Shown here: piece by piece, positions 1 to 64,000 of the stretch | Numbering within the stretch: position 1 is the first letter of the stretch | How the letters are laid out: each line of letters opens with the position of its first letter | DNA from: Trichoplax adhaerens | Lineage: Eukaryota; Animalia; Placozoa | Reading direction: 5' to 3' | Assembly: GCF_000150275.1 (NCBI RefSeq) | Contig: NW_002060953.1 | Location: 166,286 to 230,285, forward strand | Length of the DNA: 64,000 nt | Notes under the pieces: generated by a model | What the model was told of the DNA's origin: nothing | Database searches by the model: none | What the model saw: only the letters and a program-made list of their open reading frames with translations | Translations under genes and position numbers: made by a program

Positions 1-282
1 ATACGCGTAGAAATTGCTAAAATAAAGTATCTGTATATAGGCTTGTAGTGCCATTTAAATTTTAAGATTCCTTTGTATTAACTAGCTAAGTAATAATCTA
101 GTTATGAGTTCTAAGTACTATAATTCTAACTAATTGATCAAATACAAGTGAAGTGAAGTAGGACAGATCGTGCTAGGACGTATATCGCAAGCAAGAATTA
201 TTTAACGAGAACTGTTAAACTTGAATCCGTTAGGTCACTTATATTAAAATTCGATGTTATAGCCATTCATCATTATTGTTGG

Positions 283-329
283 CATACTAATGGCTAGTTG
301 ATGCCATACTAATGGCTAGTTGATGCCAT
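283..329. repeat. 22-bp perfect tandem duplication (catactaatggctagttgatgc x2 + cat)
   Basis: Units at 283-304 and 305-326 read directly. Confidence 0.9.
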
Positions 330-1501
330 CCAGTAGTTCAAGACTGAAAGTGATGATTCTAATTTGCTCAAAAGCATTGTTAAATTTTTGTATTTTAATA
401 ATAATAGTGTGATATCATTCATATAATAGTTATGCCCTTAGATGTTTTACATTTGTATCAATAAAAAGACGAATTCATGTCGTATAAGTAGCAACAACTA
501 TAATATAATGTTGACGTGCTTATTATTTTGCTAGATTAATAGGTGAACTATGTTCATGAGTATAACTTAAATAATTACAGAAATTATTCTCTAATTGAAC
601 CTCAAAAGAATGAATTTGAACATCTTTTATTACTTTAGAGAATGCTATATAAGCTCTGACGATATTTACAGTATTTAGCGTATACTTCAGGCATTTTTAC
701 AGGTAAAGATTAATAAGAAATTTCATACCCAATTACTTTATATAAAATATCGTAGTAATATCGCATCGTTTAGTCCCCCAGAAATTTTATGATTAGTATT
801 CGCTACTAAACCCATTCTCACTATCTATTAGATACCTCTACATCTTTTTTAACAAATTCTCAAACTCATCTCTTTCACTCTGGTTATAACAGTAATCTTA
901 ATATGCTATTCCAATACTCTAAATATACAATTCATAATTACAGTAAAATGAAACGACGCTATTAATATATTATTCTCTTATCTAGATAATAACTTAACAC
1001 TATCGTATAAGATATTTCTTATTCGATCAAGAATGCAGCATTATAGGTAATTTTTATGCGTGTATCTCTACTGAGGTGTAATAACTGCAATAAACCTTTA
1101 TGTAATTAAAAATAACGCCATCAATACCTGTCTTCCGGCCTATTGGAAATTCTTAAAGATCAGTCCATCCAATGCAAGTTGAATTATTTATAGGTTTTTT
1201 GCTAGACGACTAATTATAATTAATAGAAAAGTACTACATAGATAATTAATCAATAAAATGTCATTTTCGAGGAATAAATGCATCCAAAAGCTCACCCCTC
1301 GAGTCAAGTTCTGAACAAACAGTGGCTTACAGTAGCATCAATTTGATAATGATGTTTCCTTAGTATCTTTATACACACCTATAAATATACTTGCATTACA
1401 AAATAGTGTCACTTTTGAAAATTTATGGAAGGAACTCTTTAAACCATTTATCACCTAGGAATTTAATCGATACTTATACCAATACCACTCTCATAGATAT
1501 T

Positions 1502-2488
1502 ATGGCTACTATAACAACACAAAATTCAACATGGACAAGCAACGCTAGCAAAGAACCCGGCTTCATAACTTGGGAAAGGCTAAGTCCAAACGATCCGAGA
1601 TTTATTTTGGCTGTAACTTCTTGTTCATTTATCTGCTTTATAGCAATATTTGGCAACTTGCGTAACTTAATAATGATATATAACTGCCGAAGATTACACG
1701 ATATGAACAATTTATGTATCTGTAATTTAGCCGTAGTTGATTTTCTAACTGGCCTTATTGTTTTACCTTTGGGAATATCTACGTTAGCTGCAAAGACATT
1801 AGGATACCTACTTTGCCAAATTCAAGGATTTTTTACGTTACTCTTGTACTTATCTTCGTTAGCAGCAACATCAATAATAAGTGTAGATCGATGTAGTGCA
1901 GTTGTTAATCCTTTTGGCTACAAAAGTCATATAACTGTATCTAAATGTGCCTTTATCGCTACTTTTACTTGGTTCATACCGAGTATTATTTCTATATTAC
2001 CGCTACTTGGCTTTGAGAGAATTGGCCTTGGTAAATTCTATGTCTTACTCATTTGCGGTATCTCCTTCGATCACCCAATAGAAAATTTTATAGTTTCATG
2101 GATACTGACGATATTTTTGGTAGTCAACATAGTAACAATCTGTATGAGCTACTTAGTTATTTTTACTGTAGCATATCGGAAAACTGTGCAAGATTTAACT
2201 CGAAACAGCAAATTATCTCGATCGATTCGAACCACTGGTTTAATTGTTGGAACTAACTTCCTTTTTTGGCTGCCATACATTGTTCTTAATGTACAGGATT
2301 TCGTCTATAATACCTCGGTCCCTCCAGTACCAACGACATTGAACTATTTTACGACCATTGCATGTCTCATGGCACTGAGTAGTCCTGCTATTAATCCAAT
2401 AATTTATGCAGCAACGAGTAAACACTTGCGAAAGCGATTTACTAGAGTCGGAATACCCTCTCAATCTACGTATGTAGGTAGAAAATAA
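1502..2488 (+). CDS. Intronless rhodopsin-like (class A) GPCR, orphan
   Basis: Seven hydrophobic segments with GN (TM1), LAVVD (TM2), C at the top of TM3, DRC (DRY variant), FWLP (TM6) and NPIIY (TM7). N-glycosylation sequons NST and NAS lie in the N-terminus. The first in-frame ATG is at 1502; the ORF track start at 1391 is TTG. Confidence 0.93.
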   Translation: MATITTQNSTWTSNASKEPGFITWERLSPNDPRFILAVTSCSFICFIAIFGNLRNLIMIYNCRRLHDMNNLCICNLAVVDFLTGLIVLPLGISTLAAKTLGYLLCQIQGFFTLLLYLSSLAATSIISVDRCSAVVNPFGYKSHITVSKCAFIATFTWFIPSIISILPLLGFERIGLGKFYVLLICGISFDHPIENFIVSWILTIFLVVNIVTICMSYLVIFTVAYRKTVQDLTRNSKLSRSIRTTGLIVGTNFLFWLPYIVLNVQDFVYNTSVPPVPTTLNYFTTIACLMALSSPAINPIIYAATSKHLRKRFTRVGIPSQSTYVGRK

Positions 2489-4186
2489 AGTAATATGCTT
2501 TTTGTTTTTAAGTTATTATTAGTAAACCACACATGTAGTTGCATTCTAGAACTACACTTTTAGTCTACCTTCACATAGTTGACCTTCACAGTTTAAGCTG
2601 CTTTTGCCTTTCGAGTAATTTATATACTGGTAATTATTTCTCTATTCGTCTACATTCAAATTAACAATCGACTCTAGCTAATAATTTATTACAATAGTAT
2701 GAAAAGTGGTTAATAACAAGCTTCAAATAAAACACCAGTCACTACAATTTACGTAAGCGAAAATTAATCCATACGCTAGTACTTGGTCTACATTCTTTTA
2801 TTCGTGTTAGATTTGTGCCTTGACAATTACCTTAAACAGAACTAGTGTGCAGGATGAAAATTGTAAAGCATTTATTGCGGTGTAAATGCGTACATTTTCA
2901 TTTCGATAAAATCATTGCCTTATTATCATATAAAATATAATTATGATAAAATAGAACTAGGTAAACACAAAACATCGAACACAGATGTTGCAATTCAGGA
3001 ATTATATTTTAAATTATTGAATCGATAGGATGTACAAATATTGATTAATTGTGTTAGGTAGCCAATATCTTATGACACTTCTCAACTTTCTGTTATCATC
3101 GGATATATATAATGAAAATAAATTAGAATAAAACCGTAAGGGTTTAGTTCATCTTTATTTTATTAAGAGATTCTCTAAAAATTATCTAAAAACCAAGCTT
3201 TATTACTTTCAAAATCAGCTAAGTAACATGATTACTAAGCGTAAATGTTTAGTACAATCAGACTGCTTTACGGTAGTTACTAGGTAGTCTCCAGTAGACT
3301 GGGGTAGTTTCAAAATACTTTTTTACAAAGTTTCGTCTTGTCATCCACGACCGGTCTCCATATAAAAGCAGAAATATATGTGTGAACTACAACTCTATAC
3401 CATCGTAATCTATAGAAATCCCTAGAAATATATCATAGATAGCATGGATAAACATGCAAGTTATTCACTGCTGCATGTTGTTTGCCCAAATACGGAACGA
3501 GTAAACTTGTAATTAAGACAGCCAAATTAAAGTAACTGTTACATGCATGATTGGATCCTTAAGCTACGTAACAATCATATAAATGGATGAACGAGACGAC
3601 ACAACGAATAAAAGATGACTATAAAACTAAAATTTATCGTCAATTCTATAGGCTATTACAGCAGTATAGTAATTATAAAAGAAAAAATGTGAGCCGATAA
3701 TATATACAGCAATCAATTTGAAAATGATTCTAGAACTAACGCAAGCCGCAGCTCATACTCTGTTTATTTAAAGATAAAGTCACCTCAATGAGATAAAAAT
3801 GCTAAAATATGCAATATTTAAGTACGAATAAGAATCAATAACAAAATAATTCAATTTCAGAACATCATCTGATATTCTTTGTGAAATGAGTAAATAAAAC
3901 TTTGGAAGAAAGAACTCATATCAGCTTGATTAATGGACGAGAATAAAAATGTCATGGACTGATGCATTCGAGAGAAAAATCTTCTTGAAAAATATCGACG
4001 TGCGTATGTTTGTATTAATATAAACCATCATACGTTTTGGTCAAGGTCTCATCGAACAATTATTACAGTGTTGCAGTATTTTAAAAATATGGGTATATGT
4101 TGTATGTTGACCTTGCAGCAATTATAGGTTGAAGATAACTGGACAAAAGCGAATAGTGCATACTGTATATTGTTTGAAAGACCAGA

Positions 4187-4413
4187 NNNNNNNNNNNNNN
4201 NNNNNNNNNNNNNNNNNNNNNNNNNNNNNNNNNNNNNNNNNNNNNNNNNNNNNNNNNNNNNNNNNNNNNNNNNNNNNNNNNNNNNNNNNNNNNNNNNNNN
4301 NNNNNNNNNNNNNNNNNNNNNNNNNNNNNNNNNNNNNNNNNNNNNNNNNNNNNNNNNNNNNNNNNNNNNNNNNNNNNNNNNNNNNNNNNNNNNNNNNNNN
4401 NNNNNNNNNNNNN
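4187..4413. other. Assembly gap (N run)
   Basis: Run of N. The homologous sequence in copy 2 (about 9390-9598) spans it. Confidence 0.99.
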
Positions 4414-7146
4414 GAAAGTTTTATTAATAAAATTTGAATCGCCATTTTATCAACGTAGCTGATGGGATAAGTGATCACACACAGCATTATCTACGTGCAA
4501 CTGAAAGATTAGCTTGATTCCTGACATATTAACCGAATTGGTAAAATATAAATATCGGACGTTAATGAGCAATTTTATCGCGGTCATATTTTTTGAATTA
4601 ATTAATTAAATCAGGTTCTTTTACACTCGCATCCTAAACCAATACAACAAAAACGGATAAAAATCGAGTGCTCTGCATGTAATAGCCTCACTACTACTAA
4701 GTCAGGTTCGTAAATTATTGATCTTAGACCGACTTACACATTTGGGTACAGTCTATAAGCTGTCAGTCCCGGTTCTAGTACTTGGCATAAGAGCGAATAC
4801 CGTACTTCACCGTTTTATCATCAGCCACGGCCCACTAACATACTTTATTCTATCCAAACCGTTACACTACCATGCTCACAAAGTTGTCTTTCTATTGATT
4901 TCAATCTAGACTATATAATCACATGGTAATAAACACTGTAAGAGATAATTGGAAATAATTTACTTTTTATTCTAATCCAATTCAGGCAAACATTAAATGC
5001 AATTGTAGTGATTACTGTATTTGATTTTCAATATCGAGCCCTCATACAATAGTATCACAAATGCATATTACTATAAAACTACGCCATCACTTCCTTTCTT
5101 TTGCACTATAATCTTTATTCATACAATCCTTATTTATGCTTTAAATTCAATCAAGAAAATCAATTAACATCTTTTCATTCTTCGTTCCTCTATGCCGCAT
5201 CTAATTAAACAAACGAATACCAGTTGGCACTACACCGAATAGAATTGTTTATTAGTTAAATTTCACTATGCATGATAAAGTGGCGGCGCATCTACTGTAC
5301 GTATAATAATAATTTAAACAAGGAAAACACAGGAAAAGCCCTCGTTGCAATCTCATAAATAGAAATGACGAAATCTAATAAGGTAGTGAAATTTCGCCAT
5401 CGTCTCTTAATGGATGAGAGCGAGAAATTATCGGTGAATTTGCCGCTTTAAATACGGCACTTTTATAATTTAAATCTATTGATTGACGCATTGAAATAAA
5501 AATAGGAGCTGATTCGATATTGCCCAAACGATATGTACAATCTTTATTATCGCATCTTCTTGCGCAAATGAGCGAATTTCATAGCATATTTTATTGCGTC
5601 CATGATCATAAATTACAACAAATAGCAGTAACTTCTTGCCAATACTAGTCAAATATCAACCACTGTTAATTATATCTGTCAATAATGTACAGATATGGGT
5701 AGATTAGTGTTATAAAAGATCGTAGGCATACGATAAGGAATAGATTTGACCTTCTCTGGGGTCAACTAATTGTATCGCATCATTATTTTAGTGCCTTATT
5801 ATTGACACTGTAGTCGTGGCTATGAATGGACGAGTATTTAATGAACACATACAGCTTTTAACAACAAACGCAAATAGGCAGTGGAAAGAATTTGGGAGTA
5901 TTTAAGGTTAACTTTGACGTCATCCTATGCATTGCCAGATTTGGATTCGATTAATACGACTTTCGCCTCAAAATATCGACGATCACCAATAAAATTGACA
6001 TTTTGAAGTGGAAGGAACACTATGAAAACAGAAGGCCGTGGTATCTGTAGTCAACGTAATGGTCCTATTTAAAGAATGATTTTATTTTATTATTTTTATA
6101 TCGTTGCAATCAGCCAGCATTCGATACTTTGTATAATCATACTAATAAAAATTAATACTAAGGGTAAATTAGTATTATTCTGCTAACTGCCAGTAACAGT
6201 AGTAGGCGATAGCTGGTATGATGATGAGACGCAGGCAGTTTGTCGTATAATCCACCAATTTGCTGAATTTTATGATGGAAGAAAGTGAACAAATTTCTAT
6301 TTACAGTATTATGTTCTAAATCGTAGCACGTCATGATAACTGCAACCATATAACTTCTACGGTACTTATAATTAAATCGAACTTATTTCGTTGTCCATGA
6401 ATAGGATATTTTTCGTCACAAGGCTTTGTATGACAAGTTTATTGAGAACCATTGAACGTTTCATCTGTATTAAATAGATTTTGCTACTCAAATAACATTC
6501 AATGTCATTCTATTTCATGGACCATCAGAAGAATGCGTCTTTGACGAGTGATCCATATCTAGTCATACTGTATTGCTATTCCGACAATATTGCACGACGC
6601 TGATGCTGAATATTCTACACTTTACTGTTCCTCTTTTCTTGGCTCACTGCAAGAAGACGATTCAATTGACATTATTGCAATCATCTTTGAACGTTGCATA
6701 TAGTTAGAAGCTGAGTTCAGAGTAAAACATGCAAAGGAACATTCTACGCGTGTTTTGGAGAATAAGAGTTGAGACTTGATCGAGTGAGATTTCCTTCACC
6801 ATAGTCTGCTAAACTACATCTGGTCCATCGTGTACCGACATGACAGTGCATCGTCTACTAAATTAGTGTACTGTACTGAGTGATCACTACACATTGCATA
6901 TTCCACATTAGTCATTGCCTTCTTGGATAAGGTTGCTGACATTAAGACAATGAAGGTAAGGTCTCTGTACTAATAACAATCCTTCTGTACTGACGTTAAT
7001 CACTATTCTTATCAATTCATGTTACAGCCAAAGACTTGGTTATGACAGTACTTTAGTATGCAGACAGTCGATTTTGAATTGAATCCTTTTATGGAAAGTT
7101 AGTCATGGACTACTGGATACTATCGACCGGTATGATTACGTGACTT

Positions 7147-7332
7147 TGTAAAATAGTTGGAGCGACTGAGCCACATCGCAGTTTAGTCTTAATCAATTGT
7201 TATGCTATTTTTCTTACATTTGACAATAACTTAATAAATATCTTATTTATACCTATTTCTTATAGGTAAATGTATTCGTCAATACATAAGATAAAGTTTT
7301 AACTGTAATTGTAAAATAGTTGGAGCGACTGA
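7147..7332 (+). repeat. 140-bp insertion (7170-7309) flanked by 23-bp direct repeats, homologous to 17819-17963
   Basis: tgtaaaatagttggagcgactga occurs at 7147-7169 and 7310-7332, but only once at the empty site 12285-12307. Confidence 0.9.
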
Positions 7333-8306
7333 TAGTTTGTATTAGAAACTTGATAGAAATCCAATGATTCAATTCTGCGATAAACAGTAATCAAAATATC
7401 AAGAACCCATTGTTTAAGGTTGTACTGATCTGTCTGCAAGGAATTGGAGGCAAATTGAAAGTCTATTTCTTCAAAGTTGATAGGACATAATTTAAAGCAA
7501 CACTATCGCTGAACATCTTTCAACTATTTTCCAGGGCTGGTCACGCTCTGTCATAGTCTTCTATACCGTATCCTATCTAGTATCTAATAGTCCATGATTG
7601 TTATTACAGTCAGTACAGTCATACTGGACTTGGAAAAGTCCGTCTGTCGGAGTGGCGTACCGTAAATTCGTGAAAAGTGCACTTCAGTACTGCACAGTAG
7701 AGGTTTCGACCTGCTGTACTGCGCAGTACAACTGCCGACCTGAGAACGGTCCGGTTCGAAAGCGGTTCAGATTCAGGTTCTTATACTGTACATACAGTAA
7801 ATCATAAAGGTATTGAACCGAACCGAACCGAACTGAACCTTTCTCCAGTCGAAGTACAGTACAGTACAAGTCTCTAAACAGTCCGGTTTGCTGTCTGGCA
7901 GTTCTAACTTCTAATTGTACTGTACTGTACTCTATCCTTTTGTTCTGAGGATTTGACTAAAATTTCACTTAGTACTGTAGAGTCATGGTAGAGCTTTGAC
8001 ATATAAATTGATATTTTTTATATTTTTTATTACGATAGTTTAATTTTTACACATCTAAGCTATTGATTGATAGCAAATTTGTCTAATTTAGTCATGATAT
8101 TACGTTTTCATATCATTTCAATTGTCGTAGATTTTTTATGAGACAACCTTTACTGTAGAGGTTTTGACCTTCTGTACAGTACTTTACAACTTGCCCAGTC
8201 CGGTTTGCACTCTGGCAGTTCAAACGACTTTGTACTCTACGGTACTGTACCATCTGTACTTTCATCCCCTTGAGATTCCGTGAAGCCTGAACCTCATGAA
8301 ACCAAG

Positions 8307-8694
8307 ATGGCGGACAAGCTTTCAGCTCCATTACTGCTGATACTGTCAACGGTATACTTATTACAACAAGTGAGTCATAGTTATTCATCCCATAATGTTT
8401 CATTGATCCATGGTGATGATCATGATTGCCTTTCAATACGTTCAATGGAGCCTAATGATGTTGTGGAAACTTAGTTGCAATGCTGATGGAGGATACAAAT
8501 ACTGTGACAGTGCTTTTCTAGCCACAATGGATACACTACAGTAGTTGTTGGTGTTGCTAATGGCAATGTGTTAATAGAATCAAGTTTTCTTACTAGGTAG
8601 ACTGCCTTGCCGATACTCCTGTAGAACGACCCTTCTCCTTGATGCTACCAATCGAGCATGCATTTGGTAAATATGTTGAAAAGTAAAGTACTTG
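8307..8694 (+). other. EMC10: Partial duplicate of EMC10 (exons 1-2), cut by the gap
   Basis: Matches 13282-13668 and ends at the N gap. Confidence 0.85.
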
Positions 8695-8744
8695 NNNNNN
8701 NNNNNNNNNNNNNNNNNNNNNNNNNNNNNNNNNNNNNNNNNNNN
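8695..8744. other. Assembly gap (50 N)
   Basis: Run of N separating the two duplicated copies. Confidence 0.99.
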
Positions 8745-11700
8745 CTGCATGATTGGAGCCTTAATCTACGTAACAATCATATAAATGGATGAACGAGACG
8801 ACACAACGAATAAAAGATGACTATAAAACTAAAATTTATCGTCAATTCTATAGGCTTTTACAGCAGTATAGTAATTATAAAAGAAAAAATGTGAGCCGAT
8901 AATATATACAGCAATCAATTTGAAAATGATTCTAGAACTAACGCAAGCCGCAGCTCATACTCTGTTTATTTCAAGATAAAGTCACCTCAATAAGATAAAA
9001 ATGCTAAAATATGCAATATTTCAGTACGAATAAGAATCAATAACAAAATAATTCAATTTCAGAACATCATCTGATATTCTTTCGTGAAATGAGTAAATAA
9101 AATTTTGGAAGAAAGAACTCATATCAGCTTGATTAATGGACGAGAATAAAAATGTCATGGACTGATGCATTCGAGAGAAAAATCTTCTTGAAAAATATCG
9201 ACGTGCGTAAGTTTGTATTAATATAAACCATCATACGTTTTGGTCAAGGTCTCATCGAACAATTATTACAGTGTTGCAGTATTTTAAAAATATGGGTATA
9301 TGTTGTATGTTGACCTTGCAGCAATTATAGGTTGAAGATAACTGGACAAAAGCGAATAGTGCATACTGTATATTGTTTTGAAAGACCAGTAAAATATCTC
9401 ACTCGCGAGTTTGCACATATGTACTTTTTGGACTGCTATTAAATATATCACTACTTTATAACTATTTTACTATTGCGGCCATTGTTAAGATCATTTTCTA
9501 TATCGGACGATTTTTATTTTTTTTTGTACTTTTTCCACTATAAAATTATTGGAGTAAATCAAGATCTCCTCTGCCTGACATTACTATATCGTAATCTCGA
9601 AAGTTTTTATTAATAAAATTTTGAATCGCCATTTTATCAACGTAGCTGATGGGATAAGTGATCACACACAGCATTATCTACGTGCAACTGAAAGATTAGC
9701 TTGATTCCTGACATATTAACCGAATTGGTAAAATATAAATATCGGACGTTAATGAGCAATTTTATCGCGGTCATATTTTTTGAATTAATTAATTAAATCA
9801 GGTTCTTTTACACTCGCATCCTAAACCAATACAACAAAAACGGATAAAAATCGAGTGCTCTGCATGTAATAGCCTCACTACTACTAAGTCAGGTTCGTAA
9901 ATTATTGATCTTAGACCGACTTACACATTTGGGTACAGTCTATAAGCTGTCAGTCCCGGTTCTAGTACTTGGCATAAGAGCGAATACCGTACTTCACCGT
10001 TTTATCATCAGCCACGGCCCACTAACATACTTTATTCTATCCAAACCGTTACACTACCATGCTCACAAAGTTGTCTTTCTATTGATTTCAATCTAGGCTA
10101 TATAATCACATGGTAATAAACACTGTAAGAGATAATTGGAAATAATTTACTTTTTATTCTAACCCAATTCAGGCAAACATTAAATGCAATTGTAGTGATT
10201 ACTGTATTTGATTTTCAATATCGAGCCCTCATACAATAGTATCACAAATGCATATTACTATAAAACTACGCCATCACTTCCTTTCTTTTGCACTATAATC
10301 TTTATTCATACAATCCTTATTTATGCTTTAAATTCAATCAAGAAAATCAATTAACATCTTTTCATTCTTCGTTCCTCTATGCCGCATCTAATTAAACAAA
10401 CGAATACCAGTTGGCACTACACCGAATAGAATTGTTTATTAGTTAAAATTTCACTATGCATGATAAAGTGGCGGCGCATCTACTGTACGTATAATAATAA
10501 TTTAAACAAGGAAAACACAGGAAAAGCCCTCGTTGCAATCTCATAAATAGAAATGACGAAATCTAATAAGGTAGTGAAATTTCGCCATCGTCTCTTAATG
10601 GATGAGAGCGAGAAAATATCGGTGAATTTGCCGCTTTAAATACGGCACTTTTATAATTTAAATCTATTGATTGACGCATTGAAATAAAAATAGGAGCTGA
10701 TTCGATATTGCCCAAACGATATGTACAATCTTTATTATCGCATCTTCTTGCGCAAATGAGCGAATTTCATAGCATATTTTATTGCGTCCATGATCATAAA
10801 TTACAACAAATAGCAGTAACTTCTTGCCAATACTAGTCAAATATCAACCACTGTTAATTATATCTGTCAATAATGTACAGATATGGGTAGATTAGTGTTA
10901 TAAAAGATCGTAGGCATACGATAAGGAATAGATTTGACCTTCTCTGGGGTCAACTAATTGTATCGCATCATTATTTTAGTGCCTTATTATTGACACTGTA
11001 GTCGTGGCTATGAATGGACGAGTATTTAATGAACGCATACAGCTTTTACAACAAATCAAATAGGCAGTGGAAAGAATTTGGGAGTATTTAAGGTTAACTT
11101 TGATGTCATCCTATGCATTGCCATATTTGGATTCGATTAATACGACTTTCGCCTCAAAATATCGACGATCACCAATAAAATTGACATTTTAAAGTGGAAG
11201 GAACACTATGAAAACAGAAGGCCGCGGTATCTGTAGTCAATGTAATGGTCCTAGTTAAAGAATGATTTTATTTTATTATTTTTATATCGTTGCAATCAGC
11301 CAGCATTCGATACTTTGTATAATCATACTAATAAAAATTAATACTAAGGGTAAATTAATATTATTCTGCCAACTGCCAGTAACAGTAGTAGACGATAGCT
11401 GGTATGATGATGAGACGCAGGCAGTTTGTCGTATAATCCACCAATTTACTGAATTTTATGATGGAAGAAAGTGAACAAATTTCTATTTACAGTATTATGT
11501 TCTAAATCGTAGCACGTCATGATAACTGCAACCATATAACTTCTACGATACTTATAATTAAATCGAGCTTATTTCGTTATCCATGAATAGGATATTTTTC
11601 GTCACAAGGCTTTGTATGACAAGTTTATTGAGAACCATTGAATGTTTCATCTGTAGTAAATAGATTTTTCTACTCAAACAACATTCAATGTCATTCTATT

Positions 11701-13668
11701 TCATGGACCATCAGAAGAATGCGTCTTTGACGAGTGATCCATATCTAGTCATACTGTATTGCTATTCCGACAAAATTGCACAACGCTGATGCTGAATAGT
11801 CAACACTTTACTGTTCCTCTTTTCTTGGCTCACTGCAAGAAAACGATTCAATTGACATTATTGCAATCATCTTTGAACGTTGCATATAGTTAGAAGCTGA
11901 GTTCAGAGTAAAACATGCAAAAGAACATTCTACGCGTGTTTTGGAGAATAAGAGTTGAGACTTGATCGAGTGAGATTTCCTACACCATAGTCTGCTAAAC
12001 TACATCTGGTCCTTCGTGTACCGACATGACAGTGCATCGTCTACTAAATTAGTGTACTGTACTGAGTGATCACTACACATTGCATATTCCACATTAGTCA
12101 TTGCCTTCTTGGATAAGGTTTCTGTACTGACGTTAGTCACTATTCTTATCCATTCATGTTACAGCCAAAGACTTGGTTATGACAGTACTTTAGTATGCAG
12201 ACAGTCGATTTTGAATTGAATCCTTTTTTTGGAAAGTAAGTCATGGACTACTGGATACTATCGACCGGTATGACGACGTGACTATGTAAAATAGTTGGAG
12301 CGACTGATAGTTTGTATTAGAAACTTGATAGAAATCCAATGATTCAATTCTGCCATAAACAGTAATCAAAATATCAAGAGCCCATTGCTTAAGGTTGTAC
12401 TGATCTGTCTGCAAGGAATTGGAGGCAAATTGAAAGTCTATTTCTTCAAAATTGATAGGACATAATTTAAAGCAACACTATCGCTGAACATCTTTCAACT
12501 ATTTTCCAGGGTTGGTCACGCTCTGTAATAGTCTTCTATACCGTATCCTATCTAGTATCTAATAGTCCATGATTGTTATTACAGTCAGTACAGTCATACT
12601 GGACTTGGAAAAGTCCGTCTGTCGGAGTGACGTACCGTAAATTCGTGAAAAGTGCACTTCAGTACTGCACAGTAGAGGTTTCGACCTGCTGTACTGCGCA
12701 GTACAACTGCCGACCTGAGAACGGTCCGGTTCGAAAGCGGTTCAGATTCAGGTTCTTATACTGTACATACAGTAAATCATAAAGGTATTGAACCGAACCG
12801 AACCGAACTGAACCTTTCTCCAGTCGAAGTACAGTACAGTACAAGTCTCTAAACAGTCCGGTTTGCTGTCTGGCAGTTCTAACTTCTAATTGTACTGTAC
12901 TGTACTCTATCCTTTTGTTCTGAGGATTTGACTAAAATTTCACTTAGTACTGTAGAGTCATGGTAGAGCTTTGACATATAAATTGATATTTTTTATATTT
13001 TTTATTACGATAGTTTAATTTTTACACATCTAAGCTATTGATTGATAGCAAATTTGTCTAATTTAGTCATGATATTACGTTTTCATATCATTTCAATTGT
13101 CGTAGATTTTTTATGAGACAACCTTTACTGTAGAGGTTTTGACCTTCTGTACAGTACTTTACAACTTGCCCAGTCCGGTTTGCACTCTGGCAGTTCAAAC
13201 GACTTTGTACTCTACGGTACTGTACCATCTGTACTTTCATCCCCTTGAGATTCCGTGAAGCCTGAACCTCATGAAACCAAGATGGCGGACAAGCTTTCAG
13301 CTCCATTACTGCTGATACTGTCAACGGTATACTTATTACAACAAGTGAGTCATAGTTATTCATCCCATAATGTTTCATTGATCCATGGTGATGATCATGA
13401 TTGCCTTTCAATACGTTCAATGGAGCCTAATGATGTTGTGGAAACTTAGTTGCAATGCTGATGGAGGATACAAATACTGTGACAGTGCTTTTCTAGCCAC
13501 AATGGATACACTACAGTAGTTGTTGGTGTTGCTAATGGCAATGTGTTAATAGAATCAAGTTTTCTTACTAGGTAGACTGCCTTGCCGATACTCCTGTAGA
13601 ACGACCCTTCTCCTTGATGCTACCAATCGAGCATGCATTTGGTAAATATGTTGAAAAGTAAAGTACTT
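8745..13668 (+). repeat. Copy 2 of the ~5 kb duplication
   Basis: Colinear with 3544-8694 and continues into the full EMC10 gene. Confidence 0.95.
12575..13281 (+). promoter_or_regulatory. Putative EMC10 promoter: TACAG/CTGTA-rich, with repeated GTAGAGGTTTYGACC and GTCCGGTTTGC..CTGGCAGTTC modules
   Basis: Lies directly upstream of the EMC10 ATG (caagATGGCG). The motif clusters are visible in the sequence; the function is inferred. Confidence 0.5.
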
Positions 13669-15933
13669 TGTTTCTATCGATGGTACTATTGTACATGTAC
13701 ACTGGCATCACTGGGATGTCAATAAGCCTATGCTACATCGTTTTAGGTTTGCTGGTTAGGATATTGTTTTACATGCCTTAATTAATGATAGACCCATTGA
13801 GATTGTCAAGTAATTAGGCGTAGAGCATTATTATAATCTATCCTGTTGTCAAGGACTTTTCTTGATCTGACTGTTCTCCTAATCTTATTGACGTTGGATT
13901 CATCTTTCCTTCTCTTCATGCATCCTTCACGTGTAGGCGATGGTGAATTTACACTCAGGTAAAGCAAATAGTAAATAAAAGTACAGTATATCAATCTGCG
14001 TCAGTATGCATATTAGTTGTAGAGAATGTATTACTAAAAGACTGGATATTAAGCGTTTACAGAGATGATAAATGTAAAATTGTACTGTAATGGCAACGAC
14101 TAAAACTAGTGATTAGATATATACTGATGAAAAGCGATCAAGTTGGCTCTTATCCACTTTAAATATTCAATCTTGAACTTGATCTTGCCAAGCATCATCA
14201 AGTACTCATGTCTCTTCAGACAGTAGCAAGGTCATAGGAAAATGCGGCAAAGAGATCCCAAACTTAAACGCCCATTATAACCATTAAATTACATAGCGAC
14301 TAAATATGCAGTCAAATTGCCTAGAACTCTATCTGAACCTAAGCACCCAATATGGATTGTCAATTCAAAGATAGTAATAGATATATCATAGTAATATCTA
14401 TGTTACCACATTATAAAGAAAATGATGTCCGTAAACTAGACACTGGAAATTTTAATTAATATTATTACATAAAATTAATATTAGTACAGTACAGTAGTTT
14501 GCTGCTCTTGTCAACGCTATGTACTGTTTGCTCCTCTACGAGCAATCAGACTGCAAAAATAATATATTGTAATCGAAAAAATAAACAAATCATTGAAACT
14601 TATTTCCTGAGAATTGTATATGTTTGATTTACTTTCAGAGGAACTTTGGCCTTTAAGTCTTTTAAATCTCCCGACGCTCGCATGACTGATCAGGTTACGC
14701 TATCCTCAGATCAACTTCAAAAATTAGATGTAAGTAAACGCAACTCAATCTGTATTTTATTATTAACAATATTATCCTTCATTATTTCATTGCTATCTCT
14801 TAACTTAACTTGCAGGTATTATCTTCAGGAGGTGGTTTATATCGTATTAGAATTCCTATGATGATTTCAAATTCTAATAACACTTTTGTATCATCGTTTG
14901 TAAAAGCGGTTCGTTCCTGATTTTCAAGTAGTTCCTTACGTACTTGGATAGATGTACAATCAGTAGCTACCCTTAATTATCACGTTCAATCTTCAGCAAT
15001 TGAGAAATGAAATAGTGATTTGATATTTTCAATCTTAACAGTGCTCGGTTTACCGATTAAATTCCACTGATGAAATTTTTATTCATACCGATGGAATATG
15101 TAAGGAGCTACACTTCATGAAATTACTTAACTTCTTATTGTTATCATAGCTAGCAATTCTATACTTCATTAACAATAACCTGTATTATTTAATTTACCAG
15201 CTAAAGTGTTGTCGATCTGGATGGTCACGAATCCTCCGTACTGTGATCAAAACGAATTCGATGTATGTTATGATTGTCAATCTTTCACACTTATAAAAAT
15301 GTATTCGTAAAGTTAATAAATATGGCGATTAAAAGTAATTGTTTTAACGTAATGATTTGATACATAGCAAGACCGGCGATTTGCTAACGAATTTAAAACG
15401 ACTGCAAGTATTCGCATTCCGCAAGCCACTCCTAGGTAGACTATTTCTATAATTATTATTGGCTGACTTGTTTTTTACACTAAAAATTGGATTAATTCAC
15501 ATTGTACTACAATATTTCTTGAATATTGTCTAGCCCTGACACTCAAGATTATATTCGTATGATGGAAGAGCAAGCACGTTCGAAGACTGCAGAAGGAAAG
15601 ACCGAAAAAAAATCCTTTTTAGCTAAATATGTATGGAAAGTTAAAATGATGCTATATCTATGGAAATAAAAATAATTGAATCCATTATACATAATCACAA
15701 TACATAGTAATATTTTCAAAGTTAATAATTAAAGCATATATTATTTTATCTTACGATAACATAACTGAGTTGGCATTTATCACTGTCTATACATACTGAC
15801 TTTCGATTCTTTTGTGCAGTGGATGTATATAGTACCTGCTTTTATATTCATGATGCTGATGTCCCAAGATAATCCACAAGGCGGAGGTAGAGGTGAAGGT
15901 GGTAGCGGTGGCGGCGGTGGTGGTTCTCAATAA
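13282..15933 (+). CDS. EMC10: ER membrane protein complex subunit 10, 10 exons, ~245 aa
   Basis: Exons 13282-13344, 13572-13641, 13937-13958, 14639-14729, 14816-14908, 15042-15099, 15201-15262, 15368-15435, 15534-15630, 15820-15933. All introns are GT-AG and phase-consistent. The protein has a signal peptide, LPIEHAF, FTLRGTL, GLYRIRIP, VSSFVKAC, PDTQDYI, and KSFLAKYWMYIVP followed by a Gly-rich tail, all hallmarks of EMC10. Confidence 0.95.
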
Positions 15934-18900
15934 TCATTTAATAAATTTACTCCGTGCAAGCCAGTTTTCATTTTCCCTGCAGAAAATTTAATTGCCGCTA
16001 TGAATGTGATATGTACTCTATACGTGTGTATTATACTTGTATGTATGCAACCTATACCCTCAAAAGTATTTAAATTATACGCATTTCATATATTCTTTTC
16101 ACTTGTTAACTGTAAAATAAAGATACGTTTTCTTCGTGCAAATAATTTCAAAGTGTATAGAATCTGCTAGCGTAAAATATTAACCTGAGACGGAATTTAG
16201 TTGACCTTATTGGATGATTATTTCCACAGATGCTTACGGATGAAAAATAAAATAAAAAGTTAAAATTTAGGGAAAATGAAGTTTCTTGGCAATATCTAAA
16301 TAAAATAGTTAGTATAGAAGGATAGATACAATCCGTTTAGTTACTAATTTAAACAATTTGTTTGCCACGGCTTTTAATCTATCGCGTACAAAAACTAACA
16401 AATCTCAAAGAAAATATACTGACGTTCTGGCTATATAATTCAAGCCGTCAATTTATTGCTCACTAAATATTACTACAACTAATTCGAAGTGGCATTCCTT
16501 ACAACGTTTGGCTTGTTAGCGGATTGATAGAAGTTATTTTACAGTGACAATTTAAGCAATTACCACAAGGACGCCTTGACTAAAAAATAATATAAGTTAA
16601 TTGATATATACAACCAGATACAAACTCTATATATGCAAGAGAATCTGAGTAGTTTGAAATTTACAATTATTCTAGCAAATATAAATATCTAAGTTAGCTT
16701 TCAATAAGCATTGATCTGATGCCGTTTACTTTAATTCAAATAAAATCCTACTATGTTCTTCGTCTATAATAAAATTTATCTTTACAGAAGCTATTACCTG
16801 CCTATACTAGAGCAAGATTGCTAATAATATGGAAAAATTGTTATAAAGTTATTTATTGGATAATCAAGTTGTCCTTGTTTCAATCCTTATTTAACATCTT
16901 ATTTAGTCATTAGATTTATTAGTCACGTTCTATGTTTCAAACTAATTCTGTGATTATATTTATTATCTCAGGCAAAACATTATCTAGATTACACGCTCAC
17001 AATTAACTTTTATCGATAATATTTAATACAGTAAGGTCACTTGCCTACAGTTCATTACTTATTGGCTTAATTTTTTATTCTAACTGATACAAAATATTAT
17101 GCTTGTTCGTTAAAAGACTATTCTTACTTTGTTATTCAAGATATCTTGACGTATTACACAGCTAATAATGTACATAATTACAATATTCAAAAGAAAAGCT
17201 GCTGCGGACATGTAAAATGAGCTAATTAGATGCGTTAAAATATAAGATTAATGCAAGTAAATTAAAGCGAAGGGTCTATATCATTGCTAATATCTCAGGC
17301 TAAATCCTGAAACATTAACAATTTATTCTTATTTTGTATAGAATGGTATAAGCAATACTGGTGAAATGTTAGCTATGTTATATCAATCAATTAATCATCT
17401 AGATAGTCGTTAGGTCTGTATTTTACTTTCAGACTATTATGACTGTATTAACTTCAAAAGTGCAGAAACAAAACTGACTACACCCGAGTAATCATAAACG
17501 TATGGCGCCTATAAGATCGTTAAGTCGGGACAAGCAATTAAGTTTATGTTTTGAATTGTCATTTACAGCATTTATAGCGGTAGATTAGCTCAAGATGAAA
17601 CAAATTTCAATAACAATTTATCACTATCGGTTTAATATAAAGTCTCGTATAAAAGACTAAAGCCCACAGCTTAGTGGTCACAACAACAAAAATGATACCT
17701 TCGACAACACAGATTTGATTGTTGACGAGCCTATAGATGTACAGTAGATCCACATGTGCACTACTACTAATAATAATAGATATTAAATATTGCTCAGAAT
17801 TCTATCCGTGCAGTATTAGCCACATCGCAGTTTAGTCTTAATCAATTATTATGCTATTTTTCTTACATTTGACAATAACTTAATAAATATCTTATTTATA
17901 CCTATTTCTTAAAGGTAAAAGTATTTGTCAATACATAAGATAAAGTTTTAACTTCAATTGTAACATGACGAATAAAATAAAACATAGAATTATCGGTATG
18001 TTACAATACAGTCTAAGAATAATGGTTATTATAAATAATAATAATCAATATCGGTTAATAGAATCTTGAAAGACACATATTACAAAATTACTCCGAGAGC
18101 TAATATCACGTTGACGCCATTTAAATTATCGTAATAAATGATCATCCAAATGATGGCCGTTCAGCTTTTCGTTATTATTTCCTTTCATCTTATCTTATAC
18201 ACAGTCGAAATAAATTTCTTGCAAACCAAACTCCTCTTCACGTTCGCCAAATGATATCATTTTCATATCACCCTCGTCATCATGCTGAACATGACGTTAA
18301 GAGATAAAGCCTAATAAATAATACACGATCTAGTTTCTATATACTTTGTAAGATTCTATTTATTGAAGGTTATCAAGCAGACCTTAGCATCTCAAAAATC
18401 AATAAAGCCTGTAATAAAGTAATGATAATGACGCATACACGCCAAAGATCGAGAAAAGTCCATTAAGAGAACGAGCCCTTTGTTAAGACTGTGCATATTA
18501 TAATTCTTAATAATACCTATATAAAATATGCAACAATTATAAGAATAGATTCGAAACACGGACCTATATTATATAGAATGCTTGAGTAATAAACGATTTC
18601 ACTACGATAAATTAATTGGTATAAGATACTACGTGATTGTGTAGCTGATGTCATCACCCATTTTAATTGCCTAACTGTATAGCTAGATGGCTCGCTTTAT
18701 TTGATCATAATTGACTCTACTATAGAATTTCACAGAATTGATACTACAGTATGTGCTATATTGCCTTTTATGATTTAATAGTTGGACTTACTATTATTCA
18801 ATTAGGTCATTTACCATATCCAATGCGGCAAGTTAAAAAAAGTAATCCATGTAATTTTCATCCGTTTCAAATGGAATATAAACTGTTAGGTAACACTTTC

Positions 18901-20198
18901 CAATTAATGAGCAATAGCAACCGCCGTACTATAGAATGCTTATAATTCAACGGGTACGGCGATTGTGGTGTTTACCTATGAAAAATACCGAAAATAATCG
19001 GCAAAAGTGATCAGTTAGGAAGCTATTGCATATCATCTCCTCTATATCTAATACTTTAACTTCCGTGTCTTGATGCTTCTTGTTCGCTAGAAATACGGGA
19101 TACATTGATTATTTATTGCTTATATCAAAACCTAATGGATATTTCATTATAAAGTATAAATTGATTACGTCATGTACGGTCTATCTTGGAATAAGTATAT
19201 TACATATACTTTATTTAAGTCATTAGAGTCACTCATATCATTCAATTTTATGACTTTTATCTATCTCTCTATGTTACACTACTCTATACGTATCAAAACA
19301 TGTTTCGGATTATCTTGCATCCCTGATGACCCCCTATGTCAATTTATTTAAATTTTCTATTATTGAATCCGTGTTGATAGTAAAATAGAGAGTATATATC
19401 TGATTTTAAAATACAACAGCGGATAACATAAGAAAATAAAGTATTAGCGGTATAAAAGCATCATTGTATTCTATTGATGACACTATTAACCTTTCCTGTA
19501 ATTTAATTATTTAATTATTTCTGATCCAATGTAACTAATATGCAAAAACTTTATACCCCTCATCATTTTCCGACACGAATCATGATGACTACTGATTAAC
19601 TTCTATCAACACTAAATTACATTGTTGTTTGTTAAGTTATAGTCTAGCCAGTTTTGCATGGGTATCTAAAATTTTTGACTGCATCTGTCTCCTTTTTTAT
19701 CTTGTTGACTTTATCTTCGTTAATTTGTCGATAGCTAATTTAATCAGCAAAAACATGCCGTGATCAATTTGTACGATGGCGATATGGATGTTGTTTAAAT
19801 TTTTCCCCTTTGATATTGACTTAGGCATGCCAATCAAAGCTTACCCTATCAAATAATTTAAATCAGCCTGCATATACAGTTTTAGTGATATTAAAATTTT
19901 ACTTCTCTTCAATCCTGTCTATAGATCGATCTTTGATCTATGAACGCAGACATCATTTATGTATGATATTACGTCATGTCATTTTCAAGTAGCGTTAAGC
20001 CAGCAAAAGTATTTAATTTTTAACAAGCTTCATGGATCCACTGATCCAGTCGTAGTCGGCTATGATTGCGCTATCATCAATCATTTGTATCAATTTACGG
20101 CATGTAATGCCTATAAAGCTAATATGATAAAATATTCATGATATAATATAACGCAAATTAGATGCCGATTAAATAATCAAACATATCTGTCTTTTATT

Positions 20199-20241
20199 CC
20201 TCACGTGCCCCCTCCCGTCCCGGGTACCATTTGTCTATAAA
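20199..20241 (+). promoter_or_regulatory. Candidate core promoter of the Ras-like gene (E-box CACGTG, GC patch, TATAAA)
   Basis: CACGTG at 20202-20207, a GC-rich patch ccccctcccgtcccggg in an AT-rich background, and TATAAA at 20236-20241, about 500 bp upstream of the ATG. Confidence 0.35.
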
Positions 20242-20744
20242 CCTCTACAGACTCTTTAATACAATCTCTATATCTACAATATATCTGAGAAATACCATAA
20301 AATAATGTCTTTCATGATAGTCTGTTAATTGTATTTATTCTACTTCTATTGTTGTGACACACGCAATGAGAATAACAAACAAAAAGTCCAAGTTAAGTTG
20401 ATAATTAATGGAAGGTTCCGCCGAAACAATGCTATTTGTTAGTCATATCATTGATTCAAAAGCTATAAATTTACCCATTATTGGCTGTTAGCTAAGCATT
20501 CTAATTCACCTAGCTAAGTAACGAAGCTATCAATTGCTCTCTGTTTTTTAACCTGTAGAAATACTATTTGATACTTTAGTCTAGCAATAATCTGCTGGCC
20601 AGAACTTACCGACTTACTTACCATTTTGATCGTATCAAGAGACAAGATTCAGACTTTTTGATCAAGATTTAAAGATATTATAAGACTGAAATTCTTTTAC
20701 TTGGATCAGTTACCCAGTACTAATTTGACATTATCAAAATCATC

Positions 20745-23700
20745 ATGCCAATCAGAGACAGAACCTATTCGCTGCCTACAGCTAGCCTTCATGTTGGCTT
20801 ACCAGCAACAGAAGAACATCATCACGCTAAGAAAATTCAATTATCTGAATTGGATGAAGAAATAACCGACTATAAATTATGCACAGTTGGTAAAAAATGT
20901 GTCGGCAAATCAGGTAAGAAGAGTAAGAATTTAGTTGTAGCTCTAAAGTATTAAATACTGTTCTAGCAGATATCTACATGACTTTATAAAATCTATCGAT
21001 ATATGAATAGTAGTCCTACGATCTAAGCAGCTTGAGGAGTGCTTTAAACGATCGCGTTTTCCTATCCACACTTGTTACGATAATTCTACGGTTAAAAATG
21101 ACAAATTCCTTGCGTTAACAATTTGTAAATTAATGTAGTTAAATAAATTAATAAACCAAATAACCAAAGTATTTTAATTTGAGTCTAGTCCTGCATCTTT
21201 TCTGGTTAATTTTTGTACCTTAATTGATAATAAATTGCTTTAACAACGGATCACTTATGAAATTCCAGTAGTTATTAGTAGGTCCATTTGCTGTAAGCTA
21301 TTAGTACGGTACTCTGTAGATGAGATGATGAGCATTGCGACAAATTTTAGTTTTATTGCTTTCTTTAAAAAAGTAAATCCACACACAATTTATTTTTCAT
21401 CTAAGCCTCGATCAATATAGAAAGTACTTGATTTATGAACATTCGTCCAAAGTTTTAGGGAGCAATATGTAATTGGTTCCTAATTAATAAATTTAGTACG
21501 TGATTACTTTGGCAGTATATTTTCCATCATATATTTCGAAAATTATTTTAGATTGTTTACGTCGTCATTAGAAATGAATGTCTCCTAGTTTAATATCGAG
21601 TTTTATAGATACTGTCAATATCGCTTAAGAATCATAGGATCTTAATAGAATAAAATTTAGTAAAGGAAATAATATGTCATCGCATAATCCAATAGAAACA
21701 ACTAACCAATGGCTATCTTCTAATTATATTATTTCTATCATTATCTGGAGATGTAGCAAAGATCAATTCAATATGCTAACATTATTTGTATCATCCGTTG
21801 AACGGAAATCGACTTTACATTAAATTAAAATGATCTTTGAACGGTTTAATATTTCTTCAATCGTCTGAAACTGACTAGTTCAAGGGCAGTAGATGATGGA
21901 GAAAATCAATTGTTTCAAAATCAACCTGATTCGGACATAATGATCAGTCATTCTCCGTAACAATGTACATATCGCTGAATCATCAAAGAGACTATTCATG
22001 TCTCAATTTTTGCATTAATGATATACAATTTTAACCGTCGGCAAGCTTTCATCTATAAGCCATAGGTGATGGCTAGATCGTGATTAAAAGGAGATAGAGG
22101 AGAATGAATTGATGTCTCTACTGTTCTTAACTTGAACAGGACTCACTATAGTTATTAAAAAAGTGATTGTACATATTTTGCACTGATATTAATCGCATTT
22201 CTGCATTTCTTTACCTTCACAGCTTTAACACAACGCTATACGACTGGCAAAGTCAAACAAGATAAAAACGACGTCCTACTTAGTAAGTCAATAACTCATC
22301 TATCTATTTAAATAACATTATAAACATGCCGTTCTCGAATAACGTGATAACATGCATTAATAATCAGACGGCCAATCGACTACTACCTCTGCGCAAACAT
22401 AGCCTAGACTTGACTGTGTTAAACATTTCATTAGAAATTCAATATTTTAATATAAAGTTAGAAGGGTTACGTTATACAATTGCATTTTTTATAAGACCGT
22501 ATCTATAGATCCTTCTTATATTGATATGATGCTCTGTCTGCATCTAGATACCATAAATTAGCATTTTATTATAATAGTCATAGAAGTAAAAGTATTAGGA
22601 AATTTCCAGACGTTCTATGGTTGGTCAAAATCACCATCAATTGAAACTCAGTCGTCCTTAGTTTAATTTGTCATAATGCATTTTGACATTCCTGTATTTC
22701 AAATTACCATTATTATTAATTTACTCACAGAAATCGACTTTAAATTTAGCAGTAGAAAGATAAAGTTATAGTCTCTTAGCTAGTGTTAATTCATAGTCAA
22801 AGAAGTAATTTCGCTTATATTTCAATTAATTTTCATCATATTACCGCCACGTAGCTAACATAGACAGGCAAATGTGGCCTGCTTAATATCATATAATCTC
22901 CTAGATAGACGTTAACAATAAGGTTAGTTTATAGTCTATTCCAAGGCAACGCCTGGATACTCTCAAATATTATTAGAATAGCTGTAATTGTTCTCATTAA
23001 TTAGCAATTGATGAGTCATTTGTTCTATACAATTATCTTTATTCTTAGTCCTTAATAAATGTATTAGCTCTTTTGGCTTACTTTAAGCCTGATATTGCAT
23101 AAGTTCAAGACCTGGCTACTACGATTAGCTAAATCATTCCTAATTATTTCAAGAATATTAACAGATAGTCCATCACCTAAATTCCAACCTTCTTTCGGAA
23201 TTGAATTGAATAAGTTCATATTTAATAGCAATAATGCAGTAAAATATAAAAATTAGTGTTCAGTAATCATGTACCACTTTGATGCGATTAATTCCATTTC
23301 TATCAGCTGAAAGTTACAATCTCAATCTACTTTATAATGAGGTATTATCAATCCACATCATGAAATTTAGTATTACTTAAATCAATAGTTCAAGATGATG
23401 ATCCTTAAACGATAATCTTTTCTTGTCTTCGATCGTAATTATTAAAGTCATTAACATAATAATAGCTGCAAGTGAATTCTACGTCATTATTTTGATGACT
23501 GACTTGCTCATTTACTAGAAATAAAGTTTTTGTATGCTAAAACACTTTCATATTAATATACTATTTTTACTTAGCTAGAACTTTCTAGATACAACAGAAT
23601 GTAAGAAGTTTATTAATCTTACGACATCGCTTACTCTTATCGAATCAAATTAAACTACATCATATGTTGACAACAATATTAATACCCTTTGTGAAAGTCC

Positions 23701-25395
23701 CACAGTGGTGAAGTTGTTTATTTACTTTGTTCACATTGAATCAACGCTATATGTTTAATAAATTGATGATAACACCTTTTCTGTAAGCTTAAAACTAAAT
23801 CAAAATACGTATCGTATAACATAAAAATAATAAATCTCGGTCCAGCACAATCACATCAGATTATTTTGATGATTATATACCTCTAACTTAAGTTATAAGA
23901 TCTGGAAAATACATTCCAATTTCACTTACCAATTAGTTTACAATCCATACGAATTCTTATCTAATCAACAAGTGTTTTTTAATTGAAGTTTAATGTTGTT
24001 GCTATGATTGTTGTTGTAAATGAATTAATCATATCTCATTTGCATTAATTTCAGACAATTTTCATCAAGGAACTGTCTTCAAAACAACTGACGAAATTGA
24101 TGGCATTCAGTCTTCCTTACATATTTTGGATACCATTGGCCAAGTAAGTAGCATTAACTAAAAATCGATCCTTTGCTTATGGTAAAGAATACTGTAGCTA
24201 TCAATTAATAGAGTGATTTCAATCTGGCGGAATAATGATAACGTAAGGCAATGCTTGAAATTACCTTTACTGTATGCTTTGCCTAACTTTAACCTCCTCC
24301 ACTTTCAATACAAAAAAAATTAACATTAAAATCAGACAATTGATGACTATTCAAACAATTGTTCCATAACATGATTAAGACGTTCCTTAGCTTGTAGACT
24401 ATTGATTGTTATTGTCATTGAAATAAATAAAAATTTAAAGCATTAGAGTTGAGAAAGATTGAGATTATGACATCATAGTGCTTATTCACGGTCTACAACG
24501 TTATTTTACTAGTATAACTCTGATTATTTTACCTGTTTAGTCAACTCTTTATGACATATCAACTGGTGGCCGTATATGACCACATTGATCATTATATACT
24601 GTGCTATATCTAAAATTAAATTTACCAAGATTGTTTTAAATACATTAAAAATTATACTGAAATTAATTCCATTCTGATTAATCTAATTCTTCAAGTCATT
24701 TAAACCTAAAATATTAATCTATGATATGAGTTCAGATTAGAAGATTTAAATAACACTATGGTCAATAATCACGATCAGTTTCAGAGCTATTTATACATCG
24801 TTAGTGCACTAGTTTATGATCTGTATGCAATTATCTACAGTACGAAATCGACTATGATTAAATATCCACCTTCTCCAAATAGGACAGCAATGGTAAAATT
24901 CCATCTGAATATCTAAGAAGAATGGATGGATTTGTTGTTGTATACTCAGTTACTGATCGATTAAGTTTTCAAATGGCAAGACAGTTTGTCGAACAAATAG
25001 TTATGAGAAAGAAATGGTGGACTAGTCGCAAAAAGACTAAACTACAAAGTTTGCCATTGGTTATTGTAGCTAATAAAACTGATTTGACTGACCAACGTAT
25101 GGTCAGCCGAAAGGAAGGCGAAGAATTAGCTTGGGAATTTGGCTGTTCATTTTATGAATGTGCTGCAACGTTAAAAGGCAACTCATATCGTGTTCGTAGT
25201 ATATTCCACGATGTTGTCAATCAAATACGATGTGTTCTGCAAGAAAAGGTTCAAATTACGGAAACAAGTAAGGTACCTCGTATGATCCAAAGGATTTCTT
25301 CGTTTAAAAAACGTAATCAAAGTGCGCCGTGTCTTGAACAATCCGAGAAATATCAGCCAAGGCCAAGATCTCATTCTACTGCTTATTCAGTTTGA
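20745..25395 (+). CDS. Ras-family small GTPase (RERG/RASL11-12/RGK-like), 4 exons, ~276 aa, no CAAX
   Basis: Exons 20745-20913, 22223-22282, 24055-24143, 24883-25395, phase-consistent. G1 GKKCVGKS, G3 ILDTIGQ, DGFVVVYSVTDRLSF, G4 NKTD, G5-like ECAA. Confidence 0.9.
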
Positions 25396-28300
25396 TGGAT
25401 TCAAAAAATTGATCTAAATTCCATAATTTATAGTGTACTTGGTGTTATTATCGCCATTAAACCTTATATCTTTCTCATGCTTGTACCTAAAATGAATTAG
25501 TACGTCATTACATGCTAAAAACTGCGCAAGATCCACAAGTATACTTATAAAACAAGCATATTATCGAGAATAAGGAATCAGATACCATGGAGGATTATCG
25601 ACATTACTTGGAAAAATCGAGCCATTCGTTTTCGTATCTAATGCGATAATACCAATGGCATTCCCTTTATCTCACAAGCATACTTTCAGTTTGAAATAGA
25701 CAAAATCAATCAGAACGAATGATGTTTCGTCTGTTTCTTTACATTTTGTGCGAAGTAAGACGTTACCGTGTATCTTCTGCAAGGTTGCGTAATCTTTAAC
25801 TCTCCTCGATTTTATTTAATGTGTTAAAGCGTACCTGTTTAATTAAACGGTTCAAGCTCTCACAATTACTAAAATTAAAATCTAAAATATATATAAATAT
25901 ACTTGCAATCATAAGCCTAAAGCGATCGAATCATATCACATTAGTGTAATTCTAATTATCGAATAGTCTGATTTATAGCGATATAAAGTTGCCTATTTAC
26001 TTGTACCTGATAAAATAATTTTCAGGCTAGATTAATTTGGAAGTCAGTAGACGCGATTGTACCATCATCCAAATACTTCTTATTTGAGAGATAACGATCA
26101 CATTCTACAATAAGCACTCCAAATGATTTCCATAAAATGGTTCAATTTACGTAATAATATAATAAACTTCAATTTTGCTGCCTCTAAAATTGTAATTATC
26201 CTAAAGATCATTACTTACGATACATATAGTAATTATCACTATTTATTGATTTAGCTGAGCTAATTCATTAACTGTACCAATATTTTTGTATTATTATTTC
26301 CCACTATAATATAATTGTTTTCGCAGCTCCAGCCGTTATAACTTCAATATGGGCATAAAAGTACATCAAACATCAAAGAATATGATAATAAAATAATGTA
26401 ACTATATCCATTTCGAGGGCTTTCTGTTTCCACCGTAATTCACTGGAATTCTACTTGTACAATTTGATAATACTAATCTTATCATTTAATTTTAATTTGC
26501 CCAATTCTGTAATTGTGGATAATAAAAATTCAGACTTTTCATGTTAAATACCAATCTAGATATTAAATGTGTCGTAATTCTAACAAGATGATAAAACAAT
26601 CCGGTTAATCAGCAATGCTTTCATCTTATTATAATGGTAAGCTCTGTCTCTATCATTAAGTCTTTCGTTCAAAGTAGATAATTTAGTATGTTGCTACAGA
26701 CCACCGTATCGGCTACAAAAAGTTAAGCAATCCTGCAGTTAAAAATACTTTATTACGATATATCACCAGATCTCTCTGACACGTTCCTATCAATACAATT
26801 ACAATCAAGTTTTATGAACTAACACATAGTCCAATTTTGAGCGGTTACTGCACCTATAACATAGAGATATCATATTTTTATGATATACATGCGAATAATT
26901 ATAAAGTAGCAACTCTATTCTTTAGATTGATATAATTAGCCCTCTAGGGTACATTAACCGTTAAAACTACTCACTCTTACTAGCGGATGTTTGCGAAATT
27001 CGGGTAATGCAAAGGTCGTATACTCTCAATAATGGGTAACTATCACGTATTCGTGTGATTAGCATAATATCTAGTAATAAAATTTTAATTACTTGATGTA
27101 TTACCACCAACACCATACATCCAGACTAGGAAGCCAATGTCCAAAGTGCAAATCAGTTGAGAACATGAAAGTTACAGCATGTTAACTGACACAATATATT
27201 TAGTTGCAAATTTAAATAAATATTGTAAGGAATTTTTATGATCGTCAATAGAAACAGTAACCGGTTATAGTACACTTTTTGAATTTACTTGAAAGTGCTT
27301 GCAACTGGTGTAACTTTTAAGTTATCGCTAAAAGATGTACGTATTTCATCATCAGTTGTAATATTTTACAGCTGTATACATCTACATGATGATAACACGA
27401 CTGAAATTGTAAGTTAGTTTTTCACAATTTGGGGCACAAAGATGAAACTAAAATACAATCTTAGGATATAATTTTGAAATTACAGTATCTCATACTTCGT
27501 AATATGTGGGAAGCACTATACATTTACCTAAATCGTCATTATTACTAATGCTTTTATTTATGACAGATATTAGAGTTCCATAAAAATATGATCTGCATAC
27601 TTACGACTTATTCACCAAAAGCATTTCACCATCATGAATTTTTCTTTATTTGTATACGGCTATGCTATTCATTTCTGTTATTTCTAAATTAATATGAATA
27701 GAAAGTTTACATTTTCGCAGGTGATTACGCAATCTATTAACACTAGACTTGTAAGCAATATTTCACGTGATGCCTTCCCAGACCTGAATCCAAAGTACGT
27801 AACTTCCACCGCCAAAGATTCTGTTTTCTTCGTCATGTTTGTTTAAAAGTTTACCTTTAGGATGAGTCAGCTTGCTAGTCTGTACTTAAGCATACAATAC
27901 AAGCAATGCTAATAATTTAATAGCTTATATTTTCTTATCTTGGGTTTATTGCTCTTACTGTATGTGCTATAAATTTATACCTTGAGTTGCAGCAATTATC
28001 CTATCTAATAATACAAATAGCTGATAATTTATCAAGATTTTATGTCATAATAAAGCCGAATTTCGAAATTTATTGATTTTCTTTAAGATCTGCTTTTTTA
28101 AATTCATACATCCTCAGGATTTCAATCATTTTCAGTTAGAAATTATAAGCTGTATTATAAACTTGTATCGTCACCACGGTTGCTATCTAACCATAAAGGT
28201 AATAAAATTTAGTGACCTTGCCTTCTTTCGATTACTAGGTAGTTCCCATTCAGAAACACTAGCATAAATATCTCGTCTTTTTGCTTACAGAGAAACTGTA

Positions 28301-29811
28301 TTAAATTTTCTAATTTAATAAATAATTATGCTTCAATGTGGAAAGACTCCTTCCGATACTGCAGTATGATAAAACACAATTGAAAATGAACTTGATATTT
28401 CGTAATAACTAAGGTTATTTCTCAAGAGCACCTAATTTAAAGCGTATAAACTGTTATAAAATCTGTAAGATTAAAGGTAGGTGTTCCTTAAGGCTTCTTA
28501 ATTAGGTTTTATCGATCAAATACGCGGATAAGAACGAGATTTATAGATTTGAAGAAAATTATATCTTTACCGCGCTAGCTAATGCCAGCCATATTAAAGC
28601 TGCAGATATTTATAGTGTAAGCTGCAACGCAGCATATAGTACTTGATACTTATAAAAAGGGTTTCATATGCACTAAAGGGAAATTATATTTCACTTTATT
28701 AGGTGAAGTTCTTCAGAAAGGCCTGTAGCCAACCTTCTCCATTAGCTAACTAATAATGACCCTAAATTAAATCTTTAATGACTCAACGATATGATAATGA
28801 AGTATGTAAACACTAAATAGTTTACTTATCGAACTTTAGTAAATTTTATAAAAGAATGCTTTTAACGAGTTAGCGTATTATATTCAGCACGATTAAATAA
28901 AAAGAAAAGCCTTTAGCATAAATTTAAATCATCTTTTCCTTAGCATGAATTTTATCTTTCTTCGCTATTTATTGAATATATTTAACATACGTTAACCTTT
29001 CCGGATTTCCATAAAAATTATATTACAATATGGATTTATAAAATATCTTTTCGGCTAGTCATCAAATTAAAGTAACTGTTTACCATATACGTGTATGATG
29101 GCCGGTTTAATTATATATTGTTAGAACGAATTCGTAGTCAATATAATAGCTCCTCTACAGTAGGAATTATTATTAACGTTAATTTTTATAATATCCATGC
29201 AAAACGTTTCTTTTAATTTAATTATCTAAGTGTATGACTCCAGAACGTCGTTATTATAAGCTAATATTGATATCTATTTGTATCTTCATACATTAACATA
29301 TTTATAATGTTAATCGTTCATGATTGACAGCTTCGTGCATAACATGTTTTTGGTATAACGTGCACATAAATACGGCAGGAGTGGATTTAAATCCATCTTT
29401 AAATAAAGATTACATCGAGATCTGCGATACAATAATTCTGCGCGTCCAAATCAGTATCAGTATATTATCCTATAACGCATTCCAACATTAACATTCATAT
29501 ATGCGTTATTTAATGTAAACGCTAGATTTTCTTAATTAATATAGCTAGCTTTGTGTGTACTCTACGCGCGAAAAGAAAGCCATTTTATTTCCAATCCCGT
29601 CAAAAATGGTTGCCAATATATTGCTATCTTTTATTTATTAACGGTTGACAATTGCGAATCATCCACCCCTGAATTTTCATTGATATCAGTTCAACATATT
29701 AATTAACACTCTTAACGAAACGTGGTTAATCAGTACTAAGGTCTTGTAAATAGCCGGATTAATAGAAAATATTTCATAGCTCAGTATATGAAACTTTTAT
29801 GAATGGATAAA

Positions 29812-30792
29812 TTATACTTTATAGCTTCGACGTTGTGGCAATTGCAAATTTCTAGAGGAAGCCAGCCTGCCATTGCATAATAATAGATTCATTAAATAGA
29901 TCCATTTTTTACGTAAAATCGAATTAGTAGTTAGATAAATAATCGGATTAACTGCAATATAGGCGTCCAATAAAAAGAACGAAATATTAGCTGCAATTCG
30001 CCAGTAGGGTAATGTAGCGTTCGTACTTCCATGATTATATTGAAATATTCCATGTAATAGGACTACTATCATGGGTATCCAACAAATCATATTCATGCCT
30101 ACAATTAAAATAACAGTTCGTAAAGGCGTCTTAATACCAAAAGACCCTGATAGATCTTGATGTCCTTTCTGATATGCAATAGCGAAGAGTATAATATAGC
30201 AGAAGATAATTATTAGGATATGGATAATCATAGCCGAGACTAAAAATGTTAGAATTGTGACATTAGTTTGATCGATAACAAGTGAACACCAACAGATCGA
30301 ACCCAGAATATATTTACCTAAACCGAATCTTTCTAAGCCTAATATTGGAAATATTGAGATCATACTGCTAAACAGTATTATAGAAAGAATGATTATTGTA
30401 TATTTGGCCTTATTAGATTGACGCAAATAGCTAAAAGGGTTTATAACAGCGTGACAACGATCGACACTGAGAGCAACTGTTAAAGTTAACGAGCAACAAT
30501 TTAAAAGCGTAATTACAAATCCTTGTATTTGGCATAATACATGATTACCCGTTAACTTTACCAATAATATTAAAGGAATAAGAATTAATCCAGTACTAAA
30601 GCCAGTAATCAATAACGCGATAAGTAAAATATTATCGAGAGAACGCAGTAATGGCGATTTATAAATTACTATTAAGTTAAATAAGTTACCAACAATAGCT
30701 ATCGTTGATAGAAACAATAATGAGATTGTTTCAGGTGAGAACAGTAATTTCTGTTCGCTTTTAATTGTAGAAAGTGTGGCATTAAGATACAT
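29812..30792 (-). CDS. Intronless rhodopsin-like (class A) GPCR, paralogue of the 1502-2488 GPCR
   Basis: Seven TM segments, GN, CQIQGF, SVDRC, CWIP, NPIIY. First ATG at 30792; the ORF track start at 30831 is TTG. Confidence 0.92.
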   Translation of the reverse strand: MYLNATLSTIKSEQKLLFSPETISLLFLSTIAIVGNLFNLIVIYKSPLLRSLDNILLIALLITGFSTGLILIPLILLVKLTGNHVLCQIQGFVITLLNCCSLTLTVALSVDRCHAVINPFSYLRQSNKAKYTIIILSIILFSSMISIFPILGLERFGLGKYILGSICWCSLVIDQTNVTILTFLVSAMIIHILIIIFCYIILFAIAYQKGHQDLSGSFGIKTPLRTVILIVGMNMICWIPMIVVLLHGIFQYNHGSTNATLPYWRIAANISFFLLDAYIAVNPIIYLTTNSILRKKWIYLMNLLLCNGRLASSRNLQLPQRRSYKV

Positions 30793-32657
30793 GTCTGACT
30801 CTTCGTGTACGGCACCACGTCTAGTCTGCAATAGTTAAAATATGCCAAGTCCAATAACAAATGGTAAATATGGTATGTTGTAGATTTCAGGTAATAGCTC
30901 AAGGGCAAACTTTAATTATTGACACATTTAGATATTTTTCAGTTGCATTTATTTCCGTTAATGATATGATGAACATGTATTCAACTCGAAAGAACCATAG
31001 ACTACCTACCAAGCACAGCAATCATTCTCACTAAAAATTCTACCTATTTTCTCGTAACGAAATTAATTTATTCTTCGTTACGTCAACTCAGGTTGGTAGG
31101 TAATTACAGGGAAATGATTATAGTTGACTGCAGTTTTTTTTCATATTACTGCCTTGTTAATGACATTGAGTTGTAAAAGATCAGGTGTGCAATTAAATCA
31201 GGCATTGAATACGAATTTTTGTCAAATAGTTAATCATTTATGTGAAAAATGAATATCAACAATTTATAGCATTGTTACTATACAACATACCAGTAAACTT
31301 TTAGTCTAATTATTTGATAAACTTTAATCTCGCGTGACTGCAGCATGGACACTGCCTTTGTACTAACTTCACTGTCAAGGTCATTGAAAGGCTTATTGAA
31401 GGGTTACTGTGACATTAAAATAATTTAATACAGTAATTCAATTGAATCTAAAGCGTAGAGTAAAGGAAGCTATAAATTATTCAATTAATATTATTAATAA
31501 TTAAAGAGATATCATACTCCTTCCGGTAAATTCCTTGGTAGAGTAAAATTAGTAACAGAAAAAAATTTGGCTCACGTATTCGATGCTCGAAGATAATAAC
31601 TTATTACTACAGCATATAACGTGGCCTCCGCGAGTTCAAATCTACTATTTGAAATTAGTCAGGGATATGGTATCTTTACGTATGTGCATTGCTATTCCAT
31701 AATACTACTTCAACTATGAAATAAAAACATCTTTCTTTTCTAGTATTATTTAGTTTAAAATTTTTAAGTACTAGTATCAATAAATTCTGAGTTTATTCTC
31801 TGTTTCATAATCTGGGTTATGATACAGCGAAGCTAGGCACAATAAGAGAACAGATTATGTATAATCCATGGATATGTTAAAGAAGCTTTTGTAATTAATA
31901 TATTAAGTATTGGGATCTGGTCAAATTTCTACCGTATACATTTAATGATAGTTAGTCTGTCAATGGCCGTGAGCGTTACTCAATTTCATAGAATAGATTT
32001 GAGATGAAATTAGAATATGAAGCAATACATTTTCAATTTGAAGTTACTAGTTGATGCTTGCTATTACGACTAAGATGAGCGACAGAACGTCTCTGAAACG
32101 ATCGTTCATAACCATATCGAGTGCGCAAATCTGCAATCGATCGACCATGAATCAGAAGTAAATGTCTGCAAAACCGTAATTAAAATAGATGTGGTTTCAA
32201 TAAATAAAGTCGGTGTCTGAATTGATGGCTACACATCCGCTTGTTGGTATTAGTTTACTGACCACGCTGTCTATCATATAAAATCATCATGTTGTCATAA
32301 TCGCTGCTTTCGATTTCTAAATCAGCCGATTCTAAAGCTCTGAAAGAGAAGAGTTCCCAGATAATACGGGCGATGATTGCCTGCTTGACCGAACTATTAT
32401 TTAGTGTTAGGTTGAACACAAACTTAATAATTCCTTACTCTTTTTAGTACTTTATAATCCTGGAATTATAAAGAGTAAGGGTTGACATAATTGCTTGCTA
32501 TATCGAATTATTGAGCACTAGGTTAAAATTTTGACATTATCATCTCGTATTCCTCTTACTGTATAAAGCCTCGGGAATATAAAGTAATAAGCACACTGAG
32601 TACAGACATGGACTACTCAAAGAAAACGGTTTTCTTTTAGTAGTCTGAGGCACAGAG

Positions 32658-32809
32658 TAGAAGTGCATCTGTTACTATGGCTATCAGAAAATTGGCAAGG
32701 AAAAATGTGCGTCTGGACCCTCTCTGCCATGTTAGAAGTGCATCTGTAGCTATGGTTATCAGAAAATTGGCAGTGAAAAATGTGCATAGCGACACCATCT
32801 TCCATGTTA
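32658..32809 (+). repeat. 75-bp tandem repeat (2 units) encoding stop-interrupted EGF-like C-x-C-x-x-G-Y-x(7)-C peptides
   Basis: Units start at 32658 and 32733. One frame reads *KCICYYGYQKIGKEKCASGPSLPC*KCICSYGYQKIGSEKCA*. Confidence 0.7.
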
Positions 32810-33279
32810 CAGTAATATCACGGTCATTGCCTGCAAGGGATGGTTATTGAATCCTTTCATTTTTTGCAAAAAAACCGAACTGTTTTGATGCACAAGCATT
32901 AAGGTATTGTAGCCAGTTATAAGCATTTCTTACGACAATTGGCGAAGAATTAATCCATAATTTCCAAAATGTTGCATAAATAGAAAAATTGATTAAATTG
33001 ATTAATCGTTAGTCAGGTCTAATCGTGACCATGACTGTGCAGAAAGTGTGCAAGTCTGCAATGGGCACTACAGTGTGCACTACAATGATAGATGCTGTAG
33101 TGTACTGTAGTGTACGGTAGGTCAAAACCGAGCATAATACAGTGCTACTATAGTAGAGTACTGAACTGTGGAGTTTTTCCAAAAAATGAAGAGAACATTG
33201 AATAATACTGTATTATACTATAGGCTTTTACCAGTGTTAGGGTCAAAAAGATTGCTAGAGAGGGAAGTAACTATTTATC

Positions 33280-33534
33280 GACCAGAGCTCGCCTTTCCAG
33301 CTTGATCATTTTCCATCTTCCTATATATTATTTGGCACGCTTACATCCCAGTGGCCATTAAAGCTATACGGCTGAACTTTAAGCTGCACAAGACTTCAAA
33401 TCTATACAGACCAGAGCTCGCCTTTCCAGGTTGATCATTTTCTATCTTCCTATACATTATTTGGCAGGCTTACATCGCAGTGACCATTAAAGCTATACGG
33501 CTGAACTTTAAGCTGCACAAGACTTCAAATCTAT
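33280..33534. repeat. 129-bp tandem duplication immediately 5' of ACCS-like copy A
   Basis: gaccagagctcgcc...gacttcaaatctat begins at 33280 and again at 33409, with few substitutions. Confidence 0.93.
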
Positions 33535-33572
33535 CGTGTTCCAAGTCATTTTTACCTTTCAATTCCATCACC

Positions 33573-36500
33573 ATGAGCTCAACTCATTCGAATGAGAAGC
33601 AAAACTGTCTGTCCAAGCGTGGCAATAACATTGTTACATTTAAAGATGATGTGATATTGGAAGCGTATATGCTGTGGCTGAAAAATCCTTACGACCCTGA
33701 ATCGAATCCACAGGTAAAGTGAAGTGATACAATATTGCCCAGTGATGAATTGTGGAAGGGCATCCAAAGAAATAGAGCAGTTACAGTTCTCATACGCTAA
33801 TCGTAATAATAGTCTAACTGAATAATCATTTATAGTTATCTTACTTCAATTCCTCATCAGTTAGCCTACAAGGAGATACGTATGTACTCCTGTAACGACC
33901 ATACTGTTAGTAGAATGATTCATGAATTAATAAACATGTTACGTGACTGTTCAAGACTCCTATTTCCCCGGATAAATATATCATTTTGCGCGGAATATGA
34001 AAAGCCTTATCCTCAATCATACCCTCTAACTTTACAAAATGGCTTGCTGTTTAGGGAATAATCAATATGAATATAAGCGAAAACAAGACAGTTGGCGATA
34101 TTTTACTGCCCAAGGTAAGCATCAGTGTTTCTAATTAATCTATAGGACGTACTTGATAAATTGTTCAATACGTATAATAGGGTATACGTACGAATTGTAG
34201 AATTAAGAACTTATGTAGCAAAATAACAAAGTACTAACCTCAATGCTTAGACGACGCAATCTTATCAATGTTGATTGAAGAAGTAAATAGACTGTATGCG
34301 AATAGTTTTACATAATTAATGAAACCTTCTTATGATTAAGTTGAATGAGGGCATCGAAATTACTGAAGAAATGTTATATTATGGAGACTTGACTGGCAGA
34401 GATTAGTAAGATGTTTTCTTTGATATGTTCATGTAATTGATACCAAATAAATTATAAGAAGCACCATATAATAGTGAAATAAGTACCAAAACATATATAC
34501 TTTGATAACAATATCATACTAATATACTCGTAGCTTCTGACCAGCAGTTTTTTTTATACCCGCATAGTTTCCGCCAAGCGATGGCAGATTTCTTAACCAA
34601 ATATTTTAAAGCATCGCCAAGACCTGTACGCAAGGAAGAGGTACACCATTGCAAATGAGATAAATAGATGTTTGTATTAAATGTCAAGTGCTGCTATTAT
34701 TGCTTACTCGGATATATTGCAATATATAAATCAAAATTTTACCAATCTTCATTGTATGATCGCTCATAAATGATACTATTGAACTTCTTTTATACACGTA
34801 CTGCAATTGTCGTTAAAACGCATCTTATAATCATATATTGCATTTTGTTGTATAAGGCATATTACTTAACAAACCGGATCATTTTACTACTCACTGATAA
34901 ATATCTTTTCTTACAGCTAATTGGCTTATGTGGTGCATCATCCATAATTAGCATTATGGGTAATGCTATATGTGATCCAGAAGGTACTATTACAGAGTTT
35001 GATAGCCATGAATAAACCTTAATATAGTGAAATCAATTTAAAGATCTGACCTCTGAACTTACTTACTATGATTAATCACCAGTAGTACTCCATACAATCC
35101 CTATTAGTATATTATCGGCGTATCAAAGCTGATAATGGAAATTAGATTATAACTACCAGTAGTTGATGAGAAATATGTTTGGATATTGTTACTAAAGGTG
35201 TGATTATTTTTGATAGAATATTTGCTTGTCCCATCCCCCTATTATGGCACGTTTGCATCTGATTTGTTATTCATGTCGGAAGCTCGATTGGTTCCAGTGA
35301 ACCTTACGTCTGAGGTAACGCTCCAGAGCTGGAGGAGCTGTATGCCTGCAATTTAACAAGTCTAAAAGATACTATATCACAAGCTGCTAATCGAATGCTC
35401 AAAGTTTGATTACAATTCATGAATTGTAGATTAAAGAACCTAATTTCGAACCTTTTCAATTAACTGTTCCAGCCTTAGAGAGAGCATTACAGCAAGCAGT
35501 ATCGCAGGTTGCTATTTGTTCATTTTAAAGAGATTGTATGCCATCGTTACTTGTTATTACTCTTATTAACAAATACCGAATTGAATAGATTTTATAGTTA
35601 TTAATATTAATTAATTATGTAGCTTTTACTTAATTTTAGGGAAAAAGAGTTAAAGGCTTCTTATTTTCTAATCCTGCAAATCCTTCAGGCTCCTATTTCT
35701 CGAAGCAAATGATTAAGGATTATCTAGACTTTGCTCATAGGTCAAATTCACTTTAGATATACTATACTGGAAAAAAAATTATAGCTGATAACTTAGGAAC
35801 CTATCTTGTTTTCGACATAATAGGCATGAACTGCACATTATATTCGATGAAATCTATTACTTATCCAACCATGCACCTGATGCTGATATTATTAGCGTAT
35901 TGAGCATGATTAATGAGTAAGCTAGCAAATTGTATGTTTGACGTGTGATTTCTCGAACATTTCCACAGTAATTTATTAACGTTTATTGCAGGCTACCCGA
36001 TCCTGAGAGAACCCATTTCATCTGGGCTTTCAGTAAAGTATGTTTGTGGCTTGACCAAATTTTAACGTGATAATATAAGAAGTATCGACTGAAACGATAG
36101 CGGATTAGCCGCCACTGTGCCTATTCTAGTGAATAGCAATCGTAAATTTGCAATATTTTCGTTACACTTGAAGCAAATACGTTAATTTTGCAAACAAAAT
36201 TCTATGCAGGACTTTGCCAGTTCCGGTCTCCGTGCAGGAATACTCTGGACACAAAACAGTATGCTTCGAGCAGCAGTAGGAGCATGCTCTCGATTTAGTG
36301 GAATATCACCTCCAACGCAAGTCCGTATAGTTTCACTTTTTGCAATAAATATAACGCTTTGGACAAATTTAGGAATGAAATGAACATACTTTATTTATCT
36401 CTTTTTCTCTCTTTTCATTTTACAGAAACAACTGACCAATATGATCACTGATTACGGTATCGTAAGCTTTTGCATTAAATCAGTAACGATGTAACGATTT

Positions 36501-37285
36501 ATTTTATTGAAATATTACTTATTTTGCGAATAAATTGACATTTTTTTAAAAGATTGGCTCGACAACGTTTACTTCCCTACTATGCGTCGACGATTAAAGG
36601 AAAGCTACGAAATAGTACGTCAAACTCTTGACGAATTAGGTATTCGATACGTTATCCCTAAGGCTGGACTCTTTGTATGGGTAGACTTGATTGAGGTATT
36701 ATGAATATTAAAGGCTTCACTGCTAATGCTATTGCACATGAGTAGTAACCATTCTTATGCCATTCTAATGTGTCTTAAGATTGTCATGATTTTACTATTT
36801 ATACTGTGCGTACGGCTATGGCTTACTTAGTATTTCCAAGTGACTAATTTCAGTACTATCGTGCTGCATCGTATAGTTCATGCCGTCAGTTGATTTGGAA
36901 GGAGAGAGAAAGCTCTGGTTGTCTATTTTAGAAAATGGAGTTGGAACTGCTCCTGGATATGCCTTTTATTGCTGTGAACGCGGATGGTACAGAATAATCT
37001 TTGCATTGCCGGTGGCAGATGTTACCTTGGGTAAGATCTAATATAACATAATTTACCTTTGCAAATAAGATTTGAAAGGGTTTGTGAACATATTTTCATT
37101 TCAATATAAAATTTCTAGCCATGGAACGTTTTAAAAACTATTTATTGAAGATCAGAAACTTAGAAAATCGCAAACTTTCTGGTAACACTATTACATCATA
37201 AATTACAATTCTATTATTTACATTTGCTAATATCATTCGTCAATTACACTTAATTTCAGTCCAAGAAAGGATTTCTACACAATAA
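33573..37285 (+). CDS. ACCS: ACC-synthase-like PLP-dependent enzyme (aminotransferase class I/II), paralogue A, 16 exons
   Basis: The spliced product contains LSKRG, NPYDPESNPQGIINMNISENK, PSPYYG, NPANPSG, HIIFDEIY, the PLP-lysine motif FSKDFASSGLRAG, AGLFVWVDL and PGYAFYCCERGWYRIIF. All introns are GT-AG. It ends ...LSVQERISTQ*. Confidence 0.9.
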
Positions 37286-39316
37286 ATGGCGGTCTTGAAG
37301 AATTTTAAATCTTGACGCTATGAGTCAGCTCATAATTACTGGATTTCAATTCATTTACATATAATTTTAACATTCTCTCAATTTCTGGCTATAGCATAAC
37401 GTAATTTATATGTTTTTCCTATTTCGAGCATGGCATTGCTAAGATTAATTAACCAAATTTCGAAATAAAGATAAAATAGGTTGCACTTATACGCAGGTTT
37501 ATTGCGAAAGTTTATCCACTCTACGGCTCTTTTAGTGAAATATTAAGTATCAATAAAATTACGCAAGTACGAGTATATACTGTTACGGGCTTTAATGGAA
37601 TTATCAGGGTGTGATATATACCAATCACGAGATTCCAAATTTTAGAAAAATAAGGGCTTTATTGAATCTTATACAAAGATCAACTATACACAGCTCTACT
37701 TTAGCCGAATACTACTACTAAAGACTTCTACAACGAACTAACAGAATAATCTAAAGTTACATGCTTTTATACTTTTCGTAGCATTCGCAGCTACAATCCG
37801 CATGGCAACCTTTTACCTTATATTACACATAGTTAAATTATTCTTAGTCAGATTATTCTACTGCGGACCATCATTAATCCAATATGGATACGACTACAGT
37901 ACTTATGTAGACATTATTCACACCAGCCAAAGTACAATGAATTAACCATATCCTAATATATGATTTACAGTTCTATTTTTACCTATAGCCTTATTAGTAA
38001 CTCAACACCTTACTGTATATAGTCATCTGTACTCTAGCATGGAGTCTCTACCACTACAGTCTATAGTTATAGCTACCAAATATCTCTTAGAATAAACATC
38101 TACCGTACATTATACTAAACATGGCTAACAGTCTACAATCACAATACTAGTTACATTACACAGAGTTTCTACGAGTTTGTAAAATTTATATTGTTGCGTA
38201 AGACCAGGATTGTTTGGTATTCATCTTTCAACTAATCGCGGCTGATGAGACTTACAATTGAGTGTATATTATTCGATTCCGCAGCTATGTTGTCATACTT
38301 TGTTAATGATACCATCATTAGCTAGATTTGGCAGTTTCAGTGCTAAATTGCAAACATATCAGGTAACATTTACTTTACAAGATAACGACTTTTTTCGTCT
38401 TTAAATAAGATGATACAGTAGTAGCTCAGTTCAATGCGAAGTGCAAAGTAAAAGGAAACTATCAAAAATTATATTAATATTATTAAGAATGAAACAGATA
38501 CTCGTATAGCATACTCCTTGCAGCAAATTCCTTGACAGGTAGAATTAGTAGCAGAAACAAAATTGGCTTGGATATTCGATGCTCCAAGATAATAATTTAT
38601 TGCTACTTGTTCATGGCTAAAAATTTAATTAGCTTATTCTACACGTAAAGTGAGATTTTATCGAGCCATTAATTAGTGTTGTGTATTATAGATCCTAACT
38701 CATGTATTCCAACTTCCATGTTCACTTATATTAATTTAATATGACGTCACGGACTACTTCCTGATAAGTTTACTAGTCTAATGTCAAGCACTTCCGTCGA
38801 GTTGCTTCTACCGATTACTACCCTAATCTTCCGAAAGATCTAGTAAGACTATAACATAGTTTTGTATTTCCCGCAATAAATTTCTTATACATTGCCCGAT
38901 AGCCCGGAAAATGTACTAGAAAACGCCCTTTTAATTAAAGAACTGTATTTGAATTACGGTTGGCGTTTCAGAGCTGTTTACGTAGCCTGCCATTGAGATC
39001 AGTATGGCGACAGAGACTCGTCCAGATCAATTTCAAGCCAAAAAGTTGTCATAGCACTCTACCCTATACTGTACAGTGTACAGGATAGTACGTTTCGTAC
39101 AGGCATTGACTGTACTGTACTGTACAAATGGCGTGCGATGGTAGTAACTGCGAACTATAGTACAGTACCAACATCAAAGCCCATAGCTGGCAAATCTTCA
39201 TTTGCTGTTCACCAGAAGATTGCGAGTTTCTATCTTAAAGCTAAACCTGCATTGTCGTAATAAGACTTTAAAATCTATCGTATTCCAGCTAATTTTTACC
39301 TGTTAGCTTCATCACT

Positions 39317-42300
39317 ATGAGCTCCATTCATTCGAATGATAACCAAAACTGTCTGTCCAAGCGTGGCAATGACATTATTTCGTTTAAAGATACACTATTT
39401 GAAGCGTATATGTTGTGGCAGAAAAACCCTTACCACCCGAAATCGAATCCACAGGTAAAGTGAAAGCGATGCAGTATTACCCAGTAATAAACTATGAAAG
39501 GCATAGAAAAAAATAGAGCAGCTAGAGAGTTATCATGATGCGATCGTAGTAATGGTCTAGCTAAATAATCATTTATATTTATCTCACTTAAATCCCTAAT
39601 CACTTTGTCAAGTACATACGCGTATGTACTGATTGCCCTCCTGCATCATTCAATCTGTTTGCAGAATTAGTTAAGGAATGAGTTTGCTACTTGACTGCTC
39701 AAGACTCCATTTCCTCGGATAAATATATCATTTTGTTCGTAGTATTAAAAGCAATGGCCTCAGTCATATCCTCTAATGTTAGAAAATGTCTTGCTGTTAT
39801 TTAGGGAATAATCAATATGAATACAAGCGAAAATAAGACAGTATCCGATATTTTACTACCCAAGGTCAGCATCAGTGTTCCAAATTAATCTATCTATAAT
39901 ACGAACTTGATAAACTTTCAATGTGTATAATTAGTTATAATGTAATAGAAAATGACTATTACTCGGTCATTACAATGAACAATTGAGAAACTTACGTAGC
40001 GAAATACTAAGTGCAAACGTTGTTAATTTTACAAATCTTGATTGAAGAAAGCAATTCGACTGTATACGAATAGTTTTGTTTGAATTAATAAAACTTTCTT
40101 ATTAAGTTGAATGAGGGTATCGAAATTACTGAAGAAATGTTATATTACGGAAACTTAATTGGCAGAGATTAGTAAGATATTTTCATGTATAACTACATAT
40201 AATGAATTCCAAATAAATGATAAAATTCTACATAATAGTGCAGTAAGTCACTAGAATACTCGTACACAAACGTTGATAGCAATGTCATATATAAACTATA
40301 CACTTCGGTTCTGACCATCGGTTTTTTATACCCTCACAGTTTCCTCCAAGCGATGGCAAATTTCTTGACAAAATATTTTAAAGCATCAAGGCCTGTACTG
40401 AAGGAAGAGGTATACCATTGCAAATGAGATAAATAGATATTTGTATTAAATGTCCAGTATTACTGTGACTGTATACATACATTGTAGTTTGCAAATGATA
40501 ATTTCACGAATCTTTACTGTCTGATTGCTCATAAAGGACACTACTGAACTTCATTTATAGACTTACTGTCAGTGTTGTTAAATGCACCTTATAATCGTAT
40601 GTTATATTTTGTTATATAAATCATGAGCAGACTTAGATCATTTATGTACTCTACATTAAAATTATAATTAAACTACTCACTGATAAATGTATTTTCTTAT
40701 AGCTAATCGGTTTATGTGGCGCAGGGCCCATAATTAACATTGTTGGTAGTGTTGTATGTGACCCAGAAGGTACAACTGGAGAGTTTGATAGCAATGAATA
40801 ACCTTTAGCTTAATACGAATTGTAATTAAATTAGTTTAAGGTCTGACCTTCAAACTTATTCACTATGGCTAATCACCAGTATTGATCTCCGTATCAAAGC
40901 TGATAATGAAAATTAGTTTGTAACTGACTGTAGTTCATGAGAAATATGCCTAGATAATGATACTGAAGGTTTGATAATTTTTGATAGAATATTTGCTTAT
41001 CCCATCCCCTTACTATGGTGCGTTTGCACCTGATTTGTCGTTCATGTCGCAAGTTCGATTATTTCCAGTGGACCTTACGTCTGAGGTAACGCTCCGGGGC
41101 TGTATGCCTGAAACTTAACAAGTCTGAAAGTTTACGCCGACAGAAGCTGCTAATCGAATGCTTAGAGTTTGATTACATTTCATGTTTTCTAGATTAAAGA
41201 ACCTTATTTGGAACCTTTTCAATTAACTGTTCCAGCCTTAGAGAAAGCATTGCAGCAAGCAGTATCACAGGTTGGTATTTATTAATTTTAAAGAGTCTTT
41301 ATGCCATCTGTACTTGTTAATACTCTTATTAATAAATACAGAATTGAATGTACTGTATTATATTATTAATAGTAACTTTGTAACTGATACTTTATTGTAG
41401 GGAAAAAGGGTTAAAGGCTTCTTATTTTCTAATCCTGTAAATCCTTCAGCTTCCTATTTCACGAAGCAAATGATTAAGGATTATCTAGACTTTGCTCATA
41501 GGTCAAATTCGCTTTAGAAATACTTGAAAAAATTGTAGCCGATAACTTATAAGCCTATCTTGTTTTTTTGACATAATAGACATGAACTCCACATTATATT
41601 CGATGAAATCTATTACTTGTCCAGCCATGCGCCTGATGCTGATGTTATTAGCGTGCTGAGCATGATTAATGAGTAAGCAAACAAATTTTACGTACGATGT
41701 TTGATTTGTCAAACATTTCTTGAGTAATTTATGAAACATCACTTATTGCAGACTACCCGATCCTAAGAGAACCCATTTCATTTGGGCTTTCAGTAAAGTA
41801 TGTCGGTAGCTTAGCCAAATAATAATGTAACAATATAAGAAATAGCAACTGCACTGATAGAGGATTAGCCACTATTGTGCCTATTCTATTAAATCTCAAT
41901 CGCACATTTGCCGTGTTTTCGTTACACTTAAAGCAGATACATTAATTTTGCAAACGCCTCTACGTAGGACTTTGCTAGTTCCGGTCTCCGGGCAGGAATA
42001 CTATGGACGCAAAACAGTGAACTTGCAGCAGCAGCAGGGGCATGCTCTCGATTTAGTGGAATATCACCTCCAACGCAAGTCCGTATAGTTTTACTTTTTG
42101 CAATAAATATGACGCTTTGGATAAATTTAGGAATGTATTCAACGTAATTTATCAATCTCTTCATTTCATTCTATATCTTACAGAAACAACTGACCAATAT
42201 GATCACTGATTACGGTATCGTAAGCTTTTGCGTTAAATTAGATTGATGTAACGATTGATTGAAATGTTACTTACTATGCGAATAAATTGATATTTTTCAA

Positions 42301-43056
42301 AGATTGGCTTGACAACGTTTACTTCCCTACCATGCGTCGACGATTAAAGGAAAGCTACGGAATAGTACGTCAAACTCTTGATGAATTAGATATTCGATAC
42401 GTTATCCCTAAGGCTGGACTCTTTGTATGGATAGACTTGATTAAGGTATTATGAGTATTAAAGGCTCTACTATCTTAAATAATTACAGGAGCTTAATACT
42501 AATGCTATATTACATGAGTAGTAACTATTCTCATGTCATTTTAATATGCCCTAAGGTCATCATAAATTTACTATTTTATTCTGTGAAAGTGACCATGACT
42601 TGGTATTTCCAAGTGACTAATTTCAGTACTTCACATATCGTATAGTTCATGCCGTCGGTTGATTTGGAAGGAGAAAGAAAGCTCTGGTTGTCTCTGGCAG
42701 AAAACGGCGTTGGAACTGCTCCTGGATTTGCCTTTTATTGCAGTGAACGCGGATGGTACAGAATCATCTTTTCATTGCCGGTGGCGGATGTTACCTTGGG
42801 TAAGATCTAATATAATTTACCTTTCCAAATAAGATTTAAAAGGGTTCGTAAATATATTTTCATTCATAATAAAATTTCTAGCCATGGAACGTTTTAAAAA
42901 TTATTTGTTAAAGATCAGAAACAAAGAAAATCGCAAGCTTTTCAGGTAACAGCTTTACATTATAATTCTGTTATTTACATTTACTAACATCATTCGTTAA
43001 TTACACTTAATTACAGTCCAAGAAAGGAAAACCACGCAATAAAAAGCCGTCTTTAA
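39317..43056 (+). CDS. ACCS: ACC-synthase-like PLP-dependent enzyme, paralogue B, 16 exons, predicted C-terminal PTS1 (-KSRL)
   Basis: Same exon structure and motifs as paralogue A, with an intact reading frame. The last intron (42946-43016, CAG|GTAAC donor, TACTAAC branch point) yields ...FSPRKENHAIKSRL*. Confidence 0.88.
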
Positions 43057-43872
43057 GAATTTTTAGTCTTTACGCTGAGTCAGCGTAAAAATTAGGTTTC
43101 AACTCATGGATATATAATATTACTATTCTCCCAATTTCCGGCAATAGCATAGCATAGTTTATATATTTTCCGATTTCGAGTATGGCATTGCTAAGGTTAG
43201 TTATTCAAATTCTAAAAGATAATAAGGACAAAATAGGTTATACTTATACATAGGATTATAGCGAAAGTTTATCGACTATTATACGGCTCTTTTAGTGAAA
43301 TATTGAATGCCAATATAATGACGTAAAAACTAATATGTTGCGTAAGGCCAGGATTGTTTCGCACCTATCTTTCAACTAATCGCGGTTGATGAGACTTACA
43401 ATTGAGTGCATATTATATATTTACGCAAATTATGTAACCATACTTTATTAATGATATCATCATTAGCTTAGATTTGAAAGTTTCAGTGCTAAATTGTAGA
43501 CATGTCACGTAACAGCTACGGTACAATATAACGACTTTTTTCTTCTTTAAGCGGAGCATGCTTTAATTAATGTTGCTGTATATGACAAAGTAGGGTATTG
43601 TTAAATTAAATGTATCATATTTGACACAAAATGCAATAAAGGAGCATTCAAACGGATGATGCACAAGTTCGAAACCACCTATTCAAGCAATTTCACGCGA
43701 CAATAATTGGATTTCCGCGAAAAATATAATATCCGTCAATCATTTACTAGCACAAACTAATACTGCGAACAAAGAATTCTAAACTAAATCACGAAGTTAT
43801 TGCTCTTACAAGTCTTAAGAAACATCAGATATTGAAAAAATAGCAAGAATAACTACATCCTGAATACGATTA

Positions 43873-45609
43873 CTAGACATCATACAATACATCCTTCAAA
43901 AGAAGTGTATTCCTAACTTCAGCAATTTCTTGTTGCCGCTGTAAGAAAGACAGTAAAACCATTAAAATTGCACGAAGAGAGAATTATTTTCGCCTTGATT
44001 TTAAACCTGAAAACCTAGTAGCGTTCTAAAGTAAGAAATATTTAAAAATGTTTACCATCCTTTGCAAAGTTTTCTTCTTCAATCCCTGAGCTTCTTTCTT
44101 AATTGCACAGTGAGCGCTAGCAAGTCGCTTTTCATAGCGTTCGTCAATACTGCTGATAGAATCAACATACATTTTGCACGATTCATGCAAATGTGTCAAA
44201 TATTTAGCATGCAAATTTCTGACTTCCATAAGCAATTCTTGATGCTGTTGAAGAAGGGCCTAGAAAGTATCGCAAAACAAGATATACTGTAACATAGGTA
44301 ATATCTCCCTTAATATACTTTCTTCTTCAATATAAACTCAATATATTATCCTTACATGTACTTTATCTTCAAATCTTTTACTATCTTGTATTTCTTCTTT
44401 CCAAGAATTCATTATATTAGAAACAGTAGCTTCAAAATTCTCCGTCAGTTCTTTACTAGTTTCCAAAATTTAATGGATGAAATAGTATATATGTAAGGAT
44501 AAAAGTACACGGTACTGTACTATCTACGACAAATGGAATCACCAATTGCCAAATGGTTTAAGCTAAATTTTCAGAAATACAGTATCATAAACTTATTTAT
44601 TAGTTACCGATCCCTTCTGTGAGCTATCCAAGTCTCTTCTACCTTTTTCTTGCTTGATGACAAGGAGGATAAGGTAAATTCTTCCAATAGCTTTTGCTTT
44701 ACATTCAGTGATTTTGATACATTTACTAAACGATGTAAGTCAAGAAAAAGTTCCGCCATTAAGTACGTACTGTGACAATGTCTTATCAAAATAGTTCATA
44801 TTTTATTCTTAAAAAATCGAAATTAGCTTAGGCATAGACAACAGTGTTCAATTTCGATAAGAGATTTCCTTTATAGGGCTTCCCAAATACCTTTCAAGCC
44901 ATCCACGAGTTTCTGAACTTCGTTACTGATTTCAAACACAAATGTTTAGGTACATTTTAATTAAAAAATCTCACACTATAGTGCGATATTTTCGAACGTT
45001 CTTTTGGACTAGAGTATAAGAGCTTTACGAGCTGCGTATATTGTACTACGCATGTTATTAAATTTCTAATTGCAAATTAGCAATCACCCATAATTCGTTT
45101 CAGCTTAAGGTATTGATCTAGTTTTTCTGTACTACGTCATACTGTCAATTTCATAACAGACAGGAAAGAGAAAGTTTTTACCACTACTACAGTAATTACC
45201 CAATACTTTCAGGTCCGGTAATTACATCTTCGTCCTTATAATCGCCGTCAGAAATTTCAGATATTACGCCGGTGTCGCTTTCAGTGTTTGAATTTGGTGA
45301 ATGTTTTCCTATATCTATAATATGGTTAATCAATGAGTTCTATTTAAGAGCTACAACATGGTTGTAGAATTGTTAATTTAGATTAAAATTGAGAGTATAG
45401 CTACATATTACATCAGTTAATGCAAGACAAGGACAATTATACGCTTGGTACAAGTACGAAAATTAAATTATCCATTTTTTTACGCAATATGCCTTCATAC
45501 CTTTGCTATCGGTTTCAAAATTATCATTTTTCAAGTCTTTAGAATAAGTATTGCAACGCTTTTTCTGCTTCGGAGAAATTTCACTTTTCCTCTTTCTCCC
45601 GATAGCCAT
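43873..45609 (-). CDS. SYCP3: Synaptonemal complex protein 3 (Cor1/Xlr/Xmr family), 7 exons, ~248 aa
   Basis: Exons 45609-45501, 45314-45200, 44925-44891, 44725-44608, 44455-44356, 44259-44056, 43938-43873, phase-consistent. GNEVQKLVDGLKVNVSKSL..LEEFTLSSLSSSKKKVEETW...W...KKEAQGLKKKTLQRMRQQEIAEVRNTL aligns by eye with vertebrate SYCP3 ([51 protein letters not shown]). Confidence 0.88.
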
Positions 45610-46310
45610 GTTTAAATATTATTATAACAAACCAAATTAAATTGGAGTCTACTTGGATAAAATAAACCCGTTTAAATATATTTTAGACGTTAATCACAGT
45701 CAATAATATTATATATATAGTTTTAAAATTAGCTAGATTTCTAGGACCAGATACACAAATAACTGCTAGAAAATGGTATTTTTCACAAATACTGTAGGCA
45801 CACAAAACTCTCTGCAAAGTCCACATAGATAGCGTATACTGTACATAAATTCATTAATGCGTTTGCGAATTTTGGATACCACGCTGTTCAAGAATAACTC
45901 TATGTAAAAAACACGGCAGAAAACTTTAACATATTAATACAGTCCATTAATGAGTAACTATTTTACGTTACCGAAATATTCTCATGACTAGTAAATTAAT
46001 CCAATAGTAGACTATGATCCCACCTCGAGAAGATAGAATCAATTATATATAAATTGCATTCCCCTACAAACTATTGCTGCATCTCTCGCAAAATGAGACT
46101 ATGACTGCTAATTCAGGTCCAATTTTTCATAACCATAACCACTTACATAGTACTACCTTACACAGTTTGAAAAAATAAACTAAAGTAAAACGATTGGTGT
46201 AAGCATCCTTTCGAAACTTAAGATATTAGGTAGGCCAAGCGCTATGATACTGAAGCTTAAATTATAATTATGGCCACTATTTTTTTGGAGCCTTTCATTC
46301 TCAAATGGAA

Positions 46311-46962
46311 TTTTTTCACAGAAATTCAATGAAATTGTAAATTGAGTGCTACGTACTTACAGTGCCTGCCAATGAATTGATTATGAGTTGTAACTACTGT
46401 AGTTTAATAATAATACCTGTAATCGTTGAGTACAGTCAATATAACCTAATTGCAGTATGCATAATGATGACACTACTGGTATGCTTCGCCACAGTTGAAT
46501 TTGAAGCGCAGGGTGAAGCTCAATGAAATTGTAAATTTAGTGCTACGTACTTACAGTATCTGCCAATGAATTGATTATGAGTTGTAACTACTGTAGTTTA
46601 ATAATAATACCTGTAATCGTTAAAACCTATTTACTACAATGATGGCCGACATTTCTTCGAACTTTACGATGTTATTAGGCAGGTGTTAAGAATAGAAACA
46701 TAACTTTCAAGAATAAACTACAGCTAAATTTTTTAAAGCCTTCCTATTATTATTAAATAGCATTTTTTTCAGAGAAATTCAATGAAATTATCAATTCAGT
46801 AGTACGAATTATTGAACTTACCTGTCACTGAAATGAGGATTGTAACCATAATAATCATGAATTATAATTATTATTGTTAGTGTAATGAATACCGATACCG
46901 TACACTACAGTATAACAATGGCATTACTTCACTACAACAAGGTGAAACGCAGGGCAGTGAAG
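46311..46962. repeat. Local tandem-duplicated module (~195 bp) upstream of SYCP3
   Basis: 46326-46427 and 46520-46621 are nearly identical. A more diverged third copy lies at about 46764-46962 and shares 'aaattcaatgaaatt' and 'gaa.cgcaggg..tgaagc'. Confidence 0.85.
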
Positions 46963-48589
46963 CAAATACTGCCCTTCAATCAACATTCAACAATCACCTT
47001 TGCAGCTAATCGTGCTATTAATTATTGGTGAGTGTACACTGTACAGTATAGTGTACAGTCTATGTGTTCGATAAATTGTACTAACAGTACAGTAGATATT
47101 CCTGTTTGCCTTACCGAACTTGTTCAAAGTGTAACAGAGAAGGATATGCTAGAAAGTTGATACATTTACAAGTAGATTAAAATGCATCTTCCAGAGCTAA
47201 ACTAGATCATTTTTACGCAGCATATTCGTATCTACTTGTAGTAAATTAATTCAATATCCTGCAACAGATCCCTTGATGAATTCGAAATGTTGAAACACAA
47301 CACGTGTATAAATTTTATTTGAATTCCGCGTCAACACTCAGGATCATATTTGCTAGATGAACTGTGTCCTTGGCAATGAGACGAACGATGCCTATTAATT
47401 ACCTCTTTAGAAGTATTTGTTCATTTTATAGCAGATGCACAGTGCATGCGATATCACAGTAGCAAGGAAAATCAGTTTATAAGAAATAATATCACTGTAA
47501 AAGCATTCTAATGACAACCAAAATTAGTACGACGAGAATTTGATGTTTATTACCCCAATTACCACCAAACTTGGGGTTTTCAAACGGAAAATATTTCATG
47601 TAAACCTGCACAGGGATGTTACATTTTGTATCTTACAGTAAAGACAAAAATTAATAATGTATATTATAAGGTATACTCATATCGGTACGTATATCGTACG
47701 ATCACGCTTCGAACAAGACGTTCAATAAAGTTGAATTTGTTGCATATTCATGAAATAGCAAATTGCTTGAGATACTGTATAACCGCTGCGGAATATAGAG
47801 ATATATATATATATACAAAGAATGAGGTTACATCAAGGAAAGAACAAAAAAATCTGAAGAATGGAAAGAGCGCACAAAAGTCTACGAGCATGTTAATTTA
47901 AATTATAATTTTTATATAGAAGAACTGAAAGCTCTATTATTTCTAAGTTGATTCCGATGTGAGCGCTTAAAATGCTCTTGATACACTGCAACAAAACAGC
48001 GTACGTCATCGCTCAAACTCATTACGTTTTAATACAGTATGTGCATACTACAATACAGACAAGTAAATGCATTTAAACTTGATAGAATACCTGATAGCAT
48101 ACTTCAATAAATTTCTGGTCAATATAATACGCTATCGTTTCGAGTAAGATGTATGTTGTCTAAAGGTACAGTAATACTATCATATTTGACGATAAAATTT
48201 ATGGACTTAGCCATACACAATAAAGATAGAAGTAATTTAAAAATGCTAAATAAGCATCTGAATACTACATAGCCGAGAACTCACAGTCTACCTGCTCATA
48301 ATGAATAGATTTCATAAATACTAATCATCTATATATCCAAGGTATAGGACAAACTAAGCTACAAAACTGCGGTTAGAACATTTATTACTCAATACCATTG
48401 GAATGTTGCAGCAACAGAACTAGTGGTATAAAGTAAAATTAAAAATTAGAAAGCAACACGGCATAAAACGTGTATAGCGTCACCGGAACTTTGATATGTA
48501 ACATACTGATTTCGTGCTGACTTGGAAGAGATATCAGCAAAATTATGCATTATAGCAATGCTATTGCATTAACCACTCATTTTTTATTC

Positions 48590-50792
48590 TCAAATATTTG
48601 GTATTTCCTTTAGCGCTTCAGAATTGGAATCTAGTTGAAGCTTTTCACAAGCACCCGTTGACGAATCGCTACACTGGCTTGATGACAATGAGTCTGCCGA
48701 ATGAAGCCTCCTAAATTTTAATCGATTATCTGTTTCTCGGAGTGAATAGTTAATTCGCTTTAGAGACCCATTTGCTTGCTCTCTACGTCTCCTATAAATT
48801 GATATAGAATTCAGTGAGCTGTTTATGCCGTATACTAATATAGCTTACAACAACAATGCATACCCCTCTCAGTCTGTGATACTTTTATGAGGTACATAAA
48901 TTTAGCAGACTTCTCATTACGCAATGTCAAATTAAGATTTCTCACCGCTTACAGTATCAAGTAGTAGTACAATAAACAAATAAAAATGAAAGTAATAGTG
49001 TTCACTAGTTTAACTACTGAACATACGTATATTCCAATACATCCACGTAATCCGATATAAGGCTAAGTTTGCGCTAAGAGATATGAATAGCAGTAGCAAT
49101 ATACCTTTCACATGTCTCGCACTTGCAATCCTTATTGTTATCACCAAAAAAATTGTCACCGTAATAACAAGTAACTTCATCACCGGCCTTTAAATCGCGA
49201 AGAACTTTTACACAAGCTGTATTTCTACCGGTGGAGATAAACTGTATACAATCAATCCAAAAATAGATAGATATAAAATTAAGGCTCTTATTTCATGATT
49301 AATTCAGCGGGGTACGTCATTTACAATATTACCTTACAAGATGGTCGACAGTCTGGTACCCGAAAAAGAACAAAGTAATGGTTATAAACATCTTATTTAA
49401 ATTAAATGTTAATTTCTATCAGTAGCCAAACGTCCATTTTACAACTTAACTTCGAGTAAATACTAACTTGCGATAAATAGCAACAGCAAAGAAATAGTTG
49501 ATAAGCCCATCGTTTTACATTAGCTACTATTAAAACTAACCGTGATTGATGTAGGCCGCAGGCCCAAGCCACAACTGCGAACACTTCTTTCTGGTAGAAA
49601 ACATGATACTAAAATCATTCTCCCCGGGCAGAAGGAGACGCTTCTCTTCATCTTCTGTCATTTCAGCAATACAACCACATAGATCATGTATTTTGCTCGA
49701 TTTCAGCCTACAGTACAACAAGAATATTATTTATTTAAACCAAATCTAAGCATTAACTTCTTAGCAAGCGATGAACGAAATTTAATAATACATCTGCTAT
49801 CTTTCACTGTACAAGCTATAGTAGCTTTACGAGATGTCTTAGTCAAGCCATCATACCAGTAACGTAAGGTATGAAGTAAATGCCTTAGCAACGAGGTATC
49901 ATTTAAACTTCACTTTGCAGTATATTTAATTATAACAGAAGCGTGCTAATGCAATATCATACCATTCCGTTGTTACGCTTATCTTTGCTTCTAACTTTTC
50001 TGCAGAGTATCGCCTGACTGGCAAAATGCTGAAGCCACTATTTGGCGAAAAAACTCGTAGATAACGGCATAGCTATAGTTAGACAGAATATGATATTAAG
50101 AACCAAGGCACGCAGTAACTTTACAGCAAACACTACTTAGGCACAAATTAATCTGCAAATTGATCCCGCTCAAGTCTTAACTACTGAAGTTAATCATGCA
50201 AAGCTACTGCTATATGTTAGTCTTCATTTAGCTTGAGTACTAAGCAATAACTGCAAAATAGAACTGTATCATCACCTCATATTCAGCAAATTTATTAACT
50301 TTTGTACCAAATCTACAACTAAAATGATGATAATTTACACTATGCAAAACTTTCGTAAATTTAATATATAAAATTGACAGTTGATAACATTGCATAATCT
50401 ACTGAAAGCGGATAGTGAAATATACCTATTACCTAAAAGCTTCACAACAGTGCAATTATTATTTTAAATCAAATCAAGCAAAAGACTGAAAGAGTATTTT
50501 TTTAAATAATATTCAAATCAGTATTCCTTACATGCTCTTTGAAAAGTTGCTTTTGAAGCGGGTCCTTATTCATCAAATAATGGCATGCCCACTTCGTAGA
50601 TAAAATGCCATTACACGCTTCATCCAAATTGCCTGAAGATATGTACTCTTCGACGATACTTCGCAGCTCTTCTCTATTGCAGGTAACCCAGCGAAACTTG
50701 GGGTTCATCTTATGCGTTTTAAACCCAAGCAGAGGGTCAATAACCAGGCTGATCGCAATATCGTCGTATTCAGCTAATTGACTCGCTTGCAT
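48590..50792 (-). CDS. KMT5B: Histone H4K20 methyltransferase Suv4-20 (KMT5B/C), 6 coding exons, ~298 aa
   Basis: Exons 50792-50532, 50072-49963, 49707-49541, 49352-49333, 49241-49105, 48791-48590. Motifs: [68 protein letters not shown], post-SET CKCETCE, and [10 protein letters not shown]. Confidence 0.95.
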
Positions 50793-52424
50793 TGATCCGA
50801 TCAACACCAATGATTAGAACGTTGCCTCTAAAGAATTTGCGAAATCATCAATCGCCTCGGAGTTATGTGCCGGGGATCTATATAAGCGTGGCATGATGAT
50901 GAATACAGTATTAAGAAAAGCAAAATGATGAATATGCAACCTCTATTAAGTAATACTTAGAGTGCATCAAGAGTAAAGTATCCGCTTTAAGGAATTCAAT
51001 TACTAAGACTGCCAAACGAGGTCATTTATGTAAACTCTATGTGATTTTACAAATTCACGTGTACTGTACAGTAGTTGCTCCTTTTCTTATTGGGGCTTCA
51101 AGTAACAGTTGATTTGACTATAGAAGTTCCTAAATCATCAGGACCATACGCGTAGATGTGTATTGCCGTCGAACAGCAACGATTCGACCTGAATTCCCGT
51201 TTGCGATATAGGAATAAACTATATAGCCCTCCAGTCCTTTGTCTTCTTTTCGTAAATTATGTATTACAATATACGAGTACATGTAGTTTCTAATGGAAAC
51301 AGTTTCGATTCAATATTTTCCATTTATAAATTGTATATGTCACATTACGTGTAAATTTGTTAACGTGAGAATTTCCCAACAGTGCACGACTTTGCAAGGT
51401 GGCAACGATATTGCACTAATACGTTGTTCTGCACAATGAGTACAAACACGTCACCATCACACTACCCCGAATGGTTCTGGTGGACTCCTGGAAATTAACG
51501 AACTGTCTCTTTCATATCCTAAAGTAAATGTATCTAACGTACTCATTATTCACCACAGCAAAGGCCACTCCTAAGAGCCGATGAATAAGTGCATAATATT
51601 AAGTATTATTCCAACAATAAAAACGGCCGTAATACTATATACAAAAGTACAACTACTAGACACCAATTTTTTAATTATATCTGCTAGCAATGTCTCTAGT
51701 CAGTTTCAAAACATTGAGATTGTATAAGTTCAATGTTATCTGAAGATACTGAGTTCATTTTATTACAGTAGGCTTTGCAAATTATGATTCTATTTTATTA
51801 ATTAGTTCTTTCTTCAAATTGAATTTCAAATTTTAAATTTTCGGAGTACTGTGTCAAATTTACGCTACAGCATGTATTGTACAGTTATATTGCATAGTGT
51901 AGTATTAAACAATAGTAGTCAATTGATCGATTCCGAAGGAGAGATCAGTAGGACCAGGAACTTGTAAAAGCGTTCAATTTTCTCCTTTAAGGTACACAAT
52001 AAGTTATAAGTTATTGCCGTTATTACAACTGCGGAATGCCATATATATTTAAATTATAACGTATTATCTAATTTATCGCTGTCATTTACCGCTGTAGTTG
52101 GAAATGTTGCCAAATGAATCGTTGCCTGAGTGTTTCGATGTCTGTCTGAGCTAGCCTGAGCGCGTACTTTGAATAACGCTAAGTAATACACAGTACTAAA
52201 CTATTGCAGTGCCAAAATGACAGCATGTACAGAACCTAGCACACTTACAACCTATTCTACAAAAGTCATGGTTGTCTCATATTTTATTTTATAGTAAATC
52301 AATTCTTTCCTCACCTGAAAAGCTAAAAAAGCTCACCAAATTATTACTTTCGAATTTCACGATCTAATTAGCTGTCTTACTAGGCATCGCCAGTGATGGT
52401 TACTGTGACTTCTCTTTTCAGAAC

Positions 52425-52860
52425 TTTACACTATACTGTACTATACTGCACACTGTACAGTACTGCATAATGATTGATGAGAAAGCTATCTATCACAAGA
52501 GATTTCATGATTGGAATATTGTACTGTACAGTGTACAGTACAGTAGCGCTACAGTATGCCTCTAAGTATTGTACACTGTACACTGTACAGGACTGTGCAG
52601 TACTGTTACTCAATCGTCAATACTCAGTGTACGGTACAGTATGGTATGTGAGTCACAATACAGTCCAGTAGCGTAGAGTACTCCTGCAATACAATACTGT
52701 ACCTTAAACATGGTCCTGTACTGTACACTCACTGTTGACTGTGATGTCTGTCAATGTAATCACATGATCAATTCTCGTTGGATAAGATAGCAACATAATC
52801 CACCAATCAGAATGCGTTAGGATGATCGTTAATTTTTTCAAATTTGAAAAATTTTTTACA
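52425..52860. promoter_or_regulatory. Putative bidirectional promoter between Suv4-20 (-) and Spo12-like (+): TACAG/CTGTA cloud, CCAAT, palindromic double CHR
   Basis: Flanked by outward-facing splice donors (minus-strand CAG|GTGAG near 52314; plus-strand CA|GTAAGT at 53265). ATTGG at 52510, CCAAT at 52803, TTCAAATTTGAA at 52837-52848. Confidence 0.55.
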
Positions 52861-53929
52861 CCTGCTTTTACACCAACACGCCTCTAGTACAGTACTGTAA
52901 CTTGGTATGTCTATGATATCGTAGCCGAGAAATTATAACTTTGACTATCGCTGTTCCGTTCCTTACTGTATGATCGCTTCGTAGCTCGGTAGGGACTACA
53001 GTAGTGTTATTATTTCATGAAATACATAGAGTAAACAGAACAGAATCGAATAAATTCGATCGTCTCAAAGCAGAAGATAGTTGAACATTTTAGATAACAC
53101 AATCGATACATTGTGATCATTGTTTAGTACCGTACGCCGCAGTAACGTCAACCAATATTCTGTCATCAACATTACTCTTCCCATTGCCGACCGTCAATAC
53201 GGAAAGAATTGAAACACAATTTGGTGCATCGATTTTCTTCAACTCTATTTGAAAGCAATTATCAGTAAGTATCTAGTAAGTTTTTAATGTTCGATTTACT
53301 CGATGAATGAATTAATTCTATATCGCATGGAGCGAACACTGCATAGTGTATTGTACAAGCACAACAAGTCTGTTCATAAAGTCGATGGATTAATTCGTAT
53401 TCTACAATCGAATTGATCAAAGTATACTTGATCCATCAGTGGTCAGTATTATTTTCAACAACTGGACGAGTAAACCTTCTGATCTTAATTGAACATTTAC
53501 ACAATTTAAACAATTTCCAATAAACCTGATCCCAACCTCAAATTGCTTTATTTCAACCCATTCACGACACTACGTTCAATTTTACTATACTTTTCATTGG
53601 TGCTACCGAAATATAGTTTGCATGAACTTTACTAAAATAGATTCAAGATTAGTCTCAGATTGTTTACAGCACTCCGGTCCACTGATGCTAGGATATACAT
53701 GTATTCTTATAGTGCATCTTCAGATACATTGCTTGCAAAGACAAGTAATATTTAAATTTCTTCCAGTGCTAGTAGTTATGATGTTGAACTAATGTGTCAG
53801 ATAGTAACCGTTGGAATTTGAAAACTTATTAAGATAAATTACTTTCCAACACTCTTTTCAATCCCTCTATACTGTACACATATGTATCTCTTATAGATCG
53901 AAACGAGAATAAATTGAAATCCAGAAATT

Positions 53930-55075
53930 ATGGCTGAAATTAAAGATACAAAACCCAGTGAGCCTATACCGCAAGAACCAAAGTACAACATTCCCGCAGA
54001 AATCAAAAGAATTCAATCCAGCAAAAATGCTGACAAGTGGTATGCATCAGTAAATTGACTATATATGAAAGATAGCATATGAACTGCTAATGTTGATGCA
54101 ACCCACGTATATGTATTATGTACGTATAAGTATATTCCAAAACACTTTGTTCTAATGGACTACTTATAAGTTGGCATTACAGTCACATTATCACGCCAGT
54201 AGCGTATTGCATTAATAAATCATTTCCTAAAAAGCAGTAAAGAATGATTGATATTTGACTATGTTAGGAACGCCAAATATTCGATACAAAAGCAGCTGGA
54301 TAAGATATAATATAGTTATATCAATGTGATTATCACTGATGATAGAATTCAAGCAGTATCATCGTGCGATATGTATCCCTTTGTAATTAACATTGGTGTT
54401 ACAAAAGTAGTCGCAAAAGAAATAGTAGTCATACTGAAGCTCTATTACGAATCTAGAAAACTATGTTGTGCTTACAAACTTTACTGTACTGTACAACTGT
54501 ATATACAAATCTAAAATTAGTTGCCTACGAATAAGTTAATCATTTATCGCTGTATTAACCGAGTTCTAATCCAGTACAGTAGAACATTATCATTTCCTAG
54601 TATAATGCTGTCGGATCCCCTACCATGGATTATCACATTGAATGTAATTGCAAAGTACATTCTACATGTATTGGCAGACAGTAAATGTGAGAATTAATCT
54701 TCCTTATTATTGAAATTAGGGGATGCCTAAGCCCAACCGACAATATGATGTCACCTTGTTCTCAAAAGCTTATGTCGCGGAGAAAAGTTGCCATGCCTTT
54801 GTAAGCGTAGCACATTACTGAAATAGATTATGCCAGACTATATTGGATGCGAGTTTCATCTAGAACTGTGCTCGTCCAGTATTAGCATGTTTTATTGCAA
54901 TTATCTGGAATAAAATCCTTATGTATTAATTTGCTGATATTAATATTGAAATTAATATTTTGACGAAATTAGGAGCAAACGTGCTGCATTCCTAAGCAGT
55001 GCTCTAAAATATGAGCAGAGAAAGAAAGAGCTACAGCCTACCAATGAAACAGGGAAAGAAAATAATAATCAGTAG
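53930..55075 (+). CDS. Small Spo12-family-like protein, 3 coding exons, 97 aa, with a C-terminal KEN box
   Basis: Exons 53930-54039, 54720-54800, 54973-55075 (both introns phase 2, GT-AG). Protein: MAEIKDTKPSEPIPQEPKYNIPAEIKRIQSSKNADKWGCLSPTDNMMSPCSQKLMSRRKVAMPLSKRAAFLSSALKYEQRKKELQPTNETGKENNNQ*. SPTD-x3-SPCS-x-KL is the Spo12 signature. A likely 5'-UTR intron spans 53265-53896. Confidence 0.78.
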
Positions 55076-58000
55076 CTTATTCGTTCTACGTATTCCCTGG
55101 ATAAACTTAATTAACGTTTTTTCAGGCATCGCTTTAAAATTATTTTGAAATATCTGTTGAATCAATTTAAGTAATGTACAAAACAATCTACGGACTAGAA
55201 CGCGTATTTCCTGTACATTTGTCTTAAATAGTGCGGTTATATCGTAGTAAAGTTAACTCATAATAACACCATTAAAATAACGTTTGTTCGACCACTTTAC
55301 ATCCCTGCTATTTCTGTTTAACTTAAATGCACAAAATGAATAATAACGTACAATCTAGTGTGTATTTATGTATACTATCGCAATATTATATATTAATTAC
55401 TACGAATATGTAAGTATCATAATTCGTTAGAATTAAAGTCTACATGTAAATTAATTTCAAATTGATAAGAAATCCATTAATTTTACTTAGCTCAGGAAGA
55501 GCGGGAATCATTAAAAACAATTGTTAAGGTATTTTCTTTGCTTACTGTATGACCTCTTCAGAATAAAAATCATGCATGAATTTTGCTATAGATAGGATAG
55601 CAATTTTAGACCTATGAGATACAAAGTTGAGTAGCTGCAGTAAAAAATTACAAAAACCTGCGAAGTAAGATACAAATGAATAATAAATATCATCATTATC
55701 GGACAATATCCAATGATAATTATATCAGCATATGAGTATGTTGGCTTCTTTTGTATACTGAAATTACTTTCATGAAAGCATTTATAAGGAAATGAGGAAT
55801 TTAAGGAATATACGGTTGAATCGATTCTGTAAATTACTATAAGACAGCATACCCTGTCCAGATTAAACCATTTACGTGCAAAGAGCAATTTGCTTAAATT
55901 AAACAGGCATGGCAACGAAAGGTCAATAATACTTCATAATACTGCGATTGCGGAAAATAACGACTTTAAGTTAACGTCATTGTTAAAACGTAATTTGAAA
56001 ATAATGAAATCTTCACTCCACGTACAGCTAATTCCTGTGGCATTTAATTCCTGTTTCACTCCACAAAAGATACCTGTTACATAATTACATTAATTTATTT
56101 TACGTAAATTTTCTGTGAAGAAATTTCGATCGGAATCGTAATAAATCAAAAAAAGTATTTAATAAATAAATGTACGCGTGTATTAAAAATATTAAAAATA
56201 CTTTCATTGTCTCTATCAGAAAATTTAAGTTGATCGCCAACATTCGCTGACATGAAGCCATACTACTGTAGTATGCATTATTGCGATTGACTGTTAAAAT
56301 CGAAGCAGCTGCAATGATTATAATTGCAATTTACAATAAAAATAAAAAAATTGAAATTTGCAGAGTATCGAAACCTATCTATCAATAACGACAATTTTAT
56401 ACTGTTGTTAGAATTCATCGCGAAAAAGTAGGCGTGGATTGCAAAATAGATTGAAATTGTTCCGTAGTTTTATGACAAATACTCAATACTTTTCATCTTT
56501 TCCGATTTACTATCATCTAACAAACATCAACTGCCATCACAATCACGATAGCTTCTGAGAAAGCAAACTTCAGTTAATGAGCATTTCTCTTCAATGTCCG
56601 ATGTCTTTATCAAGAGCTCATATGAAGTGAAAAAGATGATGTTCAACTTTCTTATCGAAATGAGTTTCACGCAGAAAAAATAAATTAATTAATAGCTAAA
56701 CATAGTTGATATATCAACTGAAGCTATTGTTTTCATATAGTCAATTCCACGAAATGCGGAAAAAGTTTCATCACAATACTCAAAAATTTGGAATTATAAT
56801 CACGGTCGTTATCTATTCAAGTTGAATGAATATCGATTAATGAAGGATTTATTTTACGTATTTAATAATAACTCTATTGCACCCAAGAATTTCACTATCT
56901 AAGATATTGTTGAAAAGGTAAGGCAGATGTTGATGGCTATGTATAATACGTGTAAAATTAAGGGGTAGCATTCTGTCTATGGCTATACTAAGGCGTAAAC
57001 AGCCATATTGCAAGAACGTGTAGCAACATAATAAAATATTTCATGTTGCAAATAAAATACTATAAAAATTAGATAAATACATAGTTATTTAATATTATAA
57101 TTATCAGTAGAGCATTTGCAATGCTTTCCAGATTTAAAATTATAATTATAATTCAAAAATTAACGAAGATTGATAAGTATCATCGACTGAAAGCAAAACT
57201 TAGATACTCTGTAATTCTTTAGTTGGAATCTATAATAAATTATAGGTGACACAGCTTATACACCAATGTCATAATTTCAAGTCTGCGACAAGGAAACGTA
57301 GAGTAAAAGTCTATAAGTAACTACTGACTGAAACGCCCTTTTACTAAACGTTAAACACACATAGCGAAGTACCGTAAAGATAGAACTTTTATTAACGTAG
57401 ACACATCTATAATTTTTCACCACACAACTCAACTCAAACATTCCCGTTTATGTAGCAACCGTCTAATTTGTAAACTACAACAGTGTTATTATTATACCTT
57501 GCTAGGAGAGACATCTCGAATCTCGAATTGAGACGTTGCTTACACAGCTTTGCTATCCGTAAATATTTTTAATCTCTTATTCATACTTAATCTTAATCTA
57601 AGCATTTATGTTGTCTAATTCAACTATCAATAGCTAGAACTTGAATTATCTTCTACTATCTACCTATAATAACAGTTAATATAAAATATGTAATAGCCTA
57701 TCATAAATAGTATCCACGTTAAGGCCTTACTTATCTTACCTAGCACTACAAATACAGATACTAAATAAAGCTTACATCGTCTTTTTACATTATTTGTAAT
57801 TATTAGGTACTACCTTGACTTACTGAATGGATAAGCGAGAGTAAGAGTAATTTACGACCCTCGATTTGCCATAATAACTAAGTTTCTCAAACTCCATCAA
57901 TTTTATTTCTTTAAATACAACAATGCATTCTAATAATTAAAAATAGAATACAGCAAGAGTTCGAAGCCTATCTCTACGTACATACTAATGCTTTAAGATG

Positions 58001-61000
58001 CAATTTTAACAATAGCTACTATACGTAAGTTGTTTAAATGAATTCAGAAAAGCCCAATTGATAAATCGATAACTTTATTCCGAAGGATTAGCTAAACTAG
58101 AGTTAACTCCTGAAATTTGAATGCTAGCCTAAATTGCATTTCTTTACAATGCGGGTCACACTTGTAAGATTGATTTACTTGTTCAGCATAAAGCATTAAA
58201 TTCATGACGTAAAATATAGTACATTTCGATTCTTAAAATTAAAACTTACAAAATGTATGAATTTCTCCTAAACTTAAAATATCATACAGTTTTTCTGTAA
58301 TCCCAAAAACAAGTGCTATATATAATCTTCTGGCCCTAAATGCTAGCATTAAAAATTTCAAAATATTATCATTACAGAAATTATTTCAATTTTCACGTAG
58401 AAATCAATGAATAAAGTCAAATTAATATAGAAAATGGATAAGAGCTATATAAGTACTGGATAAATATTGATAAAACGTTCATTATATTAATGAAGGAGGA
58501 GGCTATTAGCTATAATTACGACCCAAGACATAGAATAAGTGTTCACGGAAAAATACTTTCAGGCAACACTCTATAACTTTCATGATTACTCGTATTGACA
58601 ATCAATAAAATTAACAAAGGATGGCATTGTTACTAGATAGATACTGGCAAAAGTAAAAAGATGAACACTTTAAAATGTTTTCACAATCATGACGTATCAC
58701 AAATTATATCCTATATTGCCTTTTAATACGTATTTCAGCTACAACCGAAAGTAGTTAAGGCATTATTAAATTCAATAAAGATAATCTGAATGCATCGAAC
58801 TAATTTATTTAGAGATAGAAATAAACAATAATTTTAAGTATTATTTGCAACCCAAAGGTAAAAAATGCAATACTAGCACTTCAAGTCGAACGGGATATAT
58901 TCTAGAGCTCAATAAGTTGCCATCTCGTAAACAATTATGATTTACTTTCTATACTTTCAATTGCTTACAATGGATTTGTAAACGATCCAAGTAAAACATT
59001 TAATTCTATATAAATTGTATAGAGCAGAGATTAATGCATTCCGCTATGAAAAAAGCATTTTTTATCTAATTTCCCCAGATGTAAAACATCATTTCTGCAC
59101 CAATATGGCGGTAAATTATTGAAATAAAAAGTCCACAACCATGATTGAAAATATTTCAATAAAATATATCGCAAAATATTAAATACTCAATCAAAAATTA
59201 AAGTCTCTTAGCATATATAGCAATAACACTAATATTATAATAGAATTAGAAATGCCATCAATACATAAAGTGACGAGATACAATAGTGACGCCACATACA
59301 GCTAACTGAATGTCTACTTCCTGCCTATTTTATCCATATCCAATTAATATCCATGCGAGACGAAAAGATCTAGTTGAACAATTTCAACTAATGACGATCA
59401 TCCTTTAAAGGCAAAATTTATTTTGGCGATAGGCCAAACACAGTGCAATACGTTGGAATATAAAAATCGATGCTTTCTAATAACTACTACTCCCATTACG
59501 CACTGCAACTACACAATTCACACGAAAACGATATAATATTAGCCGTAAAATGAACAGATCGTAATAAAAATAGCAGCCTAGTGCAAATTACCGTGTATCT
59601 AGATTTAAAAATTTTACGGTTTAATTATTTTGACTTCGTTCTAATTTCATCTGATCATTAGCTAACTACATCAAGGCATAGATCAATTTATTTAATATAG
59701 ATGCCATTACACTTTGAAACATTTGTTTTACTTAATTCCATTCGATAATCTTAATAGAATAAACGTCATGGTAAATAGATCATTAGCAAAACTTAGAAGT
59801 ATACTTATCTTACATAAATAAATAATTTTAGAAGTAAGAACTTTAATTTTAATCACTAAAGTTATTCGTATTCTATTATTGAAAATAATACCATACCAGC
59901 TACAATCAATATAACGATAAATTAAATTTATATAAGCAATAAAAGAAAATTTTTTATAGTACAGAAAATATTTTAGTAAGTATTCAGTCAAACTATTGGA
60001 TTTTCTGTTAGAAGCGTCCATTGTTTAGGCTTATAATACTTTGTGAAGTTTTTAAGAAAGCAAAAGCAAACGTTCTTTATTTCATTCATTTAAGTAATAT
60101 AATGCTAAAACAGGTAATTGCAAACGATTGTATGCAAAAATTACTGGAAACTAAACAACGAGAATATTATCAAAACAAAAAGTATAATTAAATCTTAGAA
60201 GTATACGTCAGATAACTTTTGCTCAATGAAGAGACTACAGTATCTAATTAATATTGAATCTATAAAAAATACATCAAACAAAGGTATCCTAAAAGTACAA
60301 CTGACGTTCTATCTCAGACCAAAGTAATGACATTACTTTCAAGACAAGTGGATGCGTTTACAGACGATTATTCCGAAGATAACTATCCGGATTGATCATT
60401 TATAACAAAAAATTCAATACATGCAATTGAAAAGGAAAGAGTAATTACGAAATTAAAAGATTTAGTATTCACTCTTTCGATCTTGCGAATAAATTTCAAT
60501 ATGCAAATTAAGCTGCTTCTTTCACTTCTTTTCATATATCTGAGCTTTTTATCAAATACTGTTAATCATCGACTATATATGATAAATTATATTCCCATTT
60601 TAAATTCCCTCAAATGTCGTTAGTAAGTCAATATTTTAACATGATCTTTCCGAAACTATATCATCTTGTCTGCAAAGCCTATATTAGAGCGTTATATAGC
60701 GACTTGCGACGCACAGTAATCGTAGACCATTATTGAAAATTGTCAATTATTTATGTACTTGTATTGTACATTATAATACACTAAGTAAAAAATGTCTCAT
60801 TGCTGTATTTATCATCTAGTCTTCGATTTACTAGCATGGAAGGATGTTATGAACTAATATCGAAATATTGCATGATACTTAAAAAGCTTACTAAAAATTT
60901 GATTTCAGTAATATTGCACGAAATTTGTTGTTGATTTTAGCATTACTTTCATATTATTTAGATCATAAAACTCAACGTTTTTTATAAACTTATCCAAACC

Positions 61001-64000
61001 ATTGCGATTACTATTTGCATATGTATTAGGCGTTTGTTTGTAAGTCAATTTAACTTTAAGGAAGAAGTACGCATTGACTGTAGCTTTTGCGATGGCAATA
61101 CAATTAGAAGTTTGAACTACGTAGCGGATAAAATACTGAAAGGGCTATCGGGGCGTACGTAAATTTGTCATTTCTCTCATTCTATATTTTTATAAAGCAG
61201 GCCTAAAAATTATACTTGTACTATCAAAATTTGATCACGGAATTTATTCGTGCTTTTGCTGATATCTATACCTTTTGAATACTAGGGCATAATCTCAGCA
61301 GTTAAATATGTCATGCAAGCACTAAGCCACTATTTTCAAATAGTATAACAAAACGTATTTGAAATGAATTTTTCGTATCTTACCGAAAGTATACCTGACA
61401 TTACAAAATGCGTGATTCTGAAGCTAAGATCAATATATAATTACTATATACGAGCCTAGCTTTTCGGCTTTAACTAAAACAAGAAAGCAATTTATTACGG
61501 TTAGTTTATTTAAGGTTGTTGTTTTAGATTCAATTGAGCATTGTTAACACATTCAAGTATCGCACGACTGGAATAGGGTATCTTGTTGAGCAACTTGATT
61601 TTAACGAATAAAATTGCAAGGTCTACTTACTATATACTATTAAGAGAAAAATTATTTCTTAAACAATAACTATAGTTATGATAATAACATTCCAGCACCG
61701 ATACGCCTAATCGTGCAATATTTTTTTTAGTGATATTACTGTGGAGCATTTGCTTTATTAGAGTTAATTGGTAATGTTGACTGGTTTAGCTTTTTAATCA
61801 TACGTACTATAATGAAATAAAATAATAAAGATGGCCATGTTATAGAGTAACATAAAACTTCTATTCGTAGTTATTTCGATTCTCGAATTATAAATTATCA
61901 TTAACTACAATTTGTTCTACATCTCAGTCTATTATGTAACTTCGGTACTTAGGGCCAAGATTGGAAATGTATTTACCGTTTCTGTTTCCGAGTGCTAACG
62001 AAAAGCAGCCATTATATATTGCAACTAATATATATGCACTATAAGCAAATAACTGTCTATTAAATCAGTATTATAAAATTACGATAAGGATTGTCGAAAA
62101 TATAACGTACTTAATCTAAATGCTTACGTTTACCCTTAGCACTGAGATAATATAATATGAAAGCAAAAATGTGGAAACAAATTAATTAAGCCGTAATATC
62201 AACAATTTTATATTAATATTATAGACACAATACTATCGTTATAGTAGTATTCGTGAGCATAGAATAGGAAAATTCTCCTTTATAACGTACAAAGTAAACC
62301 ATAACTAATAGATTTAATAGACTTTTAGATATTATTTTGTTTATATGTGAAATAATAAATTAAACAGAAACATACTGTTACAGTGTTATACACTGTATTA
62401 CAGTAGAAATATCAATGTTAGGATAATTCTATTAGACTATCCTTATTTAGTTAACTTCTAATTTGGATATACTGTATTTTAATATAGCACTGACTTTTTA
62501 TGACAGTGACACTTATACACATACTGAAATTAATAGTTATAATAGGGAATGCAAATCATCTGCTTACAGTTCGAATCATTGTGATTGTAATTTACTTATG
62601 GTAGACTGTAAATTATCATGGAAATGTTCCGTGATAGGACAAATCGTAATCTGACTATTCTGTATTAGTCATTACATGTCTATGTTCGTAAATACTGTTG
62701 TCTGCATTAAGGGAGCAGTAGCTAAAATTAATATCTAATTCAGTAAATGATTCTAATGTTAATTGTATTAACTATGACTCATGAACTATTGAGGAATAGT
62801 ATATAAATGCAGTATATAGTGAAATAAAAAAGAATTGTCCAACTTAGTGTTTAACGTAAAATACGAGGCGTTTAAGTCTTTGTGTAGTCTGCTAGTAGAG
62901 CAAAAGTGTTTGTGATAGTGCAGATATCGTTCCTTGATACGTGGTTCAAGGAATTGACTTATTGATCGTATATTGCGTTATCTTGTTGCAAAGCTGTTTT
63001 GTGACACATACATATCAACATATATATTTATTACTATAATAATAACTATTTACCTATAATAATATTGTTCGTTAAGAATTGTAGTAATGCAACTATGGAT
63101 AACTTTACATTTCTATTCAAGAGTGCGGATTAAATAATTTGAATTATCAATTGTAATAATGTTTAGTCTGGACCGATATTTTAAATTAAGGTTATTTGTA
63201 GACTTCGCAATAATTTACTACAATATAAAAGTGAGTTTCAGAGTAAATTTATAGGATTCGCAATAATTAAATTTAATATTATTTAATCCCACACGTACTC
63301 TTTTATCGGTACAGAGAGAGTCAATTATAGAAATTGCCCTAACAGCATCCTATCCATACTATGCAAGCAAATTAATGTAACTATCATTATTTAAAAGATT
63401 ATTGTAGGCAAAAATATCACAAAGAACATTAATGAAACTTACCATAAATAAATTAATAATTTAAAAAAATGTATTCAAAGTTTTAGAAATATGATGAAAA
63501 TTATGAACGATAAACTTTACTATTTTGTTTCATTAAAATTTCGCTCATGCAATGCCCATACAACCTAAGAATTAAATTAAGGTTAAAGACCACCCTCCTG
63601 CATTAATTATCTAGATTTTGATGCGCTGAAAATAAAGTATTTTACCCGATGTATAAACTATAGCCTCTGTACATTGTATTATATTCCAGAAGGACCCTCA
63701 ATGCAAATCAGAAAGAGGAAGTTTTCGATAGTTTCTTAGCATTGCAATTTTTTATTAATTTTTTACTTTATTTCTAGATACCACACTTTATTAGACATTT
63801 CTAAGTAATTTGAGTTTTTACCTTCAGATACTGAAAAAAGGATAAACTGTTTCAAAATTGGAAATTATTATAATAATTCTAATAAAGAAAATTATAGTAA
63901 CTTTTACTAAGACTAGCAATATTCATTTTGTTTCACTTCAATTTTCTTTTAACTAAGAAAAGGAAGGAACCTGCTTTCAAAATGAAAACCTCCTATACAG

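Follow-up and report, generated by a model that had tools for sequence, protein, structure and literature searches.

Spo12 has so far been treated as a fungal regulator, and the yeast protein is reported to be degraded via APC/C-Cdh1. The founder of the family, Spo12 of Saccharomyces cerevisiae, works in the early-anaphase release of Cdc14 (reviewed in PMC2605245). In Schizosaccharomyces pombe, a 2025 preprint describes Spo12 as a Cdk1-dependent binder of Pab1/B55 and a Cdk1-activated inhibitor of PP2A-B55 that exerts no control over the localisation of Clp1/Cdc14, and explains the FEAR role of the budding-yeast protein itself by inhibition of PP2A-Cdc55, with control of Cdc14 release being an output particular to budding yeast (bioRxiv 10.1101/2025.10.28.685054). 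This one preprint, which is not yet peer reviewed and draws in part on AlphaFold3 models, is the source of the mechanism considered below. It presents S. pombe Spo12 as a disordered protein with helices after the second SP site, places the two serines with their SPTD and SPC context in the active site of PP2A and on a basic patch, and notes that in more complex eukaryotes homologues of Spo12 are difficult to identify by sequence (10.1101/2025.10.28.685054).

Here we report that a gene on the forward strand of a 64,000-nucleotide stretch of Trichoplax adhaerens DNA (the window; contig NW_002060953.1) is, judged from its sequence, almost certainly a Spo12-family orthologue. An earlier note on this DNA had proposed a three-exon gene for a 97-residue protein with the Spo12 signature and a KEN box, had framed its role in terms of FEAR and Cdc14 release, and had considered it an undescribed system. 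Below, the gene, its product and its relation to the fungal family are described, and the functions that it may have are weighed.

The Trichoplax Spo12 gene is transcribed, spliced and polyadenylated

Comparison of transcript contigs with a 2,401-nt stretch around the gene revealed that it is transcribed, spliced and polyadenylated, and that it comprises four exons, one non-coding and three coding. The coding part proposed in the earlier note was borne out, both of its joints (54039/54720 and 54800/54973; GT..AG) being spanned by spliced contigs in four runs, each of a different study, but its count of three exons has to be raised to four, as an additional non-coding 5' exon ends at 53264 and is joined to 53897. 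The 3' end of this leader exon (53126..53264, +) is exact: its last 30 nt form an exact and unique match to 53235-53264, with the donor GTAAGT at 53265. Its 5' end is approximate, with contigs reaching 85-139 nt upstream of the joint; in each of the four runs a loose contig end of as much as 139 nt precedes 53897, and no ATG was seen in the stretch 53126..53264. Intron 0 (53265..53896, +; 632 nt, GTAAGT...TTATAG) lies within the 5' UTR and is followed by exon 2 of the transcript (53897..54039, +), which holds 33 nt of 5' UTR and then codons 1-36 and 2 nt. An in-frame TGA at 53915-53917 upstream of the ATG at 53930 fixes the start at this ATG, which has an A at -3 and a G at +4.

The first coding exon (53930-54039, +) ends, as read from the sequence, at the donor GTATGC. 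Intron 1 (54040..54719, +; 680 nt), whose joint is present in four runs, lies 10 nt upstream of the codon for S41 and is followed by exon 3 of the transcript, the Spo12-domain exon (54720..54800, +; 81 nt, acceptor ..TTAG, donor GTAAGC), which encodes part of W37 through part of L64. Intron 2 (54801..54972, +; 172 nt), likewise placed by a contig joint, begins 35 nt past the first base of the K53 codon, and both introns of the coding region are in phase 2. The coding part of exon 4 (54973..55075, +; acceptor ..TTAG) runs from the remainder of L64 to Q97 and the stop codon TAG. Translating exon by exon yields SPTDNMMSPCSQKL, SRRK, KR and GKENNNQ within the 97-aa open reading frame. The 3' UTR (55076..55531, +) contains the poly(A) signal ATTAAA at 55510-55515 and is cleaved near 55531, where one contig ends in 22 A, 16 nt after the signal; one run continues to 55620, beyond an AATAAA at 55562. 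The frequency of CCAAT and CHR (TTTGAA) elements around the 5' end of the gene is about that of the background, with no enrichment, and they were for that reason rejected as a sign of G2/M transcription. About 9 kb upstream of the gene lies the meiosis gene SYCP3/Cor1, a proximity that may be coincidence.

The encoded protein carries the Spo12 signature

The signature that the earlier note had recognised in the sequence was recovered with the Pfam profile PF05032, whose curated gathering threshold is 20.5 bits. Exons were searched singly, and the full-length sequence used was the public protein of Trichoplax sp. H2. The Spo12-domain exon alone scored 38.7 bits (E 9.4e-10) and the full-length protein 35.2 bits, with PF05032 the sole Pfam family reported for it, while the entire 105.6-Mb genome, searched in all six frames, returned a single match at 35.5 bits (E 1.5e-6). 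BLASTP against a Spo12 family protein of Schizosaccharomyces japonicus gave 41% identity over residues 1-59 (E 5e-10), and the feature score to Spo12 clusters in the ESM Atlas was 0.92. The alignment to PF05032 covers only profile positions 2-21 of 35; the basic K-K-K-H-F-x-K half (positions 22-35) is unmatched, and V-A-M-P stands in place of HF.K in Trichoplax. Likewise without counterpart in the Trichoplax protein are the N-terminal (I/V)QPLH, the KP-x-x-L-F after the domain and the C-terminal ENPF, which are found in 88, 103 and 57, respectively, of the best 120 of 507 matches and may be fungus-specific rather than family-defining. As HF.K, KP and QPLH are missing, the docking helices of the Trichoplax protein may differ. 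Its length of 97 aa compares with a median of 129 aa and a minimum of 58 aa among the best 120 of 507 matches, and both its size, against a usual span of about 90-130 aa, and the central position of its domain are typical of the family.

The core S41-P-T-D-N-M-M-S48-P-C-S-Q-K-L54 is encoded at 54730..54771 (+) and fits the family pattern S-P-T-D-x3-[ST]-P-C-x2-K-L. The 97-aa protein has no SP/TP sites other than S41 and S48, which stand seven residues apart, the spacing to which the earlier note had drawn attention. In two alignments with the Trichoplax protein, one of 18 metagenome exons and one of 13 fungal-type proteins, 11 of them from named fungi, eight columns are invariant, namely S41, P42, T43, D44, P49, C50, K53 and L54. 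The SP sites are minimal in that K/R is missing at +3, and cyclin-docking motifs of the RxL or LxF type were not found in the protein. A basic cluster, R57, R58 and K59, is kept after the second SP, and a bipartite NLS-like pattern, K66R67-x12-R80K81K82, is encoded together with a predicted helix (64-84) in the last coding exon. AF2 predicts this helix and another at 49-56, the remainder being disordered, and the ESM Atlas model of the protein has a pLDDT of 0.39; the product is thus a 97-aa protein that is predicted to be mostly disordered. A PDB search with the protein gave no match, and its structural neighbours in the Atlas were discarded as meaningless because the model is disordered.

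A KEN tripeptide (K92-E93-N94; 55055..55063, +) lies in the predicted disordered tail, close to the C-terminus as the earlier note had described, and is a candidate APC/C degron. KEN arises in 7.6% of shuffles of the 97-aa protein, so that by itself it is not above chance and carries weight solely through comparison with the family. Among the best 120 of 507 matches, KEN occurs in the tails of 22 members versus 3.1 expected, an excess of about sevenfold, is absent from the N-terminal parts of all 120, and is found in the tail in at least five to six lineages. This pattern makes KEN-dependent degradation of Trichoplax Spo12 a possibility, to which we give somewhat less than an even chance.

The intron position is common to the Trichoplax and fungal genes

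A phase-2 intron 35 nt past the K of the KL pair is found alike in Trichoplax, S. japonicus, Taphrina deformans and Psilocybe cyanescens, and a GT lies at that same point in 67 of 94 metagenome loci. Short introns were confirmed in 20-odd of the metagenome loci, those in which the following exon was recovered, and this exon is conserved. The upstream intron of the fungal homologues is in phase 2 and lies 13 or 16 nt before the codon equivalent to S41, which is one to two codons off its position in Trichoplax. The use of intron position as a criterion was devised in the present analysis and is not a published criterion for the family; the probability of an identical position and phase arising by chance is estimated at below 1%, given two introns and about 290 sites. 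A full-length MAFFT alignment puts a four-residue gap after the basic cluster and, if this gap is correct, the common intron would be offset by approximately four codons with its phase unchanged. We interpret the common position as a sign of common descent, and an expressed animal homologue with the fungal intron position implies a gene older than the animal-fungus split.

The protein is public as an unnamed hypothetical protein

An identical 97-aa protein is deposited in GenBank as RDD37064.1, "hypothetical protein TrispH2_011148", an uncharacterised entry from Trichoplax sp. H2 that was already listed with a precomputed PF05032 match in the protein database used. To speak of an undescribed system, as the earlier note had done, was therefore an overstatement. 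Trichoplax sp. H2 is the sole relative near enough for sequence comparison, and its gene differs from that of the lineage studied here by one synonymous difference, which is too close to test selection. In line with the view that no characterised animal Spo12 exists, no paper describing one was found in the library searched, and neither "Spo12" nor the locus tag appears in the supplementary material of a cell atlas of placozoans (PMC10580291).

Among the best 120 of 507 matches of the profile search, all named ones besides Trichoplax are fungi, although the profile is fungal-biased and absence from other animals is not implied. A 5-mer word-index search for homologues gave two candidates, in which only the query itself was recovered, the index being insensitive to a 15-residue motif. 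When a 30-aa frame around the domain exon was searched with phmmer against 1.84 billion representatives, a query too short for a database of that size, only the Trichoplax protein and a metagenome protein bearing three motifs were returned. No related locus was found in a search of metagenomes.

Trichoplax Spo12 as a candidate inhibitor of PP2A-B55

The genome of Trichoplax encodes several of the proteins with which Spo12 could act. A B55 exon matches B55alpha in the PDB (E 2.9e-22), and a separate ENSA gene has an exon with KYFDSGDYNM, which includes the FDSGDY Greatwall site of ENSA/ARPP19 (PF04667); this site does not occur in the Trichoplax Spo12 protein. Exons for the N-terminal DSPn domain of Cdc14 are also present, while the N-terminal domain of Net1/Cfi1 (PF10407) was not found in the genome, a weak negative as the search was made exon by exon.

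The best explanation overall, to which we assign a probability of roughly 0.55, is by homology with S. pombe Spo12 that the gene encodes a placozoan Spo12 orthologue that would restrain PP2A-B55 in mitosis. At G2/M, Cdk1-cyclin B would phosphorylate S48 (equivalent to S54 of S. pombe and S125 of S. cerevisiae), and probably S41 too, following which the phosphorylated core and the helices after it would dock in PP2A-B55 between B55 and the catalytic subunit. Spo12 docked in this manner would block PP2A-B55 stoichiometrically and Cdk1 substrates would thereby be kept phosphorylated, creating a direct positive feedback loop alongside the Greatwall-ENSA route. At mitotic exit Spo12 would be dephosphorylated, and perhaps destroyed by APC/C-Cdh1 via the C-terminal KEN box. 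Taken as a claim of its own, inhibition of PP2A-B55 by the Trichoplax protein stands at about even odds.

The protein might instead be a true relative of Spo12 whose function has diverged, being a mere substrate of Cdk1 and PP2A-B55 or a small protein of the nucleus that works with some other partner. The missing C-terminal third of the Pfam domain and the missing KP and QPLH motifs would suit such a change, as would the bipartite NLS-like basic pattern at residues 66-82, and a relaxed or altered function would fit with no other animal having been found to keep the gene (among the best 120 of 507 matches, with a fungal-biased profile). What is conserved, however, is precisely the pair of serines, together with the unvarying SPTD and SPC around them, that the preprint assigns to the PP2A active site and the basic patch; the basic cluster R57, R58, K59 and the predicted helices past the second SP are also retained, and the open reading frame is intact, with spliced transcripts in several studies. 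We consider functional divergence unlikely on balance. A regulator of the FEAR type, promoting the release of Cdc14 from a nucleolar anchor, and its activation, in early anaphase or meiosis as in budding yeast, is improbable. This was the frame chosen in the earlier note, and it draws on the role of the family founder in Cdc14 release (PMC2605245), on the Cdc14 DSPn exons in the genome and perhaps on the neighbouring SYCP3/Cor1 gene, if that is not coincidental. It is probably specific to budding yeast: the Net1/Cfi1 domain went unfound in the exon-by-exon search, weak as that negative is, and S. pombe Spo12 is reported to be an inhibitor of PP2A-B55 without a role in Clp1/Cdc14 localisation (10.1101/2025.10.28.685054). 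Furthermore, as the FEAR role has been explained via inhibition of PP2A-Cdc55, it would amount to a lineage-specific output of the PP2A-B55 mechanism.

Both of these readings, like that of a PP2A-B55 inhibitor, presuppose homology. A short linear motif arisen by convergence or chance, or an untranslated transcript, would be compatible with a significant match that spans just some 20 residues and with two Trichoplax lineages that diverge too little to reveal purifying selection. It is exceedingly hard to reconcile with Pfam E-values of 1e-8 to 1e-9 (1.5e-6 genome-wide), BLASTP similarity over residues 1-59 with the N-terminus included, an intron whose position and phase are as in fungi (less than 1% by chance, by our estimate), a protein size and domain placement that agree with the family, and a good start context with an in-frame stop upstream, and we regard it as extremely improbable.

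Returning to Spo12 as a PP2A-B55 inhibitor, we tentatively suggest, as a scenario that may well prove wrong, that Spo12 is an ancestral Cdk1-driven inhibitor of PP2A-B55 at least as old as the opisthokont ancestor, or dating to early eukaryotes if plant clusters are true kin, which was kept with its exon structure in Placozoa and lost or diverged beyond recognition in standard bilaterian models. In that scenario Trichoplax would hold PP2A-B55 back by two routes side by side, Greatwall-ENSA and Cdk1-Spo12, and would offer a first opportunity to study the Spo12 loop in an animal. The gene raises the evolutionary question of which animal lineages keep Spo12 and what replaces it where it is lost, and its product is a concrete protein with which the Cdk1-Spo12-PP2A loop can be tested in animal cells beside Greatwall-ENSA.

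Comparison with known systems

Spo12 of Schizosaccharomyces (90 aa in S. pombe, 92 aa in S. japonicus) resembles the 97-aa Trichoplax protein in size and central domain, in the core SPTDN-x-MSPC-x-x-KL with its serines seven residues apart (S47/S54 versus S41/S48 in Trichoplax), and in predicted disorder with helices past the second SP; S. japonicus Spo12 in addition has the phase-2 intron 35 nt past the K of KL and a C-terminal KEN. Unlike these proteins, Trichoplax Spo12 lacks (Y/H)(Y/F)-x-K behind its basic cluster, as well as the KP motif and the N-terminal QPLH, and its gene has introns of 172-680 nt, compared with about 50 nt in fungi, and an extra 5' UTR exon. Spo12/Bns1 of S. cerevisiae, which acts in FEAR, belongs to the same family (PF05032), and its SP serines S118 and S125 are essential according to work cited in the preprint (10.1101/2025.10.28.685054); in contrast to the budding-yeast system, the exon-by-exon search detected no Net1 domain in the Trichoplax genome, a weak negative.

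Among inhibitors of PP2A-B55, ENSA/ARPP19 (Igo1) is, like the proposed Trichoplax Spo12, a small disordered phospho-protein that blocks the phosphatase (10.1101/2025.10.28.685054), yet it has no sequence similarity to Spo12 and is activated by Greatwall at FDSGDY rather than by Cdk1. As Trichoplax has a separate ENSA gene, ENSA and Spo12 would coexist there as they do in fission yeast. FAM122A/PABIR1, an animal inhibitor of PP2A-B55, is likewise disordered and binds B55, and the preprint suggests that in complex eukaryotes it may take the functional place of Spo12, to which it has no sequence similarity (10.1101/2025.10.28.685054). The Trichoplax protein, by contrast with FAM122A as the preprint describes it, is a sequence homologue of Spo12.

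The Spo12-like gene is transcribed as four exons

In the AT-rich window (32% GC), reading of positions 53700-55300 agreed base by base with the earlier note's 97-aa ORF in three coding exons on the + strand. The first (53930-54039) opens at 53930 with an ATG whose -3 and +4 bases are A and G, and adjoins a GTATGC donor; the 81-nt middle exon (54720-54800) lies between an AG and a GTAAGC donor, and the last (54973-55075) comes after an AG and ends in TAG. Both coding introns are phase 2, and the per-exon translations match the residues originally read. When RNA contigs of four runs from four different studies were mapped on 53300-55700 (2,401 letters), the junctions 54039/54720 and 54800/54973 were found, with GT..AG borders, in the contigs of all four. 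As these runs are stored as assembled contigs, they inform on presence and splicing, not on expression level or timing. Contigs of all four also extend 5' past 53897, and the last 30 letters of the extension have a unique match at 53235-53264, which a GTAAGT donor adjoins. This revealed a non-coding leader exon (+ strand) with its 3' end at 53264 and a 632-nt 5' UTR intron between 53264 and 53897, such that the gene described as having three exons does have three coding exons, but its transcript has four. An in-frame TGA at 53915-53917 indicates that the ATG at 53930 is the start, and no ATG was seen in the known part of the leader exon. One contig terminates at 55531, followed by 22 A, with ATTAAA 16 nt before, while another extends to 55620, beyond an AATAAA.

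The region around the gene is 98.5% identical to a Trichoplax sp. H2 contig (GCA_003344405.1), with divergence that is uneven along the locus: ~4.7%, mostly indels, over 52700-53896 (upstream sequence and 5' UTR intron) and, within 53897-56000, 0-1% over the coding exons, introns 1-2 and the 3' UTR. RNA variants lie at 55037, 55131, 55340, 55355, 55406 and 55498-55499. Those in the 3' UTR are common to the contigs of three runs and occur in neither the window nor the H2 contig; these two agree with each other at the RNA-variant sites. This points to a third haplotype or strain within the cultures that were sequenced. Run X13 has C>T at 55037, a P86S substitution in the tail.

Upstream, the H2 annotation places a SET-domain gene (- strand; ~48580-50810; 4651-6860 of L002, the stretch of the H2 record around the gene), oriented divergently from the Spo12-like gene, and then a Cor1/SYCP3-family (synaptonemal complex) gene (- strand; at or below ~45040; L002:1-1108). 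In the SET gene, the initial coding ORF (50502-50810) resembles the KMT5B/SUV420H N-terminus. A dense cloud of TACAGT/ACTGTA repeats (52420-52740, with further copies at 52720-52997) separates this gene from the leader exon, which starts at least 390 bp downstream of the cloud; across the window the repeats have a density of ~1.3 per kb per orientation. Downstream of the Spo12-like gene, no gene is annotated in H2 over 10 kb (window 55100-64000; L002:11146-21146).

The encoded protein is a divergent Spo12-family member

The middle coding exon alone matched the Pfam Spo12 profile PF05032 at 38.7 bits (E 9.4e-10; cut-off 20.5 bits) and was the sole match in a six-frame search of the whole genome (105.6 Mb, 1,414 contigs; E 1.5e-6). 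With the 30-codon open frame that contains this exon as query, phmmer retrieved a public 97-aa protein, P0001 (RDD37064.1, 'hypothetical protein TrispH2_011148 [Trichoplax sp. H2]'), which equals the spliced model letter for letter and was used for full-length analyses. P0001 scored 35.2 bits against PF05032, bearing out the Spo12 signature; in the database it carries a precomputed PF05032 match and forms a singleton cluster, and no second copy under another annotation was found at 53-170 aa. In BLASTP against P0050, a 92-aa Schizosaccharomyces japonicus Spo12 family protein, residues 1-59 were 41% identical (E 5e-10), a similarity that takes in the N-terminus, and in the Atlas feature space P0001 lies at 0.92 to Spo12 clusters of Ascomycota and Streptophyta. 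Residues S41, P42, T43, D44, P49, C50, K53 and L54 are invariant in both a domain-only alignment with metagenome exons (A2) and a full-length MAFFT alignment with fungal-type proteins (A3); P0001 has no SP/TP sites besides S41 and S48, and a basic cluster, R57-R58-K59, lies downstream of the core. Taken together, these sequence comparisons confirm the predicted product as a Spo12-family homologue.

Its divergence is seen at the end of the domain, where HF.K is missing (PF05032 positions 2-21 of 35 aligned), and outside it. Among the best 120 of 507 family matches, counts that include P0001, an N-terminal (I/V)QPLH is present in 88, a post-domain KP motif in 103 and a C-terminal ENPF in 57; Trichoplax has none of the three. 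These extra-domain motifs, found in the fungal proteins P0004-P0122, may be further docking motifs. There, KP-x-x-L-F sits just past the conserved intron and ENPF ends at the COOH terminus, and another fungal group carries QENTPP. Two ENA metagenome proteins of 260-262 aa from a GC-rich source are close relatives, P0002 and P0003; P0002 contains three tandem Spo12 cores (C-x-SPTD-x3-SPC-TRALL; PF05032 53.9 bits over three stretches), an architecture of which we know no description.

Shared exon structure argues for common descent

A short motif of this kind could have arisen by convergence, and the exon structure bears on this. A degenerate DNA pattern for SPTD-x3-[ST]PC-x2-KL recovered 111 metagenome loci, ~94 distinct, mostly with the fungal tail KL-x-A-x-KKKHF-x-K. 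In 67 of the 94, a GT lies exactly 35 nt past the first base of the K of KL, mainly as a canonical donor (e.g. GTGAGT, GTAAGT, GTACGT, GTATGT), and Trichoplax reads TT|GTAAGC at the same nucleotide. The 20-odd loci with a recoverable next exon have an intron of 38-60 nt from this point, after which the protein continues as (G/S)AKPVQLF or SKPQLL-x-R-x-F, the Trichoplax counterpart being S-K-R-A-A-F-L. Mapping of annotated genes placed a phase-2 intron at exactly +35 nt in S. japonicus, Taphrina deformans and Psilocybe cyanescens as well. On the other side of the core, the upstream intron lies 10 nt before the S codon in Trichoplax (phase 2) and 16 nt before it in Psilocybe (phase 2), with peaks at 13 and 16 nt in the metagenome loci; both in Trichoplax (81 nt) and in fungi (~84-87 nt), the core is thus on a micro-exon between two phase-2 introns.

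We estimate the probability of an exact coincidence by chance, given two introns and ~290 possible sites, at <1%. A2 is gap-free from S41 to P63, whereas A3 has a gap of four residues behind the basic cluster; if A3 were right, the introns would be shifted against each other by some four codons, with no change of phase. The identical nucleotide distance favours the gap-free alignment. The shared exon structure speaks for descent and against a convergent motif.

A KEN box recurs in family tails

Taken alone, the KEN of P0001 is unremarkable, arising in 7.6% of composition-preserving shuffles. Among the best 120 of 507 family proteins, KEN occurs C-terminal to the domain in 22, versus 3.1 expected from shuffling, and N-terminal to it in none, versus 0.4 expected. 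The carriers are non-independent samples but come from at least five or six lineages; among them are S. japonicus, Taphrina, Lipomycetaceae, a pezizomycete, several Agaricales and Trichoplax. This recurrence lends real though indirect support to the APC/C idea, making KEN a plausible candidate degron.

An animal homologue for the proposed Spo12-PP2A loop

A literature search found no paper on an animal Spo12, in keeping with the earlier note, which had also seen here a candidate for an undescribed system; GenBank already lists the protein, as hypothetical and uncharacterised, and what is new is an animal Spo12 homologue, deposited but unnamed, and no new system. Every named protein among the best 120 of 507 matches to the fungal-biased A2 profile is fungal, bar Trichoplax, and the unnamed ones are fungal in type; a word-indexed search with P0001, which found just P0001 itself, has little sensitivity for a motif of 15 residues. 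The Atlas also holds plant Spo12 clusters and, if these are true kin, the family would be older than opisthokonts.

The earlier note read the gene as a FEAR/Cdc14 exit regulator. Its homology stands, but a preprint on S. pombe Spo12 probably moves the frame to PP2A-B55. That protein (90 aa, domain 46-77) is reported to be phosphorylated by Cdc2, with Cdk sites at S47 and S54; it requires intact S54 for TurboID proximity labelling of Pab1/B55, behaves genetically as a stoichiometric PP2A-B55 inhibitor and does not control Clp1/Cdc14 localisation (10.1101/2025.10.28.685054). In AlphaFold3 models, pS54 sits on a basic patch that lies between B55 and the catalytic subunit, S47 occupies the active site, and S. 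cerevisiae pS125 and S118 take equivalent positions; the FEAR role in budding yeast may likewise come down to inhibition of PP2A-Cdc55 (10.1101/2025.10.28.685054). The Trichoplax genome contains a B55 exon, which matches PDB chains of human B55alpha at E 2.9e-22, a canonical ENSA exon (KYFDSGDYNM) and Cdc14 DSPn exons; a search for the Net1 N-terminal domain gave no match there, a weak negative. Our best reading, which reaches beyond family membership and conserved phospho-sites, is that Trichoplax Spo12 would be a Cdk1-activated PP2A-B55 inhibitor working beside Greatwall-ENSA and possibly cleared by APC/C-Cdh1.

Sequence homologues of Spo12 have been hard to find in complex eukaryotes (10.1101/2025.10.28.685054), and the Trichoplax protein would be the first from an animal for this newly proposed loop; the interest is moderate and lies in this and in the exon structure as evidence of descent. 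The AF2 prediction, with helices at 49-56 and 64-84 and the rest disordered, is like the picture described for S. pombe Spo12 (10.1101/2025.10.28.685054), and Trichoplax S41 and S48 are the counterparts of S. pombe S47 and S54.
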